DNA of 64,000 bases from an uncultured Candidatus Binatia bacterium (GTDB lineage: Bacteria > Desulfobacterota > Binatia > Binatales > Binataceae). Position 1 is the first letter of the stretch. Each line of letters begins with the position of its first letter. Shown here piece by piece: positions 1 to 64,000 of this stretch. The stretch is taken from NCBI GenBank assembly GCA_964429575.1, contig CAYSCX010000008.1, forward strand, positions 16,217 through 80,216. The letters are read 5' to 3'. The position numbers and the translations under genes are program-made. The notes under the pieces are model-generated. The model worked only from the letters and a program-made list of their open reading frames with translations. It had not been told where the DNA came from and did not search any database.

Positions 1-1001
1 CCTACCTTCGCGTGATCGTAAACCCGGCCGACGCGATAAGTCTCGAGCGGATGACCGGTGCGCCTCCACGCGGCATCGGGCGCAAGACGTTCGAGGCGAT
101 CGCGGAAATAGCCGCGCGCGAGAAGATCTCCATTTTCGAAGCGCTGGGACGCCTCGGCGCCGCCTCAGCCGTCGCGCTGCGAACCGCGAAGCAGGCCGAC
201 GCGCTGTACGAATGGATGCACGCGCTGGCTGTACGCGCACCAACTTTGGGCGTGCGCGCGCTGCTCGATGAAATCATCACGCAAAGCGGATACCTCGGAT
301 GGCTGGATACGCAGGCCGACGGCGCCGCGCGCCGTCAAAACCTCGCCGAGTTGCAGTCCGCCGCAAACGCATTCGATGCGGAAACCAGCCCCGGACGCCT
401 CGCCGATTTTCTCGAACGCGTCGCACTGGTGAATGATGCGGACCAGGTCGCGTCGCGAGGCGGACGGGTCGCGCTGATGACGCTGCACACCTCCAAGGGT
501 CTCGAATACCCGCTGGTCTTCATTGCGGGGATGGAGGAAGGGCTTTTTCCGCACAGCCGCTCGCAGGACCCCGGCGACGTCGAGGAGGAGCGGCGGCTCT
601 GCTACGTCGGCATGACCCGCGCGCGCCGCCTGCTATACGTGACCAACACGCGCTCGCGAGAGATGTACGGTGCACGCCAGGAGCCGCGTCCGTCGCGATT
701 CCTGGCGGAAATCGACCCCAGCCTGGTGCGCCGCCTCGGTGCGGTGCGGAGCACGCCGGTGCATGCGCGCGCCGCCGGCGATTCCTACATCGATTACACC
801 GACAGCCAGCTTGCGGAGGATGACCTTGCGCCCGACGCGATGGGCATCGGCGCGCGCGTCGTGCATCCGAGCTTTGGGCGAGGCGTAGTGCGCAGACGCG
901 AAGGGCGCGGCGACGGCGCCAAGGCGTGGGTCAACTTTGAGCGCGGCGGGCTGAAGCTGCTGGTGCTCAAATTTGCGAACCTGCGGCCGATTGCCGAGTA
1001 A
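1..1001 (+). CDS. uvrD: UvrD/PcrA/Rep-family SF1 DNA helicase, C-terminal part (5' end lies outside the window)
   Basis: The frame is open to the window edge (YLRVIVNPADAISLER...). SF1 motifs VALMTLHTSKGLEYPLVFIAGMEEGLFPH and RRLCYVGMTRARRLLYV are present. Confidence 0.9.
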   Translation, partial: YLRVIVNPADAISLERMTGAPPRGIGRKTFEAIAEIAAREKISIFEALGRLGAASAVALRTAKQADALYEWMHALAVRAPTLGVRALLDEIITQSGYLGWLDTQADGAARRQNLAELQSAANAFDAETSPGRLADFLERVALVNDADQVASRGGRVALMTLHTSKGLEYPLVFIAGMEEGLFPHSRSQDPGDVEEERRLCYVGMTRARRLLYVTNTRSREMYGARQEPRPSRFLAEIDPSLVRRLGAVRSTPVHARAAGDSYIDYTDSQLAEDDLAPDAMGIGARVVHPSFGRGVVRRREGRGDGAKAWVNFERGGLKLLVLKFANLRPIAE

Positions 1002-1028
1002 CGCGCGCTAACTTACAATTTCAAAAGG

Positions 1029-2153
1029 GTGGTGGCGGTTGCGGGGCGGAGGGGCGAGTCCGGGAAGCGTGGCCTGCCAGCATCATCATCGGTGAAGTAC
1101 CAGGTGCGGAAATCAGTAGTTTCAGCCGCGGCGTTGATCGTGGCGGCGCTGACGATCGCGTCGGCGCCTGAGGTCGCGCGCGCATGGGAGAACGTGGACT
1201 TCGCCAGACGCGCGCTCTTCGCGTACCCGATGCCCAAGGGCCGCGACGACATGATCGGCAATCCCATCATGTATCGCATCGACAAGGGCGACACGCTGCT
1301 CGACGTCGGACGCTGGTTCGGCGTTACCGCCAAGGAAATCTCGGATGCAAATGGCGGCCTTGACTGGTGGTCGCCGCCGGTGGGCCGACCCGTGATTTTG
1401 CCGACTGAACACATCCTGCCCGATGCGGATCGCAAGGGAATCGTGCTCAACATCCCGGAGATGCGCATCTACTACTACCACCCGGTCGCGGAGCGCGTCG
1501 CGAGTCGTTCGGAGGCGGTGAGCCGCGCCGCGTACCGCGTGCGCGGCGGATCAATGGATCGAGACATGTCGTCGCGCGTGGTTTATACCTTCCCGGTGGG
1601 GCTTGGGCGCTACGACTGGAAGACACCGGTCGGCAAGTTCAAGGTTCGCGGCAAGACGCGCAATCCAACCTGGGTGCTTCCTGATTCGATCTATCAGGAG
1701 CACGTCGAGCGCGACGGCGAGGCGCCCAAGCTGGTCAAGGGCGGCGACCCCGAAAATCCGCTGGGTCTCTACCGCATCGAGCTGACCCTGCCGCTATACG
1801 CGCTGCACGGAACCAACGTACCGTGGGGCGTCGGGATGCAAGTCAGCCACGGATGTGTGCGGCTCTACCCCGAGGACATCGAGCGGCTCTTCGACAAGGT
1901 CAAGGTCGGAACGCCGGGGCAGTTCGTGTATGAACCGATCAAATTCGGCTGGCGCGGCGATGCGCTATACGTCGAAGTACACGACGATCTCTACGGGATG
2001 TACCCGGGCCTGTGGGCGTATGCGCTGAGCGAAGTGAAGCGCGAGAAGCTCGAGGAATACGTCGATCCGCAAAAGCTCGAGAAGGCGGTCGTGCGCAAGA
2101 GCGGGCTTCCCACCTACGTGATGCCCGGACCGCCGCCAGACCTCGCCGGCTAA
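1029..2153 (+). CDS. L,D-transpeptidase (YkuD domain) with LysM domain
   Basis: LysM-like YRIDKGDTLLDVGRWFGVTAKEISDANG; YkuD catalytic motif ALHGTNVPWGVGMQVSHGCVRLYPEDI. The start is uncertain: an in-frame GTG at 1092 precedes a signal-like segment. Confidence 0.85.
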   Translation: MVAVAGRRGESGKRGLPASSSVKYQVRKSVVSAAALIVAALTIASAPEVARAWENVDFARRALFAYPMPKGRDDMIGNPIMYRIDKGDTLLDVGRWFGVTAKEISDANGGLDWWSPPVGRPVILPTEHILPDADRKGIVLNIPEMRIYYYHPVAERVASRSEAVSRAAYRVRGGSMDRDMSSRVVYTFPVGLGRYDWKTPVGKFKVRGKTRNPTWVLPDSIYQEHVERDGEAPKLVKGGDPENPLGLYRIELTLPLYALHGTNVPWGVGMQVSHGCVRLYPEDIERLFDKVKVGTPGQFVYEPIKFGWRGDALYVEVHDDLYGMYPGLWAYALSEVKREKLEEYVDPQKLEKAVVRKSGLPTYVMPGPPPDLAG

Positions 2154-2193
2154 TCTTTCGAGCCCGCCGAAACTTTTCCCGGACCGCCATCCG

Positions 2194-2676
2194 CTACACG
2201 TTTCGGGTCAAGGGGTGGCCGGCCCAGCCGGTATCGTACGGCGCGGTCATGCGCCCGATCGCGCGCAGACGCTTGAACTTCCACTCGCCGTTCACCCTCA
2301 CGTAGTCCTCCTCATGACGCCCGGACAGCCACCAAGCGCGGTTGCCATCGCGAAAAGTGAAAGGACCGAGGAAGTACCAAGTGCCTTTTGCGGTATCGCC
2401 CTGAACCTCGATGATCGGATTCATCGCGAAGTACTGCGAAAAGCTGATCTCCTTCTGAAAGCTGAGGAACAAGGCGCGCAGCGCTGCGTGCCCTTGATGC
2501 GCGCCGATACCTTCGGTCTCCCAGATCCCTTCGGCAGCGAACAGATTCGCTATTTCAGTGGCATTGTGATTGTCGTCGCACGCCCGGCAATACCGCGCCT
2601 TTAGTTTCTTGATCGCTTCGATGTCCTCAAGGATCGCGATTCTCTGTTCGAATGAGTTGATGGCCATCGTCGTCAC
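2194..2676 (-). CDS. SnoaL-like / NTF2-fold protein
   Basis: 160 aa. N-terminal IEAIKKLKARYCRACDD pattern typical of the SnoaL_4 / NTF2-like family. Clean ORF in a coding-dense region. Confidence 0.6.
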   Translation of the reverse strand: MTTMAINSFEQRIAILEDIEAIKKLKARYCRACDDNHNATEIANLFAAEGIWETEGIGAHQGHAALRALFLSFQKEISFSQYFAMNPIIEVQGDTAKGTWYFLGPFTFRDGNRAWWLSGRHEEDYVRVNGEWKFKRLRAIGRMTAPYDTGWAGHPLTRNV

Positions 2677-2829
2677 CTCCGGTTCGCGGTCGCAATCCTA
2701 TGCTGATCTCGTACCCGGCGTATCCTCTGGGCTGCCCGAACGTCTCGACCACTTCAAGTGTTATTGTAAACTGCCGCACTACCGAATGAAGTGAGATCAC
2801 GTCTTCCGCACGCAGGGGAGGAACTAATC

Positions 2830-3771
2830 ATGCTCGACGTTCGCCGCATGCTTATTGTTGCCGCGCTTCTCTCCGTCGGCTTTGCGAACCGCGCCGAGGC
2901 CGCATCACCGGTCGCGATCGCAACGGACGCTTGCCGGGCGACCGCGAAGGCGGCTCTGCGTTCCTGCCGGGCCGAAGCGCTGAGTGAGCAGTGGCTCGCC
3001 AAAGGAAAGTGCGACAACCTGCCTGATGCCGCGGCGACGACGGCTTGCAAGCAGCAAGCGGCGGCGGATGCCGAAGATGCGCTCATGACCTGCAATGAAC
3101 AGCGCGACCTGCGACAGATGGTGTGCATGCGCCTGGGCGCAGCACCCTACATCCCAGTGATCGATCCGGCGAACTTTGTCGCGACGATCGACAATCCCTT
3201 CTTCCCGCTGACCCCCGGCACAACCTTTATCTACGAGGGCGATACCGCCGACGGGTTCGAGCACGTCGAGTTCACCGTCACCCACAATACCCGCGTTATC
3301 CTGGGTGTCACCTGCATCGAGGTCCACGACACAGCGAGACTCAACGGCGTACTCCTGGAAGATACGCGCGATTGGTTTGCTCAGGACACCGATGGCAACG
3401 TCTGGTACTTCGGCGAAAACACCACACTCGTCGACGGCGGTTTGCCGGTGGACTTGTCGGGCACTTGGACGGCCGGTGTGGACGGGGCCCAGCCGGGCAT
3501 CATCATGAAGGCCCATCCGGCGATCGGCGACTTTTACCGCCAGGAGTTCCTGCTCGGCGAAGCCGAGGACTTGGCGGAAGTGAAGAGCCTCAGCGACTCC
3601 GCCACCGTCCCTTACGGCTCGTTCGATCACTGCCTGAAGACCGAGGAGAGTTCACCCCTGGCGCCCGGCGACGTCGAGAACAAGTTCTATGTCGCGGGGG
3701 TCGGCAATTTACTAACGATTGACCTGAGCACCGGCGAGAGATCGGAACTCGTGCAAATCACGACGGAATGA
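2830..3771 (+). CDS. secreted hypothetical protein
   Basis: ATG at 2830 preceded by GGGGAGGAA. N-terminal signal peptide MLDVRRMLIVAALLSVGFANRAEA. No family recognised. Confidence 0.6.
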   Translation: MLDVRRMLIVAALLSVGFANRAEAASPVAIATDACRATAKAALRSCRAEALSEQWLAKGKCDNLPDAAATTACKQQAAADAEDALMTCNEQRDLRQMVCMRLGAAPYIPVIDPANFVATIDNPFFPLTPGTTFIYEGDTADGFEHVEFTVTHNTRVILGVTCIEVHDTARLNGVLLEDTRDWFAQDTDGNVWYFGENTTLVDGGLPVDLSGTWTAGVDGAQPGIIMKAHPAIGDFYRQEFLLGEAEDLAEVKSLSDSATVPYGSFDHCLKTEESSPLAPGDVENKFYVAGVGNLLTIDLSTGERSELVQITTE

Positions 3772-3957
3772 CCGACGCTCGCGGCCACGCCGAAAACCCC
3801 GTTGACGCCGATCACGTTTCCATCCGGACTGAGAAGTCCCGCAGATTGATCTTCGCGGTGCACAGAGCGATCATCAGACGTTCAGCGCCAGACCTCGATT
3901 TCCGGCGTGTCACACGTCAGGACATTTGCGTCGAACCGACCGCGAGGAGAACCCGCC

Positions 3958-4386
3958 ATGGCAGTCAAAGCAGTTCCGGAAGGGTACGGCACCGTCACTC
4001 CGTTCCTGACCGTTAAGGGAGCGGCCAAAATCATTGATTTCCTCAAACAGGCATTCGGAGCGGAAGAGATCATGCGCATGCCCGGGCCCGGCGGCGTGGT
4101 CATGCACGCCGAGGTCAACATCGGCAATTCCCGCCTGATGCTGAGCGAAGCGATGCAGAACCCGCCGTCACAGAGCTCGTTCTATCTGTACGTGAACGAT
4201 GCAGACGCGATGTACGAGCGCGCGTTGGCGGCCGGCGCCACCTCGCAGATCGAGCCCAAGGACGAGTTCTGGGGAGACCGCACCGCGATGGTGAGGGATC
4301 CCTTCGGCAACGTCTGGTCGGTCGCGACTCACAAGGAAGATGTGTCTCCTGAGGAGCTGGCGAAGCGGATGGCTGCCGCCCGCTGA
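3958..4386 (+). CDS. VOC-superfamily (glyoxalase/PhnB-like) protein
   Basis: ATG at 3958 preceded by GAGGAGA. The AVPEGYGTVTPFLTVKGAAKIIDFLKQAFGAEE and GDRTAMVRDPFGNVWSVATH pattern is typical of PhnB-like VOC proteins. Confidence 0.75.
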   Translation: MAVKAVPEGYGTVTPFLTVKGAAKIIDFLKQAFGAEEIMRMPGPGGVVMHAEVNIGNSRLMLSEAMQNPPSQSSFYLYVNDADAMYERALAAGATSQIEPKDEFWGDRTAMVRDPFGNVWSVATHKEDVSPEELAKRMAAAR

Positions 4387-4703
4387 AAGGCCCCCGTCCT
4401 CACGGATGTCGGCGCGCGCCGACCGCGTTGGCACAATTGGGCGCCGATGCTGAGAAGTGTGTTGCTGAATCGGTTCCCACTTCTATTGGCGGTCGCGATC
4501 ATTTCTGCTGTCGTGAGTCTCGCGGTTCGCAGAAATCGGGAGAGGATCAGACGCGAAACGACGACGCGATCAAACAGAGCGCGATTGGAGAACGCCGACC
4601 AAGATCCTCCAAGGCCATCCCACGGTCCGCCCAGCTTGCCTTGGTTCACGGGACCGCCACCGGACCCGGCCGGATAGCTACGGGCGTTCGCGAGCGTCAA
4701 GCG

Positions 4704-6365
4704 CTAGCTGTGGCCGGGCGGCCGGGACGCCGTCCTCAAATGATGCTCGGTACCACCCGGCATCTTGTGCAGCAGATAAATCTCGCGCTCGCCGATTCCG
4801 AACGGTCCTGGCCAAGAGAGTCGTCTCACCACTTTGGCGCCCGGCGCCGGAACCTCGCTCAGTGTGTAGTCCGAAAGTCCTCCCGCGGTGAGCATCGGGA
4901 TTCCTTTCTCTTCGGCCTCGGTGTCCGCGCCACACGCCGAGTAGCGGTAGAGGTCCTCGCCGTTTAGGGGATAGCCCGCATCGATCTTGTCGCGTGGGAC
5001 TCCCTGGCGCTCGAGCGTATCGCGCGCCGCGACGAGAGCCGCGAGTCCGCGCTGATGCGAATAGACGCCGCCCAACGACAGCAATCCCATCGCCGCGACC
5101 ATCGCGCACCCCGCCGCCATCGTGATTCGCGGCCGCGGCAACGGCGCAAGCGCGACCAACAAGCATCCCGCCGGCACCAGGACCAGGTCGTAGCGATCAT
5201 TGAAGAACCAGAGCGGAATCGTACCGACCCAGTACACCGCGGCGCCCAGCAGCACCGCGACCGTGGCGCGATGGAGGTGTTGAGCAACGTTCCTCATTGC
5301 GACGATAAGCCCCGCCGCACCGAGGCTGCCGGCCGCAATGACGACCCACTGCCATGGGCCATCCCAACTGAAATTTTCCGCCCCGCCGTGGAGTCCCAAC
5401 GCATCGCGCCAACCCCCAAAGCAGGTGAGGGCTGGCGTCGCACTAGGATGCGGGTCGAGGCGGATCAGAAATATTGCGGTCGCAGCGATCGCGAGCCCGA
5501 TGAGTGCGGTGTCGAACCACCTGCCGCGCGAGCGGATCTGCCAGACCGCGAGCGGCGCGAGTACCAACCCAAGGTAGATCGCGGGTGAAAGCAATCCCGC
5601 GCGCAGATATCCGGCGAATGGAACGTCGAACAACAGCGCAAAGTCACCGTTGCGATTTGCAAGGTCCCATGGCGGTGTGCGTATCACCGTAAGCCAGATC
5701 CAAATCGCGGCACATGCGATGAGTCCCACCGCGAAGGGAGCGAGGATGCGAAGGTACGCCAAGTCCGCGCGCACGCGCGCGCGGCCGCCGGACATATCGA
5801 GCATCGACGCGCCCGCGCATCCCAGGATCGCCGCGGCGCCGAACGGACGGATCGTAAACGCGGCGACGCCCAGCAGCGCGCTCGCCCACAACCAGCGCGT
5901 CTCATGCGCGCCGTCGGCATTCGCGTACGCAAGGTATGCTCCGACCATCAATGTCACGAACGGAATTTCCGTCATGAACGAGAAGCTCAAGAACATGTAA
6001 CACGGGTTGCAGACGAGCAGGCCGGTCGCGAGCAGCGCCTGCCACTGGTTCGCGCCGCAGCGCCGCGCGAGACACCAGAACAGCCAGCCGCCGAGAATCG
6101 CGAGGGCCATCACCGAAACGTCGAGCGACGCGTCGCTCGCGCCGAAGAGCCGTCCCCACGCCGCACCGTAGGCGACCTGCCCCACCGGCATCGCCTCGGT
6201 GTACCCCGCGAACCGAATCGAGCCGGTGACGGCAAACCAGCGTGCCGCCTCCGCATAGATCCAACTGTCCACTACCGGTGCATCCGCGAGCGGACGAACC
6301 GCGGCGTACGCCAATCCGAACCAAGCCGCGATGATTGCAAGGGAAACGAGCCAGAAGCGTTTCAA
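4704..6365 (-). CDS. polytopic membrane glycosyltransferase, GT39/GT83 (ArnT/PMT-like)
   Basis: 553 aa and highly hydrophobic with many predicted TM segments. The N-terminal region has the ArnT/PMT_2-like layout. TTG start at 6365 with GAAAGG upstream. Confidence 0.7.
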   Translation of the reverse strand: MKRFWLVSLAIIAAWFGLAYAAVRPLADAPVVDSWIYAEAARWFAVTGSIRFAGYTEAMPVGQVAYGAAWGRLFGASDASLDVSVMALAILGGWLFWCLARRCGANQWQALLATGLLVCNPCYMFLSFSFMTEIPFVTLMVGAYLAYANADGAHETRWLWASALLGVAAFTIRPFGAAAILGCAGASMLDMSGGRARVRADLAYLRILAPFAVGLIACAAIWIWLTVIRTPPWDLANRNGDFALLFDVPFAGYLRAGLLSPAIYLGLVLAPLAVWQIRSRGRWFDTALIGLAIAATAIFLIRLDPHPSATPALTCFGGWRDALGLHGGAENFSWDGPWQWVVIAAGSLGAAGLIVAMRNVAQHLHRATVAVLLGAAVYWVGTIPLWFFNDRYDLVLVPAGCLLVALAPLPRPRITMAAGCAMVAAMGLLSLGGVYSHQRGLAALVAARDTLERQGVPRDKIDAGYPLNGEDLYRYSACGADTEAEEKGIPMLTAGGLSDYTLSEVPAPGAKVVRRLSWPGPFGIGEREIYLLHKMPGGTEHHLRTASRPPGHS

Positions 6366-6497
6366 GTCGATGTTGCCTTTCGTGGCTATATTCTATGCTC
6401 TATAATCACGCCGCAACCATGTCGTGACCTGTTGCAATTTGAACGCTGCCCGATCGATCGGGCACCGAGCGTCCTTGGCCGGCACGCCGACTCACAC

Positions 6498-7718
6498 TTG
6501 AGCACCGTTCCAAATCGAAAGCTCACCGCGGCGGCGCCGCGTCAGGTACCATTTCACCGGCCGTCGATGGGCCCCGACGAGGAACGCGAGGTACTCGAGG
6601 CTCTGCGCTCCGGATGGATAACAACCGGCCCCAAGACTAAACGGTTTGAGAAAGAATTCGGGGCTTACGCCGGCGCGAAACATTCGCTGGCGGTCTCGCA
6701 TTGCACCGGCGGCCTCCACCTGGCGCTGTGGGCGTTGGGGATTGGACCCGGCGATGAAGTGATCACGACGCCGTTCACGTTCACGGCCACCGCGGAAGTC
6801 ATCGGTTATCTGGGCGCACGCCCGGTGTTCGTAGATATCGACCCCGGAACGCTCAACATCAATCCAGCGCGCATCGAGGAAGCGCTCGAAAGTGGCAAGC
6901 ATCGCAACGTCCGCGCGATGCTACCAGTGCATTTCGCCGGACACCCGTGCGACATGGACCGCCTGCTGGCGATCTCGCGGCAGTATGGACTGCGCATCGT
7001 GGAAGACGCGGCGCATGCGGCCGGCGCCGCGCGCCACCTCGACGGCCGCGGCATGACGCGAATTGGCGCCATCGGCGACCTCACCTGCTTCAGCTTCTAT
7101 GCGACCAAAAACATTACCAGCGCCGAAGGCGGCATGGTGACGACGGAGGACGACTCGCTCGCGGAGCGGATCGCCGTCGCGAGCCTGCACGGGATGAACC
7201 GCGATGCGTGGAAGCGCTATGACCGCAGCGGTTCGTGGTACTACGAAATTCATGACGTCGGCTTCAAGTACAACCTCTCCGACGTGCACTCCGCAATAGG
7301 ACTCGCGCAGCTCCGCCGCGCGGACGACTTCATGCGCCGCCGCACCGCAATCGCCGCGGCGTATAGCGGCGCGTTCCGTTCGGTTGATGCGCTGCAGGTT
7401 CCTTACAGCGAACGCGCGATCGAACACGCGTGGCATCTCTACGTGCTGCGCCTCAAGCCCGCCATGCTGCGCATCGGCCGCGACCAAATGGTTGAACTCC
7501 TGCGCGAGCGCGGCATCGGCACGTCGGTCCACTGCATCCCGCTGCACACCATGCACTTTTACCAGCAGCGCTACGGCTACCGGACAGGCGACTTCCCGGT
7601 CGCTGAGGAGGTTTACAGCCGCTGCCTCTCGCTTCCGATTTTTCCGTCGATGACCGATGAGGACGTGAGCTACGTGATCGGAAACGTGCTCGAGGTGATT
7701 GGCGACAATCGCCGCTGA
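6498..7718 (+). CDS. DegT/DnrJ/EryC1/StrS-family PLP sugar aminotransferase (ArnB-like)
   Basis: [38 protein letters not shown] aligns with the N-terminus of ArnB-type enzymes, so the start must lie upstream of the ATG at 6567. In-frame TTG at 6498 chosen. The track ORF beginning at 5904 is an over-extension. Confidence 0.85.
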
Positions 7719-7744
7719 CGGCGCGGCGTTTTGAGGATGGCAAC

Positions 7745-8686
7745 GTGCGCGTACTAGTAACCGGAGGCGCGGGATTTCTCGGCTCGCATCTGTGCGATCG
7801 GCTGGTGGCAGACGGTCACGACGTCATCTGCCTCGACAATTTTTTCAGCGGCAAGCGAACCAACGTCGAGCATCTGCGCAGCAGGCCGAACTTCGAACTC
7901 GTCCGCCATGACGTGGTGGAGCCGATTTTGCTCGAGGTGGATCGCATCTTTCATCTCGCCTGCCCCGCATCGCCGGTCCACTACCAGTACAACCCGGTCA
8001 AAACGATCAAGACCAGCGTAATGGGCGCCATCAACATGCTGGGACTTGCGAAGCGGGTGCGCGCGCGAATCCTGCTTACCTCGACCAGCGAAGTGTACGG
8101 CGACCCCGAGCAGCATCCGCAGACCGAAAGCTATTGGGGCAATGTGAATCCGATCGGCGTGCGCTCCTGCTACGACGAAGGCAAGCGCGTCGCGGAATGC
8201 CTGATGATGGACTACCACCGGCAGAACAAAGTGGACATTCGCATCGTTCGCCTCTTCAACACCTATGGTCCGCGCATGGCGCAGAACGATGGGCGCGTGG
8301 TGTCCAATTTCTGCGTCGCGGCGCTCAAGGGCGACGACCTGGAGATTTACGGCGACGGCACGCAGACCCGATCCTTTGCGTACGTCGATGACATCATCGA
8401 GGGGCTGGTGCGCATGATGAACCAGGAGGGCTTCATCGGGCCGGTCAACATCGGCAACCCCGACGAGTTCACGATTCGCGAGCTCGCGGACCTCGCCATT
8501 GAGCTCGCGCGCAGCCGGTCGAAGGTGGTGTGCAAAGCGGCGCGCCCCGATGATCCGGTTCGCCGCCGCCCCGACATTTCGCTCGCGAAGAAGAAGCTCG
8601 GCTGGCAGCCGAAGACGGCGCTGCGCGAGGGTCTGGGGCTGACCATGGAGCACTTTCGCAGCGAGCTTGGCATGGTGAGCGCGTAG
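7745..8686 (+). CDS. UDP-glucuronate decarboxylase (UXS-type extended SDR)
   Basis: [20 protein letters not shown] Rossmann motif. The [20 protein letters not shown] and [10 protein letters not shown] signatures are typical of UDP-xylose synthase-like enzymes. GTG start. Confidence 0.85.
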
Positions 8687-8751
8687 ATTGGCGCGCGCTC
8701 AGCGCAAGCACGTTGATCTCATTCTCCAATCCGCAATTCGGAGGCACAAAA

Positions 8752-9525
8752 ATGCCAACAGCATTGATCACCGGAGCATCTAGTGGATTCGGCGAAGAGT
8801 TCGCGCGCCAGCTTGCGCGACGCAAGTTCGATCTCGTGCTCACCGCACGCCGAAAGGAGCGGCTCGAGACGGTCGCGGCGGAGGCGAAGCGTCTCGGCGC
8901 GTCAAACGCGACGGTAATCGCGGCGGACCTTGGAACTCCGAATGCGGCGGGCGACATCCACCGCCAGCTGAGCGACGCCAAAATCGCGGTCGACTACCTC
9001 GTGAACAACGCGGGCTTCGGCACCCGCGGAAGATTCGATCGGCTTGCGCTCGATCGCGAACTCGAACAGGTCAAGCTCAACGTCACCGCATTGGTCACGC
9101 TCACAGGGTTGTTCATGCCCGCCATGGTCGAGCGCGGGCGTGGGATGATCATCAATGTGGCATCCACGGCGGCATTCCAACCGGTCCCATTCATGGCGAC
9201 CTACGGCGCGACCAAGGCGTTCGTGCTGAGTTTATCCGAGGCGCTCGCGGAAGAACTATCGGGCTCGGGCGTCAGGGTGATGGCTCTTTGTCCGGGTCCG
9301 TCGCGCACGGAGTTTCAAGCGGTCGCGAACGTGCTGGATGCGAAGATGCCGAGCTTCGCATACATGGACGCGAAATCGGTAGTCGCGAAGGCGATCGACG
9401 CGGCCGAGCGCGGCAAGGCGGTCCGAATCACGGGCGCGATGAACTTCATGCTCGCGCAATCCGCCAGGATCACGCCCCGGCGGGTCGTCGCGAAGATCGC
9501 GGGCTCGATGTTTCGCGTCGCTTGA
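8752..9525 (+). CDS. short-chain dehydrogenase/reductase (classical SDR)
   Basis: ATG at 8752 after GGAGG. TGASSGFG cofactor motif, NNAG, and YGATKAF (YxxxK) catalytic motif. Confidence 0.85.
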   Translation: MPTALITGASSGFGEEFARQLARRKFDLVLTARRKERLETVAAEAKRLGASNATVIAADLGTPNAAGDIHRQLSDAKIAVDYLVNNAGFGTRGRFDRLALDRELEQVKLNVTALVTLTGLFMPAMVERGRGMIINVASTAAFQPVPFMATYGATKAFVLSLSEALAEELSGSGVRVMALCPGPSRTEFQAVANVLDAKMPSFAYMDAKSVVAKAIDAAERGKAVRITGAMNFMLAQSARITPRRVVAKIAGSMFRVA

Positions 9526-9600
9526 GATCTCTTGCTTGCGCGTCCCCGTGTGCCGAGAGGATGATGTTTCGCTGTCGGCGGCGACCGCTCCGCCGCCGCC

Positions 9601-9876
9601 GTGACGAATCGAATGCGGCGAACACCGATCACAATGATGCTCGCCGTTGTCGCCACGCTCGCGGCCGGCTGCGTTCCCGAGCCTCCCAAGATGGCGCCGG
9701 CGGCCGGGCCGCTTGGGCCGGTATCTGCGCCCGTCGCGGCAAAGAATCAGGACGATTGGAATATCTTTCCGGATCCGGTGACCGGGCGCGTCGAGATCTA
9801 CAATAACGGAGAATACGTCGGCTCGGTCACCGGCGACGAGCCTGAAGACCCGCCGATTCCGCGCAGGCGCGAGTAG
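9601..9876 (+). CDS. small lipoprotein, hypothetical
   Basis: Lipobox LAAGC after a hydrophobic leader (MMLAVVATLAAGC). No family recognised. The start could be the ATG at 9613. Confidence 0.45.
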   Translation: MTNRMRRTPITMMLAVVATLAAGCVPEPPKMAPAAGPLGPVSAPVAAKNQDDWNIFPDPVTGRVEIYNNGEYVGSVTGDEPEDPPIPRRRE

Positions 9877-9882
9877 CGCGCG

Positions 9883-11025
9883 CTACTGCTTGAGGAGGTC
9901 GCGCGCGATGACGACGCGCTGAATCTGCGAGGTACCCTCATAAATCTGCAGCAGCTTCGCGTCACGCATCAGCTTCTCGACCGGGTATTCGTTCATGTAC
10001 CCGTAGCCGCCGAAAATCTGGACTGCATTCGTGGTGATACGCATGCAGGCGTCGGCCGAGAATGCTTTCGCGTAGCTCGATATCGCGTTGGGGAAGTGTC
10101 CGCCGTCGACCAGCCACGCAGCCTTGTACGTCAACAGGCGCGACGCCTCAATTTCGATCGCCATGTCGGCCATCATGAACTGGATGGCCTGAAAGCTCGC
10201 GATTGGCTGGCCGAACGCGGTGCGCTGGCGCGAGTACTTCAGGCACTCGTCGAGCGCGCGCTGCGCGATTCCAATTGCAATCGCGCCGATCTCGGGCCGG
10301 CTCATGTCGAAGGTCCCCATCGCATACTTGAAACCTTCGCCTTCATTGCCGACCAGCGCGGAGGTCGGGATGCGCACGTCCTCGTAGAAAATTTCGCCGG
10401 TGTCGGCGGCGCGCTGGCCGAGCTTGCCGTGCATCCGCCTGCGAGTGATGCCGTTCAGGTTGGACGGAAACACGAAACACGAGATGCCCTTGTGCTTGAG
10501 CCGCTTGTCCGAGGTCGCGAAGGTAACGTACCAGTCCGCCACCGAACCGTTCGAGATGAAATGCTTGACGCCGTTGATCACGAACTCATCGCCGTCGCGG
10601 CGGTAGCTGGTGCTCATCGCGGCCACGTCAGAGCCAGCGCCGGGTTCGGTGATCGCAAAGGCGCAGAAAGTGAGTTGCTTTGCGAGCGCGCCGAGGTACT
10701 GCTGCTTCTGCCCGGGGTTGCCCGCGATCAGCAGGGGCAGCGTCGCGAGGTCATTGGCGCCGATGGCGTTGGAGATTCCCGCGCATCCGTAGTTCAGCTC
10801 CTCGACGATCAGGCTCGTGTCGAGCACGCCGAGCCCCGGACCGCCCAAGTCCTTCGGCACGCCGAAATTCATGAGACCGGCAGCGAATGCCTTCTCGCAC
10901 ACGTCGCGCGGGAAGGTTTCCTTCTGGTCGTACTCGCGCGCGCGAGGGATTATTTCCTGCTCGGTGAACTTGTGCGCGAGCCCCTTTAGCTCGAGCTGCT
11001 CCTCGGAAAGTTCGAAACCCAGCAT
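9883..11025 (-). CDS. acyl-CoA dehydrogenase
   Basis: 380 aa. Typical ACAD layout and C-terminal QIYEGTSQIQRVVIAR motif. Confidence 0.9.
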   Translation of the reverse strand: MLGFELSEEQLELKGLAHKFTEQEIIPRAREYDQKETFPRDVCEKAFAAGLMNFGVPKDLGGPGLGVLDTSLIVEELNYGCAGISNAIGANDLATLPLLIAGNPGQKQQYLGALAKQLTFCAFAITEPGAGSDVAAMSTSYRRDGDEFVINGVKHFISNGSVADWYVTFATSDKRLKHKGISCFVFPSNLNGITRRRMHGKLGQRAADTGEIFYEDVRIPTSALVGNEGEGFKYAMGTFDMSRPEIGAIAIGIAQRALDECLKYSRQRTAFGQPIASFQAIQFMMADMAIEIEASRLLTYKAAWLVDGGHFPNAISSYAKAFSADACMRITTNAVQIFGGYGYMNEYPVEKLMRDAKLLQIYEGTSQIQRVVIARDLLKQ

Positions 11026-11245
11026 TCGTTTGCTCCGTGAGCGATGGAGTTGCGTGGCGCGGCGCGACGCATCTCATCTGTTAACCGAGAGCATCGCGCA
11101 AAGAAAGGGGCGGCGCCGGTAGGGGCGTTCCTTGAAAAAACCCGCACACCCTAATATGACGGGCATGCGATTCGATGCGGAGCGCGGACGCAGCGCATCA
11201 CGCGCACGGTCCGCCGCGCCGCCGATTCCCGAAGGAGACACGCTG

Positions 11246-11545
11246 ATGCCCATCACGGTTATTGCGAAGATCAAGGCGAAGGCCGGCAGCGAAGGCGAGG
11301 TCGAGAGCGCGTTTCGCGAGATGATCGGAAAAGTCCGCGCCAACGAGCCCGCCACGCTCATCTACGCGTTGCACAAGTCCGTGCAAGATCCGACCACGTT
11401 CGTTTTCTACGAGGTGTATCAGGATCAGGCTGCGTTCGACGCGCATGGAAAGACCGAGCACATGAAGGAGCTCGGCGGGAAGCTCGGCGGAAAGCTCGAG
11501 GGGCGTCCGGCGGTCGATATCCTGAACGAAGTCGCGCGCAAGTAG
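11246..11545 (+). CDS. antibiotic-biosynthesis-monooxygenase (ABM) domain protein
   Basis: ATG at 11246 after GAAGGAGA. The ferredoxin-like ABM pattern IAKIKAKAG...FYEVYQDQAAFDAHGKTEHMK is present. The upstream part of the track ORF is discarded. Confidence 0.7.
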   Translation: MPITVIAKIKAKAGSEGEVESAFREMIGKVRANEPATLIYALHKSVQDPTTFVFYEVYQDQAAFDAHGKTEHMKELGGKLGGKLEGRPAVDILNEVARK

Positions 11546-11559
11546 CCACGCACTTACGA

Positions 11560-11586
11560 CAGGGCCGGATGGACCATCCGGCCCTG
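11560..11586 (+). terminator. candidate intrinsic terminator after the ABM gene
   Basis: Near-perfect palindrome CAGGGCCGGATGG-A-CCATCCGGCCCTG, followed by TTCAATCTTC, about 15 nt after the stop codon. Confidence 0.5.
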
Positions 11587-11724
11587 TTCAATCTTCAAGC
11601 ATGAGTTGAACTCTGCGGCGGCACGCGCTGCCGCCGCAGCTTCGTGCGCGCTGCCGCCACGGTGTAGACTCGGCGCGAGCGCCGAGTCAATTGCGACCGC
11701 TCCCTGAGCCATCACCGCACCCTA

Positions 11725-12324
11725 CTACGATACCGCGAGCCCTCGCTCCCGAAGCCGCTGCTCCAACATCAGCAGCCGGTCATGACCCCAGAACGGTTCG
11801 CCGTCGAACACGAAGATCGGCACGCCGAACGCGTGATCAACCGCGGCTTCTTCTTGCGCCCGTTCGAAGGCGCGCACGCCCTCGCCCGCCATATACTCTC
11901 GATATTCCCCGGCTGACATTCCGAGGCTCGCGATCAGCGCAGCGATCGCGCCGCATTGATCGACTTCCAACTCGCGCTTGAAGAACAATTCATACACGCG
12001 ACGGCTGTAATCCATCAGCCGTCCCTGCGTTTGCGCGAACAGACCGCCAATCAGCGCTGGCGTAGTGTCGTAGACTTTGAGCGGCCCGCGAATGATCAAC
12101 CCGCGCTGATTCGCCCACCGCCGCGCATCGAGGTAAGAATACTGTGCCTTGTAATCCGAGTAGATGCTCCGTTGACCGCGGTCTTTGATTCGCAGCACGA
12201 ACGGAATCCATCGCACACGCACGCGGTAGCGCTTCTCAAGCTCGAACGCCGGATCGAATGCGAGATACGCAAACGGACTCTTGTAGTCCGAGTACATCTT
12301 GATCTCCTTTCGCTCCTCGCTCAT
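11725..12324 (-). CDS. DsbA-family / 2-hydroxychromene-2-carboxylate isomerase-like protein
   Basis: N-terminal YSDYKSPFAYLAF and C-terminal GVPIFVFDGEPFWGHDRL are typical of the HCCA isomerase / DsbA-like family. Confidence 0.75.
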   Translation of the reverse strand: MSEERKEIKMYSDYKSPFAYLAFDPAFELEKRYRVRVRWIPFVLRIKDRGQRSIYSDYKAQYSYLDARRWANQRGLIIRGPLKVYDTTPALIGGLFAQTQGRLMDYSRRVYELFFKRELEVDQCGAIAALIASLGMSAGEYREYMAGEGVRAFERAQEEAAVDHAFGVPIFVFDGEPFWGHDRLLMLEQRLRERGLAVS

Positions 12325-12806
12325 CGACGGATTACACCATCCTCCGAGACATCGAGATGATACGTCACCTCGCGCGCGAGTTCGTCGGGACGCGCGAGGT
12401 AGTAATCAACCTGCGGCACGCCGCGCAACCTCTCGACCACGCCCGCAACCGGCGCCTCGGCGAATCCGAATCGCTTAAAGAATGCCCCCGCATCCGTGCT
12501 GAACAGATACAAGGCGCGCGCGCCGCGGGTGTGCGCAGCTTTTCGCGCCGCCGCGACCAATGCCGCGCCGACGCCCCGCTTGCGCATCGCAGGCGCCACG
12601 TAAAGCGACCGAATCAACGCGCGGTCGAGCTTCGGTTCGACGCCGATCACTCCCACCGGATCATCGCCAAGATACGCGAGCAGGTAGCACGCCGCCGGCC
12701 AATCAACCCCGTCCGTGATCAGGCCTGCATCCGTGAGCATCGCGCGGACGCGCGCGAGGTCGCGCGTCTGTTCAATCGACAACTCGCCTGCTTTGCGGTG
12801 GCGCAT
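12321..12806 (-). CDS. GNAT-family N-acetyltransferase
   Basis: Acetyl-CoA binding motif RKRGVGAALVAAARKAA within YVAPAMRKRGVG. 4-nt overlap with the downstream gene. Confidence 0.8.
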   Translation of the reverse strand: MRHRKAGELSIEQTRDLARVRAMLTDAGLITDGVDWPAACYLLAYLGDDPVGVIGVEPKLDRALIRSLYVAPAMRKRGVGAALVAAARKAAHTRGARALYLFSTDAGAFFKRFGFAEAPVAGVVERLRGVPQVDYYLARPDELAREVTYHLDVSEDGVIRR

Positions 12807-12809
12807 GGC

Positions 12810-13409
12810 TCAGATCCCGACCGCGTGACCGCGAATCATGATCCCACCCGCGCTCGCTGTGAGTCTTAAGATTTTGAACCCGGCGCGAGCAATCGTGTCA
12901 GGAGTCGCGCGATTGAGGTGACAACCTCCCATCGTGCGCGCCCACAGCGGATCGAGCGCGTCCTGAACCGATGAGGAGAAATCTCCGCGCGCGCGAATGT
13001 GCTCGAAGAAATGCAGGGTTCCGCCCGGCTTGATGACCCGGCGCATCTCCGCGACGGCCGCTGCCGCATCCGGAATCGTGCACAACACCAGGCACGCGAC
13101 GACCGCATCGAACGCGCCCGACTGAAACGGCAGCGCCTGCCCGTCGGCGGCGAGCAGATTGATGCGCGCCGGCGCCGCTTTCGCGCGCGGAATCGCTCGA
13201 ATCAACATATGCGGGTCGGGCTCGATCGCCGCCACGAATGTGTCGCTCGGATAATGGCGCAGATTCAGTCCGTTGCCGACGCCCACTTCGAGCACGCGGC
13301 CACGGAGTTCGCCCACCAGTTGTCTGCGCGCTTTGTCCAGCCCGAAGTATTCGCAGGGACGGTTCAGTATCTCGTAGAACCACGCGAACGTAGGGTGCTC
13401 TGCGGCCAC
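12810..13409 (-). CDS. class I SAM-dependent methyltransferase
   Basis: Motif I VLEVGVGNGLNL, with FDAVVACLVLCTIPD and the post-motif region (Methyltransf_11-like). Confidence 0.8.
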   Translation of the reverse strand: MAAEHPTFAWFYEILNRPCEYFGLDKARRQLVGELRGRVLEVGVGNGLNLRHYPSDTFVAAIEPDPHMLIRAIPRAKAAPARINLLAADGQALPFQSGAFDAVVACLVLCTIPDAAAAVAEMRRVIKPGGTLHFFEHIRARGDFSSSVQDALDPLWARTMGGCHLNRATPDTIARAGFKILRLTASAGGIMIRGHAVGI

Positions 13410-13421
13410 GGCTATGCCTCT

Positions 13422-13652
13422 CTACTTCTTTGGCGGCGGGAAAAGTTGCGCGCCGGTCTCATCGACGACCGTAATCGCTTTGGTGGGGCATGAGCGCGCG
13501 GCCGAGAGAACCGCCGCGTCGGGCGCGCCGGCCGGGTTGATCACTTCGGACTTTCCGTCGTCACTCAACTGAAATACGGCCGGCGCGGTTTCGACGCAGT
13601 CGGCGCTGCCGATGCATTTGTTCCTGGCTACGGTGATGGTGAGCTTTGCCAT
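13422..13652 (-). CDS. small ferredoxin
   Basis: 76 aa from the ATG at 13652. CIGSADC ... CP pattern as in single-cluster (3Fe-4S/4Fe-4S) ferredoxins. Confidence 0.7.
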   Translation of the reverse strand: MAKLTITVARNKCIGSADCVETAPAVFQLSDDGKSEVINPAGAPDAAVLSAARSCPTKAITVVDETGAQLFPPPKK

Positions 13653-13778
13653 CGGCGTTGCGAGTCTCCTGTTGAAGCTGGAGGAACAATAGATTCGCGC
13701 GGCTACGCGCCGCAAGCGGCCCGCCGCGCGCGCGTTGAAAGGCCGCGCCGCGAGGCTAATACTCCGGGTGGCTTCCTC

Positions 13779-14171
13779 ATGGCCAACATCATCGGTACCG
13801 GAATTGACGTCGTGGAGGTCGCGCGGGTCGAGCGCGCGCTGACGCGCCCGGCCACCGGCGCGCGGTTCCGTGCGCGCGTGTACACTGATGATGAAGTTGC
13901 GTATTGCGAGTCACGCGGGCGGCCCCGCTTCCAGAGCTACGCGGCGCGATTCGCGGCGAAGGAAGCGGCGATGAAGGCGATGGGCACCGGTTGGAACCGC
14001 AACGCCGGCTGGCGTGAGATTGAAGTCGTCCGCGAGCGCGGTCGTGCGCCGCGAATCGTGCTCAACGGCAAGGCTGCCGACTTCGCGCGCCGGCGCAAGA
14101 TCACGACATTCCACCTGAGCATCACGCACACCGCCGCCGAAGCGATCGCGCACGTAATTGCCGAAGGGTGA
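13779..14171 (+). CDS. acpS: holo-[acyl-carrier-protein] synthase
   Basis: N-terminal IIGTGIDVVEVARV and FAAKEAAMKA motifs; about 130 aa. Confidence 0.9.
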   Translation: MANIIGTGIDVVEVARVERALTRPATGARFRARVYTDDEVAYCESRGRPRFQSYAARFAAKEAAMKAMGTGWNRNAGWREIEVVRERGRAPRIVLNGKAADFARRRKITTFHLSITHTAAEAIAHVIAEG

Positions 14172-14177
14172 CGCGGG

Positions 14178-15623
14178 CTACGGCTGCGCCGCGGGTGACG
14201 ACGACGCGGCAGCGGCCGGCAAGCGAGGGTTGCTGACCTTGAAGTGGCGTGCCGCTCGATCGGCGCGCTGGTAGTGAAAATCGTTGAGCGAATAAACGGC
14301 CTCATTCGCGCTAGAGGTGGCGAACATTTCGGTCGGTGGTCCCGCCGGCTCACCGGGAATCGCGGGTCCGGGGTTGTCAACCTTCACCTGCGAGAGCTTG
14401 TACCAGCCGATTTGCTTACCATCTTTGTCGAGGAGCGTGATCGTCAGCTCGGGTTTGTCCATCGCAAAGAGCGTGGGGCTGGGCATCGGGTCCGCGAGGA
14501 TCGACATCCCGCGCAGGTCGCGGAGGTTCTCGATATAGCGCTGGACGAATGAAGCGCTCGCCTGGGAGGTCTTGCCGTCCTCATCGACGGTCCAGTTGCC
14601 AGCCGCGTCGCGGGTGAGCGTGTAGCCGCGCGATTGGCGGTCAACCTTGATGGTTGCGACTGCCGCCGGGTCAAACGTCATCACCATCTTGTCGCGCATG
14701 TCGAGCAGGCGCTTGTCGAGCGCGGACACCAGCCAGCTCTGCACGGTGTAAACCGGCACGCGCTCGCCGCGACGCGCGTAGTAACCGCTCTTTCCTTCGC
14801 CGCTCTCCTTGAAGCCGATGAGCAACGACTGATGCTCCTCGCCGCTTTTGCCCGTGTACGCGGTGGCGGCGACATGAGGTTTGTCTAGACCGTATTGCGA
14901 TACCGAGGGCGGTGTGTCGGTGATGAAATCGGTGACCTTCGCGTTCACCAGCGTGGTCAAGTACTGGCGCACCGCCAGCGGATCAGCCGGAAATTCCCCG
15001 GGCTTGACGATTTTCCACTTGTCGCCGTCACGGGCGATCTCAATAGTGTCGCCGCTGTCGTGCTCGATGGTGAATCGTTTCACGTCATCGATCTTGAAAT
15101 CCGTCAAGTCGCGATTGCGCAGCTGATCGAGCGTCTTGTTCATGCCGGCCTGAAACGCCGACGACGCCAGCATCACGGCGGGCTTCGCGGTCGTCTTCAT
15201 GTAGACCGAGAACCCCACCGGCGTCATCTTGCCAAGCGCGATGCCGGGCAAGGTCTTGCCGTCTTTGGTCGTGACCGTGACGATCACCAATGGATTGTCG
15301 AGTCCGAACGGCGCCAGGGCTTCGGGCTTCTCATCGACGGTCTTCTGAACTTCGCAGTCCGCAATCGCACGCGCCAGATTGTTTGCGGCGGTCTGGTCCG
15401 CATCGACGCTGACCGGCTTGGCGATCCGCCACGCGCCATTGTCCTCGCGGTCGAGTTCGATCTCGTTGCCGGGATAGCGCAAATGGATCCTGGCGATGTC
15501 TTCGGGCTTGATCGTGTAGAGCTTGGTCGCGGGCACCTCGGCCATGTAGCGGTACTGAATCCAGGCGTAGCCGCCCACCACCAGCAAGAGAGCGAATGCG
15601 ATTATGGTGTTTCGCGGACGCAT
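14178..15623 (-). CDS. DUF4340-domain protein (accessory protein of the GldG-type ABC system)
   Basis: 481 aa, N-terminal TM anchor, repeated beta-rich modules. Lies immediately downstream of the GldG-like gene, as in the conserved ABC-2/GldG/DUF4340 arrangement. Confidence 0.65.
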   Translation of the reverse strand: MRPRNTIIAFALLLVVGGYAWIQYRYMAEVPATKLYTIKPEDIARIHLRYPGNEIELDREDNGAWRIAKPVSVDADQTAANNLARAIADCEVQKTVDEKPEALAPFGLDNPLVIVTVTTKDGKTLPGIALGKMTPVGFSVYMKTTAKPAVMLASSAFQAGMNKTLDQLRNRDLTDFKIDDVKRFTIEHDSGDTIEIARDGDKWKIVKPGEFPADPLAVRQYLTTLVNAKVTDFITDTPPSVSQYGLDKPHVAATAYTGKSGEEHQSLLIGFKESGEGKSGYYARRGERVPVYTVQSWLVSALDKRLLDMRDKMVMTFDPAAVATIKVDRQSRGYTLTRDAAGNWTVDEDGKTSQASASFVQRYIENLRDLRGMSILADPMPSPTLFAMDKPELTITLLDKDGKQIGWYKLSQVKVDNPGPAIPGEPAGPPTEMFATSSANEAVYSLNDFHYQRADRAARHFKVSNPRLPAAAASSSPAAQP

Positions 15624-15650
15624 CGCGGACTCACACTGGCGCGGCGCGGT

Positions 15651-17216
15651 TTAATTGCGTCGCGACCACCACACGGCGATTCCGGCGATCAGCAACAGCT
15701 CCGGAAGCAGCAGAACGGACAGCGCAAACACGATCTGGAACTGATCGACGGTTAGCCGGAAGCGCGATGCGCGCAGCGCTCGCGGGCGTATCGAGATGCC
15801 GCCTTCATCGCCCGCGAGCCAGTTCACGGAGTTCACCACCAAGTCGCGGTTGAAAAAGTTGCTGATGTACTGGTTGTCGATAACATCCGCCGAACCCAGC
15901 ACCACCATGCGCGCGTCGCCCTTGCCCCACTTGAGCTCTTCCAGGTCCGCGCGAATGGCCGCGCCGACGGTTACCGGCCCGCGCACATCGACGGCGTCGA
16001 GGGTTGCTTCCTGGCGCTTGAAGATTCCGTCGATGTTGGTCTCGGCCCACGAGGTATCGCTGGTGCGCGCGAGCGCGACCACCTCGAGCCCCGCCTTGGG
16101 TTCCTCGGCGACCGTCAGCGAACGCGCCATCGGGAACAGCGTGCGCTGATTGAAATTGCGGGTGATCGGATGCTCTCCATAGCTCTGGACCAACGGATTC
16201 AGTCCGAGCGCCGGCCCCGCGAACAAGCGGACCACTTGATCGACCACCACGTCATTGCCGGCCTTGACGCCCCACCCGTCCACCAATCCCGCAAGCCCTT
16301 GCTGATCGACGGAATTGTCCGGACGCGGCGCCCGGAACATGACGAGCACGCGCCCGCCGCGATCGACAAACGCCTTCACCTGATCGAGTTCGTGCTGCAA
16401 GAGCGGCTTCACCGGTCCACCGATGATCAGCACGTTGATGCCGGCGGGTACCTTGGCCTCGGTCGCGAGCAGGAGCTTTCGAACCTCGAAGCCGTCGCCT
16501 TCGAGCGCCTGCTTGAACGCGCCGTAAGCGCCCGCATCGCTGGCATCGTCCGGGTCGGGCTCACCGTGGCCGTCGAGGAATGCGACGATCTTCTTGCTCG
16601 CTTGCGTAATCCGAATAATAGCGTTGGTCAGTACTTCTTCGCTGAGTTCGGTAACGTTGGCGCCTGCGCCGTCATCGCCGCCGTATTGGAGGTGGGTGGT
16701 GTTCATCACCGAGACCTTGAACTTCTCGGCGAGTTCGGGGTGCTTGTCGGGGTCAACCAACTCGAAACTGACGTTGGCGGGCGCGGCGTACTTGTACGTC
16801 TCGTAGAGCAGTCGCGCGGCGGGCGCCTCGCCGCCCGGCACGAAGCCATAGAACTTGAGCGGCTTTTTGAGACTCTTGACGATGTTCACGGACTGGGACG
16901 AGAGGCTGTAAACGTTCTCCGCGGTCAGGTCGGCGCGCGTGTGGTAGCGCGTGGAGAGATAGTTGACCGCGGCCAATACGCCGACAAACGCGATCGTATA
17001 AATTACGGCGTTCGCGCCGTAACGCGTCGAGCGGAGCCCAGCCAGCGAGGTAAGCGCGCTGCGGCTCGAGACCAGCCATGCAACGATCGCGACCAAGCCG
17101 CCGGCCAGATTGAAATAGACGAACAGCCTGAAGTTCGGTGCGATGAAGTAATCGACCAGGCCGAAAATCAGCAGGACGAGCCCGATTAGTCCGGTAAGTG
17201 CCGCACTCCGCTGCAT
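15651..17216 (-). CDS. GldG-family ABC-transporter auxiliary protein
   Basis: 521 aa with N- and C-terminal TM segments flanking a large periplasmic domain (ABC_transp_aux-like). Follows the ABC-2 permease. Confidence 0.7.
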   Translation of the reverse strand: MQRSAALTGLIGLVLLIFGLVDYFIAPNFRLFVYFNLAGGLVAIVAWLVSSRSALTSLAGLRSTRYGANAVIYTIAFVGVLAAVNYLSTRYHTRADLTAENVYSLSSQSVNIVKSLKKPLKFYGFVPGGEAPAARLLYETYKYAAPANVSFELVDPDKHPELAEKFKVSVMNTTHLQYGGDDGAGANVTELSEEVLTNAIIRITQASKKIVAFLDGHGEPDPDDASDAGAYGAFKQALEGDGFEVRKLLLATEAKVPAGINVLIIGGPVKPLLQHELDQVKAFVDRGGRVLVMFRAPRPDNSVDQQGLAGLVDGWGVKAGNDVVVDQVVRLFAGPALGLNPLVQSYGEHPITRNFNQRTLFPMARSLTVAEEPKAGLEVVALARTSDTSWAETNIDGIFKRQEATLDAVDVRGPVTVGAAIRADLEELKWGKGDARMVVLGSADVIDNQYISNFFNRDLVVNSVNWLAGDEGGISIRPRALRASRFRLTVDQFQIVFALSVLLLPELLLIAGIAVWWSRRN

Positions 17217-17237
17217 CGTACGCGTGTTCCCGCCCGC

Positions 17238-18011
17238 TCAGCGCCAGCGTGCCGACTCAACCGAGCGCTGGGTGAGGAACAGCGCAACCAGGATGAGGCT
17301 TACGAAGTAGACGATGTCCTGAGTATCGATGATTCCGATCACCATCTGCGAAAAATGCTGGGGCAATGAGAGATAGAGCAGGATGCCGGCGAGGCCGGCG
17401 CCGCCCGACTGCGCAGGCCACGAAATCACGTAAAGGAACAGCAACGCGCCGAAGCAGCTTATCGCCGCGATGATCTGGTTTTGCGTGATCGAACTGGTGA
17501 ACAGACCTATCGCGACGAACACCACGCCGAGGAACGCCAACCCGAGGTAGCCGGAGAGCATCACGCCTATCTCGGGATCGCCGAACATGATCAGAATCAG
17601 CGGGAAAATCCCCGCCAGGCCGATCATGATGAGCACGAAGGTTGCCGCGGCGATGAACTTGCCTGCGACGATTTCGCCGGTGCGCACCGGCGCAGTCAGC
17701 AGGAATTCGTAGGTGCCGGTCCGCTTCTCCTCCGCGAAGCTGCGCATCGTGATCGCCGGCACCAGAATCACCAGCACGATTGCGAGGTTCTGCAGCAGCG
17801 GGTCGATGACCATCTGGTTCAGGTTGAAGCGCGAGAGTTGCTCCGCGTTTTGCATTGCGGAGTACATCTGCAAGACAACATCGAAACGCCGCAGCAGCGA
17901 GAAGAAAAAGAACCCGCCAAGCAGCAGGAACACGGTCATCACCACGTACGCCACCGGCTGTACGAAGTACGCGGCGAGCTCCTTGCCCGCGATGGTCAGC
18001 GTATTGCGCAT
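17238..18011 (-). CDS. ABC-2 type transporter permease
   Basis: 257 aa with about six hydrophobic segments. Sits between the ABC ATPase and the GldG-like gene. Confidence 0.8.
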   Translation of the reverse strand: MRNTLTIAGKELAAYFVQPVAYVVMTVFLLLGGFFFFSLLRRFDVVLQMYSAMQNAEQLSRFNLNQMVIDPLLQNLAIVLVILVPAITMRSFAEEKRTGTYEFLLTAPVRTGEIVAGKFIAAATFVLIMIGLAGIFPLILIMFGDPEIGVMLSGYLGLAFLGVVFVAIGLFTSSITQNQIIAAISCFGALLFLYVISWPAQSGGAGLAGILLYLSLPQHFSQMVIGIIDTQDIVYFVSLILVALFLTQRSVESARWR

Positions 18012-18029
18012 GTCGAGATCGCGCGCGGA

Positions 18030-18797
18030 CTAGCCCCGCCCCGCTCCAACCTCCTCCAATGTCTCTTCGTCGAGTTCGCGACCGGCGTGCCGCTCGCGCG
18101 AGATCGCCTCGAGGAAGACCTCCTCGAGAGTCCGTCCCTGCGGCAATGCGGACAGCTTTTCTTCGAGGACGACTTGACCGTCGTTGATGATCACAACCTT
18201 GTCGCAGATTTGCGAAACCTCGGGCAGGATGTGCGTCGAAAGTACCACCGTGCGCTCGCCGGACAGATGTTTGATCAGTTCGCGAATCTCATGGATTTGG
18301 CGCGGGTCGAGGCCGATGGTCGGTTCGTCGAGCACCAGCACGGGCGGATCGTGAATGAGCGCCTGCGCAAGGCCGACGCGCTGGCGATAGCCCTTCGAGA
18401 GCTGTCCGCAGATGCGCCGCGCCATGTCCGAAAGCCCGCACGAATTGAGAACGCGCTCGACCGCGGACGCGACCTCGGCGCTGGCGACGCCGCGCAACTT
18501 AGCCACGAACCGCAGATACGCCTCGACGCGCATATCGCCATAAAGCGGCGGGCTCTCCGGCAGGTAGCCGATGTGCCGTCGCGCTTCGAGCGATTCTGAA
18601 AAGATGTCCAGCCCGTCGATGAGCACCGTACCGCCGCTGGCGGGCATGTAACCCGTGATGATGCGCATCGTGGTGGTCTTGCCGGCGCCGTTGGGACCCA
18701 GGAAGCCGAGTACAGAGCCGCGCTCGGCCTTGAAGGAGACATCGCGAATTGCGATGAAACTGCCGTAGGCCTTGGTAAGCTTCTTTACTTCAATCAT
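18030..18797 (-). CDS. ABC transporter ATP-binding protein
   Basis: Walker A GPNGAGKTT, signature LSKGYRQR, Walker B VLVLDEP. Confidence 0.95.
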   Translation of the reverse strand: MIEVKKLTKAYGSFIAIRDVSFKAERGSVLGFLGPNGAGKTTTMRIITGYMPASGGTVLIDGLDIFSESLEARRHIGYLPESPPLYGDMRVEAYLRFVAKLRGVASAEVASAVERVLNSCGLSDMARRICGQLSKGYRQRVGLAQALIHDPPVLVLDEPTIGLDPRQIHEIRELIKHLSGERTVVLSTHILPEVSQICDKVVIINDGQVVLEEKLSALPQGRTLEEVFLEAISRERHAGRELDEETLEEVGAGRG

Positions 18798-19007
18798 CTC
18801 AGCCGGGTTCCGTGAGCGGACAAGCTTCGGCGGCGTCTTTTGCCCTACAGACGAAACTTGCCTGCCGGTAATTCAAGACCCGAGAAGCAACCGACTAGTT
18901 AATCATCACGGGACGTGGAGTCAACAATTGAATCTTACACTGGCGCGCCAACGCACGTTCTGGCGTGCTGGTTTCTCTTTGCGATCTACATCCGCTAATT
19001 TCGGTAC

Positions 19008-21599
19008 GTGGCGGCCGAACGCGACGAATTATATCTGATCGATGGCTCCGGATACCTCTTCCGCGCCTTTTTCGCGCTGCCGCCTCTGAGCAATTCGCGC
19101 GGACTCCCCACCAACGCCATCTACGGGTTCGTGCGGATGCTGCTCAAGCTTCTCAAGGACGCGCGCCCCACGCATATCGCGGTCGCATTCGACTCGGAGA
19201 AGAAGACATTTCGTGACGACCTGTTCGTCGATTACAAGGCCAACCGGCCGCAGATGCCCAACGACCTCGCGGCGCAGATACCGTACATCCACCGGGCGGT
19301 CGAAGCGCTGCGAATTCGCAAGCTAATCCGCGACGGCTTCGAGGCGGACGACTTGATTGGGACGTTGGCCGTGCGCGCCGCGCGCGCGGGATTCGAGGTG
19401 GTCGTCGCCACCGCCGACAAGGACTTCATGCAGTTGGTGGGTCCGCACATTTCGCTGGTTGACTCGATGCGCGACAAGCACACCACCGTGAAGGAGATCC
19501 GCGAGCGCTTCGGAGTCGAGCCGCACCAGCTAATCGACATCATGGCGCTGACCGGCGACGCCATCGACAACGTGAAGGGCGTGCCGGGTATCGGCGAGAA
19601 GACCGCATCGGCACTCATCCAGAAATTCGGCTCACTCGAGGAGATCTACCGCGACCTTTCGCGCGTGGAACAGACTGACATCCGCGGCGCGAAGAAAGTC
19701 GCGCAGCTTCTCGCCGGGCATCGCGCCGATGCGGAACTCGCGCGCAAGCTCGTTACCATCGATACCGGCGCGCCGGTCGAGTTCGAGCCGCACCAGCTCG
19801 ACTGGCCGGGCATCGACAAGGACGCCGTCGCCAACCTGCTGCGCGAGCTCGAGTTTCATTCGATGCTCGCGGAGTTGGCGCCATCGCAGGCGAATCTTTT
19901 CGAGCCTCAAGAGGTGCCCGCGGCCGCGCGCGCCTCCGAAGCTGACGTTCCCCGCATCATCGAAGAACTCCGAGCTTCAACGCGAATCTCCTTCGATCTC
20001 AGCGAACTTGAGGACGACAAAAAAGTCCTTAAGATCAAGGGCGACGCCGCGACGCATGTCGTTGATGAAGAGCACATCCCGCGCCTGGCGCCGGTGCTCT
20101 GCGCACAGTCGCCACCGAAGTCCTGCCATGACTTGAAGCATCACATCGGCGCTCTGAAAACTCTGGGCGTGACACTGTGCGGCGTCGATTTCGACACGAT
20201 GCTCGCCGGTTTCCTGGTGAACTCGTCGCGCGCGGAACCGACGCTGGGCGAACTGTATCGCGAACATCTCGCGCCGCTCGGCGGACGCGGCGTCAATGCG
20301 AGCGAGCCGGAATTGATCGCCGCGCTCCGCGACGTGCTGATGCCGCGCCTCGAACACGACGGCCTCATACCGCTGTTCAACGAAATCGAAATGCCGATGG
20401 CGCCGGTGCTTGCTGAAATGGAAGCGGCGGGCATCGGAGTGGATGCGATAGCGCTCCGGCAGATTTCGACGGAGTTTGCCGAACAGACCGCGCGGCTGGA
20501 ACGCGAGTGCTACGAACTGGCAGGGCGCGAGTTCAATCTGAACTCACCCACCCAGCTTCGCGACCTCCTGTTCGATCATTTGAAACTCTCCGTAAAAGGC
20601 CTGAAAAAAACCAAGAGCGGCTTCTCAACCGACGCCGACACGCTCGAAAAGCTCTCTTCGTCCCATCCTCTGCCGGCCAAATTGCTCGAATATCGCGCGA
20701 TCTCGAAGCTCAAGTCGACGTACACCGACGCGCTCGAACAACTGATCGATCCGGCGACCGGCCGCGTCCACACCACCTTCCACCAAGCCCTCACCGCGAC
20801 CGGCCGGCTCAGTTCGAGCGACCCGAATCTTCAAAACATTCCCGCGCGCAGCGAAGAGGGCCGCCGCATTCGCCGCGCATTCGTGCCGAAGCCCGGCTGC
20901 GTGTTCCTCTCCGCCGACTACTCCCAAATCGATCTCCGCGTCCTCGCGCATCTATCCGGCGACGCGACGCTGGTCGATGCATTCCAGCGCGGCGAGGACA
21001 TCCATGTGCGCACCGCGACCGAGTTGCTGGGCGTCAGCGCCGATCATGTCGATGCGAACGCGCGACGGATGGCGAAGACCATCAACTTCGGAATCATCTA
21101 CGGCATGGGACCGCAGCGGCTCGCCGCGAGTCTCGGCATCCCGCTGAAAGACGCGGCCGACTACATCAAGCGCTACTTCGAGCGTTTGCCCGGGGTTCGC
21201 GCATTCATGGACAACACCGTGCGCGAGGCTCGCGAGCGCGGTTACGTCGTGACCATGTATGGCCGCCGCCGCTACCTGCCCGAGTTGCAGGGCCCTGCGG
21301 GCGCCGGACGCGCGCAAGCCGAGCGCATCGCCGTCAACACTCCTATCCAGGGCAGCGCGGCAGACCTGATAAAGGTTGCCATGATAAGGCTCTACGACGA
21401 GCTCAAGAGCGGCAAAATGGATGCCCGGATGCTTCTGCAGGTGCATGACGAGTTGTTGTTCGAGGTGCCAGTCGGGGAGCTTGATGCGGCCGCGGAGGCC
21501 GCCCGTCGGCAAATGGAGGGGGTTGGCGAGCTGAAAGTGCCGCTCCGAGTCGATCTGAAATCCGGGCCGAACTGGGCTCAACTTGAAGGTCGGGATTGA
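19008..21599 (+). CDS. polA: DNA polymerase I
   Basis: 863 aa. 5' nuclease N-terminus (LIDGSGYLFRAFFA), polymerase motif A (LSADYSQIDLRVLA), motif B (RRMAKTINFGIIYG) and motif C (QVHDELLFE). Confidence 0.97.
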   Translation: MAAERDELYLIDGSGYLFRAFFALPPLSNSRGLPTNAIYGFVRMLLKLLKDARPTHIAVAFDSEKKTFRDDLFVDYKANRPQMPNDLAAQIPYIHRAVEALRIRKLIRDGFEADDLIGTLAVRAARAGFEVVVATADKDFMQLVGPHISLVDSMRDKHTTVKEIRERFGVEPHQLIDIMALTGDAIDNVKGVPGIGEKTASALIQKFGSLEEIYRDLSRVEQTDIRGAKKVAQLLAGHRADAELARKLVTIDTGAPVEFEPHQLDWPGIDKDAVANLLRELEFHSMLAELAPSQANLFEPQEVPAAARASEADVPRIIEELRASTRISFDLSELEDDKKVLKIKGDAATHVVDEEHIPRLAPVLCAQSPPKSCHDLKHHIGALKTLGVTLCGVDFDTMLAGFLVNSSRAEPTLGELYREHLAPLGGRGVNASEPELIAALRDVLMPRLEHDGLIPLFNEIEMPMAPVLAEMEAAGIGVDAIALRQISTEFAEQTARLERECYELAGREFNLNSPTQLRDLLFDHLKLSVKGLKKTKSGFSTDADTLEKLSSSHPLPAKLLEYRAISKLKSTYTDALEQLIDPATGRVHTTFHQALTATGRLSSSDPNLQNIPARSEEGRRIRRAFVPKPGCVFLSADYSQIDLRVLAHLSGDATLVDAFQRGEDIHVRTATELLGVSADHVDANARRMAKTINFGIIYGMGPQRLAASLGIPLKDAADYIKRYFERLPGVRAFMDNTVREARERGYVVTMYGRRRYLPELQGPAGAGRAQAERIAVNTPIQGSAADLIKVAMIRLYDELKSGKMDARMLLQVHDELLFEVPVGELDAAAEAARRQMEGVGELKVPLRVDLKSGPNWAQLEGRD

Positions 21600-21641
21600 C
21601 GGTTGGCCTGAATTTCGCCGCTCCGACCCGCGTCTAAGCCA

Positions 21642-22220
21642 TTGAGGAACCCTGGCCGCCAGGACGGCGACGAGTCCGCGCTCCTCGAGCGCGCTAAAAG
21701 AGGCGACACCGAAGCGTTCGCGGCTCTGGTCGAACGCTACCAACGGCGGGTCGTCGGCGTTGCGCTAGCGGTCGTGCACAATCAGGATGACGCGGTCGAA
21801 CTCGCACAGGAAGCGTTCGTCCGCGCCTTCCAGAACCTCAAGAAGTTTGAATCGCGCTCCAGTTTTTCCACATGGCTGTACCGCATCGCCGCCAACCTCT
21901 CGATCGACTTCCGCCGCCGCGAGGGTCGTCACGTCGTTCTTCGCGGTGAAGATGCCGCCGCGGAGATCAGCCGCATCCCGAGCGCCGAGGGAGACTCCTA
22001 CCGCGCAGCCGCGCGCAACGAACTCGGCCAGCGCATCCAGAGTGCCCTGCAACAGTTGACGCCGGAACATCGTGCCGTGATACTTTTACGAGAAGTAGAG
22101 GGACTGTCTTACGACGAGATTAGCGGCGTACTGCAAGTGCCGCGCGGCACGGTGATGAGCCGGCTGCACTACGCGCGCGGTCGCCTGCGCGTAATTCTCA
22201 AGGATCTGGCGGAGGGCTGA
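21642..22220 (+). CDS. ECF-type RNA polymerase sigma-70 factor
   Basis: Region 2 (FSTWLYRIAANLSIDFRRR) and region 4 (LSYDEISGVLQVPRGTVMSRLHYAR). TTG start. Confidence 0.9.
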   Translation: MRNPGRQDGDESALLERAKRGDTEAFAALVERYQRRVVGVALAVVHNQDDAVELAQEAFVRAFQNLKKFESRSSFSTWLYRIAANLSIDFRRREGRHVVLRGEDAAAEISRIPSAEGDSYRAAARNELGQRIQSALQQLTPEHRAVILLREVEGLSYDEISGVLQVPRGTVMSRLHYARGRLRVILKDLAEG

Positions 22221-22226
22221 GCAGTC

Positions 22227-22805
22227 ATGGCTGAATGTAGTGAAATTAGCCTGGTGCTCGGCGCCTTCGAGGACGGCGAGCTCGAGCCGCACGAGATGCA
22301 AGAAGTGGCGCGCCACCTCGCGCAGTGCGGCGGGTGCGAGAATGAACTGGCCGGCTACGCGACGGTCGGGCGTGAGCTGCGCGCGCTGCGCGTCGAACCC
22401 GACCTCACCGGATTCTCGGCCGCCGTTATTTCACGCATCCGCGAGAGCGAATCGCCGATTCGCGCCCGTATCGGACGCTCGCTCGGGCGCATCCGGGAGG
22501 AGTTGCAGTCCGCTCTCCCGACCGCCGCGCTCGCCGCGGCTGTCGCGATTCTGACCGCCGTGATCCTCACGCCCTACGCGGGCAGGATGCTCGACCGGGC
22601 TCTGCCCGGCTCCGAGCTGGCGCAGCTCGAGTCGGGCGCCGGCGTTGCGGCGGAGAACCTGGCCGCCGAAAGCGGCCGGATCGACTCTGCGGTTCACGAT
22701 TCACGTACCGTCATTTCACGGCTCGAGGCCCGCTTGCCGTCGGTGGCCGTGTGGAGCGAGCCACGCACCGATACGACCGTTATTTGGCTTGCCGATCAGC
22801 CCTAG
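22227..22805 (+). CDS. anti-sigma factor (zf-HC2 type), single-pass membrane
   Basis: HxxxCxxC motif (HLAQCGGCENE) near the N-terminus and a central TM segment (AALAAAVAILTAVILTP). Directly follows the ECF sigma gene. Confidence 0.8.
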   Translation: MAECSEISLVLGAFEDGELEPHEMQEVARHLAQCGGCENELAGYATVGRELRALRVEPDLTGFSAAVISRIRESESPIRARIGRSLGRIREELQSALPTAALAAAVAILTAVILTPYAGRMLDRALPGSELAQLESGAGVAAENLAAESGRIDSAVHDSRTVISRLEARLPSVAVWSEPRTDTTVIWLADQP

Positions 22806-22960
22806 CAGGGTGTTGAGAAAGGCCGTGAGTTCGAAGATTCCATCGACTGTGCGCTCAACACCCTGCCTGAAAGCTGGCTTCCTTCCTAATCTTCTCCCCC
22901 TCTGGGGGAGACGCGAGAGAGGGAGCAGGCTGTTGAAGATGCCTTCTTCAACAGCCTGCT
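22804..22960. repeat. family-1 palindromic intergenic repeat (two hairpins plus a CTCCCCC/GGGGGAG core), inverted orientation relative to the 34207 copy
   Basis: Hairpin GCAGGGTGTTGAG...CTCAACACCCTGC (22805-22866), palindrome CTCCCCC-TCT-GGGGGAG, and a 16-bp-stem hairpin AGCAGGCTGTTGAAGA/TCTTCAACAGCCTGCT (22924-22960). Same architecture as 34207-34390. Confidence 0.85.
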
Positions 22961-22965
22961 AAGTC

Positions 22966-23523
22966 ATGCCGTTTCGCCCAGTGACTCTCGGTGTCGTCGT
23001 CGCGGCGGTGTTCGCCATCGCGGGCGGCGCCGACGCACTGGCGCAAGAGCGTCCAGGTTGGGTTGATCTCCAGATCAATTGCGTCCTCGCCACCGACACC
23101 AATGAAGGCGTGGATGTCAAGCTCGCCGATATGAGCGACCGGCTCCGCTCGCTCTTCAGCTACACAACCTACCGCCTCGTCAGCCATCAGGACGGACTCA
23201 TCGAGTTCGGCACCGTGGTCGCGTTCACGCTTCCCGGCGGACGGATCCTCAACGTCCAGCCGCGCGGCATGGTCGATGACATGATCGCGATGCAACTCGT
23301 AATGTTTCAGGGCGCGGAGCCGATGATGACGACCGAGCTTCGGCTCAAGAACCGCGGCATGCTGATCGTCGGCGGCCCGCGCTACGAAAAGGGCATGCTG
23401 ATCGTCTCGATCGCGGCCAACACCACCAGGCGGCGCGACAAGAACAGGTTGCCGGCGGCGTCGGCCACTGCCGACGCCTCGCGAGGCGAGAAGGGCTCAC
23501 AGATTCCCGCCGCGCGCCGGTGA
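22966..23523 (+). CDS. secreted hypothetical protein downstream of the ECF/anti-sigma pair
   Basis: Signal-like N-terminus (VTLGVVVAAVFAIAGGADALA). No family recognised. Confidence 0.55.
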   Translation: MPFRPVTLGVVVAAVFAIAGGADALAQERPGWVDLQINCVLATDTNEGVDVKLADMSDRLRSLFSYTTYRLVSHQDGLIEFGTVVAFTLPGGRILNVQPRGMVDDMIAMQLVMFQGAEPMMTTELRLKNRGMLIVGGPRYEKGMLIVSIAANTTRRRDKNRLPAASATADASRGEKGSQIPAARR

Positions 23524-23660
23524 TCAGCGCGGCCGCGCGTTGAGCGCGCCGTCCAGCCGTATCGTCTCACCGTTTAGGATCGCGTTTTCGACAATGTGAC
23601 GCGCCAGCGCCGCGTATTCGCGCGGCTGGCCGCCAAACTGCCGGTCGAAAAACGCCGTTA
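23524..23660 (-). pseudogene. C-terminal remnant resembling an SDR (3-hydroxyacyl-CoA dehydrogenase type), cut by the insertion
   Basis: The minus-strand frame reads ...[43 protein letters not shown]. This matches the conserved SDR C-terminal pattern (RLG-P-EYA...NG..IRLDGA). There is no upstream body. Confidence 0.6.
23647..23656. repeat. left copy of the 10-bp direct repeat GAAAAACGCC flanking the insertion
   Basis: Identical 10-mer at 26399-26408. Composition changes at this point. Confidence 0.6.
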
Positions 23661-24032
23661 AGACGCGCGTCGGTGTGTAGCCTCGGTGAAGTGTTCTTGA
23701 AGAGCGAGGGTACTGCTAGACGGTCGAGATTTTGGTCTAGACTGTTCTTTTTTCCAACGTCCAGTATCAAGCAGTTCAGGCGGCTGCTCGCGGCTCTTTC
23801 GCGAAACGGCGTTCTTTGTTATCTGCTTGCCTTGGCGCTTTTGAGCGACCCGCAACACGGGGAACTCGACACCTTCGCACAAGCAGGGCTTTCCTTCGGC
23901 GCCACCCGAAAGGATGTCCCACCAGTTCCTTCGTTGCTTGCTGCCGCGCGCGGCCATCTTGACCATAGCCTCGTCGATGAGGTTGACCACATCTTTATAG
24001 CCGTTATCGCTGAGCCATTTGCGGCAGGTCAT
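23658..24032 (-). CDS. hypothetical protein (124 aa), family unknown
   Basis: The ATG overlaps the stop of the upstream 274-aa gene (ATGA at 24029-24032). The N-terminal 75 aa look globular ([18 protein letters not shown]...[11 protein letters not shown]...FPVL). The C-terminal third is basic and low-complexity. The stop codon sits 1 nt inside the islet edge. Confidence 0.55.
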
Positions 24033-24853
24033 ACTTCCTCCGGTTCGTCATCTTCAGCACCATCGTCATCTCCCAGGGATTGCCAGATATGAACTCGGTT
24101 CTGTCGTCCGGTCTCTATCATCCAGATTTGGTCCTCTCCGTTCACAAGCTGAATGATACTTCGAACGAAGAGGATCCGGAACAGAAAACGCACGTTTTGA
24201 AGCTCGTCTTCAGTTTTGTGCGGGAAGATGAACCGCGCGACGGCGGTCGTTTCGTCAATGAGATACTTCTCGCCCCGTTTCTGAATAGTCGCTACCTCAT
24301 CCTGAGTTCTGAGCTTTCCGGAACGAAATCGTCCGTCGACATGGTAAATGGAGTAGCCGACGAAGTGGTCCTCGATGAATCGTAAGATGTTCTCGAAATA
24401 GTTTTCATCAGAATCGTCGGAGAACTTGAGGTTTGTCTTTAGTTCAGGTGTGCCAATAGTCTTGAGTCGGGCAAGCAGACTGTCCTTGTAGAATAGTGCG
24501 TCGAGAGTCGTCCTCAAATGCGTCTCGTTGGTAAGAGGCATTAGGAAATCGTAAATCATTACGTCCGAGCTGCTCGGATCGTAGCTGGTGACGACGCGTC
24601 GGACTTGAGTGACGTGCCGCTTGAATTTTGGCCAACTTACGAATTTTCGGAATGCTTCGGATACTCGATACTGATCCGGCCCGATCTTCTCAATTAGGTC
24701 CTTGTAGTGCTTGCTAAGGTACGTGTTCAGCGTGCCGGGTTTTTCCCATCCGGTAGCCTCGCGGAATTCTTCCTTTGTGAATGGCTCCTGGGACTGTAGA
24801 TGCTCAAGAAGGAAGCGATGCGCCGCGCGTTGAGTGGTGTCGTCTGCCATCAC
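24029..24853 (-). CDS. hypothetical protein (274 aa), possible N-terminal wHTH, acidic C-terminal tail; family unknown
   Basis: Long clean ORF in lower-GC DNA, with GTG 24853 / ATG 24850 as possible starts. The tail [14 protein letters not shown] is strongly acidic. No catalytic motif recognised by eye. Confidence 0.65.
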   Translation of the reverse strand: MMADDTTQRAAHRFLLEHLQSQEPFTKEEFREATGWEKPGTLNTYLSKHYKDLIEKIGPDQYRVSEAFRKFVSWPKFKRHVTQVRRVVTSYDPSSSDVMIYDFLMPLTNETHLRTTLDALFYKDSLLARLKTIGTPELKTNLKFSDDSDENYFENILRFIEDHFVGYSIYHVDGRFRSGKLRTQDEVATIQKRGEKYLIDETTAVARFIFPHKTEDELQNVRFLFRILFVRSIIQLVNGEDQIWMIETGRQNRVHIWQSLGDDDGAEDDEPEEV

Positions 24854-25024
24854 ATTCGCTCATGGCGCCATGCGCCAGATCCGAATCGGCCGAAAACAAG
24901 TTGTCAAGCCTCGTAATTTTAGCCCTTCGGCGGTTTCCAATAAATAAGGGAATTTAGGCGGGCTTTGACGTAATATGGGCAACCAGTTCTCGGATCTCAG
25001 GGGCTGGCCGGGACTTCTGTCGAA

Positions 25025-25441
25025 TTAGAGCTTGCCCTGATTTGCTCTTGCGACGAAACCTTCGAGGGTCAGGATGTCAACCTTATCTGCGTCCACGAGA
25101 TACGATTTCAGACCGCCACCAACATAAAAGTTTCGTAACTTCCAACCCTCGCCGCCGAGTACAAGATATGCCTCGTCATAGGTGCCCTGGCGGACGGCGT
25201 CGGCTAGGCAGATAACCTCGAACGGAACTTTCTGCTCAGCTGTGCCGGACACTTGTTGCCATTTGAGCGACACTAAATATTTGAGTCCGTTCTTTTCGGC
25301 GATTACGTCGACGAAATGCCTGCCGCCGCCGAACCGATCACCGATATGTTGTTGTGTGAGATATGCGTAACCGCCGCGCTTGAGCGCGGGCAGAATCATC
25401 GCTTCGAGAACTCCGCCCGTTGTGGTGCTTCGCGGAGACAT
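25025..25441 (-). CDS. minimal PD-(D/E)xK-like nuclease (Hjc/VRR-NUC-like core), candidate restriction endonuclease
   Basis: 138 aa. E13 ... D45 (FVDVIA) ... S58-L-K60 (YLVSLKWQQVSGTAEQK) follows the E..D..(E/S)xK spacing of small PD-(D/E)xK nucleases. Its ATG lies 3 nt after the Dam stop. Confidence 0.5.
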   Translation of the reverse strand: MSPRSTTTGGVLEAMILPALKRGGYAYLTQQHIGDRFGGGRHFVDVIAEKNGLKYLVSLKWQQVSGTAEQKVPFEVICLADAVRQGTYDEAYLVLGGEGWKLRNFYVGGGLKSYLVDADKVDILTLEGFVARANQGKL

Positions 25442-25444
25442 TAC

Positions 25445-26257
25445 TTAGAAATTCTTGATCGCGAGAACCTCTCGAGCCGGTGTGCGATCGCCAGTGCAAC
25501 TGATCATACGAGGCGCCTCGAGAAAATTAAGTGTGAATTTTAGCTTCCGGTAGAGGGCCACAATTCGCTCAGTGGCTTGGTTCGAGAGTACGACTGGACC
25601 TGGGTGCTTCGCGAGCCACTCGGCTGCGCGTACCTGCTCCTCCCAACTGAATCCCTGCTTTGAATATTGCGTGAACTGGACGTCGTATGGTGGATCGGCG
25701 TAGACAAAATCGTCTGGTTCGAGAGGGACCACGGCGAAATCCATGTTTGCGAAGTCGCAGTTCGCGAAGAGTCTCCGATACGGCGTAAAGTCTCGCGTAT
25801 ACGTGATTTGCGCATATCGGCCGAATGGGACGTTGAAACCCCCGCTGCGATTGAATCTGCAGAGACCGTTGTAACCGGTTCGGTTGAGGTAGTAGAACAG
25901 CGCCGCGGCCTCCTCGCCATCGGCTTCGCCCTCCGCGAGAAGTTGGTTGAAGCGATCGCGTTGCTCGTAGTACGCGCGCTCCTTGTTAATCATCGCGACC
26001 GAGGTTTTCAGGCCGCGCTTGAGCGAGCGATAGAAATTTATCAGATGCGGATTGATATCGTTGAGTAATGCCTCGTCTGGAGAGAGTCCGGCGGTAACTG
26101 CAAGTCCCCCGCAAAACGGCTCTACGAGGCGACGATGTTTGTGATCAGCCCACAAAGCGCGCAAGTGTGGGACCTGCCACCGCTTCCCGCCGGCCCACTT
26201 CAACGGCGGCTTGAAATCGCCGTTCGCGTCCACCTTCCTCACCTTGCTCATCCCCAA
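25445..26257 (-). CDS. Dam-class (D12, alpha) DNA N6-adenine methyltransferase
   Basis: KWAGGK, EPFCGGLAV (FxGxG), NDINPHLI, YNGLCRFNRSGGFNVPFG and catalytic DPPY (VYADPPYD). The start is TTG 26257 or ATG 26251. Confidence 0.92.
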   Translation of the reverse strand: MGMSKVRKVDANGDFKPPLKWAGGKRWQVPHLRALWADHKHRRLVEPFCGGLAVTAGLSPDEALLNDINPHLINFYRSLKRGLKTSVAMINKERAYYEQRDRFNQLLAEGEADGEEAAALFYYLNRTGYNGLCRFNRSGGFNVPFGRYAQITYTRDFTPYRRLFANCDFANMDFAVVPLEPDDFVYADPPYDVQFTQYSKQGFSWEEQVRAAEWLAKHPGPVVLSNQATERIVALYRKLKFTLNFLEAPRMISCTGDRTPAREVLAIKNF

Positions 26258-26398
26258 TCATGGAGTTATCACAGGCTTTTCGATTGCGGAAATGGCTTTC
26301 ATGGTAGTTTCAACAGACGCTTAAGCTCCTCCCTGTGGCGGAGCTGGGATTCACAAATCGATTCCCCTCTCACTGGAGAGGCGCATCAATTCGTCCGT

Positions 26399-26408
26399 GA
26401 AAAACGCC
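26399..26408. repeat. right copy of the 10-bp direct repeat GAAAAACGCC
   Basis: Identical to 23647-23656. On the minus strand both copies encode A-F-F in the same codon phase. Confidence 0.6.
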
Positions 26409-26541
26409 CCGCGAGACTTGCGGATGCGCCCCAAGGCCACTTGGTACTTGGTTTCCGACAGCGCGGCGAAAATGAGTTCCGAGGGAGAGCGCTTCGCCAC
26501 GATCGTCGCGGCTACACCCGTCTAGGTCCTACCTCCGCCAC

Positions 26542-27705
26542 TCATCCCACCTCCGCCACCCTCGGCAGCACCTTGGTGTGGAACAACTCGATGGTCTTCA
26601 TCAGCCGATCGTGCGGAATCAGCGAATTGTACATCCACGCGAAAATCCACCTGACCGGCAGCCGCTTCGCCATCGTCTCGAGCTGGCGCGTCACAGTATC
26701 GACGGTTCCCACAAACGCAAGCCCGTTCGTCCACAAGTCCGCGGGCTCGCCGGTCTTCGGATCCTCGAGCCCCTTTGAAAATCCAAATGGCTCGAACCAC
26801 TCATGGCCGCAGAAGTAGCCGCCCTCGCGCCACAGATGCATCGCCTCCTCGTCGGTATCCGCGATGATCACGTCGCGCAGCACGCCCATTCCTTCGCCGA
26901 GCGGCTTGCCCGAGACTTCCGCGTACAGTTCGCAAAGCTGGTGCTCGAACTGCGGATAGAGCGGCGGCAGCACCGCAGTGACGCCCTCCTGAGCGCACCA
27001 GCGGATGCTCCGCTCGGATGACGCGAACGGCTGAAAGAGGGGCGGATGCGGCTTCTGGAGCGGCTTTGGCACCACTCCGACTGCCTTCACGATGCCGTCT
27101 TCCACGCCTCCGCCCCACTTGACGGTCGCATCCAGTCCCCACGGCGTAGCGCCGGGTGGAACCTTCCAGTACTTGCCCTGGTACGAGAGCAGGTCCTTGG
27201 TCCACGCGAGCTTGATTATCCGGAAGCACTCTTCGAATGCTTCGCGGTTCGCCGCATCGATGGCATCGTGCTGATGCGGCAATGCACCGCTCACGCCATG
27301 GGTCTGCTGCGCCATGATGTCCACCCAGCGGCGCTGATAGCCGCGCGCAAAGCCGGCATTGGCGCGCCCGCCGGTCATGTGATCGAGCATCGCGATGTCT
27401 TCGGCGACGCGAATCGGATTTGACGCGGGCAGCACGATTCCGAGCTGACCGACCCGCAGTTGTTTGGTCTGCATGCCGACGAACAGGTCGAGCATCACCG
27501 GGTTGTTCGACATCTCGAAGCCTTCGATATGGAAATGGTGCTCGGTGAAGCTGATCGAGTCGTAGCCGATGTCATCGGCAAGCCGCGCCTGCGCGGATAG
27601 TTCGCGCAGCATCTGCTGATAGAGCGAGTTGTTGAGACCGACACGGCCCTTTTCGATGTCGGGCTTGGATCCAACCGTTGGCAGGTAGAAAAGCGAAACT
27701 TTCAT
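26542..27705 (-). CDS. LLM-class (luciferase-like) flavin-dependent oxidoreductase
   Basis: ATG at 27705 after AGAGG. N-terminal MKVSLFYLP...SISFTEHHF and TIM-barrel LLM features. The upstream 25 codons of the track ORF are discarded. Confidence 0.8.
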   Translation of the reverse strand: MKVSLFYLPTVGSKPDIEKGRVGLNNSLYQQMLRELSAQARLADDIGYDSISFTEHHFHIEGFEMSNNPVMLDLFVGMQTKQLRVGQLGIVLPASNPIRVAEDIAMLDHMTGGRANAGFARGYQRRWVDIMAQQTHGVSGALPHQHDAIDAANREAFEECFRIIKLAWTKDLLSYQGKYWKVPPGATPWGLDATVKWGGGVEDGIVKAVGVVPKPLQKPHPPLFQPFASSERSIRWCAQEGVTAVLPPLYPQFEHQLCELYAEVSGKPLGEGMGVLRDVIIADTDEEAMHLWREGGYFCGHEWFEPFGFSKGLEDPKTGEPADLWTNGLAFVGTVDTVTRQLETMAKRLPVRWIFAWMYNSLIPHDRLMKTIELFHTKVLPRVAEVG

Positions 27706-27937
27706 CGTTACCTCTTGCTGCCCGCGATGTGAACCTTGTACGCGCGCCCCGACTTTAGGACGCCATTGGATAGGCCACAAGCGCCACGCACGATTCGCGC
27801 ACTTTCCACGCCTCCGGCCGCGATTCCGTCGTCGTCGATGTCGCCGCGAGCCCGGCCGTACTGATTGATTTCATCCGCGCAAAGTTGCGATTGTAAGCGG
27901 TGCCCGTGCGGCATCCGCCCATGCAAGGAGAACCACC

Positions 27938-28828
27938 ATGTCACAGCAGCAACTCGACACGATCATCCAGATGCTCAGGGCGCGACCCATTGCGCAGGCG
28001 CCGACCATCGAGCAGACCCGCGCAGGATTCGAGCAGATGGCGGGTCTTTTCCCGGTTGACGCCGAGGTGAAGCGCGAGCCCATTCAAGCTGGTGGCGTAC
28101 CTTCCGAATGGGTCTCCGCCCCCGATGCCGACGCGGGCCGCGCGGTGCTTTACCTGCACGGCGGCGGCTATGTGATCGGATCGATCAATACTCATCGCGC
28201 GCTCGCGGCACGCCTGTCGCGAGCGGCCAAGGCGCGCGTACTGGTCATCGACTATCGGCTCGCGCCGGAGCATCCGCATCCCGCCGCCGTCGATGATGCT
28301 GTGGCGGCGTACCGCTGGATGCTTTCGACCGGGCTCAAGCCGACGCGCATCGCGGTCGCCGGTGACTCGGCGGGCGGCGGGTTAACGGTCGCGACGCTGG
28401 TCGCAATCCGCGACGCGAAGCTGGCGACTCCGGGAGCCGGCGCGTGCCTGTCGCCGTGGGTGGACCTCGAAGGCATCGGGGAGTCGATGACCACCAAGGC
28501 GGCGGTCGATCCGATGGTGCAGAAGGAGGGGCTGATCGGGATGGCGAAGGCCTACCTGGGCGGGAAGGATCCGCGCACGCCGCTCGCCGCGCCGCTTTAC
28601 GCGGACTTGAGCGGACTGCCGCCGCTGCTAATCCAAGTCGGCACGGCGGAGACGCTGCTCGATGATTCAACGCGCATAGCGGAGCGCGCGCGCAAAGCAG
28701 GCGTAAAGGTGACGCTTGAGCCGTGGGAGAATATGATTCACGTCTTCCAGCTCTTCGCGCCGATGCTCGATGAGGGTCAGCAGGCGATCGAAAAGATTGG
28801 CGCGTTCGTTCGCGAGCACGCGGCGTAG
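27938..28828 (+). CDS. alpha/beta hydrolase, HSL-type esterase/lipase
   Basis: Oxyanion HGGGY motif, nucleophile elbow GDSAGG, and C-terminal HVF histidine. Confidence 0.9.
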   Translation: MSQQQLDTIIQMLRARPIAQAPTIEQTRAGFEQMAGLFPVDAEVKREPIQAGGVPSEWVSAPDADAGRAVLYLHGGGYVIGSINTHRALAARLSRAAKARVLVIDYRLAPEHPHPAAVDDAVAAYRWMLSTGLKPTRIAVAGDSAGGGLTVATLVAIRDAKLATPGAGACLSPWVDLEGIGESMTTKAAVDPMVQKEGLIGMAKAYLGGKDPRTPLAAPLYADLSGLPPLLIQVGTAETLLDDSTRIAERARKAGVKVTLEPWENMIHVFQLFAPMLDEGQQAIEKIGAFVREHAA

Positions 28829-28917
28829 CGCACGCTCAGAAGTTTCGGGGCCGGTCGCGCGTTGCGGCGGGCCGTTTCATTTTCGCGGTGAGTTGCGGGC
28901 GACCAGAGATTGGCTGG

Positions 28918-29193
28918 CTAGGGCTTGAGGCGCGGATCGTCAGTCGCGATGCATTGCGCGTGATCGAGCGCCGCCTTGCTTGGTTCGTTCTTCTGCGTGA
29001 CGCCCGCGCGGTGCAGAAACTTGGCGCCCTCACATTCGTAAGCGTGGTCATGCGCGCTGAACACGCGCCACTTCGAAAGCGGCGCGCTCACGTCGTAGCT
29101 GGTCCCGACGGCGGGCGGAATCATCAGGTACCATCCGGCCATCAGCACCATGCAGATGTGAACCAGGCAGGTCTTGATGTGCGAGCTGCGCAA
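28918..29193 (-). CDS. small exported hypothetical protein
   Basis: 91 aa with a hydrophobic N-terminus (LVHICMVLMAGWYLMIPP) and conserved-looking Cys pairs. No family recognised. Confidence 0.4.
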   Translation of the reverse strand: MRSSHIKTCLVHICMVLMAGWYLMIPPAVGTSYDVSAPLSKWRVFSAHDHAYECEGAKFLHRAGVTQKNEPSKAALDHAQCIATDDPRLKP

Positions 29194-29210
29194 GATTGAT
29201 GCGGCCTGCG

Positions 29211-30185
29211 TCAGAATCTCACGACCGCTGATCCCCAGGACAAGCCGGCGCCAAGCGCGGCTAACAACAGCATGTCGTCCGGCTTGATACGTCCCTCGCT
29301 GACCGCCTCATCGAGCGCGATCGGAATCGATGCAGCCGAGGTGTTCCCGTACTTGTCGATATTCAAGTAGAACTTTTCGAACGGCATGCCGCAACGCTGG
29401 GCGACGCCCTCCAGAATCCGGAGGTTGGCCTGATGCGCAACGACGCAATCGATGTCCGCGGGCTTGAGTCCATTCGCCGCGAGCGCAACCTGCGATGCAT
29501 GCGCGATGTTCCTCACCGCATGGGTGAATATCGCTCTGCCGTTCATCTTCACGAAATGACGCCGATTGGCGACCGTCTCGGCCGAGGCCGGCTCAGCGCT
29601 GCCGCCGGCGGGAATCGAGAGCAGGCACGCTTGCGAGCCGTCGGCAAACAAATGAGTTGAGAGAATTCCGCGCTCGTCGGTGGAGCGCTCGAGTACGACC
29701 GCGCCCGCGCCATCGCCAAACAGCACGCAGGTATCGCGGTCGGTCCAGTCGAGAACGCGCGAGAGAATCTCGACACCGATGACCAACACGCGCTGGTATG
29801 CGCCGGCCTTGATGAATGAATCGGCGATCGACAGGCCGTAAATGAATCCGGCGCACGCCGCCGCGATGTCGAATGCCGGGCACGATGCGCCGAGTTTGTG
29901 TTGGACGAAGACGGACGCCGCGGGGAGCGGCATGTCGGGACTGATGGTCGCGCAGATGATGCAGTCGAGCTGGGCAGGTTCGATAGAGGCGGCAGCACAG
30001 GCGCGGCGTCCGGCCTCTGCCGCAAGATCGCTGGTCACGCGGCCCGGCTCCAGGACCCGCCGTTCGCGGATCCCGGTGCGTTCTCGAATCCAGGTGTCGC
30101 TGGTCTCAACCAGCTTCGACAGGTCGTCGTTGGTTACAATCTGGCCGGGCACGGCCCGGCCGGTGCCGGCGATGCGGGTTCTCAC
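29211..30185 (-). CDS. fabH: beta-ketoacyl-ACP synthase III
   Basis: The GTG at 30185 gives VRTRIAGTGRAVPGQIVTNDDL, a canonical FabH N-terminus. Active-site ACAGF (Cys), HQAN (His) and GNTSAAS (Asn) are present. The 40-codon upstream extension in the track overlaps the RRM gene and is rejected. Confidence 0.9.
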   Translation of the reverse strand: MRTRIAGTGRAVPGQIVTNDDLSKLVETSDTWIRERTGIRERRVLEPGRVTSDLAAEAGRRACAAASIEPAQLDCIICATISPDMPLPAASVFVQHKLGASCPAFDIAAACAGFIYGLSIADSFIKAGAYQRVLVIGVEILSRVLDWTDRDTCVLFGDGAGAVVLERSTDERGILSTHLFADGSQACLLSIPAGGSAEPASAETVANRRHFVKMNGRAIFTHAVRNIAHASQVALAANGLKPADIDCVVAHQANLRILEGVAQRCGMPFEKFYLNIDKYGNTSAASIPIALDEAVSEGRIKPDDMLLLAALGAGLSWGSAVVRF

Positions 30186-30445
30186 TTGAGCGGCGCTGGG
30201 ATCCGTCCATCCATTGGGGCGATACGAATCTTGCGGCCCTTGATATCGGCGTGATTCAGCCACTTGATCGCGTACGCGGCGTCGTCGTGTCGAGCCATGT
30301 CCACGCATCCGAATCCGCGCGACCGGCCAGACGGCTTGTCAGTGACCAACAATACGCCGCGCACTTCGCCAGCCTTGGCGAAATGCTTTTTCAGGTCATC
30401 ACCGGTGACGGTGATTGCAAGGTTGTCGAAATACACTCTAGGCAA
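30182..30445 (-). CDS. RRM-type RNA-binding protein
   Basis: RNP-2-like VYFDNL and RNP-1-like RGFGCVDM; 87 aa. TTG start 7 nt after AGGAGG. The stop overlaps the fabH GTG (GTGA). Confidence 0.8.
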   Translation of the reverse strand: MPRVYFDNLAITVTGDDLKKHFAKAGEVRGVLLVTDKPSGRSRGFGCVDMARHDDAAYAIKWLNHADIKGRKIRIAPMDGRIPAPLK

Positions 30446-30533
30446 TGAATGACCTCCTGCTCCGTTTGTGCTCGCCGCGGGCGGATTGTCGGTGGCCGCG
30501 CTCGCAAGATGAAGGGAAAGTCCGGACAGCCGT

Positions 30534-30539
30534 ATTATA
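30534..30539 (-). promoter_or_regulatory. candidate -10 box (TATAAT) upstream of the RRM gene
   Basis: A perfect TATAAT on the minus strand about 90 nt upstream of the start, which is conspicuous in high-GC DNA. The -35 is poor. Confidence 0.3.
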
Positions 30540-30630
30540 TGCCTTATCGCCGGTGCGCGCGACCCGTGGTGGCGACCGAAACGAGACGAGGTCGAGGTGA
30601 GTGTGAAACCGCCGAAATTGACTGAGAGAG

Positions 30631-30707
30631 TGGCGCGCCCTGAGGGATTTGAACCCCCGACCCGCAGATCCGTAGTCTGCTGCTCTAATCCGCTGAGCTA
30701 AGGGCGC
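30631..30707 (-). tRNA. tRNA-Arg (anticodon ACG), CCA encoded
   Basis: Hand-folded cloverleaf. Acceptor GCGCCCT/AGGGCGC, D stem GCTC/GAGC, anticodon stem GCAGA/TCTGC with loop CTACGGA, T arm GGGGG-TTCAAAT-CCCTC, discriminator G plus CCA. Confidence 0.92.
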
Positions 30708-30783
30708 ACCGGGAAACTACAAAATTTTCACATCGCGACCCGTGTCGCAAGACGCCGCGGCGCGCGCTCGAGCGACGGCGCTT

Positions 30784-30850
30784 AGCAGGCGGTTGAAAAA
30801 GTCATTTTCAACCGCCTGCTGCCTCTCTCGCGTCCCTCCCAGAGGAGAGC
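30784..30850. repeat. family-1 repeat, partial copy (first hairpin plus CCTCTCTCGC plus a degenerate core palindrome)
   Basis: AGCAGGCGGTTGAAAAAGTCATTTTCAACCGCCTGCT followed by GCCTCTCTCGCGTCCCTCCCAGAGGAGAG. Co-linear with 34207-34274. Confidence 0.8.
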
Positions 30851-30860
30851 TTTGCGTAAG

Positions 30861-30902
30861 CGACAACCTAACCCCTGACCCCTTCCCTAAAGGGAAGGGG
30901 AA
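30861..30902. repeat. family-2 palindromic repeat (CCTAACCCCTGNCCCCTTCCC-TAAA-GGGAAGGGGAA)
   Basis: Nearly identical about 40-mer at 48122-48160. Stem CCCCTTCCC/GGGAAGGGG with loop TAAA. A related longer hairpin lies at 30948-30993. Confidence 0.8.
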
Positions 30903-31055
30903 CCCGGCGCGGGGAGAGAGGGCGCGCGTGTGGCCCAACCCGCTGGACCCTTCCCCGTTCGACTTCGCTCAGGGCAGGCCTAAAGGGAAGGGGAACCAGA
31001 AAGGGAGCGCACCGCCGGGACCGCGCCGATGGGTTCCGCGTTGCTCATCACCCTG

Positions 31056-32477
31056 TTAGGACGCGCGCGCGGTCGCGCCGGACTCGGCGGCGGGAATCCA
31101 GACCGTGACCGTGGTGCCTTCGCGCAGTCGGCTTTCGATCTGAAGAGCGCCATGGTGCAGCTGTACGATGTGCTTGACGATGGCAAGGCCGAGGCCGGTG
31201 CCGCCGAGCTCACGCGAACGGGCGCGGTCGACGCGATAGAAGCGTTCGGTCAGGCGCGGGATATCCGACGCCGGGATACCCTCGCCAGTATCGGCTACCG
31301 CGACCGCGACGCCCATTCGCCCCCCGGCAACGTTTTGCCGCGCGTGCGCTGAGAGTGTGACGCGGCCCTCGCGGGGCGTGTATTTGATCGCATTGTCGAG
31401 CAGGTTGAGCATCACTTGCTGCATTCGGTCACGGTCGCCGAACAGCTTCGGAAGCGAATCACCGCAATCGATCACGATCGCGATCCCACCGCGTTGCGCC
31501 TGCTCGCGCATCAGCTCGGCGGCCTCATCCAGCACTGTGCGCGGATCGAGGGGTTCAAGCCGAAGCGGCGTAAGGCCGCGCTCGAGGTCGGAGAGCGTTA
31601 TGAGGTCATCGATCAGGCGGCCGAGCCGGCGCGATTGGCGTTCGATGATTCCAAGGAAGCGGTGGCGCGTTGCGGGATCATCAACGCCCTGCACCAACGT
31701 CTCGGCATAGCCGCAAAGCGCACTGAGCGGGGTGCGAAGCTCGTGGGTAAGGTTCTGGATGAAGTCCGCGCGCACCGTCTCATAGACCTTGAGCCGGGTG
31801 ATGTCGTGGAACACCAGCACCCACGCGGTCACCTCGCCGCGCGCGCTCAACACCGGCGCGGCGTTGACGTCGAGATCGTAATGGTCGGGATTCTGAATCA
31901 CGATTTGCGCGCGAATCACGGCGCCATCGCGTGAGGCCATCGAACGCGCCACGAACTCCTGCAGCCGCGGGTCGCGGCAGAATTCGACGAAGTCGCGTCC
32001 TCGCACGGCTGCATCGTCGGCGAGTCCAAACATCTTGCGGGCCGCGCCGTTCACCAGCACCACGGCGCCATCGCGGCGTGTCACGACCACCGCCTCGGTC
32101 ATGCTGCGCAGAATCGCCTCGAATTCATCGCGCTGTTCAGCGAGGGTATCGATCTCGCCGGCGACCGAGTCAGCCGCGTCCAGCAATTTGCGCTCTGCAC
32201 GGCCGAGCGCGTCATCATCTTCGCGCACCAGGTGTGGAGGCGGATTGCGCTGCTCAAGCGCGCTCGCGACCGCTTCGAGCCGCTCCGCGTGCGCGCGGAG
32301 TTCGCGCGCGGCGGCCGCGAGCCAGATGGCCGACGCGGCGGCACCCAGCGCGAGGGCGGTCACGACCCAAATGAACGAAACCAGGTGGAAAGACGCGAGC
32401 ACGACCAGCAGCACGGCGGCCGGCAGAAGACCGGCCGCAACCGCCGCGGCCATGCGAACGATCGGCGATTCAGTCAA
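31056..32477 (-). CDS. phoR: sensor histidine kinase, PhoR-like
   Basis: N-terminal TM segments, a PAS-like region, H-box FIQNLTHELRTPL, and HATPase N/G boxes (LLDNAIKYTP, DTGEGIP, GGTGLGLAIV). Follows the phoB-like gene with an 8-nt overlap. Confidence 0.8.
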   Translation of the reverse strand: MTESPIVRMAAAVAAGLLPAAVLLVVLASFHLVSFIWVVTALALGAAASAIWLAAAARELRAHAERLEAVASALEQRNPPPHLVREDDDALGRAERKLLDAADSVAGEIDTLAEQRDEFEAILRSMTEAVVVTRRDGAVVLVNGAARKMFGLADDAAVRGRDFVEFCRDPRLQEFVARSMASRDGAVIRAQIVIQNPDHYDLDVNAAPVLSARGEVTAWVLVFHDITRLKVYETVRADFIQNLTHELRTPLSALCGYAETLVQGVDDPATRHRFLGIIERQSRRLGRLIDDLITLSDLERGLTPLRLEPLDPRTVLDEAAELMREQAQRGGIAIVIDCGDSLPKLFGDRDRMQQVMLNLLDNAIKYTPREGRVTLSAHARQNVAGGRMGVAVAVADTGEGIPASDIPRLTERFYRVDRARSRELGGTGLGLAIVKHIVQLHHGALQIESRLREGTTVTVWIPAAESGATARAS

Positions 32478-33210
32478 GCGCGTCGGGGTTGAACCTGTAA
32501 CCCACGCTACGAACCGTAAGAATCATCTCGGGATTCGCGTCATCACGTTCAATGTGCTGACGCAGCCGTCGCACGTGCACGTCGACGGTGCGCGGCTCCA
32601 CGAAGGTGTCGCGTCCCCATACCATGTCGAGCAGCTGCTCGCGCGCGTAGACGCGCATCGGATGGCGCACGAAGAAACGCAGCAGCTCGAATTCACGCAG
32701 CGCGAGGGGGGTTGGCTTGCCATCAACCCACACCTGGTAGGTGCCGAAGTCGATCCTGAGGCGGCCGCGGTCGAAGACGCCACCGGGGTCAGAATCGGTC
32801 TGCGGATGCGCGCGGCGCAACAGCGCCTTCACGCGCGCGACCAGCTCGCGCGGGCTGAACGGCTTCACGACGTAATCATCCGCGCCCATCTCAAGGCCGA
32901 GCACTTTGTCCACCTCAGTACCCTTGGCAGTGACGACCAGCACCGGCAGGCGGGAAATCTCGGGATTGGCGCGGATCTGCCGGCAGACCTCGAGCCCGGG
33001 CATCCCGGGCAGCATCAGATCGAGGACCACGAGATCGGGCTGACGGCGGCGGATGCGTTCCATCGCTTGTGCGCCATCAACCGCCTCGTCGACGTTGTAA
33101 CCCTCGCGCTCGAGGTTGAATTTGATTAGCTCGCGAATGTCGGACTCGTCCTCGACGACGAGCACCGCCTGCTGATGGGCGCGCTGAACTTGCTCAGATG
33201 CGTGGTTCAT
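32470..33210 (-). CDS. phoB: OmpR/PhoB-family response regulator
   Basis: Receiver domain (VLVVEDESDIRELI, DLVVLDLMLPG) and winged-helix output (LREFELLRFF...TVDVHVRRLR...VRSVGYRF). Confidence 0.85.
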   Translation of the reverse strand: MNHASEQVQRAHQQAVLVVEDESDIRELIKFNLEREGYNVDEAVDGAQAMERIRRRQPDLVVLDLMLPGMPGLEVCRQIRANPEISRLPVLVVTAKGTEVDKVLGLEMGADDYVVKPFSPRELVARVKALLRRAHPQTDSDPGGVFDRGRLRIDFGTYQVWVDGKPTPLALREFELLRFFVRHPMRVYAREQLLDMVWGRDTFVEPRTVDVHVRRLRQHIERDDANPEMILTVRSVGYRFNPDALD

Positions 33211-33895
33211 GCTTCTTGCTGTCCATGTGGCGGATCATCTTGCCCTTGACCATGAACGTCACCATCTCGGCGATGTTGGTGGCGTGGTCGGCAATTCGTT
33301 CAAGATACTTGGAGACGAATAGCACACAGGTGGCGCAGCCGATGGTGTGGGGATCTTCGGCCATGTAGCTCAGAAGTTCGCGATATATCTGGTAGTTGAG
33401 CTGATCGACCTCATCGTCGCGCGCGATCACCTGATCCGCCAACTCGGTGTCCTGGCGCATGAACGCGTCGATGGAGTCTTTGACCATCGTTTGAGCGATG
33501 CCCGCCATGCGCGGGATGTCGATGTACGGCTTTAGCTGGGGGAGTTCGTTAAGCTCCAGCACGCGCTCGCAGATGTTGACCGCGTTGTCGCCGATGCGTT
33601 CGAGGTCGGTGGTGATTTTGAGTCCAGTGGTCGTGAAGCGAAGGTCGCCGGCGGTGGGTTGATGCAGCGCGAGGAGCCGGATGCAGCGCTCGTCGTTTTC
33701 CACGTCCAGGTGATTGACTTCCTCGTCGCGTGCAATGATCTCGCGGGCAAGATCGCTGTCGCGGTTGACGAGCGCGTCGATCGCGTCGGCGATTTGGCGC
33801 TCGACGAGCCCGCCCATCTTAAGCAGACCCGCGCGCAGCCCGCGCAGCTCTTCTTCGTACGCGCGATCGGTGTGCAGTGGTTGCGACGTGACCAT
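33194..33895 (-). CDS. phoU: phosphate signalling complex protein PhoU
   Basis: Two PhoU repeats (DLERIGDNAVNI and YLERIADHATNI). The ATG at 33895 lies 5 nt after GGGAGGGA. The longer track ORF is rejected. Confidence 0.88.
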   Translation of the reverse strand: MVTSQPLHTDRAYEEELRGLRAGLLKMGGLVERQIADAIDALVNRDSDLAREIIARDEEVNHLDVENDERCIRLLALHQPTAGDLRFTTTGLKITTDLERIGDNAVNICERVLELNELPQLKPYIDIPRMAGIAQTMVKDSIDAFMRQDTELADQVIARDDEVDQLNYQIYRELLSYMAEDPHTIGCATCVLFVSKYLERIADHATNIAEMVTFMVKGKMIRHMDSKKHEPRI

Positions 33896-34061
33896 CGGCG
33901 TCCCTCCCGGCGGCTCAGCCATCGTGCGCGCCCGCCAGGCGGGCGTCGCGGTCGCTGAGCGGCATCCTGGAACGCGCCGCGCCTGCGCGGAGTTCCGGGC
34001 GGGCATTGGCGCGCACGAGGGCGGGGATACCGGTGTCGGTGTGCTGCTGCACCGTGTAAGT

Positions 34062-34090
34062 CACTATAACTGATCCGCGCAGCGGGTTAA
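34062..34090 (-). promoter_or_regulatory. candidate sigma-70-like promoter for phoU-phoB-phoR
   Basis: The minus strand reads TTTAAC-17 nt-TATAGT, about 165 nt upstream of the phoU ATG. Weak evidence; no Pho box recognised. Confidence 0.25.
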
Positions 34091-34206
34091 ATTCCGTCGA
34101 GCACACCAGAGCGCTGAGACCATCGCGCATCAGACCTCCGGCGCCGCACCGTCCGACGCATTGACCAGCGACTCGAACCTGCTGAGTGGACCTCGCCGCA
34201 GGGGCT

Positions 34207-34390
34207 AGCAGGATGTTGAAAAAGGCATTTTCAACATCCTGCTCCCTCTCTCGCATCTCCCCCGCAGGGGGAGAAGATAAGGAAGGTTGCCCGATCCTTC
34301 GCCCATACCTCAGGACAAGGTTTTTACGCAGGGTGTTGGCAATAAGGCCGATGCCAATTTGGTATTCAAGGCTTTTCTCAACACCCTGCT
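34207..34390. repeat. family-1 palindromic intergenic repeat, full copy
   Basis: Hairpin AGCAGGATGTTGAAAAAGGCATTTTCAACATCCTGCT, then CCCTCTCTCGCA, palindrome TCTCCCCC-GCA-GGGGGAGA, and outer hairpin GCAGGGTGTTGG...CTCAACACCCTGC (34328-34389). Confidence 0.85.
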
Positions 34391-34513
34391 AGACGCCCAC
34401 CCCTGCGACGGCGCTGCCATCTGACGCAATCGTAGTGTGCGACTGTTACGCCGCGATTAATGGCCGGGAAATTCGATGTGAAGCGTCACGCCGCCGTGCA
34501 CCAGAATCGCGGC

Positions 34514-35791
34514 TCAGCGGCGGCGAATCACCTCGAGTCCGTTCATGTACGGGCGCAGCACCTCGGGCACCGTCACGCTGCCATCCTCGTTCTGGTAGTT
34601 CTCGAGAATTGAGATGACGGTGCGCGGCAGGGCGAGCCCCGAACCGTTCAACGTGTGGGCGAATTCTGGTTTCCCGCCGGCGCCCTTGCGAAAACGTATC
34701 TGCGCGCGGCGGGCCTGAAAGTCCCAGCAGTTGGAGCAGGAGCTGACCTCGAGCCACTCGGCGCATCCGGGCGCCCACATCTCTAGATCATACTTCGCGG
34801 CGGCGGAGAATCCGAGGTCGCCAGTGCACATCTGGACCACGCGGTGAGGAATCTTGAGGCGGCGCGGAATCTCGCACGCGTCCTGGACCATCTTGTCGAG
34901 TTCGGCGTCGGAGCTATCGGGATGGACGACCTTGACCATCTCGACCTTGTCGAACTGATGGCCGCGCTTGATGCCGCGCACGTCACGCCCGGCCGACATC
35001 TTCTCGCGCCGGAAGCACGGCGTCACCGCGGTCAGATAGATTGGGAGCCGCTGCGCGTCGAGAATTTCGCGCGCGAACATGTTGGTAAGCGGGACTTCAG
35101 CCGTGGGGATGAACCAGAAGTCGTCCTCGGCGTCGCGGTACATGGTGTCCGCGAATTTAGGCAAGTGCGCGCTGCCGATGACGGTCTGGGTGTTGACCAT
35201 CAGCGGCGGCCACACTTCGAGGTAGCCCTGCTCGGCGGTTTTCACGTCGAGCATCCAGTTGATCAGCGCGCGCTGCAGCCGCGCACCTGCGCCGACCAGG
35301 AAATAGAAGCGCGTGCCCGCGAGTTTGACGCCGCGGTCGAAGTCGATGATTCCGAGCTGCTCGCCGACCTCCCAATGCGCCTTGGGTTCGAATGAGGTGA
35401 ATTCAAGCGGCTTGCCCTCGGTACGTACGACCCGGTTGTCGGCGCCGCTTGCGCCGAGTGGCACGAATGGCCGCGGGATATTCGGAAGCGTCAGCAGCAG
35501 CGTCTCGCACCGTTGCTCAAGCTCTGCAAGCTGCTTCTCGCCCGCGGAAATTCGCCCGCCCAGCTCGCGCATCCCGGCGCGCCGCTTGTCGCGCTCCTCG
35601 GGCGACGCCTTACCGAGCTCCTTGGACTCGCGGGTACGATGCGCACGCAATTCGTCGAGTTCATGCTGGAGCTTTCGCCGTCGCGCGTCGCATTCGATCA
35701 CACCATCGAGCTCGGCGGCCTCGACGCCGACCTTTGCGAGTTCGGCTTTGACTTCGCCGGGCTTTTCGCGAATGAGCCTGATGTCGAGCAT
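34514..35791 (-). CDS. serS: serine--tRNA ligase
   Basis: N-terminal MLDIRLIRE coiled-coil arm; class II motifs (FRRE..., GSGLALPRTVISILENYQ). Confidence 0.97.
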   Translation of the reverse strand: MLDIRLIREKPGEVKAELAKVGVEAAELDGVIECDARRRKLQHELDELRAHRTRESKELGKASPEERDKRRAGMRELGGRISAGEKQLAELEQRCETLLLTLPNIPRPFVPLGASGADNRVVRTEGKPLEFTSFEPKAHWEVGEQLGIIDFDRGVKLAGTRFYFLVGAGARLQRALINWMLDVKTAEQGYLEVWPPLMVNTQTVIGSAHLPKFADTMYRDAEDDFWFIPTAEVPLTNMFAREILDAQRLPIYLTAVTPCFRREKMSAGRDVRGIKRGHQFDKVEMVKVVHPDSSDAELDKMVQDACEIPRRLKIPHRVVQMCTGDLGFSAAAKYDLEMWAPGCAEWLEVSSCSNCWDFQARRAQIRFRKGAGGKPEFAHTLNGSGLALPRTVISILENYQNEDGSVTVPEVLRPYMNGLEVIRRR

Positions 35792-36211
35792 TTAGAACGC
35801 GTCTTTGAGCAGTTCGATCCGGGTCTGGCGTCCGGCGCCAGCGATCGCGATCACGTCGAAGCGCATCGCGCGATCGTTTGCGCGATAGCGCGCGGCGAAG
35901 ACTTCGGCGGCGCGCCGAATCTGGCGCTGCTTGTGCTCCGTCACCGACTCGGCGGGACTCCCCGCGTTCGCATTGCGCCGCGTCTTCACTTCGATGAACA
36001 CGACAGTGGCGCCATCCATCGCGACCAGATCGATCTCCGCGCCCGCTGCGCGGAAGTTTCGCGCGACGATCCGGTAGCCGCGGCGTTTCAGATAGCGCTC
36101 GGCGATCTTTTCGCCGCGCCGGCCGACCGCCTTGTTGTGACCGCGGGCGGTGTTCAACCAACCGGCGAGCCACGACCGGATGCGTCGCGAAAGCCCCCCG
36201 TTTCGGTCCAT
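35792..36211 (-). CDS. yraN: YraN-family (UPF0102) endonuclease-like protein
   Basis: GRRGEKIAERYLKRRGYRIVARNFR ... EIDLVA ... VVFIEVKTR pattern. The start may be further downstream. Confidence 0.8.
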   Translation of the reverse strand: MDRNGGLSRRIRSWLAGWLNTARGHNKAVGRRGEKIAERYLKRRGYRIVARNFRAAGAEIDLVAMDGATVVFIEVKTRRNANAGSPAESVTEHKQRQIRRAAEVFAARYRANDRAMRFDVIAIAGAGRQTRIELLKDAF

Positions 36212-36341
36212 CGTAACGGCCTGCGCGCTGAACAGACGACGCGCCTGCGCGGCTGCGGACTACGGTAAGCGCGAGGGCGACGGGTCGCAAGCGGCGCGCG
36301 ACCCTGACACGGCGCGCCCGGAGTGTTACGATTTTCCCGCG

Positions 36342-36638
36342 ATGGCGGAAAGCAGGATATCGCTCGAACAGGTTCGCCACGTGGCGAGGCTTGCGCGGCT
36401 AGCGCTCGCGCCCGACGAACAGGAGCGCGTGCGCAGGGACATGGATGAGATCCTCGGGTACGTCGAGAAACTGAATGAGCTTGACACGAGCGCGGTACCG
36501 CCCACGGCGCAGGTGGGCGAATCGGGCACGCCGATGCGCGACGACGTGGTTACGTGCGAGCCGCGCGCGGATGAGATGCTCGCGAATGCACCGGCCAAAG
36601 AGCGCGGCTATTTCAAGGTGCCGAAGATCATCGATTGA
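36342..36638 (+). CDS. gatC: Asp/Glu-tRNA amidotransferase subunit C
   Basis: The ATG at 36342 gives MAESRISLEQVRHVARLARLAL...; 98 aa. Precedes gatA and gatB. Confidence 0.9.
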   Translation: MAESRISLEQVRHVARLARLALAPDEQERVRRDMDEILGYVEKLNELDTSAVPPTAQVGESGTPMRDDVVTCEPRADEMLANAPAKERGYFKVPKIID

Positions 36639-36662
36639 CCGGGTGGCGCACCCGACCAAGCA

Positions 36663-38123
36663 ATGGCATCCGAGCTGAACAGGATCACCGTCGCGGCCGC
36701 GCAGGCGCTGCTGCGCAAGCGAGAGATTAGTTCGCTCGAGTTGACGCGCGCGTGTCTGGACCGGGTCCGCGCGGTCGAGCCGAAGCTCAATGCGTTCATT
36801 ACCGTGAGCGAGCGCGAGGCAATCGAGCAGGCGCGCGCGGCGGACCGCCGGCTCGCGAGCGACGGTGCTCCCGCGTTGTGCGGCATTCCACTGGCGATCA
36901 AGGACGCGTACTGCACGCGCGGCGTCGCGACGACGTGCGGCTCGCGCATCCTGGCGAAGTTCGTCCCGCCATTCGACGCGACGGTGATCGCGACGCTTCG
37001 CGACCAAGGCGCAGTGTTCATTGGCAAGACCAACATGGATGAGTTCGGCATGGGTTCATCGACGGAGAATTCCGCGTTCGGGCCGACGCTGAATCCGCAC
37101 GAGCTCGGGCGGGTAGCCGGCGGCTCATCGGGCGGCTCCGCTGCGGCAGTGGCGGCCGATGAGTGCCTTGCGGCGTTGGGTGAAGATACCGGCGGCTCGA
37201 TCCGCGAGCCTGCGGCGTTTTGCGGCGTGGTCGGGCTCAAGCCGACGTACAGCCGAGTCAGCCGCTATGGGATCATCGCGTACGCGTCGTCGCTCGATCA
37301 GGTCGGCCCGTTCGCAAAAACGGTGCGCGACGCATCAATACTGCTGCGCTCGCTGGCCGGCATCGACCCTAACGACTCCACCTGCTCCGCGCGCCCGGTG
37401 CCCGACTATGAGCGCGCACTAACCGGCGATGTGAAGGGGCTGCGAATCGGTGTGCCGCGCGAGTACTTCGTCGAGGGGATGCAACGGTCGGTCGAGAGCG
37501 CGGTGCGCGCGGCGCTCAAGCAGTATGAGTCGATGGGCGCGAAGGTGGACGAAATATCACTGCCGCACACGGACTACGCGATCGCGGCCTACTATCTAAT
37601 CGCGACCGCCGAGGCGAGCGCGAACCTCGCCCGTTACGACGGTATCCGCTACGGCATGCGCGTCGATGGCGCCAATAACATCGAGCTGTACGAGCGTACG
37701 CGCGCGGCGGGGTTCGGCGCCGAAGTGAAGCGGCGCATCATGCTGGGTACATTCGCGCTCTCCGCCGGGTACTACGATGCGTACTATCTGAAGGCACAGA
37801 AGGTGCGCACCCTGATCCGGCAGGACTTCGAACGGGCTTTCGAGCGTTGCGACCTCATCGTGACGCCGGTCGCGCCAGCCACCGCGTTTCGCATCGGGGA
37901 GAAGACGACCGACCCTCTCACGATGTATCTCTCCGACATCTTCACGATTTCGGTGAACCTCGCGGGGCTGCCGGGCCTCGCGCTGCCGTGCGGATATGAC
38001 GAGAATGGTCTGCCGATCGGGATGCAAATCATCGGACCGCCGTTCAGCGAGGAGAACGTGCTGCGCGCTGGCGATGCCTACGAGCGCGCAGGCGCGGTCG
38101 AACCTCGGACGGCCAAGGTGTGA
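36663..38123 (+). CDS. gatA: Asp/Glu-tRNA amidotransferase subunit A
   Basis: Amidase signature [20 protein letters not shown], and 486 aa. Confidence 0.95.
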
Positions 38124-39598
38124 CGATGGCGGTTGCAGGGCGGGACAAGTACGAGGCGGTCATCGGGCTCGAAGTGCACACGCACCTGATGACGCGCTCG
38201 AAACTGTTTTGCGGATGTTCGACGCAATTCGGCGCACCGCCCAATCACAACGTCTGCCCGCGCTGTATGGGGATGCCCGGCGTGCTGCCGGTGCTCAACC
38301 GCAAGGCGGTGGAACTCGCGATGCGGATGGGCATAGCGGCGCACTCCGAGATTGCGCGCTACTCAATCTTCGATCGAAAGAGTTATTTCTATCCGGACCT
38401 TCCGAAGGGATATCAAATTAGCCAGTACGAAACTCCGGTCTGCAAAGGCGGATACATCGACCTGCCGGCCAACGGCGGCGAGCCGCGCCGCATCCGGCTG
38501 GTGCGTATCCACTTGGAGGAGGACGCAGGCAAGAATATCCACGCCGAGGGCGCAAGCCTGGTCGATTTCAATCGCTCGAGCGTGCCGCTGGTTGAGATTG
38601 TGAGCGAGCCGGACATCCGATCATCGGCCGAGGCGGCGGCCTACCTGCGCGAGCTCCGCGATATTCTGATTTACATCGAAGCAACGGACGGCAAGATGGA
38701 GGAAGGCGCGTTTCGATGCGACGTGAACGTGTCGGTGCGCCGGCGCGGCAACGAGCAATTGGGCGTCAAGAGCGAGATCAAGAACCTCAACTCGTTTCGC
38801 TTCGTCGAGAACGCGATCGAGCACGAGATCGACCGTCAGATTGAGACCCTCGAATCGGGCGGCAAGGTGCTGCAGGAGACGCACCTGTGGGACCCCGAGC
38901 GCGAGGAAACGCGACCGATGCGTTCCAAGGAGTACGCCAACGATTACCGCTACTTCCCCGAGCCGGACCTGCCGCGGCTGGTTGTGACCCGCGAGTGGGT
39001 GGATGAAGTGCGCGCCTCGATGCGGGAGTTGCCCTCTGAGCGACGGACCCGCTTTATGGGCGAATACGGCAGGTACGGTGTGACCGCATACGACATCGGA
39101 GTGATGGTCAGGAACCGACCGGTCGGGAATATGTTCGACAATGTGCTGCGTGCCGATCCGGAGCTGGTGCGCCATGCCAAATTAGTGGCGAATTCCTGCA
39201 TCGCGTTCGTGGCGCTCGCGTTGGCTGCAGCGCGCGCAGCCGGGAAGGAAGAGTTCACGCCGCCGACGGGCTCGGAAGTCGCTGCTGTGCTGAGAATGGT
39301 CGTTGAAGACAAGATCAGTCTCAACGCGGCGAAGACCGCGTTCGTCGAGATGGTGAAGTCGGGCAAGAGCGCGGCGGCGACGATCGATGCGCTTGGCCTC
39401 GCGCAGGTTTCTGATGAAGCGGCGATCGCCGAGGCGTGCGATCGCGTGCTCGCCGCGGAGTCAGACAATGTCGCTCAGTATCGCGCGGGCAAGCAGGGTC
39501 TGTTCGGGTTCTTCGTTGGCAAGGTGATGAAGTCGATGGGCGGGAAGGCCAACCCGAAGGTGGTCAACAACATCTTGCGAAAGAGACTCGACGGGTGA
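38120..39598 (+). CDS. gatB: Asp/Glu-tRNA amidotransferase subunit B
   Basis: [24 protein letters not shown], and a C-terminal YqeY-like tail. 4-nt overlap with gatA. Confidence 0.95.
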
Positions 39599-39661
39599 CT
39601 CGCGTCCGGCGCGCGACTCGCTTTCGCGGGTCGCGGCGTCCTGATAGGCATCTAATGCTCC

Positions 39662-40024
39662 ATGCAACGCCTTCGGCAAACTCGGATCCACGCGCTGATC
39701 GCGATCGTCGCGATTGCCGCCGCGCTCGCTGTGCTGATGGGAGCGCGCCGCGCGACCGCCGAGGGCCCGTATGGCGCCGATGCGGACGACGCGCCGGGAC
39801 TGGCCGCGCCCCACGACGCCGACGCGCCGGATTTCAACCCGCCCAACTTAAATATTCCCGCGGACTTGGGCGGCGGGCAGTTCGACCAAGGCGCAATCAA
39901 TCTGCCGGAGGGTGTGCCGCCAGACATCGGATCGCTCATCGATGGCGTCCCGCTGGACCTACCCGCGGGATTGCCCGGCCAGCCGATGGATGAAGATTCC
40001 GGCGGACTGGTGCCCGAGGACTAG
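39662..40024 (+). CDS. secreted acidic Pro/Asp-rich hypothetical protein
   Basis: TM/signal segment IHALIAIVAIAAALAVLMG followed by low-complexity D/P/G-rich sequence. Confidence 0.4.
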   Translation: MQRLRQTRIHALIAIVAIAAALAVLMGARRATAEGPYGADADDAPGLAAPHDADAPDFNPPNLNIPADLGGGQFDQGAINLPEGVPPDIGSLIDGVPLDLPAGLPGQPMDEDSGGLVPED

Positions 40025-40032
40025 GGAAGCGG

Positions 40033-40452
40033 CTAGCGGACTGCGGAAACCCGGTACTTCACGCCGCCTTGGATCGTTTCTCCCTCGCCGACAGCTTGCA
40101 CTTCATTCAGCCACGCGTACTTGCTCGTGGTCGGAACACAGAATGTCGGCGCGGTCCTGATGCGTAGCGGCTCGCCGCGTTCCTTCGGCATCCGCGCGAT
40201 GCCTCGGTAAGTCATATAGATGAGTTCGCCGTCGTCGGTCTTGAGCAGCAACCGCACGTCGAGCGCGCCCATTGCGTCGGGGCGCACGATAAACCAGTCG
40301 CCGCCTCCGGGAAGCACGACACCCTTGAGTCGCGGTCCTTCGAACTTGCCGCCGCTGAGGTAAGCGATTGCGCGGTCGCCGTCAGGAGTGCCGCGCAGCG
40401 AGTACTGCTCGCCGATTGTGATCGTGACGTCGAAGAGATGTTCGGTTTCCAT
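40033..40452 (-). CDS. DUF3237-family protein
   Basis: 139 aa. The G.P.G.R......GG.F.GP.L.G.V.PGG.DW pattern is typical of DUF3237 (UPF0311). Confidence 0.65.
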   Translation of the reverse strand: METEHLFDVTITIGEQYSLRGTPDGDRAIAYLSGGKFEGPRLKGVVLPGGGDWFIVRPDAMGALDVRLLLKTDDGELIYMTYRGIARMPKERGEPLRIRTAPTFCVPTTSKYAWLNEVQAVGEGETIQGGVKYRVSAVR

Positions 40453-40464
40453 AAGTGTTGGTCC

Positions 40465-41655
40465 TCAACCCTTGGGCAGCCCCAGCGTCCGTTCGCCGAT
40501 GATGTTGTGCTGAATCTCGCTGGTGCCGCCCGCGATCGTGTACTGGCGCGATGAAAGCACGCGGTTGTACCACCGCGGCGCATCGGGCACCGCCTTGGTC
40601 GGCGCGTCGAGCAGCGCGAAGCCGCCGAGCAGTTCGGTCGCGAATGCTGCGATGCGCACCCCCAATTCCGAGCCGAAAAGCTTGAGCACCGAGCCCTCGG
40701 GTCCGGGCGGTAGTCCGCGCAATCGGCGCGTGAGCGAACGAAGCCGCGTGAAGTGCGCCGCCTCGCATTCGATCTTGAATTGGGCGAGGCGCTGGCGCAC
40801 CCATTCGTGGTCCCAAGCCGGACGCCCGTCGATTTTCACGCGCTTGGCGAGTTCAGCGAGCCGGCGCACCTGCGAGGTGTGTCCTCCTCCGCCCGCGCCG
40901 CTGCGCTCGTACATGAGCGTGGTCATCCCGACTTGCCAGCCGCCGTTGAGCGGACCCACCAGGTTTTCTTTCGGCGCCTGCACGTCCGTGAAGAAGACCT
41001 CGTTGAAGTGGGCGTGGCCGTTCATCAAGACCAGCGGGCGCACCTCGACGCCGGGGCTCCGGATGTCAAGCAGCAGGTAGCTCAGGCCCTTGTGCTTGGG
41101 CGCCGCGGGGTCGGTGCGGACCAGCATGTACATCCAGCTGGCGTACTGCGCATTCGAGGTCCAGATTTTCTGGCCATTCACCACGAAGTAATCGCCGTGA
41201 TCGACCGCGCTAGTCTGGAGAGATCCGAGATCGGATCCCGCATTCGGCTCCGAGTACCCTTGGCACCAGATGTCATCGGCATTGAGGATGCGCGGAAGAA
41301 ACTTGCGCTTCTGCTCCTCGGTGCCCCAATGCATCAGGGTGGGTCCGCACATGCCGACGGCGGAGTAGTTGGGCAGCACGGGCGCGCGGGCGCGCGAGTA
41401 TTCCTCGTCGAAGATTACTTGTTCGATGAGTCCCGCGGCGCGCCCGCCGTATTCCTTTGGCCATGACAGGCCGACCCAGCCCGCCACGTGCATCTTGCGC
41501 TGAAAGGCGCGGCGGCGGTCGAACACCGCGCGGTTGGGGGCGACGCGCTCATCCATGGCGTCATCGACTTTCAGGTCTTCGGGCAAATTGACGCGCAGCC
41601 ACTCGCGCACCTCGCGCCGAAATGTCTCCTGCTCGGCCGTGTAGTTGAAGTCCAT
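40465..41655 (-). CDS. acyl-CoA dehydrogenase
   Basis: 396 aa. ACAD N, M and C domain layout, with C-terminal IAGGTSEIQHNIIGER. Confidence 0.9.
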   Translation of the reverse strand: MDFNYTAEQETFRREVREWLRVNLPEDLKVDDAMDERVAPNRAVFDRRRAFQRKMHVAGWVGLSWPKEYGGRAAGLIEQVIFDEEYSRARAPVLPNYSAVGMCGPTLMHWGTEEQKRKFLPRILNADDIWCQGYSEPNAGSDLGSLQTSAVDHGDYFVVNGQKIWTSNAQYASWMYMLVRTDPAAPKHKGLSYLLLDIRSPGVEVRPLVLMNGHAHFNEVFFTDVQAPKENLVGPLNGGWQVGMTTLMYERSGAGGGGHTSQVRRLAELAKRVKIDGRPAWDHEWVRQRLAQFKIECEAAHFTRLRSLTRRLRGLPPGPEGSVLKLFGSELGVRIAAFATELLGGFALLDAPTKAVPDAPRWYNRVLSSRQYTIAGGTSEIQHNIIGERTLGLPKG

Positions 41656-41667
41656 GGCGCGCCGTCC

Positions 41668-42786
41668 TCAGTTGAGGTTGAACGCCTTGACAGCGTTGTC
41701 CCACAGAATCTTGCGCTTGCTCTGGGCCGGGATGGGCTGCTTCAGCATTGCGCCGATACCCCATGGGAAGGTCCCGTCGGGATGCGGATAGTCAGTGTCC
41801 CACAGGAAGTTGTCGTCGCCGATTAGTTCGATAGCCGCCTTCATGGTGGGTTCGTCGCCCCGAAACGCGACCCAGAAGTTCGACTTGAAGTACTCGGTTG
41901 GCCGACGCTTCAGATACTCGTGCTCGGAATTGCCGCTGAAGTCCCAATGCTGCTCCATGCGCTGGAGCCAGTACGGCACCCAGCCGCCGTCGGCTTCGAC
42001 CTGTACGACCTTGAGCTTGGGGAACTTCTCGATCACGCCGTACCAGATGAGGCCGGCCATCGCGGCCATCGCCTCGAAGGGATGCGAGAGGATATGGCCG
42101 GAGACGTGGGTGTCCATGCGATCGCCAAATGACGGCACCGATGACGACGCGGAATCATGAGTGGAGATGGGCAGGCCCAGCTTTTCGACCTCGGCCCAAA
42201 GCGGCAGGTAGTCCGCATGGAACAGGGTGCGGCCGCGCACCGGATTGGGGCGCTCGTAGAAGCTGATCGCTCCGTTGTTGGCGGTGCGATGCGCTTCCTT
42301 GATCGCCTCTTCGACGTCCTGCATCGGGAGAATCGCAGCCCACTTGATGCGCTCCGGCGCCTTCGAGCAGAAATCGGCGCCCCAATCGTTATATGCGCGG
42401 CAGCAAGCGGCGAGCAGCTTGGTGTCGCGAAACTCGCGACCGAGCATCTGGCCGGCAAATGTCGGATAGACAATCTGGACGTCAACGCCCTGCTCGTCCA
42501 TGTCGATGAGGCGGCTCTCGGCGTTGAAGCCGAGCTTGGCGGCGCGGTCGAAACGCGTCATGGCCTTGCGGACCGCGTCGAAGAAGGCGGGCGCGGCCAT
42601 TGGGTACTTGCCCTTTTCGCGGGTGAACGGCTCGCCTTCGACCAGGAAAGTCCGCCGGCCCGACTCGGCCGCGACGCCCATCCGCGGCGCCTCGGACTTG
42701 TAGCGTTGGTCGATGTATTTCTCGAAAACGTAGTCGGGCTCCATCAGATGCGTGTCAGCGTCAACGATCTTGAATCCATCCTTCAT
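41668..42786 (-). CDS. amidohydrolase-2 family metal-dependent hydrolase/decarboxylase
   Basis: IVDADTHLMEP N-terminus (metal-binding HxH-type) and C-terminal FLWDTDYPHPDG motif. Confidence 0.85.
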   Translation of the reverse strand: MKDGFKIVDADTHLMEPDYVFEKYIDQRYKSEAPRMGVAAESGRRTFLVEGEPFTREKGKYPMAAPAFFDAVRKAMTRFDRAAKLGFNAESRLIDMDEQGVDVQIVYPTFAGQMLGREFRDTKLLAACCRAYNDWGADFCSKAPERIKWAAILPMQDVEEAIKEAHRTANNGAISFYERPNPVRGRTLFHADYLPLWAEVEKLGLPISTHDSASSSVPSFGDRMDTHVSGHILSHPFEAMAAMAGLIWYGVIEKFPKLKVVQVEADGGWVPYWLQRMEQHWDFSGNSEHEYLKRRPTEYFKSNFWVAFRGDEPTMKAAIELIGDDNFLWDTDYPHPDGTFPWGIGAMLKQPIPAQSKRKILWDNAVKAFNLN

Positions 42787-42827
42787 GGCGCGTGCACCTT
42801 ATTTTGAATTCAACTTTGCAATTATGC

Positions 42828-43868
42828 TCAGAGTCCGTGCGGCATGATGAGCGCCTTGACGCCCTTGCGCGCGCGCAACAGTTCGAACGCCTCGAGCCCG
42901 CGCGACAATTGGTAACGATGCGTCACCATCGGGCGCAGCTCCACCTGTCCGCTCGCGACCACCGCGATCGCGCGACGCCACGTCTCGGGCGTGCGGATGC
43001 GCGAGTTGATGATGGTCGCACCGTGGAAGAAGAGCGCGCGCAACTCGGCTGCGGTCACGTCGCGCGCCGGCCAGCCGACCTCGACCAACTGCCCGCCGCG
43101 GCGCATCAACTCACGCGGATGATCGATCATTCCGCACGCGTCGAACACGACATCGGCGCCGTCGCCGGGCAGCAGCGTCCTCACCTGTTCGATCCAATCA
43201 GGATCCTGGGCACAGACGGTCTTGAAGCCGAACTTTCGCGCGAGCGCGAGACGCTCGGTATCAACCGCCAGACCGGTCATGACGATCGACGAGACGCCGA
43301 GCGCACGAGCCGACAGCGCAATGCTCAATCCTATCGGGCCGGCGCCCTCGACCACGGCGCTGTCGCCGGCCTTGAGGCTCGATTGCTCGACGGCGTGAAG
43401 GCCGGTTCCGAACGGTTCGAGCAGCGCGGCGGTTTCCAGGTCCATCGTCGGAGGCACGAGGTACGCGTTGCCGGTCGGCGCGGTGACGAACTCCGCAAAC
43501 GCGCCGGACAGGTGGGTTGGTGAGGTGCACAGATGGAAGCGTCCCGCTCGACACGGTCCGCAGTTGCCGCAATGCCCGAACGGATCGAGCGCGACGCGGT
43601 CGCCAACCTTGAATTGCTTGACTTCGCGGCCGAGTTCGACCACCTCGCCCGCGGGTTCATGCCCCAGCACCGATGGGAGCCGCGCGACCATCCGGTCCGC
43701 GCCCAATTCCCACTCGTAGATGTGCAGGTCGGAGCCGCACACACCGCATGCGCCGACTCGAACCAGGACTTCGTTCTCGCCCGGCGTCGGGACGGGCACA
43801 TCGATCAGTTCGGCGCCGAACTCGGGTTTGGTCTTGGCTATCGCCTTCATCGCGGGTGTCGCACTCAA
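42828..43868 (-). CDS. zinc-dependent medium-chain alcohol dehydrogenase (MDR family)
   Basis: GACGVCGSDLH catalytic zinc motif, GHEPAG, structural zinc Cys cluster (GHCGNCGPCRAG), and GAGPIG Rossmann motif. Confidence 0.9.
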   Translation of the reverse strand: MSATPAMKAIAKTKPEFGAELIDVPVPTPGENEVLVRVGACGVCGSDLHIYEWELGADRMVARLPSVLGHEPAGEVVELGREVKQFKVGDRVALDPFGHCGNCGPCRAGRFHLCTSPTHLSGAFAEFVTAPTGNAYLVPPTMDLETAALLEPFGTGLHAVEQSSLKAGDSAVVEGAGPIGLSIALSARALGVSSIVMTGLAVDTERLALARKFGFKTVCAQDPDWIEQVRTLLPGDGADVVFDACGMIDHPRELMRRGGQLVEVGWPARDVTAAELRALFFHGATIINSRIRTPETWRRAIAVVASGQVELRPMVTHRYQLSRGLEAFELLRARKGVKALIMPHGL

Positions 43869-43919
43869 CGTCTAATAGAACTCACCTTGGCTCCGCGTCA
43901 ACGGCGCGGCGCAGCGCTG

Positions 43920-45230
43920 CTATGACCAGTGGCGCAGGGTGGCGCCGCGGTAGCGCATGCGCGGACGGATGAGGCGGTTGTCGGCGTATTGCTCAAGGCT
44001 GTGAGCAATCCAACCCGCGGTGCGTCCAATGGCGAAAATCGCGGCCGGAAGCCCGCTCTCGAATCCGAGCATCCTGGTGCACACGGTTAAATAGAAGTCG
44101 AGATTGGGGCGCAGGCGTTCCTGTTTCCACTCGGTTTCCTCAACCTTGTGCGCGATCTCCAGGAGCTTGCGCCCTCGATGGCTCGCGATTCGCTCAGCGT
44201 TTACCCTGAGCAACACCGCGCGCGGATCGCCCGCTGGATAGATCGCGTGGCCGAATCCGGGCGCAAGCTGCTGCTTTGCGCTGAATTGATCGAGGCAAGC
44301 GCCGACGCGAGCGCCGCCGACCAACTCATCGAGCATCGCTTCAATTCGGTCGCACGCGCCGCCGTGAATCGGACCGGATAGCGTGCAAAGGGCGGCAAGG
44401 ACCGATGCGTACAGATCCGCGCCGGTGCTCGCGACCACGCGCGCGGCGAACGTCGATGCGTTCAGCTCATGCTCCGCGCACGCGATGAGCACACGGTCGA
44501 GCGCCTCGACCTCCCAGTCCGATGCATTGCTCGCCGCCAGCATTTGCAACAATCGCGGCGCCATCGCGGCGGCCTGCGCGATGCGTCCGAGCGGGCGCGG
44601 CGCCAGAGCGAGAGGCAGGATGCTGATGATCACACGTGCGCGCTGTTGGCGCGTGAGGCTGGTGTGACGCAGATCCCACGCGGCGAGACTCGGCACCGCA
44701 GCGGCAAGCCGAAGCAGCGCAGGCGCGTCGCGGCCCACCGCAGCGAGCGCGCTCGCGACCGGAGCCGGCATGCGGGCCGCGCCAATTTCCGCGCGAAGTG
44801 CGGCAACCTCATCCGGCGACGCCCGCTCGCCGTTCCAGAGCAGCAGGCAGACTTCCTCGAAGCTCGCGCGCTCGACGAGTTCTTCGATTGGGTAACCGCG
44901 ATACGCGAGTCGTCCGTCAATGATGGAGCTGACGGCCGATTCCGCGACAATTACGCCGGGCGCGCCCGATTCGGAGGTGCGCGGCTGGGCGACGGTCACC
45001 CAGGTCGCGGCCGGCGGAAGGCTTCGCGCGCGACGACCGCGCTCCGGTGCAACCAGGCCGCGGAGCGCCTCGACGTCCGCGCGCCGGTAGAGCGCCTGGC
45101 GGCCGACCTTGCGGCGGTAGCTGCGCAACCATCCGCGACTCACGTAGGCGTAGAGAGTTCCGAGCTTGACGCCGAGCTTCCCGGCGGCCTCTATCGCGGA
45201 CAGCATGCGGCCGCGGTCGGATTCGCGCAT
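43920..45230 (-). CDS. citrate-synthase-family protein with N-terminal HTH (excisionase/MerR-like) domain
   Basis: N-terminal LSAIEAAGKLGVKLGTLYAYVSRGWL (HTH_17-like). Citrate synthase motifs GPIHGGA, GFGHAIYPAGDPRA and PNLDFY. ATG 45230 (or 45206) chosen; the longer track ORF would run into the divergent promoter region. Confidence 0.75.
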   Translation of the reverse strand: MRESDRGRMLSAIEAAGKLGVKLGTLYAYVSRGWLRSYRRKVGRQALYRRADVEALRGLVAPERGRRARSLPPAATWVTVAQPRTSESGAPGVIVAESAVSSIIDGRLAYRGYPIEELVERASFEEVCLLLWNGERASPDEVAALRAEIGAARMPAPVASALAAVGRDAPALLRLAAAVPSLAAWDLRHTSLTRQQRARVIISILPLALAPRPLGRIAQAAAMAPRLLQMLAASNASDWEVEALDRVLIACAEHELNASTFAARVVASTGADLYASVLAALCTLSGPIHGGACDRIEAMLDELVGGARVGACLDQFSAKQQLAPGFGHAIYPAGDPRAVLLRVNAERIASHRGRKLLEIAHKVEETEWKQERLRPNLDFYLTVCTRMLGFESGLPAAIFAIGRTAGWIAHSLEQYADNRLIRPRMRYRGATLRHWS

Positions 45231-45330
45231 CGCCACGCCGAGATTGCGCCATCGGCCGCGCTTCGCGTCAAGCGCAGAGCGATCGGGCTTCGCTTGAATC
45301 AACATATATAAAGCTATATGCATTCGAGCC

Positions 45331-46152
45331 ATGGACGCAACCAAGAGCCGCAGTGGTGAGAAGCTTGATGCGGTGCGCGCGCTGGGGAGGCGGGCGGATT
45401 TTGGCAAGACGGCCGGTGACTACGGACGTTTTCGCGCCGGCTTTCCCGAGCAGTTCTTCGATCGGCTCGCCGCGCTCGGCATCATTCGCGCGGGCGCCGA
45501 TGCGCTGGACCTGGGCACCGGCACTGGAACGCTTGCGCGCGGACTGGCGCGGCGCGGGATGCATGTCACGGGGCTCGACAAATCTTCGGCGATGATGGAC
45601 GAAGCCGCGCGCCTCGATGCCGAGACCGGAGTGTCGATTCGCTACGTCGTCGCCGAGGCCGAAGCGACCGGTCTTGCGGCTGCAAGCGTTGACTTGGTTA
45701 CCGCAGGGCAGTGCTGGCATTGGTTCGACCGCGCACGTACGGCGCTTCAGGTGCGCAGGGTGTTGCGCGCCGGCGGTCGATTGGTCATCGCGCACTTCGA
45801 TTGGATTCCGCTACCCGGGAGCGTCGTGGAGGCAACCGAGAATCTGATTCACGCGCACAACTCGGAATGGAACCTGTGGGGCGGCACGGGAATGTATCCG
45901 GCGTGGATGCGCGACATGGGCGCGGGCGGATTCCGCGAGCTCGAGAGCTTCAGCTTCGACGTTGACGCGATTTACACGCACGAGGCGTGGCGTGGGCGCA
46001 TCCGCGCGAGCGCGGGCGTCGGGGCGAGTATGTCTCCGGAGCGGGTCGAGAAGTTCGACGCAGAACTAAGGCGCATTCTCGCAGAGCGGTTTACCGACGA
46101 CCCGATGCCGGTACATCACCGCGTCTTTGCAGCGATCGGGCGAGCGCCCTAG
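45331..46152 (+). CDS. class I SAM-dependent methyltransferase
   Basis: Motif I ALDLGTGTGTLARGL, DLVTAGQCWHWF, and GGRLVIAHF. Confidence 0.8.
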   Translation: MDATKSRSGEKLDAVRALGRRADFGKTAGDYGRFRAGFPEQFFDRLAALGIIRAGADALDLGTGTGTLARGLARRGMHVTGLDKSSAMMDEAARLDAETGVSIRYVVAEAEATGLAAASVDLVTAGQCWHWFDRARTALQVRRVLRAGGRLVIAHFDWIPLPGSVVEATENLIHAHNSEWNLWGGTGMYPAWMRDMGAGGFRELESFSFDVDAIYTHEAWRGRIRASAGVGASMSPERVEKFDAELRRILAERFTDDPMPVHHRVFAAIGRAP

Positions 46153-47968
46153 CGGGACCGGAAATTCGCACGAGGCGCGCGGCTGCGGCGAGCGGCACGC
46201 GAGAGTCTTCGAGGAGCAGGTCAGTTGCCCGCGCTTCCCAGGCGTCGTCATCAGCAGCGACGGCGATCGGGTCTTTCGCGCTGAGGCGGTGATCCATGAC
46301 CATGCGTGCAAGCAAGAGGCGCTTGCCGTTGCCGCTCATCGCGGCCTCCCACGCGAGCAGCGCGGCAGTCGCAGCATTGTAGAGGGCGCTGGCCGCGAGC
46401 CGCGCATGGCGTTCCCGGTTCGAGTCTGCGGCGACATTGGACGCGAAGCTCGTCGCGCGATCAACGAGTGCAGAGAGGCGCTCAACGAATGCGCCAGGCA
46501 GCGCGGACGCCTGCTCGAGACGCCGCGTTAGCGCCTCGCGAAGCGTCTCATGTGCGTGCGACTTTGCTACCGCGCGTGACACCACGTCGAGCGCGTTGAT
46601 GTTGCTGGTGCCCTCCCAGAGCACGCCGAGGTGCGCGTCGCGGACCAGGCGCGCATTCACCCAATCCTCGATGTAGCCGTTGCCGCCGCGCATCTCCATC
46701 GCGCGCGTGGCGACCTCGATGTTGTCGCGGCAGGCGCGGAATTTGTAGAGCGGCGTGAGTATGCGAAGCAGTTGGGCCGAGCCTTCGTCGCCGCGATTTG
46801 CCGCCTCCATCACTTGCGCCGCAAACGCGTACATCGAAAGCGCCTGCTCAGTCGGCACCATGATCTTCATCAACTGGCGGCGCACCAGAGGCATTTCGAT
46901 GAGCGCACCGCCGAACGCGACGCGATTGCGGGCGACGACCATCGACTCATTGAGACAGCGCCGCATCATCGCGGCCGCGCGCACGCCGTGCGATAGCCGC
47001 GACAGATTCACCTGCTCGAGCATCTGCTTGAGGCCGTTGCGCAACTCGCCAATCTGCCACGCGAACGCGCCCTCGAGCAGGATCTCGCCGCTCGCCATCG
47101 ATCGCGTGCCCAGCTTGTCCTTGAGACGAACGATTCGGTAGCGATTGCGGCTGCCGTCGTCGAGACGACGCGGCATCGCGAACAAACCAAGTCCACGCGT
47201 GCCGGCCGGAGCGCCTTCGGGGCGCGCGAGAATCAGCACGATGTCGGCGTCGGCATGCGAGCAGAACCACTTGTCACCGTAGAGGCGCCATTCGCCGCCC
47301 TCGCGGCGCGCGACACTCTCGAGCGCGCCCACGTCAGAGCCGCCCGACTTCTCGGTCATGAACTGCGAGCCCTTCCAAATTGTCGAGAGGTCTTGCGAGA
47401 GGAGTTGTGGTGCGAGCCGCTCGCGAAGATCGGCATTCGCGTACTTGAGGATGACGTAGTTCGACGTGTCCGAGATACTGACCGGACACATCAGACCAAA
47501 TTCGGACTGGACGAAGAGGTACTGGAAGGCGTACTTCGCGATGGGCGGTACCTTCTGCGGCCATCCGAGCACGCCGGCGCGATGGCTCATCGCGTGCATT
47601 CCGAAGTCGCCGAAGGCGATCTGCTCCATCTCGCGGTAGGCCGGATGGTACTCGATCCAATCTTCATCGCGGCCAAAGCGATCGCGCGGGTGAAGCTCGG
47701 GCGGATGCTTGTCGGCGGTGGATGCAAGTTCGTCGAGGCGCCCACCGGCCAACTCGCCCATCTGGCGAAGGTGCGGCTCCATGTGGGCTCGCAGCTTAGG
47801 CTCCATGTAGAGCGTAACGAGGTCGCGGAAGGATTCGTCGATGTCGAAGAAGTTTAGACCGCGGCAATCCGGCGCGATGTGGTCGGAGCCGCTGCGCGGT
47901 ACGGTGAGCCGCGCGGCGCGCGATTCGCCACGTGCATTGGCGGCATCACTTCGAGTGCGCGCAGCCAT
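46091..47968 (-). CDS. AidB-like acyl-CoA dehydrogenase family protein
   Basis: NFFDID...L N-terminal pattern, GSQFMTEKSGGSDVG, RLKDKLGTRSMASGEI, and EMRGGNGYIEDW. ATG 47968 chosen because upstream codons run through intergenic repeats. Confidence 0.85.
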   Translation of the reverse strand: MAARTRSDAANARGESRAARLTVPRSGSDHIAPDCRGLNFFDIDESFRDLVTLYMEPKLRAHMEPHLRQMGELAGGRLDELASTADKHPPELHPRDRFGRDEDWIEYHPAYREMEQIAFGDFGMHAMSHRAGVLGWPQKVPPIAKYAFQYLFVQSEFGLMCPVSISDTSNYVILKYANADLRERLAPQLLSQDLSTIWKGSQFMTEKSGGSDVGALESVARREGGEWRLYGDKWFCSHADADIVLILARPEGAPAGTRGLGLFAMPRRLDDGSRNRYRIVRLKDKLGTRSMASGEILLEGAFAWQIGELRNGLKQMLEQVNLSRLSHGVRAAAMMRRCLNESMVVARNRVAFGGALIEMPLVRRQLMKIMVPTEQALSMYAFAAQVMEAANRGDEGSAQLLRILTPLYKFRACRDNIEVATRAMEMRGGNGYIEDWVNARLVRDAHLGVLWEGTSNINALDVVSRAVAKSHAHETLREALTRRLEQASALPGAFVERLSALVDRATSFASNVAADSNRERHARLAASALYNAATAALLAWEAAMSGNGKRLLLARMVMDHRLSAKDPIAVAADDDAWEARATDLLLEDSRVPLAAAARLVRISGPARALARSLQRRGDVPASGRR

Positions 47969-48106
47969 TAGACATTTGTAGTATGCGCGCGAGCCGCCAC
48001 GCCAGCCGCCCGATCTCAGAGCGCGAACGCCAGGGCGCGCAAGCGCGCAGCGAACGATCGCCGGATCAGCCGTCGCCGTGCCCCTCGCCTCCGCCCTGGT
48101 CAGGGA

Positions 48107-48328
48107 CCTTTGCATAACCGACGACCTAACCCCTGGCCCCTTCCCTAAAGGGAAGGGGAAGTGGGTGAAGTTGAGGGAAAGCGAGCGGATTCGATAGGGG
48201 ATGTGCACCTCACAGCGCACCGAGCCGGTTATGCAAAGGCCTCCTGGTCAGGCAGAGGGGACAAAAGCCAGAGTTGTGTGGCGAACGTCTACCGACCCTC
48301 ACCCTAACCCTCTCCCCCAGGGAGAGGG
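48107..48328. repeat. composite repeat region: 14-bp inverted repeat pair enclosing a family-2 hairpin, plus a CCCTCTCCC/GGGAGAGGG hairpin
   Basis: CCTTTGCATAACCG (48107-48120) pairs with CGGTTATGCAAAGG (48226-48239). The family-2 palindrome is at 48137-48158. CCCTCTCCC-CCA-GGGAGAGGG lies at 48308-48328, about 25 nt downstream of the Omp85-like gene stop. Confidence 0.8.
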
Positions 48329-48352
48329 GGCAGACGACGGATGGCGCTGTAA

Positions 48353-49819
48353 CTAGAACGCGTAGTTGATGCCCGAGAAGACCGCGGTGCCTTCGCTGCC
48401 CTGCCCGATGTCCACGTAGCCCACCACGAACGGTTCAACGATCGCGCGGAAGCCCATCCCGCCCACCGGGTGCAGTCGATTGATCGGGTTGTCCGACATG
48501 CGATGCCAGACCTTGCCCGCTTCGAGGAACGGCGCGAGTTCGACGATACCGTGGGTGTTGAACACCGTAGCGTCGAAAACCCGCGTGCGCACCTCGACGT
48601 TCGCGACATCGAGATTGTTGTCGACGAATCGGCCGGCGCCGTAACCGCGGAGCGTCTGCTGGTCCCAGAGCCTCGAATCGTAACCGCCCAGACGCGCCAT
48701 CGACCAGAATGGCGTCTCGCTACCCGCGGGGGTGTATTGGATGTACAGATGCCCGGCGATAGTGACGCGGTCGTGGATCGGAATATAGCGGCGCACCTCG
48801 GCGCCGAACCGGTTGTACGAAACTGAGCTTCCAAGCCGGCGATCCGCGATGCCCCAATACGCCTTCGCGAGTCCGCCTGAGCGCGGCAGGTCGGTCGCGT
48901 CGCGGGTGTCGTAGGTCGCCAGAAACGTGGTGAGCCACTCGGTGCCGCCCCCGAGACCCTTGACCGTCGGAAACAGCGCGCCGATGAATGGGTCGGAGTC
49001 GAAGGCGCCCGTCCCGATACGCACATAGCGCGGACGCTCGATTATCGCGAGCTGCAGGTTCTCATTGAAGTTGAACCCAAGCATGAACTGCGCATACAGC
49101 TGCTTGATCATGTAGTTGGTTTCGCTGCTCTCCGGGGTCTCGTTTCCAACCCCGAAAAAGCGTTCGGTCGGATCGTTCTCCCAGAAGAAGCGGCCTTCCC
49201 AGGACCACCAGTCTTCGCGCGTACGACCGGTGGCGTAGTAGAGGTCAACGCGGCGCGCCTTATCGATGTTGGCGGTCGCGGTGAGGTACCACTGCTTGTC
49301 GGGCGACGGGTAGGCAAGGTAGCGGAATCCGCCGCCGAAACCGAGCGTCGCGTTATAGTTGAGATCGGGCGCGAGAATACTCTCAATGCCGCCGTTTTGA
49401 TCGTGCTGCAGGAAGGCGGCGATCAAGCCAACGGTTGTTCCGCCGTTCGGATCGGTCGCCACTTCGGGAATCGGGATGAACGGCCAGGTATTGGGGTCGA
49501 ACAGCGAAAAGTTGCTCACGTCGAAAAGCAACTCCCAAGTTGCCGGTTTGAACAGGGAGAACTTTGTCCGCGACGCGGTCGCCGGATTGGTGGAACTTGC
49601 TGCGAGCGGCTTGGTCGATGGGACTGCGGCGCCCGACCGATTCGTGGCAGGCGAAGTGCTTCCTGACGTCGATGCTGGCGGCGTACCGATCGTGCTGGCA
49701 GGGGCCGTCTGATCGTTCGAAGCCTTTGTACTTGCTTCGACGATGGGGCCAGAGTCGGCATATGCTGCCGACACGCCGAAGCAGAGCATCAACAGGAGAA
49801 GTGCGATGTTTCGCTTCAT
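48353..49819 (-). CDS. Omp85/BamA-superfamily outer-membrane beta-barrel (surface antigen D15 domain), no obvious POTRA
   Basis: The ATG at 49819 gives the signal peptide MKRNIALLLLMLCFGVSAAYA. A Ser/Thr/Ala-rich linker follows, then a beta-barrel ending in the aromatic residue ...GINYAF. Confidence 0.8.
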   Translation of the reverse strand: MKRNIALLLLMLCFGVSAAYADSGPIVEASTKASNDQTAPASTIGTPPASTSGSTSPATNRSGAAVPSTKPLAASSTNPATASRTKFSLFKPATWELLFDVSNFSLFDPNTWPFIPIPEVATDPNGGTTVGLIAAFLQHDQNGGIESILAPDLNYNATLGFGGGFRYLAYPSPDKQWYLTATANIDKARRVDLYYATGRTREDWWSWEGRFFWENDPTERFFGVGNETPESSETNYMIKQLYAQFMLGFNFNENLQLAIIERPRYVRIGTGAFDSDPFIGALFPTVKGLGGGTEWLTTFLATYDTRDATDLPRSGGLAKAYWGIADRRLGSSVSYNRFGAEVRRYIPIHDRVTIAGHLYIQYTPAGSETPFWSMARLGGYDSRLWDQQTLRGYGAGRFVDNNLDVANVEVRTRVFDATVFNTHGIVELAPFLEAGKVWHRMSDNPINRLHPVGGMGFRAIVEPFVVGYVDIGQGSEGTAVFSGINYAF

Positions 49820-50124
49820 CCGGCTGCCAGCCACAACCTCCACCGCAAAGGAGGCGGTCTCCCGACCTCCCCGACCCCTGCAAAACTGCCAGCACTCGCC
49901 AGCACAATCAAGCGGGACTCGGCACGCGACCTTGGGCCAGGTAACGCTGCGGCTCGCGCGCGGAGTCGTGCGTCGCGCTTTTCGGCAGCGCATCATTCGT
50001 GTAAGGATTCCGGCCAGCGAGCTAAAGTTTTAGTAACGCGCGCAAGCGCGGGCTTCGCAGACGGCTCCGTCAAGGCACGCGCGATGCTACGCACAGGACG
50101 CACGACACCCCGGAGGATCTATCG

Positions 50125-51816
50125 ATGGCGAAAGCTGACGGCGGCGAACTAATCGCGAGAGTGATGCGCGAAAACAAGGTGAAGCACTGCTTCACCATCA
50201 ATGGCGGCCATCTCTTCCCCATCCTGGCGCAGCTCAAGAGCCACGACATCCGCATGATCCACATGCGCCACGAACAGGCGACTGCCTATGCCGCGGATGC
50301 GTACGCGCGCATCACGGGCGAGCCAGGCGTCTGCATGGTGACGGCCGGATGCGGGCTTACCAACGCGGTCACCGGGCTGTGCGTCGCGGGGCTGACCGGC
50401 AGCGCGGTCGTATGCATCTCGGGGCAGCACCCAAACACCGAGGATCATCTCGGTTCGTTCCAGGAAGCGTACGGCTCGGAAGTGGTAAAAAGTTTCGCGA
50501 AATTCACCAAGCGAGTTACCGACTGGAGCACCATCCAGTTCGACCTGCGCTCCGCGTTCCGCGAGGCCATCTCGTGGCCGCAGGGAGTAGCGCTGTTCGA
50601 GATTCCGCAGAACATCCTCTATCACCACGAAGACGACGCGGGGCAGCGCAAGGGCGCCCGCCGTTTTTCGATCGACGACATCCGTTCACAGGGCGACCCG
50701 GCGCAGATCGATCGTGCGCTGGAACTGTTGCACAAATCGGAGCGGCCGATCATCGCGGGCGGCGACGGTCTGTTCTGGTCGCAGGCCGGGCAGGAGCTGC
50801 GCGAGTTCGTCGAGCTCACGTCGATTCCGATCTACGCGCGTCGCGCGGGCCAGGGCGCGGTTTCCGAGGAACATCCGCTCGCGGTCCGAGGCGCATTCAA
50901 GAAGCCGTTTACCGGACGCGCGGATGTCGTGCTGGCGATTGGATTCCGTTTCTGGAGCGGCGAGCACTTCGGACAGCCGCCGACCTGGACCGACAAGGCC
51001 AAATACATCCAGGTCGATCCGACGCCGACACGGATCGGATGGCAGGTCGATGCCGACATCAGCCTGGTCGGCGATCCGAAGCTGGTGCTTCGCCAGTTCA
51101 TCAACCGTATCAAGGAGCTGAAGCTCGACTTCTCCAAGAACCGGACCTCACCGTGGGTCAAGGAAGTTCAGGAGACTCGCGCGCGGTTCGACGCGACCAT
51201 CAGAGAGCAGAATCAGAAGGTGACCGCCAACCGTCCCATCCATCCGGCGCGGCTGTGCGACGATTTGATCAAGGTGCTCGACAAGAACGCAACGACAATC
51301 ATCGACAGCTTCACGCTCTCGGGTTGGATGAGCCGCGCCTTCACCTGCCGCTTCATGGGACAGGTCGTTGACGCGGGACCGCTCGCGCCGGTCGGTCACG
51401 GGGTCGGGATGTCGATAGGCGCGCAGCTTGCGCGGCCGGGCCAGCAGGTCGTGGTCATCAGCGGCGACGGCGGTCTGGGCATCGGCGGTTTCGACATGGA
51501 GACGGCGGCGCGTTACAAGCTCCCGGTCATCACGGTGCTGTGGAACAACAGCTCGTGGGGTCCGAACTTCGACCAGATGCCGGCGCTTAAGGGACGCGTC
51601 GATCCGTTCAACATGCTCAAGGACATCCGCTACGACAAGATTTTCGCGGAGATGGGATGTCACGGCGAACAAGTCGAGACGCCGGAAGAAATCGTCCCGG
51701 CGCTGGAGCGTGCGTTCAAGTCGGGCAAGCCGGCGATGATCAATGTGATCGGCGATCCGACGGTCGGCAACGCGACGCTCGGCGGGAACTTGCTCGGTTC
51801 GACTGGATCCAACTGA
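50125..51816 (+). CDS. thiamine-diphosphate-dependent enzyme (acetolactate synthase / oxalyl-CoA decarboxylase-like)
   Basis: N-terminal HCFTINGGH...MRHEQATAYAADAYAR and the TPP-binding GDGGLGIGGFDMETAARYKLPVITVLWNN motif. Confidence 0.88.
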   Translation: MAKADGGELIARVMRENKVKHCFTINGGHLFPILAQLKSHDIRMIHMRHEQATAYAADAYARITGEPGVCMVTAGCGLTNAVTGLCVAGLTGSAVVCISGQHPNTEDHLGSFQEAYGSEVVKSFAKFTKRVTDWSTIQFDLRSAFREAISWPQGVALFEIPQNILYHHEDDAGQRKGARRFSIDDIRSQGDPAQIDRALELLHKSERPIIAGGDGLFWSQAGQELREFVELTSIPIYARRAGQGAVSEEHPLAVRGAFKKPFTGRADVVLAIGFRFWSGEHFGQPPTWTDKAKYIQVDPTPTRIGWQVDADISLVGDPKLVLRQFINRIKELKLDFSKNRTSPWVKEVQETRARFDATIREQNQKVTANRPIHPARLCDDLIKVLDKNATTIIDSFTLSGWMSRAFTCRFMGQVVDAGPLAPVGHGVGMSIGAQLARPGQQVVVISGDGGLGIGGFDMETAARYKLPVITVLWNNSSWGPNFDQMPALKGRVDPFNMLKDIRYDKIFAEMGCHGEQVETPEEIVPALERAFKSGKPAMINVIGDPTVGNATLGGNLLGSTGSN

Positions 51817-51907
51817 GCAACGGAACGCGCGACGGCGATTGGCTGTATCAATGGGCGGGGACGCGGTCGCTGCGTTCCCGCCCTCCATTTCCCGGCGTGG
51901 TGAACTC

Positions 51908-52363
51908 ATGAAATTCCGAACGCTCGCGCTCGCGTTGACGCTCGTGCTCGCGCCCGGATGCGAGAGCGGCCCGTCGTGTCCGCCGGGCGCGCAATTGATG
52001 GGGGCGGCGCCGCCGGACGGCGAACAGCAGTGGTGCCAAAAGATTGTGGACGGCAAGCCGGTCAAGCACGGCATCTACATCGTTTACGGCCCCGGCGACT
52101 TAAAGTTGATCGAAGGCCACTACCTCGACGGCAAGCAGGATGGCGCGTGGACCCTCTTTTACGAGAGCGGACTCAAGCAGACCGTCGACCACTACAAGAA
52201 CGGGGTGCAGGAAGGCGAGCACATCGGCTGGTATCCCAACGGCAAGATCGCGACGACGGGGCGGTACAAGGACGGCAAGCGCGAGGGCACTTGGAAGCGC
52301 TGGGACTCCGACGGCTTCAAGAACTGGGAAGAGCTTTACAAGGACGACAAGAAGGTGTCGTGA
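51908..52363 (+). CDS. MORN-variant repeat (YwqK-like) lipoprotein
   Basis: Lipobox LAPGC. Repeats G.W..FYESG....V.HYKNG...G....WYPNG........YKDGKREG.W..WD.DG. Confidence 0.7.
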   Translation: MKFRTLALALTLVLAPGCESGPSCPPGAQLMGAAPPDGEQQWCQKIVDGKPVKHGIYIVYGPGDLKLIEGHYLDGKQDGAWTLFYESGLKQTVDHYKNGVQEGEHIGWYPNGKIATTGRYKDGKREGTWKRWDSDGFKNWEELYKDDKKVS

Positions 52364-52496
52364 CGCCTCGCGATCGCAACGCGCCGCATCGGGGCACGAG
52401 CCGTGAACGCCGCGGCGTTCCTCAAGCTATTCGACAGCTAAGTGCCGAATCCGATGGAAGACGTGCGGGCGCTGGCGCAGCACCGATGACGCCCTG

Positions 52497-53285
52497 TCAC
52501 GGTGACGATGCCCAGGGAAATGGTGCGGAGACGTCGAAGGTCATGCCGATTGTAAAGCGCCAGTCGGCGGCGTTCGAAATTCCGCGGCGAACACCAACAT
52601 CGAGCGAGGTGGTGGACGCCGGCAGTTGCCAGATCGCGCCAAGCAAGGCTGATGCATTGGGCTGCTCATTCTCGAGGCTCTCGCCATTGATTTCAGCTAC
52701 CAGCCTCAGCGCTGCTCCAAGTTCGAGCTCGCTAATCACGCCCCATAGAACGAACGGTGTCTCACTGGCGCGGTCGATGCCACCGCCGAGATTGAAGTGA
52801 AGGAGGAAAGGATCAACTTTATCGCTCACGATGGCGATAGCTTCGAATCCCGTGTTTCGCTCGTCTTCGACTGATGACGGCAGCAAGAGCCCCGCTTCCA
52901 ACGCAATGCTAGGGCCCTCGCGCTGCTGAAGAATGCCCTCGCGCAGGATTCCTTTGAGAAATACACCGGGAGCGATGACCGCGAGCTCGGGGACTTCGTC
53001 GACCTGGAACTCGCCGATTATCTCCCAATCCGGGAGGGCACCGTAGTTGAGGATCAATTTGGGTGTGGCGATGCTGGTCTCGCCGCTGCTGCGGCCCAGA
53101 TTGAAATAGCCGAGTTCGACCTCCAAGTCCTGCGGGCTCGCCACTTCTGCATCAGTGGAATCAAACGGCCGATACGCTGACGCTCGGGACGGCGCGAACA
53201 CAGCCGCAACCGCGAGCAATAGCATCGTTGCGAAGGGCCAGCCTGCCTTAGTCAACCGAGCCCCGGAGCTAGCATGTTGACGCAA
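52497..53285 (-). CDS. outer-membrane beta-barrel, MetA-pathway (phenol degradation)-like transporter family
   Basis: Signal peptide then the YRPFDSTDAEV motif (RPF.TDDA-type), followed by alternating beta-strand pattern. Confidence 0.6.
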   Translation of the reverse strand: MRQHASSGARLTKAGWPFATMLLLAVAAVFAPSRASAYRPFDSTDAEVASPQDLEVELGYFNLGRSSGETSIATPKLILNYGALPDWEIIGEFQVDEVPELAVIAPGVFLKGILREGILQQREGPSIALEAGLLLPSSVEDERNTGFEAIAIVSDKVDPFLLHFNLGGGIDRASETPFVLWGVISELELGAALRLVAEINGESLENEQPNASALLGAIWQLPASTTSLDVGVRRGISNAADWRFTIGMTFDVSAPFPWASSP

Positions 53286-53291
53286 CCGTCG

Positions 53292-54362
53292 TCAGGGGCC
53301 GGGCGGGCCGGAACTGACCACCGCGTCGTAGACAACCATCTTCGCCGCCGGCCGGCCGTGTTCCTGCTCCAGTGGCGCATAGACCCTGTGGGTGCGCTGG
53401 TCAACCGCGAGGCTGTGGACCTTCTTTTCGACAGCAAAGTCCTCGAGCTTTCGGAAGTGATCGGGATCGTCCTCGTGAATGACGGAGATGAAGCCGCTCG
53501 AGCACGCGACGTAAATTCGCCCGAGAGCCGGATCGAACTGGACAACGTCAGCACCACTGGGCAGAGCGATCTGCGCGACGGCCTTGTAAGTTTCGAGATT
53601 GACGACGGTGAGTAGATCGTTACCCTCGCAAGCGAGAAACGCGCGCCGATGTTCGGGATCGAGTGCCATACCGTGGTTTCTCTCACAGCCTTCGACGCGG
53701 TACTGCGCGATCAGGGTGTCGGTCACCGGATCTATGATTCCCAGCGCGTTGATGTCTTGAAGGTTGACGTAGATCTTTCGCGCCACAGGATCGTACTGCG
53801 GGACGCCGGTTTCACTGTCAAAGTGAAGCGTCTTGATGATCCGGTCATCGCGGACGTCTACGATTGTCAGCGCCTTGGCCCGCTCATTTGAAACGTAGGC
53901 CTTGCGAAAAGGCGCGGCGTAGGCGATGCCGTCGGGCTTCTCTTCGGTCGCAAGCTTCTTGGTCACTTTCAGTTGGCGCAGGCCGATTACGGCGATCTTG
54001 TTTTCCCACCAGTCCGACGTGTAGAGCTTCCCAAACTCAGGGACGTAGGCCAGACCCGAGATTCCGGGCAGATCAGGAATCACCTTGACGACGCCGTTCG
54101 TCTTGAGGTCGATTACGTACAGCAGCCCAGCCCCGAGATGCGTGGCGAACAGATAGTCGTCGTCCTCGTCAACCGCCAGATAGTCGAAGCGCCGTCCGGA
54201 AGGACCCGGCAGGTTGACAGTGGCAACGAGTCTCAGCGTCGGACCGGCCAGGCGGTGAGCCGTTTGCGCCGGGGGATCGGCAGAGGTTGCGAGCGCGGGC
54301 GAGGACAAGACTAACGTCGCAAGGAGTGCGAGCCGCACCGTGAACTTGAGGAGGTCCGTCAC
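53292..54362 (-). CDS. YncE/YVTN-type beta-propeller repeat protein, exported
   Basis: Repeated ...GIAYA.....YVSN....L.IVD.... blades. GTG 54362 chosen ahead of the signal-like LLKFTVRLALLATLVLSSPALA. The start is uncertain. Confidence 0.7.
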   Translation of the reverse strand: MTDLLKFTVRLALLATLVLSSPALATSADPPAQTAHRLAGPTLRLVATVNLPGPSGRRFDYLAVDEDDDYLFATHLGAGLLYVIDLKTNGVVKVIPDLPGISGLAYVPEFGKLYTSDWWENKIAVIGLRQLKVTKKLATEEKPDGIAYAAPFRKAYVSNERAKALTIVDVRDDRIIKTLHFDSETGVPQYDPVARKIYVNLQDINALGIIDPVTDTLIAQYRVEGCERNHGMALDPEHRRAFLACEGNDLLTVVNLETYKAVAQIALPSGADVVQFDPALGRIYVACSSGFISVIHEDDPDHFRKLEDFAVEKKVHSLAVDQRTHRVYAPLEQEHGRPAAKMVVYDAVVSSGPPGP

Positions 54363-54421
54363 GGAGGAACCGCCCGCGACGCACCAGAGATGCGCGCACA
54401 CGTAGCCGAGGAAGCGCGAGA

Positions 54422-54490
54422 CGGCGGCAGGTGTGTACGTTGGGGAGGTTTGGCTGAGTCGTCCGAGTTGTCGGTTGCGTTCAAGCGGCA
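54422..54490. repeat. 69-bp conserved upstream element, copy 1 (upstream of the beta-propeller gene)
   Basis: Three mismatches over 69 nt against 55198-55266. Lies about 60 nt upstream of the likely start codon on the minus strand. Confidence 0.85.
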
Positions 54491-54491
54491 T

Positions 54492-55136
54492 CTACTTGAC
54501 CGCCACGCCGATCACCCTCAGGTCATCGAACTCCGTGACAGAGTCCGCCTTCGTCCACAGTCCGACCCAGCCCTCCTTGAACGTCCCTTCGTGGTAGTCG
54601 ATCAGCAGCTCACCGTTGAGATAAGCCTGAATGTGATCGCCCGCCGCCACGACCCTCAGCGTGTGCCACTTGCCGAGCGCGGGCGCCGAGATCTCCGTGC
54701 TCGCGATCTGACTGCGCTTGCCGCCGACCACCGTGTAGAGGCGGAAATTGTCCTCCAAGGCATTCGCGCGGACGAGCATGTAGTTGCTGACATCGCGTGC
54801 GCGAAAGACGATTCCAGCGCTCGCGTCCTCCCGCCCGGAGATCGGACGGAAGCGACCGCTCACTTCAAGGTCGGAGAATCGCTGATCCTCGAGGAGTGCC
54901 ACGCAAAATGCGTTGCTTGTGGAGGTCTGGGCGAGGACCCAGCCGGTGTCATCACCCTGGCGCCGCTTCCAAGTCCCTTCGGCGAAATGCCACTTCGGGT
55001 TCTCCCTCTCGAAGTCTTCTGTGATCACGAGGCTTCCATGTGATGGGGGACCGATCTTCGTACTGTCCGGAGCCGGTGGCCTCGAATCACAGCCGAAGAG
55101 CGTCAGGACACCCAGCACCATGCACAGTCGTCTCAT
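54492..55136 (-). CDS. DUF1080 (3-keto-disaccharide hydrolase / LamG-like jelly-roll) lipoprotein
   Basis: Lipobox LFGCDS. F......W....G.W........L......F.D.E....FR...G....GIVFRA.D..NY pattern, ending ...FDDLRV. Confidence 0.7.
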   Translation of the reverse strand: MRRLCMVLGVLTLFGCDSRPPAPDSTKIGPPSHGSLVITEDFERENPKWHFAEGTWKRRQGDDTGWVLAQTSTSNAFCVALLEDQRFSDLEVSGRFRPISGREDASAGIVFRARDVSNYMLVRANALEDNFRLYTVVGGKRSQIASTEISAPALGKWHTLRVVAAGDHIQAYLNGELLIDYHEGTFKEGWVGLWTKADSVTEFDDLRVIGVAVK

Positions 55137-55197
55137 GGAATCACCGAAGGTATTGTGTGGCCCTGCTCAAGAACAACAGGGCGAAGCATGCATTTGG

Positions 55198-55266
55198 CGG
55201 CGGCAGGTGTGTACGTTGGGGAGGATTGGCTGAGTGGTCCGTGTTGTCGGTTGCGTTCAAGCGGCA
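55198..55266. repeat. 69-bp conserved upstream element, copy 2 (upstream of the DUF1080 gene)
   Basis: See copy 1. Lies about 62 nt upstream of the ATG at 55136. Confidence 0.85.
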
Positions 55267-55394
55267 GCTCCGCCGACAAGTATGTCAGCGGCGCACCGAG
55301 GTGGGTTCACCGGCGATGCGAATGAGCCAGCGACGTCAGGCGTTGAGAATAGGGTAGCACCAGTGCGAGAGCGGCTAAAGCGCAGGCGGCCTGA

Positions 55395-55949
55395 GTGAGA
55401 GTGCGGTTGAGCGAGAGCACCGTCACCCGGCGAACGACGCTCAGGGCGGCGCGCCGGGATCGCGACGGCGAGGTCAGAGTAATCGAGGCCGATTTGCGAA
55501 AGCGCGCTCATCGCGCGGCGTTCATCCGCGTCTTCGACTCTTACGTCCGCGATCCGATGGAAGGTGGCAAACCGCTGGCGCCGTCGGTGCGACGCAGCTT
55601 GGCCGGGCGCCTGCGGGCGCATCCGACGACTCACGTCTTTCTAGCCTTCGACGGCGACTCCGCGGTCGGCATGTGCGTGTGCTTCGCCGGCTTCTCGACG
55701 TTCGCCGCCCGCCCCTTGATGAACATTCACGACATTGGGGTACTGCCCGGCCTGCGCGGTCACGGAATCGGCGGTCGCATGATCGCAGCCGTCGCGGCCA
55801 AGGCGTGCAAGCTCGGATGCTGCAAGCTGACGCTCGAGGTGCGCCGCGACAACCGGCGCGCGCGCGGGCTTTACCGCAAAGCCGGCTTCGCGCAAGTCAC
55901 CGTGGAGCGCGGACGCGTCCCGGTAGAGTTTTGGGAACGACCGCTCTGA
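55395..55949 (+). CDS. GNAT-family N-acetyltransferase
   Basis: IHDIGVLPGLRGHGIGGRMIAAV (Q/RxxGxG/A motif) and RARGLYRKAGF. The start is uncertain and probably lies downstream of 55395. Confidence 0.75.
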   Translation: MRVRLSESTVTRRTTLRAARRDRDGEVRVIEADLRKRAHRAAFIRVFDSYVRDPMEGGKPLAPSVRRSLAGRLRAHPTTHVFLAFDGDSAVGMCVCFAGFSTFAARPLMNIHDIGVLPGLRGHGIGGRMIAAVAAKACKLGCCKLTLEVRRDNRRARGLYRKAGFAQVTVERGRVPVEFWERPL

Positions 55950-55954
55950 TTGCG

Positions 55955-56494
55955 TCAGCGGCGAGGCGGGTTGGTGCTGACGATATTCACGTCGCCGTCG
56001 AGCCCCATGTCGCGAATCGATGCCTCGAAGCGCGGTTGCATGCGCGCATCATCCTCGCCCAATTCGCGCGTGAAGCACGCATATTCGAGCTGCATCCCGT
56101 TGGGATCCTTGAAGTAAATCGACTTCGCCCAGTCGTGATCGACGACTTCGGTAACCTGCACGCCCTTCGCGATTAACTCCTCGCGCTTGGCGCAGAGCGC
56201 TGCTTCGTTGCTCGCCTCGAAGGCGAAGTGGTAGAAGGCGCTCGGCACGCCGAGGCCGCGGTTGATGCCTGCGTCGTATTCTGCGGGGACACCCGGCACG
56301 CCACGCGCCTCCATGAACGCGAGCAGCTGGTCGCGGCCGGTGTCAAAGAAAATGTGGCGGATCTGGCCGCCTTCTTTGACTTTGATAATGTCGCAGCGCA
56401 CGGGCTTGAAGCCGAGCACACCCTCGTAGAACTCGCGGGTCTTGTCGAGGTCGAGCGTGGAGAGTCCGATGTGCGAAAACCCCTTGTGCGACAT
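55955..56494 (-). CDS. VOC-family (glyoxalase / extradiol dioxygenase-like) protein
   Basis: FSHIGLSTLDLDKTREFYEGVLGF and HFAFEA...DHDWAKSIYFKDPNGMQLE paired beta-alpha-beta-beta-beta modules. Confidence 0.8.
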   Translation of the reverse strand: MSHKGFSHIGLSTLDLDKTREFYEGVLGFKPVRCDIIKVKEGGQIRHIFFDTGRDQLLAFMEARGVPGVPAEYDAGINRGLGVPSAFYHFAFEASNEAALCAKREELIAKGVQVTEVVDHDWAKSIYFKDPNGMQLEYACFTRELGEDDARMQPRFEASIRDMGLDGDVNIVSTNPPRR

Positions 56495-56588
56495 GGTAGT
56501 TCCCTCCGATCGGCGGCGTCCTCAGCAAACTAGACCCGTGCGTTGCAAATCGCAAGGTCTGGGTGATGCGGCGGTTGATTGCGGCGTC

Positions 56589-58112
56589 TCAGTCAGGCAC
56601 CCCGACTGATTGCAAATCGATTCCCTCCACCGCAATTGCCGGAACGTAGTACGCCTCGGGCGAACCCCAGACCGTCGCGGCATGCGACCGAGCGCCGACG
56701 GCGAGCGGCGAGTTGAAGACTTGGCTCAGATTCGCGTTGATGCGGAGCGCATTGGGCGCCAGTGGTTCGGCGCGGTTGCCGCTCCGAATGATGAATGAGT
56801 CGCCGCTGACCGTGCAGGTGAAGTCGCCAGCGCGCTGCCCGTTGATAGGGTAGGTGTACCACACTCGTCCGACGTAGATTCCGTCACCCACCGTTTTCAG
56901 CAGCGCTGCATCAGAGACGCCACCTCGCGAGCGCATCACGACGCTTGTGCCAGCCGTTCCGGGTGATGCATCGTAGCGCCGGGCGCCGCCCTCGCCCAGA
57001 CGATAGCCACTCGACGGGGCGAAGCGCGCATTCGCCGGCGCGCCGGGGCCAAGCTTTTGCGCGCGGTGATCATCCGTTGCGAGGCGATTGCCGTCATAAA
57101 AGTTGGAGAGCAGGCCGACCAGCCTGCCCGCGCGAATCAGATCAGTTCGGCGCGCATCCAGACCCTCGCAGGTGATCGTCCGATGCACCGCGCCGCCAGG
57201 GTGATGCGGATCATCAGCGAGGCTCAACCGCTTATCCATCACACGCGCGCCAAACCGCCCCTGATACGCGGAGCTTGCGGCAAAGAAAGAACCCGTCGTG
57301 AGAGAACCCATGATCATGTAGTTGAGAATCTCGGCAACAGGTTGCGGACCGAGCACGATGCGATAGCGGCCCGACGGCGGCCGCACTCCGGCCGGCAGCG
57401 CGAATGCGCGCGATATCGCATCGCGGCCGAGCGAGCCGGCCGCATGACGCATCGTTGCGATTGTGGAGCCGAGCGCGGTCGCAGTGCCTTTCGCATCCAA
57501 GGATTCGATCAGCACGGTGACGGAGGACGTAAAGCGCGCGGCCTCGTCGGCGCGCACCTCAGGGAAATTCGAATTTGCGATCGCGATGCGGTCGCTAATC
57601 ACGCTCACGTCGCCGCCGATTACCAGACCGGGCTGCCTCGCGCGAGCAACGCCGGCCTCCGCGAATCTCTCCAGTGCGGAACTCAGGATACGCCACGCGC
57701 ATTCGGCGATGACGCGATCGTCAGCGCGTGCGAGTCCCCCCGCGGTGCGAGCCGCGACACGGCGCGACGCCCCGTCAGCGGGAAGGCCGGGAAAATGCGG
57801 ATCGACGACCGCGGTCTGGTGTGCTCGCTTGAGTGCGCGACGAACTCCGTCGAGGCTGAATTCGCCGGCTTCAAAGGCAATGCCCGTCTTATGCGGGTTG
57901 TCTCGCATGACGATTCGTAACTGGAATCCGTCGGCGTCGTGCGACTTGAGCTCTTCGAGGCCGCGGCACGGTATGTCTGACGTGTAGTTGAGACGTGCGA
58001 TGCGATTCTGTGCGCTGGCACAATAGACTTCGAATTGCGCGACGCCGCGGCCGGCGGCGACTACCGTCGCAGCGGCGCGGGCGAATGCGCGCAGTTCCGC
58101 GAGTTTCTTCAC
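56589..58112 (-). CDS. TldD/PmbA-family protein (PmbA/TldE-like, no HExxxH)
   Basis: Family-typical C-terminal region (GLLSNFYD..., VSGDSFIIRSG). Overlaps the TldD-like gene by 4 nt. Confidence 0.75.
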   Translation of the reverse strand: MKKLAELRAFARAAATVVAAGRGVAQFEVYCASAQNRIARLNYTSDIPCRGLEELKSHDADGFQLRIVMRDNPHKTGIAFEAGEFSLDGVRRALKRAHQTAVVDPHFPGLPADGASRRVAARTAGGLARADDRVIAECAWRILSSALERFAEAGVARARQPGLVIGGDVSVISDRIAIANSNFPEVRADEAARFTSSVTVLIESLDAKGTATALGSTIATMRHAAGSLGRDAISRAFALPAGVRPPSGRYRIVLGPQPVAEILNYMIMGSLTTGSFFAASSAYQGRFGARVMDKRLSLADDPHHPGGAVHRTITCEGLDARRTDLIRAGRLVGLLSNFYDGNRLATDDHRAQKLGPGAPANARFAPSSGYRLGEGGARRYDASPGTAGTSVVMRSRGGVSDAALLKTVGDGIYVGRVWYTYPINGQRAGDFTCTVSGDSFIIRSGNRAEPLAPNALRINANLSQVFNSPLAVGARSHAATVWGSPEAYYVPAIAVEGIDLQSVGVPD

Positions 58113-59686
58113 GCGCCGCCTCCCAGCCGCGCACGCGAGCGCAGGGTCGGCCCGCCGTTGGACATCCGCTTTACCTGCATCGGCTGGCCCTTGCCGCAGT
58201 TGGGGATTGCGACCAGCCGCAAATCGTTGCCGGCGCCGTCTACATTCATGAAGAAGCGCCGCGAGTCGGAGATGACGCTCCCCGAACGGAATAGGCGCCC
58301 GATTCGACCGTGGTCAATTTCGTAAACGCGGCGCGCGGAGATGCGGAAGTTCTCGCGCGATTCGGCGATCGACGGAATCTGATGGCCGCAGACGTAGTAG
58401 CCGCGATTGACTTCGGAGATGAGTTTTTCGGGCGAGGACTCGCCGGGGAGAAAGAAAGTATTTGACATGCGGATGAGCGGGACGTGCCACGCCTCGCTCG
58501 CGCGCATCGAGCCGTTGGGCTCGACTCCAAGCGCGGCGGCGGTCGCACGCGAGTTGATGAATCCGCGGAACACCCCGGCGTCGATATGCATCGCGCGGGC
58601 GCCGCGCGTCCCTTCGTGGTCGTACTGGTAGTGACCATAAGCGTTGAGCGCCGGATCCGAGCAGGCCGAAAGCAGCTGCGAGCCGACTTGCCTGCCGATT
58701 TCATTGTGGCCGGCAGTGCGAAGAAGCCAACTCCGTCCCGCGTATGCCGCCTCCATTTTGAGCGCGCGGTCGGCTTCGCACGGATGTCCGACAATTTCGT
58801 GCGACAGCAATGCATTGAAATACGGATCGGTCACCACCGTGACTTCACCATCCGGAGGCCGGAGCAGCGGCGCGGCCGCGAGTTCGCGCGCCTCGCTTGC
58901 GAGCGCGACAGCGAATGCTCCGAGGCCGGGATTGGGCATCAATTCGTCGCGCGACCCTTCTGATAAGCACTCCATGCCGCGCTGCTGGCCGATCGTGTCG
59001 AAGATTTCCTGGTGCCCTTCCCCACTTTCGGCGACCACGTAGCAATCGCCCTGCGAGAAGGCGAAAGCTTGGGAGATGAGCGAGCCTTCGGTGCTCATGA
59101 AGAGTTCATGGCGCAGTTCGGTCAACGCTGCGGCGGCATTGAAGGCAATCTCGCGACCCAGCGCCGACGCCCTGCGCGACGCGTCGAGCGCAAGCGCCCC
59201 GATTTCTGCGGCTGAAACTTCGCGTGGATCGCGGCGGTAGTGAGCCGCGACTTCGTCGCGGATTGCGGCCCGTGGCACGAATGCGCCGGCGGTCAGGCTT
59301 CGCGCGGCCGACGGTGCGAGCTTCAAAGCGTCTGCTTTGGCGCGCGCGTTCACTCGCGCGCGTTCGTACGCCGCAGCGAGTCCGCGTTTCAGCGCGCGCA
59401 TCAGCTTATCGCGATCGAGCGCGAGCGCACCGACCTCGACACCGCACTGCCCATGCCCGAACACTCCGCCGCGGTCTTTTAGGTGTACGGAAGTTCCGAA
59501 CGCCGCGCTCTGTGTGATGGTGTTCTCACGGGGCTCACCGTTGACGGCGGAGGCCGAAAGGTTGTGGACGACCTCGAAGCGCACGTCGGCATAGGCGATC
59601 GCGCGCCGTTTGCCCGCGAAGCTTGCGAGTGCGGACTCGCCGTCACGGGTGAGAAAGCCGATCGCCCTGAAGTAATCACTCGACAC
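58109..59686 (-). CDS. tldD: TldD-like metallopeptidase
   Basis: HEIVGHPCEADR (HExxxH) metal site and the C-terminal GMPNCGKGQP-type segment (IPNCGKGQPMQV). Confidence 0.8.
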   Translation of the reverse strand: MSSDYFRAIGFLTRDGESALASFAGKRRAIAYADVRFEVVHNLSASAVNGEPRENTITQSAAFGTSVHLKDRGGVFGHGQCGVEVGALALDRDKLMRALKRGLAAAYERARVNARAKADALKLAPSAARSLTAGAFVPRAAIRDEVAAHYRRDPREVSAAEIGALALDASRRASALGREIAFNAAAALTELRHELFMSTEGSLISQAFAFSQGDCYVVAESGEGHQEIFDTIGQQRGMECLSEGSRDELMPNPGLGAFAVALASEARELAAAPLLRPPDGEVTVVTDPYFNALLSHEIVGHPCEADRALKMEAAYAGRSWLLRTAGHNEIGRQVGSQLLSACSDPALNAYGHYQYDHEGTRGARAMHIDAGVFRGFINSRATAAALGVEPNGSMRASEAWHVPLIRMSNTFFLPGESSPEKLISEVNRGYYVCGHQIPSIAESRENFRISARRVYEIDHGRIGRLFRSGSVISDSRRFFMNVDGAGNDLRLVAIPNCGKGQPMQVKRMSNGGPTLRSRARLGGGA

Positions 59687-59692
59687 GTGGAA

Positions 59693-60496
59693 TCAGCGGC
59701 GGGTGGCCGCAGCGTAAAGATAGCTGAGGGAGAATGCCACCACGAGAAGCGCGACGATGGTTGGGCCGGTCGGCGTGTCGAACCAGTACGAACACGCGAC
59801 TCCCGCGATCGATGAAGTGACGCCAAGCACGGTTGCGAATGCGAACGCACCCTTGAGGCTTTGTGCGACCGAGAGCGCAGCGGCGCCAGGAGCGACCAGC
59901 AGGGCAAACGCCACCAACGCGCCGGTGGCGCGAATCGCGACCGCCACCGCAATTCCTGCGGCGACGTAGAAGAGCGTGTTCCAGAACGTCACGCGGATTC
60001 CAACCGCGCGCGCCGTATCGGGGTCGTACGCCGAAAACAGAAACTCCTTGTGCGCGAGGTAGAGCAGCGCAAGCACGCCGGCGGCCGTCGCCGCCAGACC
60101 GATGAGCAAAGGCTCCGGCACGGTCAAGATATTGCCGAAGAGCACGTTCAGGATGCCCGCCTCGCCACGCGGAGCCTTGACGATCAGCAATACCGCGGCG
60201 GCTGAACCTCCCGCGTAGAGAATTCCGATGAGCGCCTCGACCGGCAGGCGCTCCGACTCCGCCGCGCGCGCGAGGACCAGGAAGGTCGCGACCGTCAGCA
60301 CCATCGCGACTGGAAATGGTTCGACATTGAAGAGCACCGCGAGCGCGACTCCGGCCGAGGAAACCTCGGCGACCGCAGCGCCGACGAAGACGATCCGCCT
60401 GAGCACGACGTAAATCGATAGCGGCGCCAATCCCACCGCGACCAACGCGGCCGCGATAAAGACATTACGGATGAACGGAATTGTGAACAGTTCCAT
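59693..60496 (-). CDS. znuB: metal (Zn/Mn) ABC transporter permease, ABC-3 family
   Basis: 267 aa, polytopic, ABC-3-type sequence. In an operon with the ATPase and TroA-like SBP. Confidence 0.8.
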   Translation of the reverse strand: MELFTIPFIRNVFIAAALVAVGLAPLSIYVVLRRIVFVGAAVAEVSSAGVALAVLFNVEPFPVAMVLTVATFLVLARAAESERLPVEALIGILYAGGSAAAVLLIVKAPRGEAGILNVLFGNILTVPEPLLIGLAATAAGVLALLYLAHKEFLFSAYDPDTARAVGIRVTFWNTLFYVAAGIAVAVAIRATGALVAFALLVAPGAAALSVAQSLKGAFAFATVLGVTSSIAGVACSYWFDTPTGPTIVALLVVAFSLSYLYAAATRR

Positions 60497-61216
60497 TCAG
60501 GATTCCGTCTCCGCGTACGCACGCGCGAGGTTGGCGGGCGCGAGCATCTCCGCCTTCGCACCCGCGATTACGCTTCCGCTTCTGGTGATCAGCGCGACCC
60601 GTCGCGCAAAGTGTTCGATTGCACTCAACATATGAGTGACGAACACGATGGTTGTCCCGCGTTCGCGCTGAAGGCCGAGCAGAAGCTCCATGATCGCCCG
60701 CTCCGCCTCGAGGTCCATGCCGTTGGTCGGCTCGTCGAGCAGCAGTACGTCGGGCTCGCCGGCGAGCGCGCGCGCAATCAGCACGCGCTGCTGTTGCCCG
60801 CCGGACAACTCCCGGAATGGCCGGCTTGCGAGGTTCGCGCTGCGCACGCGGTCGAGGCATGCGAATGTCGCATCGAAGTCCTCTGCGCGCGGCCGGCGGA
60901 GCGGACCGAGCCGTCCATAGCGGCCCATTAGCGCAACCTCGAGCGCGGAGAGAGGAAAGTGCGGGTCCAATTGCTCGCGCTGCGGCACGTATCCGAATCG
61001 CGGCGCCCGGCCGTCGATCGATGCGATCTCAATGGTTCCGGCGCCCGGTCGCACGAGCCCGAGCAGCATCTTTAGCAGCGTCGTCTTGCCGCTGCCGTTG
61101 GGGCCCATCACGCCGAGGAAGTCGCCGCGCTCGACCTCAAGATCGACGGCGCGCAACACCACGCGCCGGCCGTAGCCGACCGCGACTCCGCGCAGCCTAA
61201 TCAAATCAGTTGGCAT
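60497..61216 (-). CDS. znuC: metal ABC transporter ATP-binding protein
   Basis: Walker A GPNGSGKTT, signature LSGGQQQR, Walker B VLLLDEP. Confidence 0.9.
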   Translation of the reverse strand: MPTDLIRLRGVAVGYGRRVVLRAVDLEVERGDFLGVMGPNGSGKTTLLKMLLGLVRPGAGTIEIASIDGRAPRFGYVPQREQLDPHFPLSALEVALMGRYGRLGPLRRPRAEDFDATFACLDRVRSANLASRPFRELSGGQQQRVLIARALAGEPDVLLLDEPTNGMDLEAERAIMELLLGLQRERGTTIVFVTHMLSAIEHFARRVALITRSGSVIAGAKAEMLAPANLARAYAETES

Positions 61217-62126
61217 GGCGGCCCAAAACGGCGGCGAACTGCTGCACCAGGTAGTCGATCATTGAAATGTAGTCCGCTTGTTCGGGCGTGGCGCCGACGT
61301 TGATGCTGAGCACAAGGCATGGGATTCCCGCCTGCTCGGCGACCAGTTTCCCAATCGAGACTTCGTAGAACGGCTCCGTAACGACGAGCCTGACTTTCTG
61401 CGCCTTGGCAAGTTCGATCACCTGCTGCACGCGCGCCAGCGATGGCACAAACCCGGGCTTGCTCTCGATATCCGTGGGTATGACGAGGTCGAATGCCTGC
61501 GCAAAGTACAACCACGAGTTGTGATACGGGATGAATTTCGCGCCGGCAGAGGGCGCGAGCTGTGCCTGCCACTTGGCCATCGCGTCGCTGAGCTTCTGCT
61601 CGAACGCCTTGAAGTTCGCCTCATAGTAGCTGCGCCCATCCGGATCGATCTGCGTAAAGGCGGTGAAAATGTTGCGCGCCATGATTAGTCCGTTCGACGG
61701 GTTCAGCTGATAATGAGGACTTCCGTAGGGATGGATGTCGCCGAAACTGTAATCGACCTGCCCAACTGGTACGCCGAGCACTGGAATCTGATACGAGACA
61801 TCGGCGTACTGGAGCTTCGGATTCGCCACCTGCTGAATCATCTCGCCGCCCGCGTGCGCCTCCAGTCCAAGGCCCACCAGGAGGAACAGTTGGGCGCGAT
61901 GCAGCTTGTAAAGATCGCTTGGCCTCGGTTCGTAGCGGTCCACGTCCCAATTTCCGGGAACCAGCGCCTGCACATCGACGCGCTCGCCGCCGACCGACTC
62001 CGCGATCGACGCGACGTCGGTCGTGAACGCGATGACGCGGAGCCGCTCCGCCCATGCCGTGCTGTGCGGCGCAGGTGCGATCAGCGCACACGCCGTAATG
62101 ACTAGTGTCGTCAATAGTAACTTCAT
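61206..62126 (-). CDS. znuA: metal ABC transporter substrate-binding protein (TroA/ZnuA cluster 9)
   Basis: Signal peptide, DPHYW-like GDIHPYGSPHYQLNP, and YHNSWLYFAQAF motifs. Confidence 0.85.
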   Translation of the reverse strand: MKLLLTTLVITACALIAPAPHSTAWAERLRVIAFTTDVASIAESVGGERVDVQALVPGNWDVDRYEPRPSDLYKLHRAQLFLLVGLGLEAHAGGEMIQQVANPKLQYADVSYQIPVLGVPVGQVDYSFGDIHPYGSPHYQLNPSNGLIMARNIFTAFTQIDPDGRSYYEANFKAFEQKLSDAMAKWQAQLAPSAGAKFIPYHNSWLYFAQAFDLVIPTDIESKPGFVPSLARVQQVIELAKAQKVRLVVTEPFYEVSIGKLVAEQAGIPCLVLSINVGATPEQADYISMIDYLVQQFAAVLGRHAN

Positions 62127-62132
62127 ATTCAG

Positions 62133-63566
62133 TTAATTCAGATGCTTGAGGTTTCCGAATGAGAACGTTGCCTGCAGGAAGACCGCATTGAGCGGCCGCT
62201 CCGGACCGCTTGGCGTCGCGTACGTGTATTGCAGGCGCAATCGCGTTCCGTCGGAGACGAAGTAGGTGAGAATCGGCGAGATGCCGAGCGTGGAACCGTT
62301 CGCGACGTTTGGCCGATCGGCCCAATCAACCAGGAGCCCGATGTGGTACCTGAGCGCGAAGTTGTAATCGAACAGTGTGTAGATTCCGCGCTTGAGCCCG
62401 CGATCCCCGACTCCCTTGCGTTGGGTCAGGATGCCCTCGATGTTCCAGGTGAAAATGTTGCGCGGGTCGGGCGCGTACTGAACCTGCATGAACGCGTCCT
62501 CCAGAAACGCCGCACCCCCGCCGCCCGGCCCTTCCGCGAACGACAGGCCGGTGGTCAGCGAGCTGGAATCGAACAGATTACGGGAATAGATGAGACTCGC
62601 GATGTAGGCGAAGTCGAAGTTCTGCCCGTCGCGATGGTTCCAGCTGACGTCGTTCACGCCTGCCAGCATGTTCGCATCGAACCGCAAGTCCGCGTCCCAC
62701 GGATTAGGAATGTAGGTAGATAGATCGATACCGGGTTCGATAAGCCCTTCGTCGCCGATGAAGTTCGCGAGCGCATTCGGGCGGTTCACCATCGGCAGCG
62801 CGAAGGTCTCCAACTGGTTGATGAGGCCAAAGCGCGGCCTGAACTGGCCCGCCTTCACTCCGAGGTTCAGCGGCAACGCTTGTAGCAACGGGTGCTTGTC
62901 GAAAAGGAGATAGGCCTGCTCAACGGAAAATCCCTCCTCGGGTGATCTGTCAATCTCGATTTGCGCAAAGGTGTAGGGGTCGATGGGAGATGCGAAGATC
63001 AGTTCGACGTCGCGTACCAGCAGTTTGTTCTGCGACGGATCGTAGCGCGGGTCGCCCTTGCGCAAATTGTTCTGCTGAAATACGAAGTCGCCCACCAGGC
63101 CCATGTCCGGCAAAAAGATTTTGGGCGGACCCTGCATTCGAGGGATCATCACGCCTTGTTGCTCGGGCTGTTTCATGAGGCGGTAACCGGAAGGAAGGGT
63201 GGTCGGGGCCGTGACTGGTCCCGGCAGCAAACGCAGGAGCGCCGTCGCGACGGTCATGCCGGCGCCCGGACGATCCTCGGCGCCGGATGCGGCCTCCGAC
63301 GCAGAGGACGCCGCGGTCGCCCCGCTTGATAGTTTCGGTTGCGCCACAGTCTCCACAGCGGGTTTGTCCGGCGAATTTACCAGCCGGCTCTCAAGCGCAT
63401 CGAGCCGTCGGGTCGCGTCGCCGAGTTGCGTGCGGAGTATCTGCAACTCCGCCTTCAGATCAGCATTCTCGGTCTTGAGCGTCGCATCGGTTTCCGCAGC
63501 GGTCGCAGGAGCTGCAAACAAGCCCGCCAGAAAAACGGCCAACATTACGCGTCGATATGCGCGCAT
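62133..63566 (-). CDS. outer-membrane beta-barrel (porin-like) with N-terminal coiled coil
   Basis: Signal peptide MLAVFLAGLFAAPATA, a heptad-like segment (LKTENADLKAELQILRTQLGDATRRLDALESRL), then a long alternating beta-strand region. First gene of the znu operon. Confidence 0.6.
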   Translation of the reverse strand: MRAYRRVMLAVFLAGLFAAPATAAETDATLKTENADLKAELQILRTQLGDATRRLDALESRLVNSPDKPAVETVAQPKLSSGATAASSASEAASGAEDRPGAGMTVATALLRLLPGPVTAPTTLPSGYRLMKQPEQQGVMIPRMQGPPKIFLPDMGLVGDFVFQQNNLRKGDPRYDPSQNKLLVRDVELIFASPIDPYTFAQIEIDRSPEEGFSVEQAYLLFDKHPLLQALPLNLGVKAGQFRPRFGLINQLETFALPMVNRPNALANFIGDEGLIEPGIDLSTYIPNPWDADLRFDANMLAGVNDVSWNHRDGQNFDFAYIASLIYSRNLFDSSSLTTGLSFAEGPGGGGAAFLEDAFMQVQYAPDPRNIFTWNIEGILTQRKGVGDRGLKRGIYTLFDYNFALRYHIGLLVDWADRPNVANGSTLGISPILTYFVSDGTRLRLQYTYATPSGPERPLNAVFLQATFSFGNLKHLN

Positions 63567-63680
63567 CGCACTTCTCCTCTCGCGGCCTCAGCACGCCGGC
63601 GGCGCATTCGCTCCGTCGCGGCACACTCGACGCACGCAGCACCCGTGCGTCACACGTTCGGAATTTCAGGAGCGGAGAGG

Positions 63681-64000
63681 TCAGGCTGCGAAAGGAGGAG
63701 CGCGAGTCTGAACGGACGAGAGATAAAGGCGATCAATCGCGCAAGCCGCGATCACAAGGAGTGTCGCGGACTCGACGCATGGAACCGATTGTGAAGGCGC
63801 TACGACCGGTGCGGGCGTCGCGTGATGAGCAAGCTCGCAAACCGCGCAGACTCCGGCGTTGGTTGAGACCTGTGCCTGTGATGCGGCATCCGGGCGGAGA
63901 CGGCCGGCATGGATATGCGCGGCGGTCGCGAACTGGCCGACGAGCACGAATGTGGCGGCGATGCCTGCGAGCCATCGTACGGCGAGGCGATCGCGAGCTC
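63681..64000 (-). CDS. small membrane-anchored Cys/His-motif protein (DUF2946-like?), 5' end possibly outside the window
   Basis: The frame is open to the window edge: ...RWLAGIAATFVLVGQFATAAHIHAG...CAVCELAHHA.... It has a TM segment plus HxH and CxxC..HH motifs. The family call is tentative. Confidence 0.4.
   Translation of the reverse strand, partial: ARDRLAVRWLAGIAATFVLVGQFATAAHIHAGRLRPDAASQAQVSTNAGVCAVCELAHHATPAPVVAPSQSVPCVESATLLVIAACAIDRLYLSSVQTRAPPFAA

Follow-up and report, generated by a model that had tools for sequence, protein, structure and literature searches.

A lower-GC methyltransferase islet in a Binataceae chromosome: probable fragment of a circulating cassette in place of most of an SDR gene

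A compact methylase and nuclease unit that lies in a chromosome between two short identical repeats and brings no recombinase raises the question of how it came to be there. Such an islet is found in a 64-kb window (the whole stretch of DNA analysed here) from a soil Binataceae bacterium. A sequence-only reading had proposed that a self-contained restriction-modification (R-M) unit entered a 74-codon host ORF by simple insertion and thereby duplicated the 10-bp target GAAAAACGCC. The cues behind this proposal were confirmed. Exactly two copies of GAAAAACGCC exist in the window (23647-23656 and 26399-26408; 0.21 expected), the repeat measuring 10 bp without extension, and GC between them is 53.5% against 62.8-63.8% in the 10-kb flanks. 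Both copies encode A-F-F on the minus strand in the same codon phase, and in-silico removal of 23657-26408 leaves an open 74-codon frame ending NARPR*. Domain and repeat searches found no integrase, transposase or terminal inverted repeat in the islet. Simple insertion is further favoured by the distance between the flanking LLM and p185 genes, which is 266 bp after excision and 272 bp in a contig of the same species that has no islet. However, the 5-10% chance level assumed for a shared 10-mer was too low. An exact direct 10-mer was shared by 23% of pairs of 300-nt windows placed 2752 bp apart in this window, and by 7% of 150-nt pairs at the same spacing; the repeat is not beyond chance.

An islet-free allele and the fate of the SDR gene

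The islet-free contig, L105, has flanks 97-99% identical to the window. By blastn and global alignment its breakpoints were placed at window positions 26486/87 and 23536/37, homology at 97% stopping at 26487 and restarting at 23536. These positions are 78 bp and 111 bp off the two 10-mer copies, and the polymorphic segment is 23537-26486 rather than the interval bounded by the repeat. In its place L105 carries 204 bp of unrelated filler with no 10-mer, no predicted junction and no trace of the SDR gene. The unoccupied site, which had been suggested as a check on simple insertion, thus mismatches the junction predicted by that model. A separate event in L105, 1.4 kb away, is a 1.5-kb insert that duplicated 88 bp of its target (window positions 27924-28011).

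The sequence left of the islet was recognized as the end of an SDR gene of the HSD10-like 3-hydroxyacyl-CoA dehydrogenase family. A profile built from 31 Binataceae SDRs matched the window by hmmsearch at positions 220-255 only (E 5e-16), and blastn aligned the remnant to relatives at 74-89% identity. Given that the tail alone is present, it is a pseudogene remnant. The ancestral order, seen in L046, L059 and L053, is LLM followed by an intact 255-aa SDR gene in the same direction, and then p185, anti-sigma and ECF sigma genes in the opposite direction. Full-length SDR was found at 28 further loci and SDR-p185 synteny in at least 20 relatives. No conspecific contig with an intact SDR gene was obtained, and exact-protein look-up of the flanking genes (ATG start) matched islet-bearing contigs only. 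In relatives the LLM-SDR interval contains antiporter, YceI, LLM and hydrolase genes instead of defence genes, and the idea of a defence-island hotspot was rejected. L009 has a 3-kb insert in the same SDR gene, around which the gene's last 90 codons are duplicated over 274 bp (97%).

L105 is itself a derived, SDR-less allele. The end of its filler (AGGAAGGTTGGA) resembles the conserved ribosome-binding region of the SDR gene in relatives (GCGAGGTTGAT/ATG), which suggests that the filler is the ancestral LLM-SDR spacer. The same resemblance speaks against a reversed order of events, in which both strains inherited the cassette from a common ancestor and a deletion that left filler DNA then removed it and the SDR tail from L105. 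Derivation of L105 from an ancestor with the islet by such a deletion is conceivable: it shares sequence with the window up to GTGGCGAAGCGCTC, the last 8-14 nt of which align with cassette copies and might be retained cassette nucleotides, and the 55-nt spacer between LLM and the islet is unusually divergent between the alleles (87% identity only). We consider this order unlikely, and it alters the polarity of events only, not the nature of the islet.

Cassette and host DNA at the two junctions

The right copy of the 10-mer was traced to foreign DNA. Homology to cassette copies that lie in unrelated surroundings in L100/L101 and L083 spans it and continues ~92 bp past it, and its motif GGCGTTTTTCACGGA is conserved in these copies within an 80-85-aa gene (P0241-P0243), the counterpart of the 10-mer being GAGCGTTTTTCACGGA in L100/L101 and GCGCGTTCTTCACGGA in L083. 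Cassette homology conserved in other copies therefore flanks the right copy on both sides. The supposed 74-codon target ORF turned out to be a chimera. The N-terminal half comes from the 5'-truncated 80-aa gene (g80) of the incoming cassette, while ~36 codons from the end of the 255-aa SDR gene, which relatives have intact, make up the C-terminal half (Table 1). The possibility that the right fragment is a diverged continuation of SDR, which would have favoured simple insertion, was rejected, as the 31-sequence profile gave no SDR signal in any frame. A circular molecule that integrated at the 10-mer in Campbell fashion was also rejected, as cassette rather than host DNA lies upstream of the right copy.

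Table 1. Features of the islet and its junctions in window coordinates
Feature	Position	Strand	Details
Segment differing from islet-free allele L105	23537..26486	.	2950 bp here, 204 bp of filler in L105; GC 54.1%
Foreign cassette fragment, 2.83 kb	23658..26486	-	GC 53.7%; truncated 80-aa gene, MTase, nuclease, 274-aa and 124-aa genes
Host spacer downstream of LLM stop, common to islet-free allele	26487..26541	.	GC 67.3%; three-way alignment (window, L105, L100/L104/L083)
g80 remnant of 80-85-aa cassette gene	26351..26500	-	5'-truncated, 49 codons; 67-69% identity to intact P0241-P0243
Right GAAAAACGCC copy, codons A-F-F of g80	26399..26408	+	Cassette-internal, no junction; cassette homology on both sides
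Dam-family (D12 class) N6-adenine DNA methyltransferase (MTase), 268 aa	25445..26251	-	PF02086, TIGR00571
PD-(D/E)XK (PDDEXK_11) nuclease, 138 aa	25025..25441	-	PF20472, 1.2e-11
274-aa core protein (u274)	24029..24853	-	N-terminal winged helix and C-terminal alpha/beta (ferredoxin-like) domain; AF2 pLDDT 83
124-aa cassette protein	23658..24032	-	Overlaps 274-aa gene by 4 nt
Left junction zone, 25 nt	23633..23657	.	Holds left 10-mer (23647-23656); between cassette stop and SDR
SDR remnant (HSD10-like 3-hydroxyacyl-CoA dehydrogenase family)	23524..23632	-	Last 36 codons and stop; GC 67.9%

The left copy falls in the zone that separates the stop codon ending the cassette (23658-60) from the first codon of clear SDR homology (23632). 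Because this zone is only 25 nt long, the 10-mer could be assigned neither to the SDR 'IPFPQRLG' codons nor to a cassette 3' flank. With the right copy cassette-internal and conserved, and L105 free of the 10-mer, target-site duplication is refuted. The two copies are unrelated and the open frame across them is coincidental. As the perfect repeat, the phase agreement and the open fused frame are all coincidental, the locus cannot be taken as a sign of an R-M element that inserts itself without a recombinase, and we regard simple insertion as extremely improbable. What holds of the sequence-only reading is a foreign segment with a methylase, a restriction-endonuclease-fold nuclease and no recombinase of its own; what falls is a self-contained mobile unit inserted by duplication, the islet being part of a larger cassette only. 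With the 10-bp duplication being coincidental, the islet is a case of ordinary horizontal gene capture.

Composition and homology place the cassette ends close to host DNA. The adjoining SDR tail and host spacer have a GC of 67-68%, and the cassette is 76-81% identical in nucleotides to L088, L089, L092, L100, L101 and L104 over 26500/26410..23745, all copies diverging directly past the stop codon of the last gene. The distance from the LLM stop to the cassette is 55 nt, and that from the cassette to the SDR tail ~25 nt. The last ~14 nt of the host spacer (GTGGCGAAGCGCTC) overlap the cassette homology, GTGG..CGAAGCGC being common to host and cassette. This overlap is a candidate microhomology at the right crossover, an argument resting on 8-14 nt judged against cassette copies only ~77% identical to that of the window. 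No tRNA was found at the junctions (the nearest lies at 30631-30707), and no recombinase domain, att site, par gene or integrase remnant was found in the islet, recombinases occurring only around other copies (L100, L104). Scans for promoters and terminators gave no more than is expected by chance. An IS, transposon or MITE was rejected given the lack of a terminal inverted repeat and a transposase domain and the refuted target-site duplication. An integrase-mediated genomic island was likewise rejected, with no recombinase domain in the islet and the nearest tRNA at the above position.

Genes of the cassette and their settings elsewhere

The full cassette consists of the 80-aa gene, a Dam-family MTase, a PD-(D/E)XK nuclease and the 274-aa and ~124-aa proteins. 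The earlier gene list of a Dam MTase, a nuclease and two ORFs without family match stands, although the count is five genes rather than four, the fifth being the g80 remnant, which had been taken for host DNA. The g80 gene is a remnant in L100/L101 and L083 as well and is intact in L104, upstream of the MTase.

The MTase matched PF02086 (4.1e-40) and TIGR00571 (5.9e-56) over its full length and, among PADLOC models, oMTase (3.8e-72, best) and MTase_II (7.4e-58). DPPY and FCGG motifs are present in its translation, which has the catalytic and SAM-binding motifs expected of a Type II R-M methylase. The nuclease starts 3 nt past the MTase stop. It has 4156 homologues, with E13, D45 and S58-x-K60 invariant, and its AF2 model (pLDDT 84) gave Foldseek matches to AF1548, R2 RLE, Can2 and HindIII. 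The modelled fold is restriction-endonuclease-like, and together with the E..D..SxK residues it is compatible with a putative cognate endonuclease. No match to any REase family was found, and a literature search on PDDEXK_11 / PF20472 found no papers. The nuclease is optional in the cassette, being absent from L085, L086 and L097. dN/dS was 0.09-0.10 for the MTase (vs L104 and L100) and 0.04-0.05 for the nuclease. The two genes are translationally coupled and under strong purifying selection, and we infer a Type II-like R-M pair acting in addiction or defence. Such a pair would account for the retention of a bare cassette fragment. The optional status of the nuclease, an orphan-MTase model as best PADLOC match, the lack of an REase family match and the constant linkage of the MTase to the 274-aa gene speak against this assignment.

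The constant partner of the MTase is the gene of the 274-aa protein, which has no nuclease fold. It has 686 homologues across phyla and a dN/dS of 0.04. In each copy of sufficient length the 274-aa gene is followed by a homologue of the 124-aa protein, whose C-terminus ...RRRAS-stop is conserved, and the two form a second, tightly linked module. The 274-aa, 124-aa and 80-aa proteins matched no family in Pfam, NCBIfam, PADLOC or PHROG. A marginal YoeB profile match was also recorded (E 1.4e-4). The 274-aa protein has fold-level matches only, to the phage SAM lyase 6zm9/6znb (TM 0.49-0.54, E 5e-3 to 9e-3) and to small phage proteins (E 2e-5); a profile search against PDB sequences did not find the SAM lyase. 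Membership of the phage SAM lyase family would call for similarity at sequence or profile level as well as the Svi3-3/T3 SAMase catalytic residues (PMC7877911); the C-terminal domain is likened to this family by its fold.

Elsewhere the cassette is carried by elements of the ParAB/integrase and conjugative types and by defence islands. In L104 an integrase precedes ParA-ParB-HTH_36-g80-MTase-nuclease-273-124 and another follows, the element having a GC of 50-55%. The L102 copy lies in a conjugative element with TrbL/VirB4, SIR2 and SMODS, and that of L087 with EcoRII, Dcm and TIR genes. Other copies are found with IS elements (L098) or a serine recombinase (L100), beside HU (L083), between an ABC transporter and a response regulator (L085) and between APH and aconitase genes (L103).

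Homologues of the MTase, 274-aa and ~124-aa trio and its optional nuclease number from ~700 (u274) to ~4,000 (nuclease) in soil and peat bacteria of several phyla, at 60-84% identity. No PADLOC or Pfam system model matched the trio. It is a tentative thought, to which we give a low probability, that the trio, with a SAM-lyase-like alpha/beta domain in its 274-aa member, may represent an undescribed methylation-linked defence or element-maintenance system. If so, the 274-aa non-nuclease core protein might sense or consume SAM, and the window copy would be a naturally minimal version captured by the chromosome. A metagenome scan for the 274-aa gene found 10 loci, mostly short, while a viral-contig scan gave no match and PLSDB plasmids gave none for the 274-aa protein or the nuclease. 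In phage records, nuclease homologues came from cyanophage only, at ~34% identity. As a widespread and uncharacterised methylase-linked cassette of four or five genes, the unit may merit experiments.

Entry into the chromosome and comparison with known systems

In our view the islet is probably a 2.83-kb piece of a horizontally circulating cassette, with a putative R-M pair, that entered by recombinase-independent substitution and destroyed the SDR gene. The comparisons establish that the DNA is foreign, where it ends, that the SDR gene was lost, that the repeat is no target-site duplication and that the cassette recurs, and the recombination mechanism, like the R-M function, is our inference. 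A piece that begins midway in the 80-aa gene and ends shortly after the final stop codon would have entered by illegitimate, recombinase-independent recombination, probably assisted by microhomology. It would have replaced the spacer after LLM and the first ~216-219 SDR codons, leaving the 36-codon tail, and the outcome would be an allelic substitution that is still polymorphic within the species.

Alternatively, a complete L104-like integrative element (integrase, ParAB, R-M, cassette) might have entered between LLM and p185 and then decayed by deletions that took most of SDR. All five cassette genes do occur in the integrase-bracketed ParAB element of L104, as well as in the conjugative element of L102; the window copy is cut inside g80, as a deletion end would be; and the locus is deletion-prone, L105 having lost SDR independently. 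However, no integrase, att site, tRNA or par remnant is left, only 55 nt and ~25 nt separate the cassette from LLM and the SDR tail, and the four retained genes are exactly an intact operon, which would need two fortunate deletion endpoints. We therefore hold this decay to be unlikely.

The duplications in L009 (274 bp around a 3-kb insert in the same SDR gene) and L105 (88 bp around a 1.5-kb insert 1.4 kb away) indicate that insertion with long target duplication operates in these genomes. If the cassette had entered the 3' part of SDR in this way, the present tail would be the downstream duplicate and the upstream SDR copy would have been deleted later. No second SDR fragment or duplicated segment is found in the window, and the extra deletion must end 55 nt past the LLM stop; this route is very unlikely.

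The substitution that we favour resembles the R-M-linked 'substitution' or allelic replacement polymorphisms (Furuta, Abe & Kobayashi 2010, PMC2853133). As in these, a compact low-GC methylase and nuclease unit without a recombinase is faced by different DNA in a related genome, the short repeats at its sides cannot be aligned to the other allele, and a clean empty site is lacking. Unlike them, the islet can be shown to derive from a larger cassette by a cut within a gene, a housekeeping SDR gene was lost to it, and its R gene is putative: the M gene is clear, and the R candidate is a PD-(D/E)XK-fold protein without an REase family. R-M insertions with long target duplication, the recombinase-free class that the sequence-only reading had in view, are defined by a duplication >30 bp, an empty site with one copy, an insert <20 kb and R and M homologues (PMC2853133). 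The islet shares with these a recombinase-free insert below 20 kb (2.8 kb) and a methylase adjoining a nuclease, but its repeat is 10 bp long, with one copy internal to the insert and none in the L105 empty allele.

Among Type II R-M systems, those of the DpnII/MboI type (GATC) have a Dam-family methylase of the D12 class. The islet is similar in having an N6-adenine MTase directly followed by a restriction-endonuclease-fold protein, with translational coupling and purifying selection on both genes. It differs in that the nuclease has only 138 aa, belongs to PDDEXK_11 outside characterised REase families and is dispensable in some copies, and in that two further conserved genes are always beside the MTase. 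The MTase is also like the orphan or anti-restriction methylases of plasmids, ICEs and phages, both in its best PADLOC match and in that the cassette lies near parAB/rep-like genes and on conjugative elements. By contrast, the islet MTase lies in a chromosome without the mobile element around it and has a nuclease beside it.

The locus thus offers a population-level case, from the uncultured phylum Binatota, in which a fragment of plasmid or ICE cargo would have become chromosomal by replacing a housekeeping gene, with both the islet and the islet-free allele still existing in nature. The two genuine long-target-duplication insertions found in the same neighbourhood of related genomes, L105 and L009, carry other cargo.

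The repeat and the two ends of the islet

The direct repeat GAAAAACGCC occupies two sites only in the 64-kb window (23647-23656 and 26399-26408), with a G+C content of 53.5% between the copies versus 62.8-63.8% in flanks of 10 kb. Read on the minus strand, each copy encodes A-F-F in the same phase, and in-silico removal of 23657-26408 leaves one open frame ending ...NARPR-stop. The islet carries no transposase or integrase domain by domain search and no terminal inverted repeat, and neither tRNA nor Rfam RNA was found at the junctions. The sequence-only reading, which took the islet for a self-contained mobile restriction-modification (R-M) unit inserted into a 74-codon ORF with a 10-bp target-site duplication, was accurate in its observations but overestimated their significance. 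Across this 64-kb sequence, an exact direct 10-mer was common to 23% of 300-nt window pairs placed 2752 bp apart, and to 7% of 150-nt pairs, so the repeat carries low statistical weight.

At the right end, DNA homology to cassette copies in L100/L101 (76.7% over 2,789 bp, from 26500 to 23745) crosses the right repeat copy and extends 92 bp past it, and homology to the L083 copy also spans it (26486-26390). The minus-strand motif GGCGTTTTTCACGGA is kept in L100/L101 and has one change in L083. A 49-codon ORF in this stretch resembles the intact 80-85-aa proteins P0241-P0243 (pattern MLEVCRD.HSRGFY...AALSETKYQ...GRIRKSRGAFFTDE...RGIDL) without their first ~30 codons, and in L104 an intact gene of this 80-aa type stands directly upstream of the methyltransferase (MTase) gene. 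Judged by these alignments, the right copy lies in the interior of a truncated cassette gene, where it is conserved. A duplicated host target is thereby excluded, and cassette homology lies on both sides of this copy. Next to the right copy, whose T-run follows it, is a terminator-like hairpin, TCCGCAAGTCTCGCGGG; the number of such sites in the region is not above chance.

At the left end, seven independent copies share a conserved C-terminus (...RRRAS-stop) of the final cassette gene, and all of them diverge right after the stop. Given that this stop lies at 23658-23660, the left junction falls within 25 nt, 23657 to 23633, the left 10-mer included. These 25 nt could continue the host dehydrogenase in diverged form (FFDRQFGG versus PFPQRLG in relatives) and are also faintly like the L100 sequence 3' of the stop codon, both over a very short stretch.

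Coordinates of features in the window and in compared loci
Feature	Location	Match or remark
Dam-family D12 methyltransferase	25445-26251	PF02086, 4e-40; TIGR00571, 6e-56
138-aa PD-(D/E)XK protein	25025-25441	PF20472, 1e-11
274-aa ORF	24029-24853	no family match
124-aa ORF	23658-24032	no family match
49-codon ORF	26351-26500	67-69% identity to P0241-P0243
Dehydrogenase tail	~23526-23632	profile positions 220-255, E 5e-16
Terminator-like hairpin	26408-26424, minus strand	
Tandem duplication, 15-18 nt	26527-26559	across the LLM stop codon
Right-junction host spacer, 55 nt	26487-26541	~87% identity between alleles
REP-like motif, window	30958-30979	within 317-nt stretch 30766-31082
REP-like motif, L105	204-bp filler, L105:11220-11423	
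81-nt element	22881-22961; L105:2064-2144	92.6%
88-bp direct repeat around insert	L105:8063-9782 (= window 27924-28011)	85/88 identical
274-bp direct repeat around insert	L009:13797-17348	97% identical
Apparently altered dehydrogenase, L017	13349-14112	matches split at residue 217
Apparently altered dehydrogenase, L023	13409-14158	residues 1-250 only matched
Apparently altered dehydrogenase, L008	13425-14188	split at ~155
Probable element carrying the cassette	L104:1-16243	GC 50-59%

The host gene and the islet-free allele

The flanking luciferase-like monooxygenase (LLM) was used for placement, giving Candidatus Binataceae (Binatota) and 80 related loci. When the reconstructed 74-codon ORF was compared with these loci, residues 40-74 alone found a match, always the 3' end of a gene that follows LLM and precedes the convergently oriented gene p185. 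That gene encodes a full-length 255-aa short-chain dehydrogenase (SDR) of HSD10 type, and the order in L046, L059 and L053 (LLM and SDR, then p185, anti-sigma and ECF sigma in the opposite orientation) has identical neighbours in the window. A profile of 31 relatives' SDRs matched the window only at its last positions, and the right fragment (26380-26560) gave no match when read in all frames; blastn homology to relatives ended at the LLM stop codon and restarted at 23632. From profile and blastn together it follows that ~219 SDR codons are missing and that the left fragment is, on homology, the tail of an SDR pseudogene. The 74-codon host ORF is thus not a gene, its remainder being devoid of SDR signal, and the islet replaces most of the SDR gene.

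In Binataceae (L004-L061), the LLM-SDR interval is 120 bp at its shortest and 7.1 kb at its longest and holds, variously, a Kef-type cation/proton antiporter, YceI-like, extra LLM, hydrolase or Baeyer-Villiger-type monooxygenase genes; it is structurally plastic, not a defence island. SDR is apparently frameshifted or truncated in several relatives (L017, L023 and L008), which suggests that the gene is dispensable and repeatedly decaying in Binataceae.

An islet-free allele was reached via LLM proteins clustered at 90% identity, on a 100-kb JGI contig (L105) that is assigned to the same species because more than 19 kb of its flanking DNA matches the window at 97-99% identity. The islet is missing there, with p185 starting 272 bp after LLM, and is thus polymorphic within the species. 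Homology to the window stops at 26487 and restarts at 23536, and the 204 bp between these breakpoints are unrelated to the window, having no SDR signal, no GAAAAACGCC and no likeness to the junction predicted for an empty site. The unoccupied site therefore contradicts that prediction, a mismatch that the sequence-only reading had itself named as refuting it. The closeness of 272 bp to the predicted 266 bp is coincidental, and the strain difference is an allelic substitution of 2,950 bp versus 204 bp.

L105 is itself derived, since just the last ~3 SDR codons remain in it. Its filler ends in a sequence (AGGAAGGTTGGA) similar to the conserved ribosome-binding region 5' of intact SDR genes (GCGAGGTTGAT, then ATG), a resemblance that weakly suggests that the filler may be what was once the LLM-SDR spacer and that each strain lost SDR independently. 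At the right junction, identity between window and L105 extends as far as ...GATCGTGGCGAAGCGCTC, and cassette copies align with the last 8-14 nt of that stretch as well (as does GGTGGTCGCGAAGCGC in L100). Such an overlap is consistent with the trace expected of microhomology-assisted illegitimate recombination; alternatively, L105 could have retained a few cassette nucleotides. The host spacer next to this junction is less similar between alleles than the flanking genes (97-99%), which could be a footprint of recombination or repair, or relaxed constraint. A tandem duplication (GTGGCGGAGGTGGGATGA / GTGGCGGAGGTAGGA) is present in islet-bearing and islet-free alleles. The L105 filler carries a REP-like motif, TTCGACTTCGCTCAGGGCAGGC, also found in a stretch of the window for which L105 has 42 nt instead; together with an 81-nt element recurring in L105, it looks like one of a set of short dispersed repeats tied to strain-level indels.

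The cassette in other genomes

The islet is a foreign, low-GC segment, part of a larger cassette that has been widely transferred. Homologues (686 for the 274-aa protein, 4,156 for the nuclease) with 60-84% identity are spread across Binataceae, Pyrinomonadaceae, Dehalococcoidia and Gammaproteobacteria, and the genes recur as a co-directional series of MTase, (nuclease), 274-aa gene and ~105-124-aa gene. MTase, 274-aa gene and small gene always co-occur in the compared copies, whereas the nuclease is missing from those of L085/L086 and L097. The genes are tightly packed, with 3-nt spacing in the window and 4-nt overlaps elsewhere. Copies lie in a conjugative element with TrbL/VirB4, SIR2 and SMODS genes (L102), beside serine recombinase and DUF2971/HATPase genes (L100), among IS elements (L098), in a defence island that also holds EcoRII/Dcm and TIR genes (L087), and bare between housekeeping genes (L103, L085); none was found in viral contigs or cultured plasmids. 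In L104, on a 938-kb contig, the intact five-gene cassette sits between two tyrosine-recombinase genes, in the order tyrosine recombinase, BglII-type R-M, HicB, ankyrin protein, ParA, ParB, HTH_36, cassette, 204-aa and 886-aa proteins (both unknowns) and tyrosine recombinase, probably an integrated plasmid- or ICE-like element.

Window 23658-26251 was compared with L088, L089, L092, L098, L102 and L104. Identities to MTase, nuclease and 274-aa protein were 89%, 95% and 82% in L089 versus 64%, 69% and 80% in L098, and dS between window and L104 was 0.6-0.85 for the MTase+nuclease block and saturated for the 274+124 block. Because the two blocks differ strongly in divergence between copies, the comparison points to a mosaic cassette. 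Given dN/dS values of 0.04-0.10 against independent copies, the cassette genes are, by this measure, functional.

The predicted nuclease structure (pLDDT 84, pTM 0.82) is a minimal restriction-endonuclease-like fold, with AF1548, R2 RLE domains, Can2/Card1 and HindIII as nearest structural matches and E13, D45 and S58-x-K60 invariant. The 274-aa model (pLDDT 83) combines a winged helix with an alpha/beta domain; it matched, at fold level only, small uncharacterised phage proteins and the phage SAM lyase (6zm9/6znb; PMC7877911); these matches had no sequence-level support. A profile of the 274-aa family gave a marginal match to YoeB-type toxins (7v6w, 7v5y; E 1.4e-4; residues 39-100, motif R....RVV.......EVLI), located where the AF2 model is least confident. 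This match and the 4 nt shared with the small gene downstream hint at a toxin-antitoxin-like pair. The cassette is uncharacterised and may merit study in its own right.

Proposed mode of capture and known classes of polymorphism

With cassette homology running through the right repeat copy and the L105 site as it is, the model of a self-contained mobile unit with target-site duplication is refuted: no target duplication bounds the islet. It is an ordinary but well-resolved instance in which part of a methylase-nuclease cassette was captured horizontally and a housekeeping gene was lost. Capture would have been recombinase-independent, through illegitimate or microhomology-assisted recombination with plasmid- or ICE-like donor DNA; alternatively, a larger integrated element may have decayed to the present fragment. 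After capture, the MTase-nuclease pair might have favoured retention of the fragment as a Type II-like R-M or addiction module. The islet fits the "substitution" class of R-M-linked polymorphisms of Furuta, Abe & Kobayashi 2010 (PMC2853133). What these authors call "insertion with long target duplication" is defined by a duplication >30 bp and an empty site with one copy, and the islet has neither.

A genuine long target duplication is present elsewhere in L105, where an 88-bp direct repeat surrounds a 1,544-bp insert with a Schlafen/SLFN_AlbA_2-domain gene (331 aa) and a 75-aa ORF; the repeat sequence is single-copy in the window, where it lies at the 5' end of the alpha/beta-hydrolase gene. 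A second genuine case is L009, of another Binataceae lineage, in which a 274-bp direct repeat of the last 90 SDR codons surrounds a ~3-kb insert with a Zn-dependent alcohol dehydrogenase and a piece of a transposase, an independent event at the SDR 3' end.

Follow-up and report, generated by a model that had tools for sequence, protein, structure and literature searches.

A pair of undescribed protein families tied to DNA methyltransferase genes: a possible restriction-like arm within restriction-modification cassettes

Introduction

What are the two small genes that follow a methyltransferase and a nuclease gene in an uncultured Candidatus Binatia bacterium, and to which of these neighbours do they belong? 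The two genes, here called A and B, lie within a 64,000-nucleotide stretch of contig CAYSCX010000008.1, which is referred to as the window. A preliminary description, made from the sequence alone, had presented them as an overlapping pair accompanying a restriction-modification (R-M) module, with a possible role in phage defence, abortive infection (Abi), toxin-antitoxin (TA) systems or R-M accessory and control functions. No literature on the PDDEXK_11 nuclease family of this locus, nor any earlier description of such a module, was found. Here, we examine the families and predicted folds of the two proteins, the genes to which they are linked across genomes and the functional readings that may account for them.

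Results

Organization of the locus

The whole cassette is encoded on the minus strand, to which all coordinates below refer. Behind a leader (26258..26410) that is conserved in blastn comparisons and marks the approximate 5' edge of the cassette, with homology beginning at 26410 for L046 and L007 and at 26316 for L006, lies the gene for a 270-aa D12/Dam-family N6-adenine DNA methyltransferase (MTase, or M; 25445..26257), identified by PF02086 (E 4e-40), TIGR00571 (190 bits) and the PADLOC MTase models. It is followed by a gene for a small PDDEXK_11 nuclease of 138 aa (25025..25441; Pfam PF20472, E 1.2e-11), with the core motif D45...(E/S)58-x-K60 plus GTAE(Q/E)K. From the nuclease stop at 25025, a spacer of 171 nt (24854..25024) forms the junction of two modules and leads to gene A (24029..24850), which overlaps gene B (23658..24032, an ORF of 124 aa) by the 4 nt ATGA (24029-24032), as read from the sequence. 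The two minus-strand ORFs, their overlap and their distance to the nuclease gene are all as first described, and the 4-nt overlap is seen again in L001, L003, L127, L129 and L130. The length of 274 aa originally given for A applies to the ORF opened by GTG at 24853, but the homologues agree with a conserved start one codon further in, at the ATG of 24850 (MADDTTQ...), which gives 273 aa.

The GC content across 23750-26500 is 0.46-0.58, compared with ~0.63 in the flanks, in line with the earlier impression of a compositionally foreign islet. No convincing terminal repeats were found around the cassette. A scan of the cassette for sigma-70 promoters and terminators was uninformative, and the GATC ratio in the window, 0.81, is not diagnostic of avoidance. 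It had also been suggested that A and B form their own transcription unit; this may hold at best for the present clade, but A abuts or overlaps the nuclease gene in many loci, with gaps of -1 to 8 nt in L005, L126, L127 and L130, and the spacer is poorly kept, showing patchy conservation in the alignment and none in L003. The region upstream of A was checked for a candidate C-box operator, and the only palindrome there, the 12-nt CATGGCGCCATG at 24860-24873, was rejected as an operator, being conserved in neither L007 nor L003.

Two families and their distribution

Searches of a 90%-clustered database returned 686 homologues of A at E<=1e-3 and at least 129 clusters of B homologues at 90% identity. 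At 50% identity, A comprises at least 458 clusters from more than 10 phyla. These numbers indicate that A and B are genuine genes, not chance ORFs. A had no match in Pfam, NCBIfam or PHROGs, and its single match in PADLOC-DB v2, RT_UG6 at E 0.023, is noise; B had no match in Pfam (E<=1), NCBIfam, PADLOC or PHROGs. As judged from these profile searches, and as the preliminary description had supposed, both appear to be undescribed families.

Family members come from more than 10 phyla and share 35-87% identity, with hosts in Acidobacteriota, Binatia/'delta' lineages, Chloroflexota, Verrucomicrobiota, Cyanobacteriota, Gammaproteobacteria and Armatimonadota, as well as one Asgard archaeon MAG. 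No relatives were found on plasmids, phages or IMG/VR viral contigs. Some neighbourhoods hold AbiTii/TIR/PIN/RT genes, EcoRII and Dcm, AIPR plus an integrase, or transposases, and in 3/8 annotated neighbourhoods (L001, L128, L129) the cassette is surrounded by plain housekeeping DNA.

Domain architecture of A

The N-terminal domain of A (residues 1-94; 24572..24853) is basic (pI 9.3) and winged-helix-like. Its AF2 model contains helices at residues 5-21, 27-34 and 39-49 and strands at 54-56 and 62-64, with a pLDDT of 86-96, and Foldseek matched it to Z-alpha with a probability of 0.99, which bears out the wHTH-like N-terminus proposed earlier. Residues 9-94 share homology with the N-terminal part of a TIR_2 protein encoded beside the L005 cassette (hhalign probability 95%, E 2.8e-8), in which the TIR domain begins at the point where the C-terminal domain of A begins. 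TIR domains are known bacterial defence effectors. A database search returned no further proteins combining this N-domain with TIR, and this architecture has been seen in L005 only.

The C-terminal domain (residues 97-258; 24080..24565) had been described as beta-rich; in the AF2 model (mean pLDDT 82.4) it is instead alpha/beta, with a ferredoxin-like topology (order b-a-b-b-a-b-b), a five-stranded beta-sheet with flanking helices and a large helical insert at residues 110-163. It is the candidate effector or enzyme domain. In alignment A3, which combines the long and short forms of the family, E110, D118, D124, Y167, S168, R177, Y197, D200, E201, T202, T203, R222, E240, W244 and W257 are invariant, H171 and R175 nearly so, and position 102 is D or E; all of these invariant residues up to and including E240, other than the two tryptophans, are kept across 35-65% identity, short forms included. 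Such a conservation pattern is typical of an active site. The domain has no invariant Lys. The fold neighbours of this domain are weak, comprising the phage S-adenosylmethionine (SAM) lyase 6zm9/6znb in the PDB and small phage proteins in BFVD (E 5.6e-5). A cryptic PD-(D/E)XK relationship to the PDDEXK_11 nuclease was rejected (hhalign probability 0.2%), and A showed the fold or motif of no recognised nuclease, NADase or other effector in Pfam, NCBIfam, PADLOC, PHROGs, PDB sequence, Foldseek or hhalign comparisons.

In Spirochaetes and Bacillota (L036, L038, L040, L042), short forms of A that consist of the C-domain alone are found with no MTase, and the activity of the C-domain is therefore not intrinsically dependent on a protecting methylase. 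One of them (L042) adjoins a radical-SAM gene. Unusually long members of the family were considered as fusions to known domains; they contained no Pfam domains and proved to be A-B fusions.

A ends in an acidic tail (24032..24079), which is clade-specific and predicted to be disordered (pLDDT <50). Both this tail and the basic tail of B are present here, as had been noted, but they are clade-limited and not features of the families. The idea that an acidic-tailed A pairs with a basic B through these tails did not survive comparison, since most clades lack the acidic tail and the tails show no co-variation (rho 0.09).

Fold and fusions of B

B has a conserved core (residues 1-93; 23754-24032; alignment A2) that is basic (pI 9.7) and is followed by a variable basic tail. 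The AF2 model shows three helices, a beta-hairpin and a further helix, with a core pLDDT of ~80, and neither a fold neighbour nor a sequence match was found in the PDB. B is thus predicted to be a small basic domain of new fold. The possibility that B is a homologue of the N-domain of A was tried and rejected.

In four loci, B is fused to a D12 MTase, C-terminally in L014, L018 and L022 and N-terminally in L029, and in four proteins (P0065, P0281, P0319, P0371) it is fused to A; the A-B fusion P0065 is located in a normal cassette. The partners of B in fusions are M or A and never the nuclease. On the evidence of these proteins, B appears to link A to the MTase.

Linkage to the methyltransferase and to the nuclease

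Across 40 genome loci, an MTase lies within ~1 kb of each full-length A that could be assessed, and no intact full-length A-B pair without an adjacent MTase was seen among the assessable loci. Four Vicinamibacterales copies lacking an MTase (L026, L028, L031, L033) were considered as counter-examples and rejected as degenerate, repeated relics. The MTases beside A are of three types. Most loci have a member of a close D12 clade, whereas the MTases of L014, L016, L018, L022, L024 and L029 belong to a distant one (33-35% identity) and those of L015, L017, L030, L034 (the Asgard MAG) and L043 are of the N6_N4_Mtase type (PF01555). In L043, B is absent and the N6_N4 MTase bears a C-terminal RAMA domain.

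The canonical small PD-(D/E)XK nuclease is present in two thirds of the cassettes, and 10 of ~32 loci pair an MTase with A-B but without PDDEXK_11. Conversely, PDDEXK_11 genes have an adjacent MTase in 61/63 loci, and of 38 loci with M and PDDEXK_11, 13 carry A and 25 lack A-B, the closest relatives of the window included. The M-PDDEXK_11 pair is autonomous, and its nuclease is the putative restriction endonuclease (REase) of an M-R pair, optional for A-B. In relatives having M and nuclease only (<=86% nucleotide identity), homology to the window stops at the nuclease stop codon (25023-25032), and sequence identities co-vary within M and nuclease and within A and B, not between the two pairs. 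A-B is a separable module, tied to the methyltransferase and not to the nuclease; the picture of a discrete pair riding with an R-M module is upheld by these boundaries and counts, and the strict MTase linkage fits the R-M-linked defence or accessory role that had been proposed.

Decay of A

A decays preferentially: among loci not found through A, it was frameshifted or reduced to a stub in 8/19, compared with 3/61 for the MTase (Fisher p = 2.8e-4) and 0/12 for B, although some of these frameshifts could be assembly errors, above all in nanopore MAGs. An identical frameshift of A was present in two samples (L099 and L103).

Discussion

A possible methylation-gated effector arm

The reading that we favour, tentatively and at somewhat less than an even chance, is that A-B constitutes a restriction-like effector arm, gated by methylation, for which the MTase of the cassette is shared. 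The MTase would mark host DNA, and A would sense DNA or be recruited to it via its basic winged-helix N-domain and act via its alpha/beta C-domain with the invariant acidic/polar constellation, which would make it a sensor plus new-fold effector. B would be the adaptor or DNA-binding element that couples A to the MTase or to DNA. An arm of this kind would need an adjacent DNA methyltransferase, with the small PD-(D/E)XK nuclease being dispensable. From the genomic context alone, we infer that A acts as an effector on unmethylated (non-self) DNA, and A, B and M may bind one another physically.

A protecting MTase 'of any type' as partner has been described as the signature of modification-blocked, not modification-dependent, enzymes (PMC11037411). 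By this reasoning, since the type of MTase varies around A, a modification-blocked enzyme would be expected. The independence of A-B from the nuclease, the fusions of B to M and to A, the swap of the N-domain onto TIR, the conservation of the C-domain, the preferential decay of A and the islet, phylum range and neighbourhoods of the family speak for the favoured reading as well. Counting against it are the lack of a recognised effector fold or motif in A, the MTase-free short forms, the housekeeping surroundings of three cassettes, the single occurrence of the N-domain-TIR architecture and possible assembly errors among the frameshifts. A more specific version of the favoured reading is doubtful: the C-domain would form a new class of restriction effector, acting either as a nuclease whose fold lies beyond the five known for REases or by a non-nucleolytic activity, with the winged helix targeting unmethylated DNA and B providing the physical coupling to the protecting methyltransferase. 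M, A and B together would then make up a compact three-protein R-M-like system able to stack on a classical type II pair.

Alternative readings

A and B could instead be regulators or modulators of the R-M cassette, with B as a controller-type DNA-binding protein and A as a winged-helix transcription factor with a ligand-sensing domain, timing or tuning the expression of MTase and nuclease or the activity of the MTase. R-M systems are known in which MTases or REases carry fused regulatory domains, and the fusions of B to both M and A, together with its small, basic build of three helices and a hairpin, are in keeping with this; so is the layout of A, a winged helix followed by a ferredoxin-like domain, which is common among regulators, and its weak Foldseek matches include IclR, BusR and MotA. 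However, in two thirds of loci the M-nuclease pair does without A-B, no HTH model (HTH_3 or related) matches B, and the candidate operator palindrome upstream of A is not conserved. Moreover, the invariant acidic/polar set of the C-domain looks catalytic, preferential inactivation would be unusual for a benign regulator, and the N-domain has been swapped onto a TIR effector, which together leave this explanation unlikely.

We consider it quite improbable that A and B belong to the PDDEXK_11 restriction enzyme as additional subunits, giving its bare 138-aa core DNA recognition or recruitment. The nuclease is indeed of minimal size, the order M-nuclease-A-B is tightly packed with genes that often overlap or abut, and A and B, both basic, are likely DNA-binding. 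Nevertheless, the nuclease and A-B each occur without the other (in 25/38 and 10/~32 of the respective loci), and B is found fused to M or to A but in no case to the nuclease.

Another reading places the activity of A on a metabolite, with the C-domain acting on SAM or a related compound, as a SAM-lyase-like or ligand-binding domain, and thereby modulating methylation or starving phage methylation with no attack on DNA. Phage SAM lyase is the closest solved fold (probability 0.98 for 6zm9 and 0.91 for 6znb), the best BFVD matches (E 5.6e-5) are likewise phage proteins, small and comparable in size, the partner MTases are SAM-dependent, and the L042 short form stands beside its radical-SAM gene. 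The TM-scores are poor, however (0.45-0.55, with an rmsd of 6-9 A), and because SAM lyases are generic ferredoxin-like trimers with about three conserved residues, likeness in fold weighs little (PMC7877911). Given further that A carries no sequence signal for SAM lyase and that a host-encoded SAM destroyer beside its own MTase is hard to rationalise, this reading is very improbable.

More improbable still is an autonomous TA or Abi pair that hitch-hikes beside R-M genes. The small overlapping gene pair in an islet and the frequent inactivation of A would suit it, and A has a weak PDB sequence match to the YoeB toxin (E 2.5e-4), but this match spans 62 residues only, in a region modelled by AF2 as a winged helix, and none of 34 A members is matched by a RelE/YoeB-type Pfam model (YoeB_toxin, ParE), the sole toxin-named match being YjhX_toxin in one member at E 0.028; a YoeB/RelE identity for A was rejected on these grounds. 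The free-standing TA or Abi pair raised in the preliminary description is likewise contradicted by the adjacency of full-length A to an MTase wherever it could be assessed and by the B-MTase fusions in four loci.

Finally, although m6A can be read by prokaryotic winged-helix domains, which occur in fusions with varied nuclease domains, a modification-dependent (type IV-like) reader attacking methylated DNA is scarcely credible, since 87% of these enzymes stand alone and a cognate Dam-type MTase is avoided (PMC11037411), whereas A always lies beside an adenine MTase, carries no recognised nuclease domain and has no sequence or fold link to DpnI.

Implications

If the favoured reading of a methylation-gated effector arm is true, A-B would be a widespread modification-linked immunity module, through which the R-M repertoire would gain both an effector domain and an MTase-coupling adaptor that are new to it, and one methyltransferase could license two unrelated restriction arms. 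The module comprises two specific proteins without a family model, one of them also without a structural neighbour, and thus offers two new families for Pfam, DefenseFinder and PADLOC to model. The cassette of three or four genes (~2.6 kb) is directly clonable for testing.

Comparison with known systems

Several known systems share features with the module. It differs from those with an R-M controller (C) protein in that B has no Xre-type HTH match. Phage SAM lyases (Svi3-3/T3 SAMase) are the nearest structural neighbours of the C-domain of A (TM 0.45-0.51 for 6zm9/6znb), yet these values are low, there is no sequence similarity, and A has the helical insert at 110-163; the trimeric lyases bind their ligand between subunits, in the Svi3-3 enzyme the ligand residues are G56, Y58, E69 and Q104, and the conserved signature is sparse (PMC7877911).

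Defence proteins that join a winged helix to an effector, such as DpnI-like type IV enzymes and wH/HTH-TIR fusions, resemble A in having an N-terminal winged helix followed by a swappable C-terminal effector. The type IV fusions are, however, stand-alone m6A readers (PMC11037411), whereas A is obligately linked to an MTase and its C-domain is no recognised effector. The RAMA domain (PF18755), which occurs as an accessory fusion on restriction enzymes and adenine methylases, recalls B, which is likewise found on the MTase or on a presumed restriction-side protein; the two are linked by analogy only, as B has no sequence similarity to PF18755 and no structural match in the PDB.

There are also parallels with type II R-M systems built from several or shared components, such as heterodimeric REases or DpnII/MboI-type cassettes. 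In both, a mobile cassette combines a D12 or N6_N4 adenine MTase with partner genes that never occur without it, the MTase families are interchangeable around a conserved partner, and the non-MTase gene decays preferentially. In contrast to type II systems, A matched no known REase fold or motif (PD-(D/E)XK, HNH, GIY-YIG, PLD, half-pipe) in the searches run, two thirds of cassettes already have a small PD-(D/E)XK nuclease, and a third small protein, B, is fused by turns to M or to A.

Gene content of the cassette

The preliminary description had placed two minus-strand ORFs, overlapping by ATGA, 171 nt downstream of a methyltransferase/nuclease pair, and both were found there: A (24029..24853, 274 aa from its first start) and B (23658..24032, 124 aa). 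Counted from the start that homologues of A share, the ATG at 24850 (MADDTTQ), the product has 273 aa. On the same strand, the A-B pair lies downstream of a 138-aa PDDEXK_11 nuclease gene (25025..25441; PF20472, E 1.2e-11), whose stop codon is 171 nt from A, and which is itself downstream of M, the gene for a 270-aa D12/Dam-family N6-adenine methyltransferase (MTase) (25445..26257; PF02086, E 4e-40; TIGR00571, 190 bits). The motifs of the nuclease are canonical (D45...(E/S)58-x-K60 plus GTAE(Q/E)K). GC content is 0.46-0.58 over 23750-26500, compared with about 0.63 in the flanks.

A 41-aa fragment at 23524-23655 (minus strand), with no Pfam match, abuts the stop codon of B; from our own reading of its motif, we take it to be the 3' remnant of a putative SDR-type dehydrogenase gene. 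No matching 5' part was found upstream of the cassette, so it seems that the cassette entered a host gene or took the place of most of it. A short frame (VAKRSPSELIFAALSETKYQVALGRIRKSRGAFFTDELMRLSSERGIDL*) in the leader that precedes the MTase gene (26350-26500, minus strand), also with no Pfam match, could be what remains of a gene, or else a small ORF or leader belonging to the cassette. By blastn, 26390-26486 of this leader is conserved in one other locus (L003) and 26258-26410 in two (L007 and L046).

A search of a 90%-clustered database detected 686 homologues of A, an exhaustive profile search gave at least 458 clusters at 50% identity, and B has at least 129 homologues; given these numbers, A and B are real genes. 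The impression that neither product belongs to a known family was borne out by the proposed profile-HMM searches, in which Pfam, NCBIfam, PADLOC and PHROGs gave no match for either. A match of A to the YoeB toxin, seen in a PDB sequence search, did not recur in a Pfam search of 34 members.

Separable gene pairs and the adjacent methyltransferase

To remove the bias of ascertainment through A, 80 metagenome loci with PDDEXK_11 were collected and scored by the HMMs that served for the loci found through A. An MTase (D12 or N6_N4) was present in 61 of the 63 loci having enough upstream sequence; among the 38 whose downstream sequence reached 1,300 nt or more, only 13 had A and 11 had B, so M-PDDEXK_11 is an autonomous pair and A-B an add-on. 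By blastn, the homology of relatives carrying only M and the nuclease (up to 86% nucleotide identity in the closest, L046) ends at 25023-25032 of the window, the nuclease stop codon, and that of a locus with all four genes (L006) extends as far as 23656, the stop codon of B. Sequence identities of M and the nuclease rise and fall together, as do those of A and B, with no such covariation between the two pairs. The idea that A-B form their own transcription unit holds at best for this clade, as A abuts the nuclease gene in many loci.

The set collected through A comprises 40 genome loci from more than 10 phyla, with A present in all by construction, and includes one cultured strain (Colwellia psychrerythraea ND2E) and one Asgard MAG. 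HMM-based maps of these loci give M-PDDEXK_11-A-B as the usual gene order. An MTase lies within about 1 kb of every assessable full-length A, its type differing between loci: most have the close D12 clade, six a distant D12 clade with 33-35% identity (L014, L016, L018, L022, L024 and L029) and five an N6_N4_Mtase (PF01555; L015, L017, L030, L034 and L043). Of 32 MTase-linked A loci, about 22 have PDDEXK_11 and 10 lack it; about 27 have B, which follows A, precedes it or lies on the opposite strand.

The one locus from a cultured strain (L025, 997-2857, minus strand; Colwellia) has A at the contig end, the upstream side, where an MTase would be expected, being cut off; after A come an RVT_1 reverse transcriptase gene, which may be a retron or DRT-type neighbour, and an unannotated 316-aa gene. 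Degenerate forms of A, with an intact C-domain and a scrambled N-terminal region, occur in one Vicinamibacterales MAG (L028 and L031) and also in L026 and L033. The Vicinamibacterales copies are near-identical, share their flanking ORFs, have neither an MTase nor B and are found at two or more sites of a single genome; they resemble a relic borne by a repeated element.

Domain architecture and fusions

The AF2 model of A, built on a 34-sequence alignment (mean pLDDT 82.4), shows a winged-helix-like fold in the basic N-terminal domain (residues 1-94, pI 9.3), with a Foldseek match to Z-alpha (probability 0.99), in agreement with the wHTH-like N-terminus first read from the sequence. The remainder, described earlier as beta-rich, is modelled instead as an alpha/beta domain of b-a-b-b-a-b-b order (residues 97-258) that contains a helical insert, followed by a disordered acidic tail. 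Some homologues consist of the C-domain alone. Across long and C-domain-only forms (35-65% identity), E110, D118, D124, Y167, S168, R177, Y197, D200, E201, T202, T203, R222 and E240 are invariant, and H171 and R175 nearly so; the invariant residues of this domain probably constitute an active site. Short or differently fused proteins with only the C-domain of A (L036, L038, L040 and L042, from Spirochaetes and Bacillota, and protein P0361) keep all invariant residues and have no MTase nearby. In L042, the genes after the C-domain gene encode a radical-SAM/HHH and a DUF4130 protein; such pairs are annotated as putative proteins of DNA repair or modification.

The families of both A and B are undescribed, and a PDB search gave B no structural neighbour at all. 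The core of B (residues 1-93) is basic (pI 9.7), the model (pLDDT about 80) showing three helices followed by a hairpin and a further helix, and its tail is disordered and variable. In long-tailed variants of the window's clade, a C-terminal (R/H)(R/A)(R/K)AS recurs in the last five columns of the alignment of B homologues (A2), the rest of the tail being unconserved, and may be a short linear motif. The proposed pairing of the acidic tail of A with a basic partner is not supported, as the A tail is clade-specific and shows no co-variation with that of B.

B occurs in fusions with both M and A. It is joined to distant D12 MTases, C-terminally in L014, L018 and L022 and N-terminally in L029, all with bona fide MethyltransfD12 domains. 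In P0065, P0281, P0319 and P0371 it extends A at the C-terminal end, and the first of these is encoded directly after a PDDEXK_11 gene. By Rosetta-stone logic, B would therefore work with both M and A. In L043, where B is missing, the corresponding place on the MTase is taken by a RAMA domain, by analogy and not homology.

Beside the L005 cassette (9317-10174, minus strand), a 285-aa protein combines an A-type N-terminal winged-helix domain with TIR_2. Its residues 7-85 are homologous to residues 9-94 of A (HMM E 5e-11; hhalign probability 95%, E 2.8e-8, 34% identity), and the TIR domain starts at residue 90, exactly where the C-domain begins in A. TIR is a known defence effector, and this one observation places the C-domain of A in an effector slot. 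One database search gave no other match to the winged-helix-TIR_2 architecture.

Decay of A and genomic setting

Among loci not ascertained through A, 8 of the 19 assessable A genes are interrupted by frameshifts or stops or survive as stubs, compared with 3 damaged MTases of 61 (Fisher p = 2.8e-4); B is damaged in 0 of 12. Two different metagenome samples (L099 4358-5126 and L103 1445-2213) share a frameshift near codon 47 of A; it is a real allele, not an assembly error, and could be a pseudogene or something regulated.

The neighbourhood survey suggested in the preliminary description gave a divided picture. Three loci are defence-rich (L003, with RT, AbiTii+TIR and PIN; L005, with EcoRII+Dcm, TIR and HipA; L127, with AIPR and an integrase), three have housekeeping surroundings (L001, L128 and L129) and two are transposase-flanked (L126 and L130). 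No relatives of A were found on plasmids, phages or IMG/VR contigs.

Proposed function and relation to known systems

The best fit, which we hold tentatively, is that A-B may be a methylation-gated, restriction-like arm sharing the MTase of the cassette, in which A, by a presumed chemistry, would act on unmethylated DNA and B would bridge M and A. The dependence on an MTase of interchangeable type, the independence from the nuclease, the bridging by B, the effector-slot C-domain with its active-site-like signature and the preferential decay of A all point in this direction.

That A-B are a regulatory or modulatory accessory appears unlikely, and that they are extra subunits of the PDDEXK_11 enzyme improbable, the latter being contradicted by the reciprocal presence and absence of A-B and the nuclease. 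Somewhat more improbable would be a SAM-directed activity of A, suggested by its best PDB fold matches, which are generic ferredoxin-like proteins and a phage SAM lyase (TM 0.45-0.51). No PDB chain matches A at E<=1e-3 in Foldseek, and in BFVD the top matches (E 5.6e-5, TM 0.50) are to small phage proteins that are uncharacterised. Since SAM lyases form trimers of a generic ferredoxin-like type in which about three residues are conserved (PMC7877911), the modelled resemblance is at fold level only. An autonomous toxin-antitoxin or abortive-infection pair, for which the preliminary description considered the setting typical, is very improbable, being contradicted by the fusions of B to MTases and by how strictly A-B is linked to an MTase, and we see scarcely any chance that A is a type IV reader.

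Within one PDDEXK_11 clade (64-70% identical), the partner MTase belongs in some loci to D12 and in others to N6_N4 (L077-L079, L088, L100, L102, L107, L120 and L121, versus the other PDDEXK_11 loci), and L029 has both. This pairing mirrors that of GATC systems such as DpnII and MboI, which have D12 plus N6_N4 MTase pairs, and by this analogy hints that the 138-aa nuclease may be a very small GATC-type restriction enzyme.

Literature searches of limited reach retrieved no M+A+B architecture with a shuttling adaptor domain. Winged-helix fusions beside a protecting MTase are modification-blocked, while stand-alone ones are type IV (Helbrecht et al., PMC11037411); the methylation-gated reading of A-B matches their criterion for the modification-blocked group. 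The logic of the A-B cassette is that of an R-M system, although both proteins come from undescribed families.
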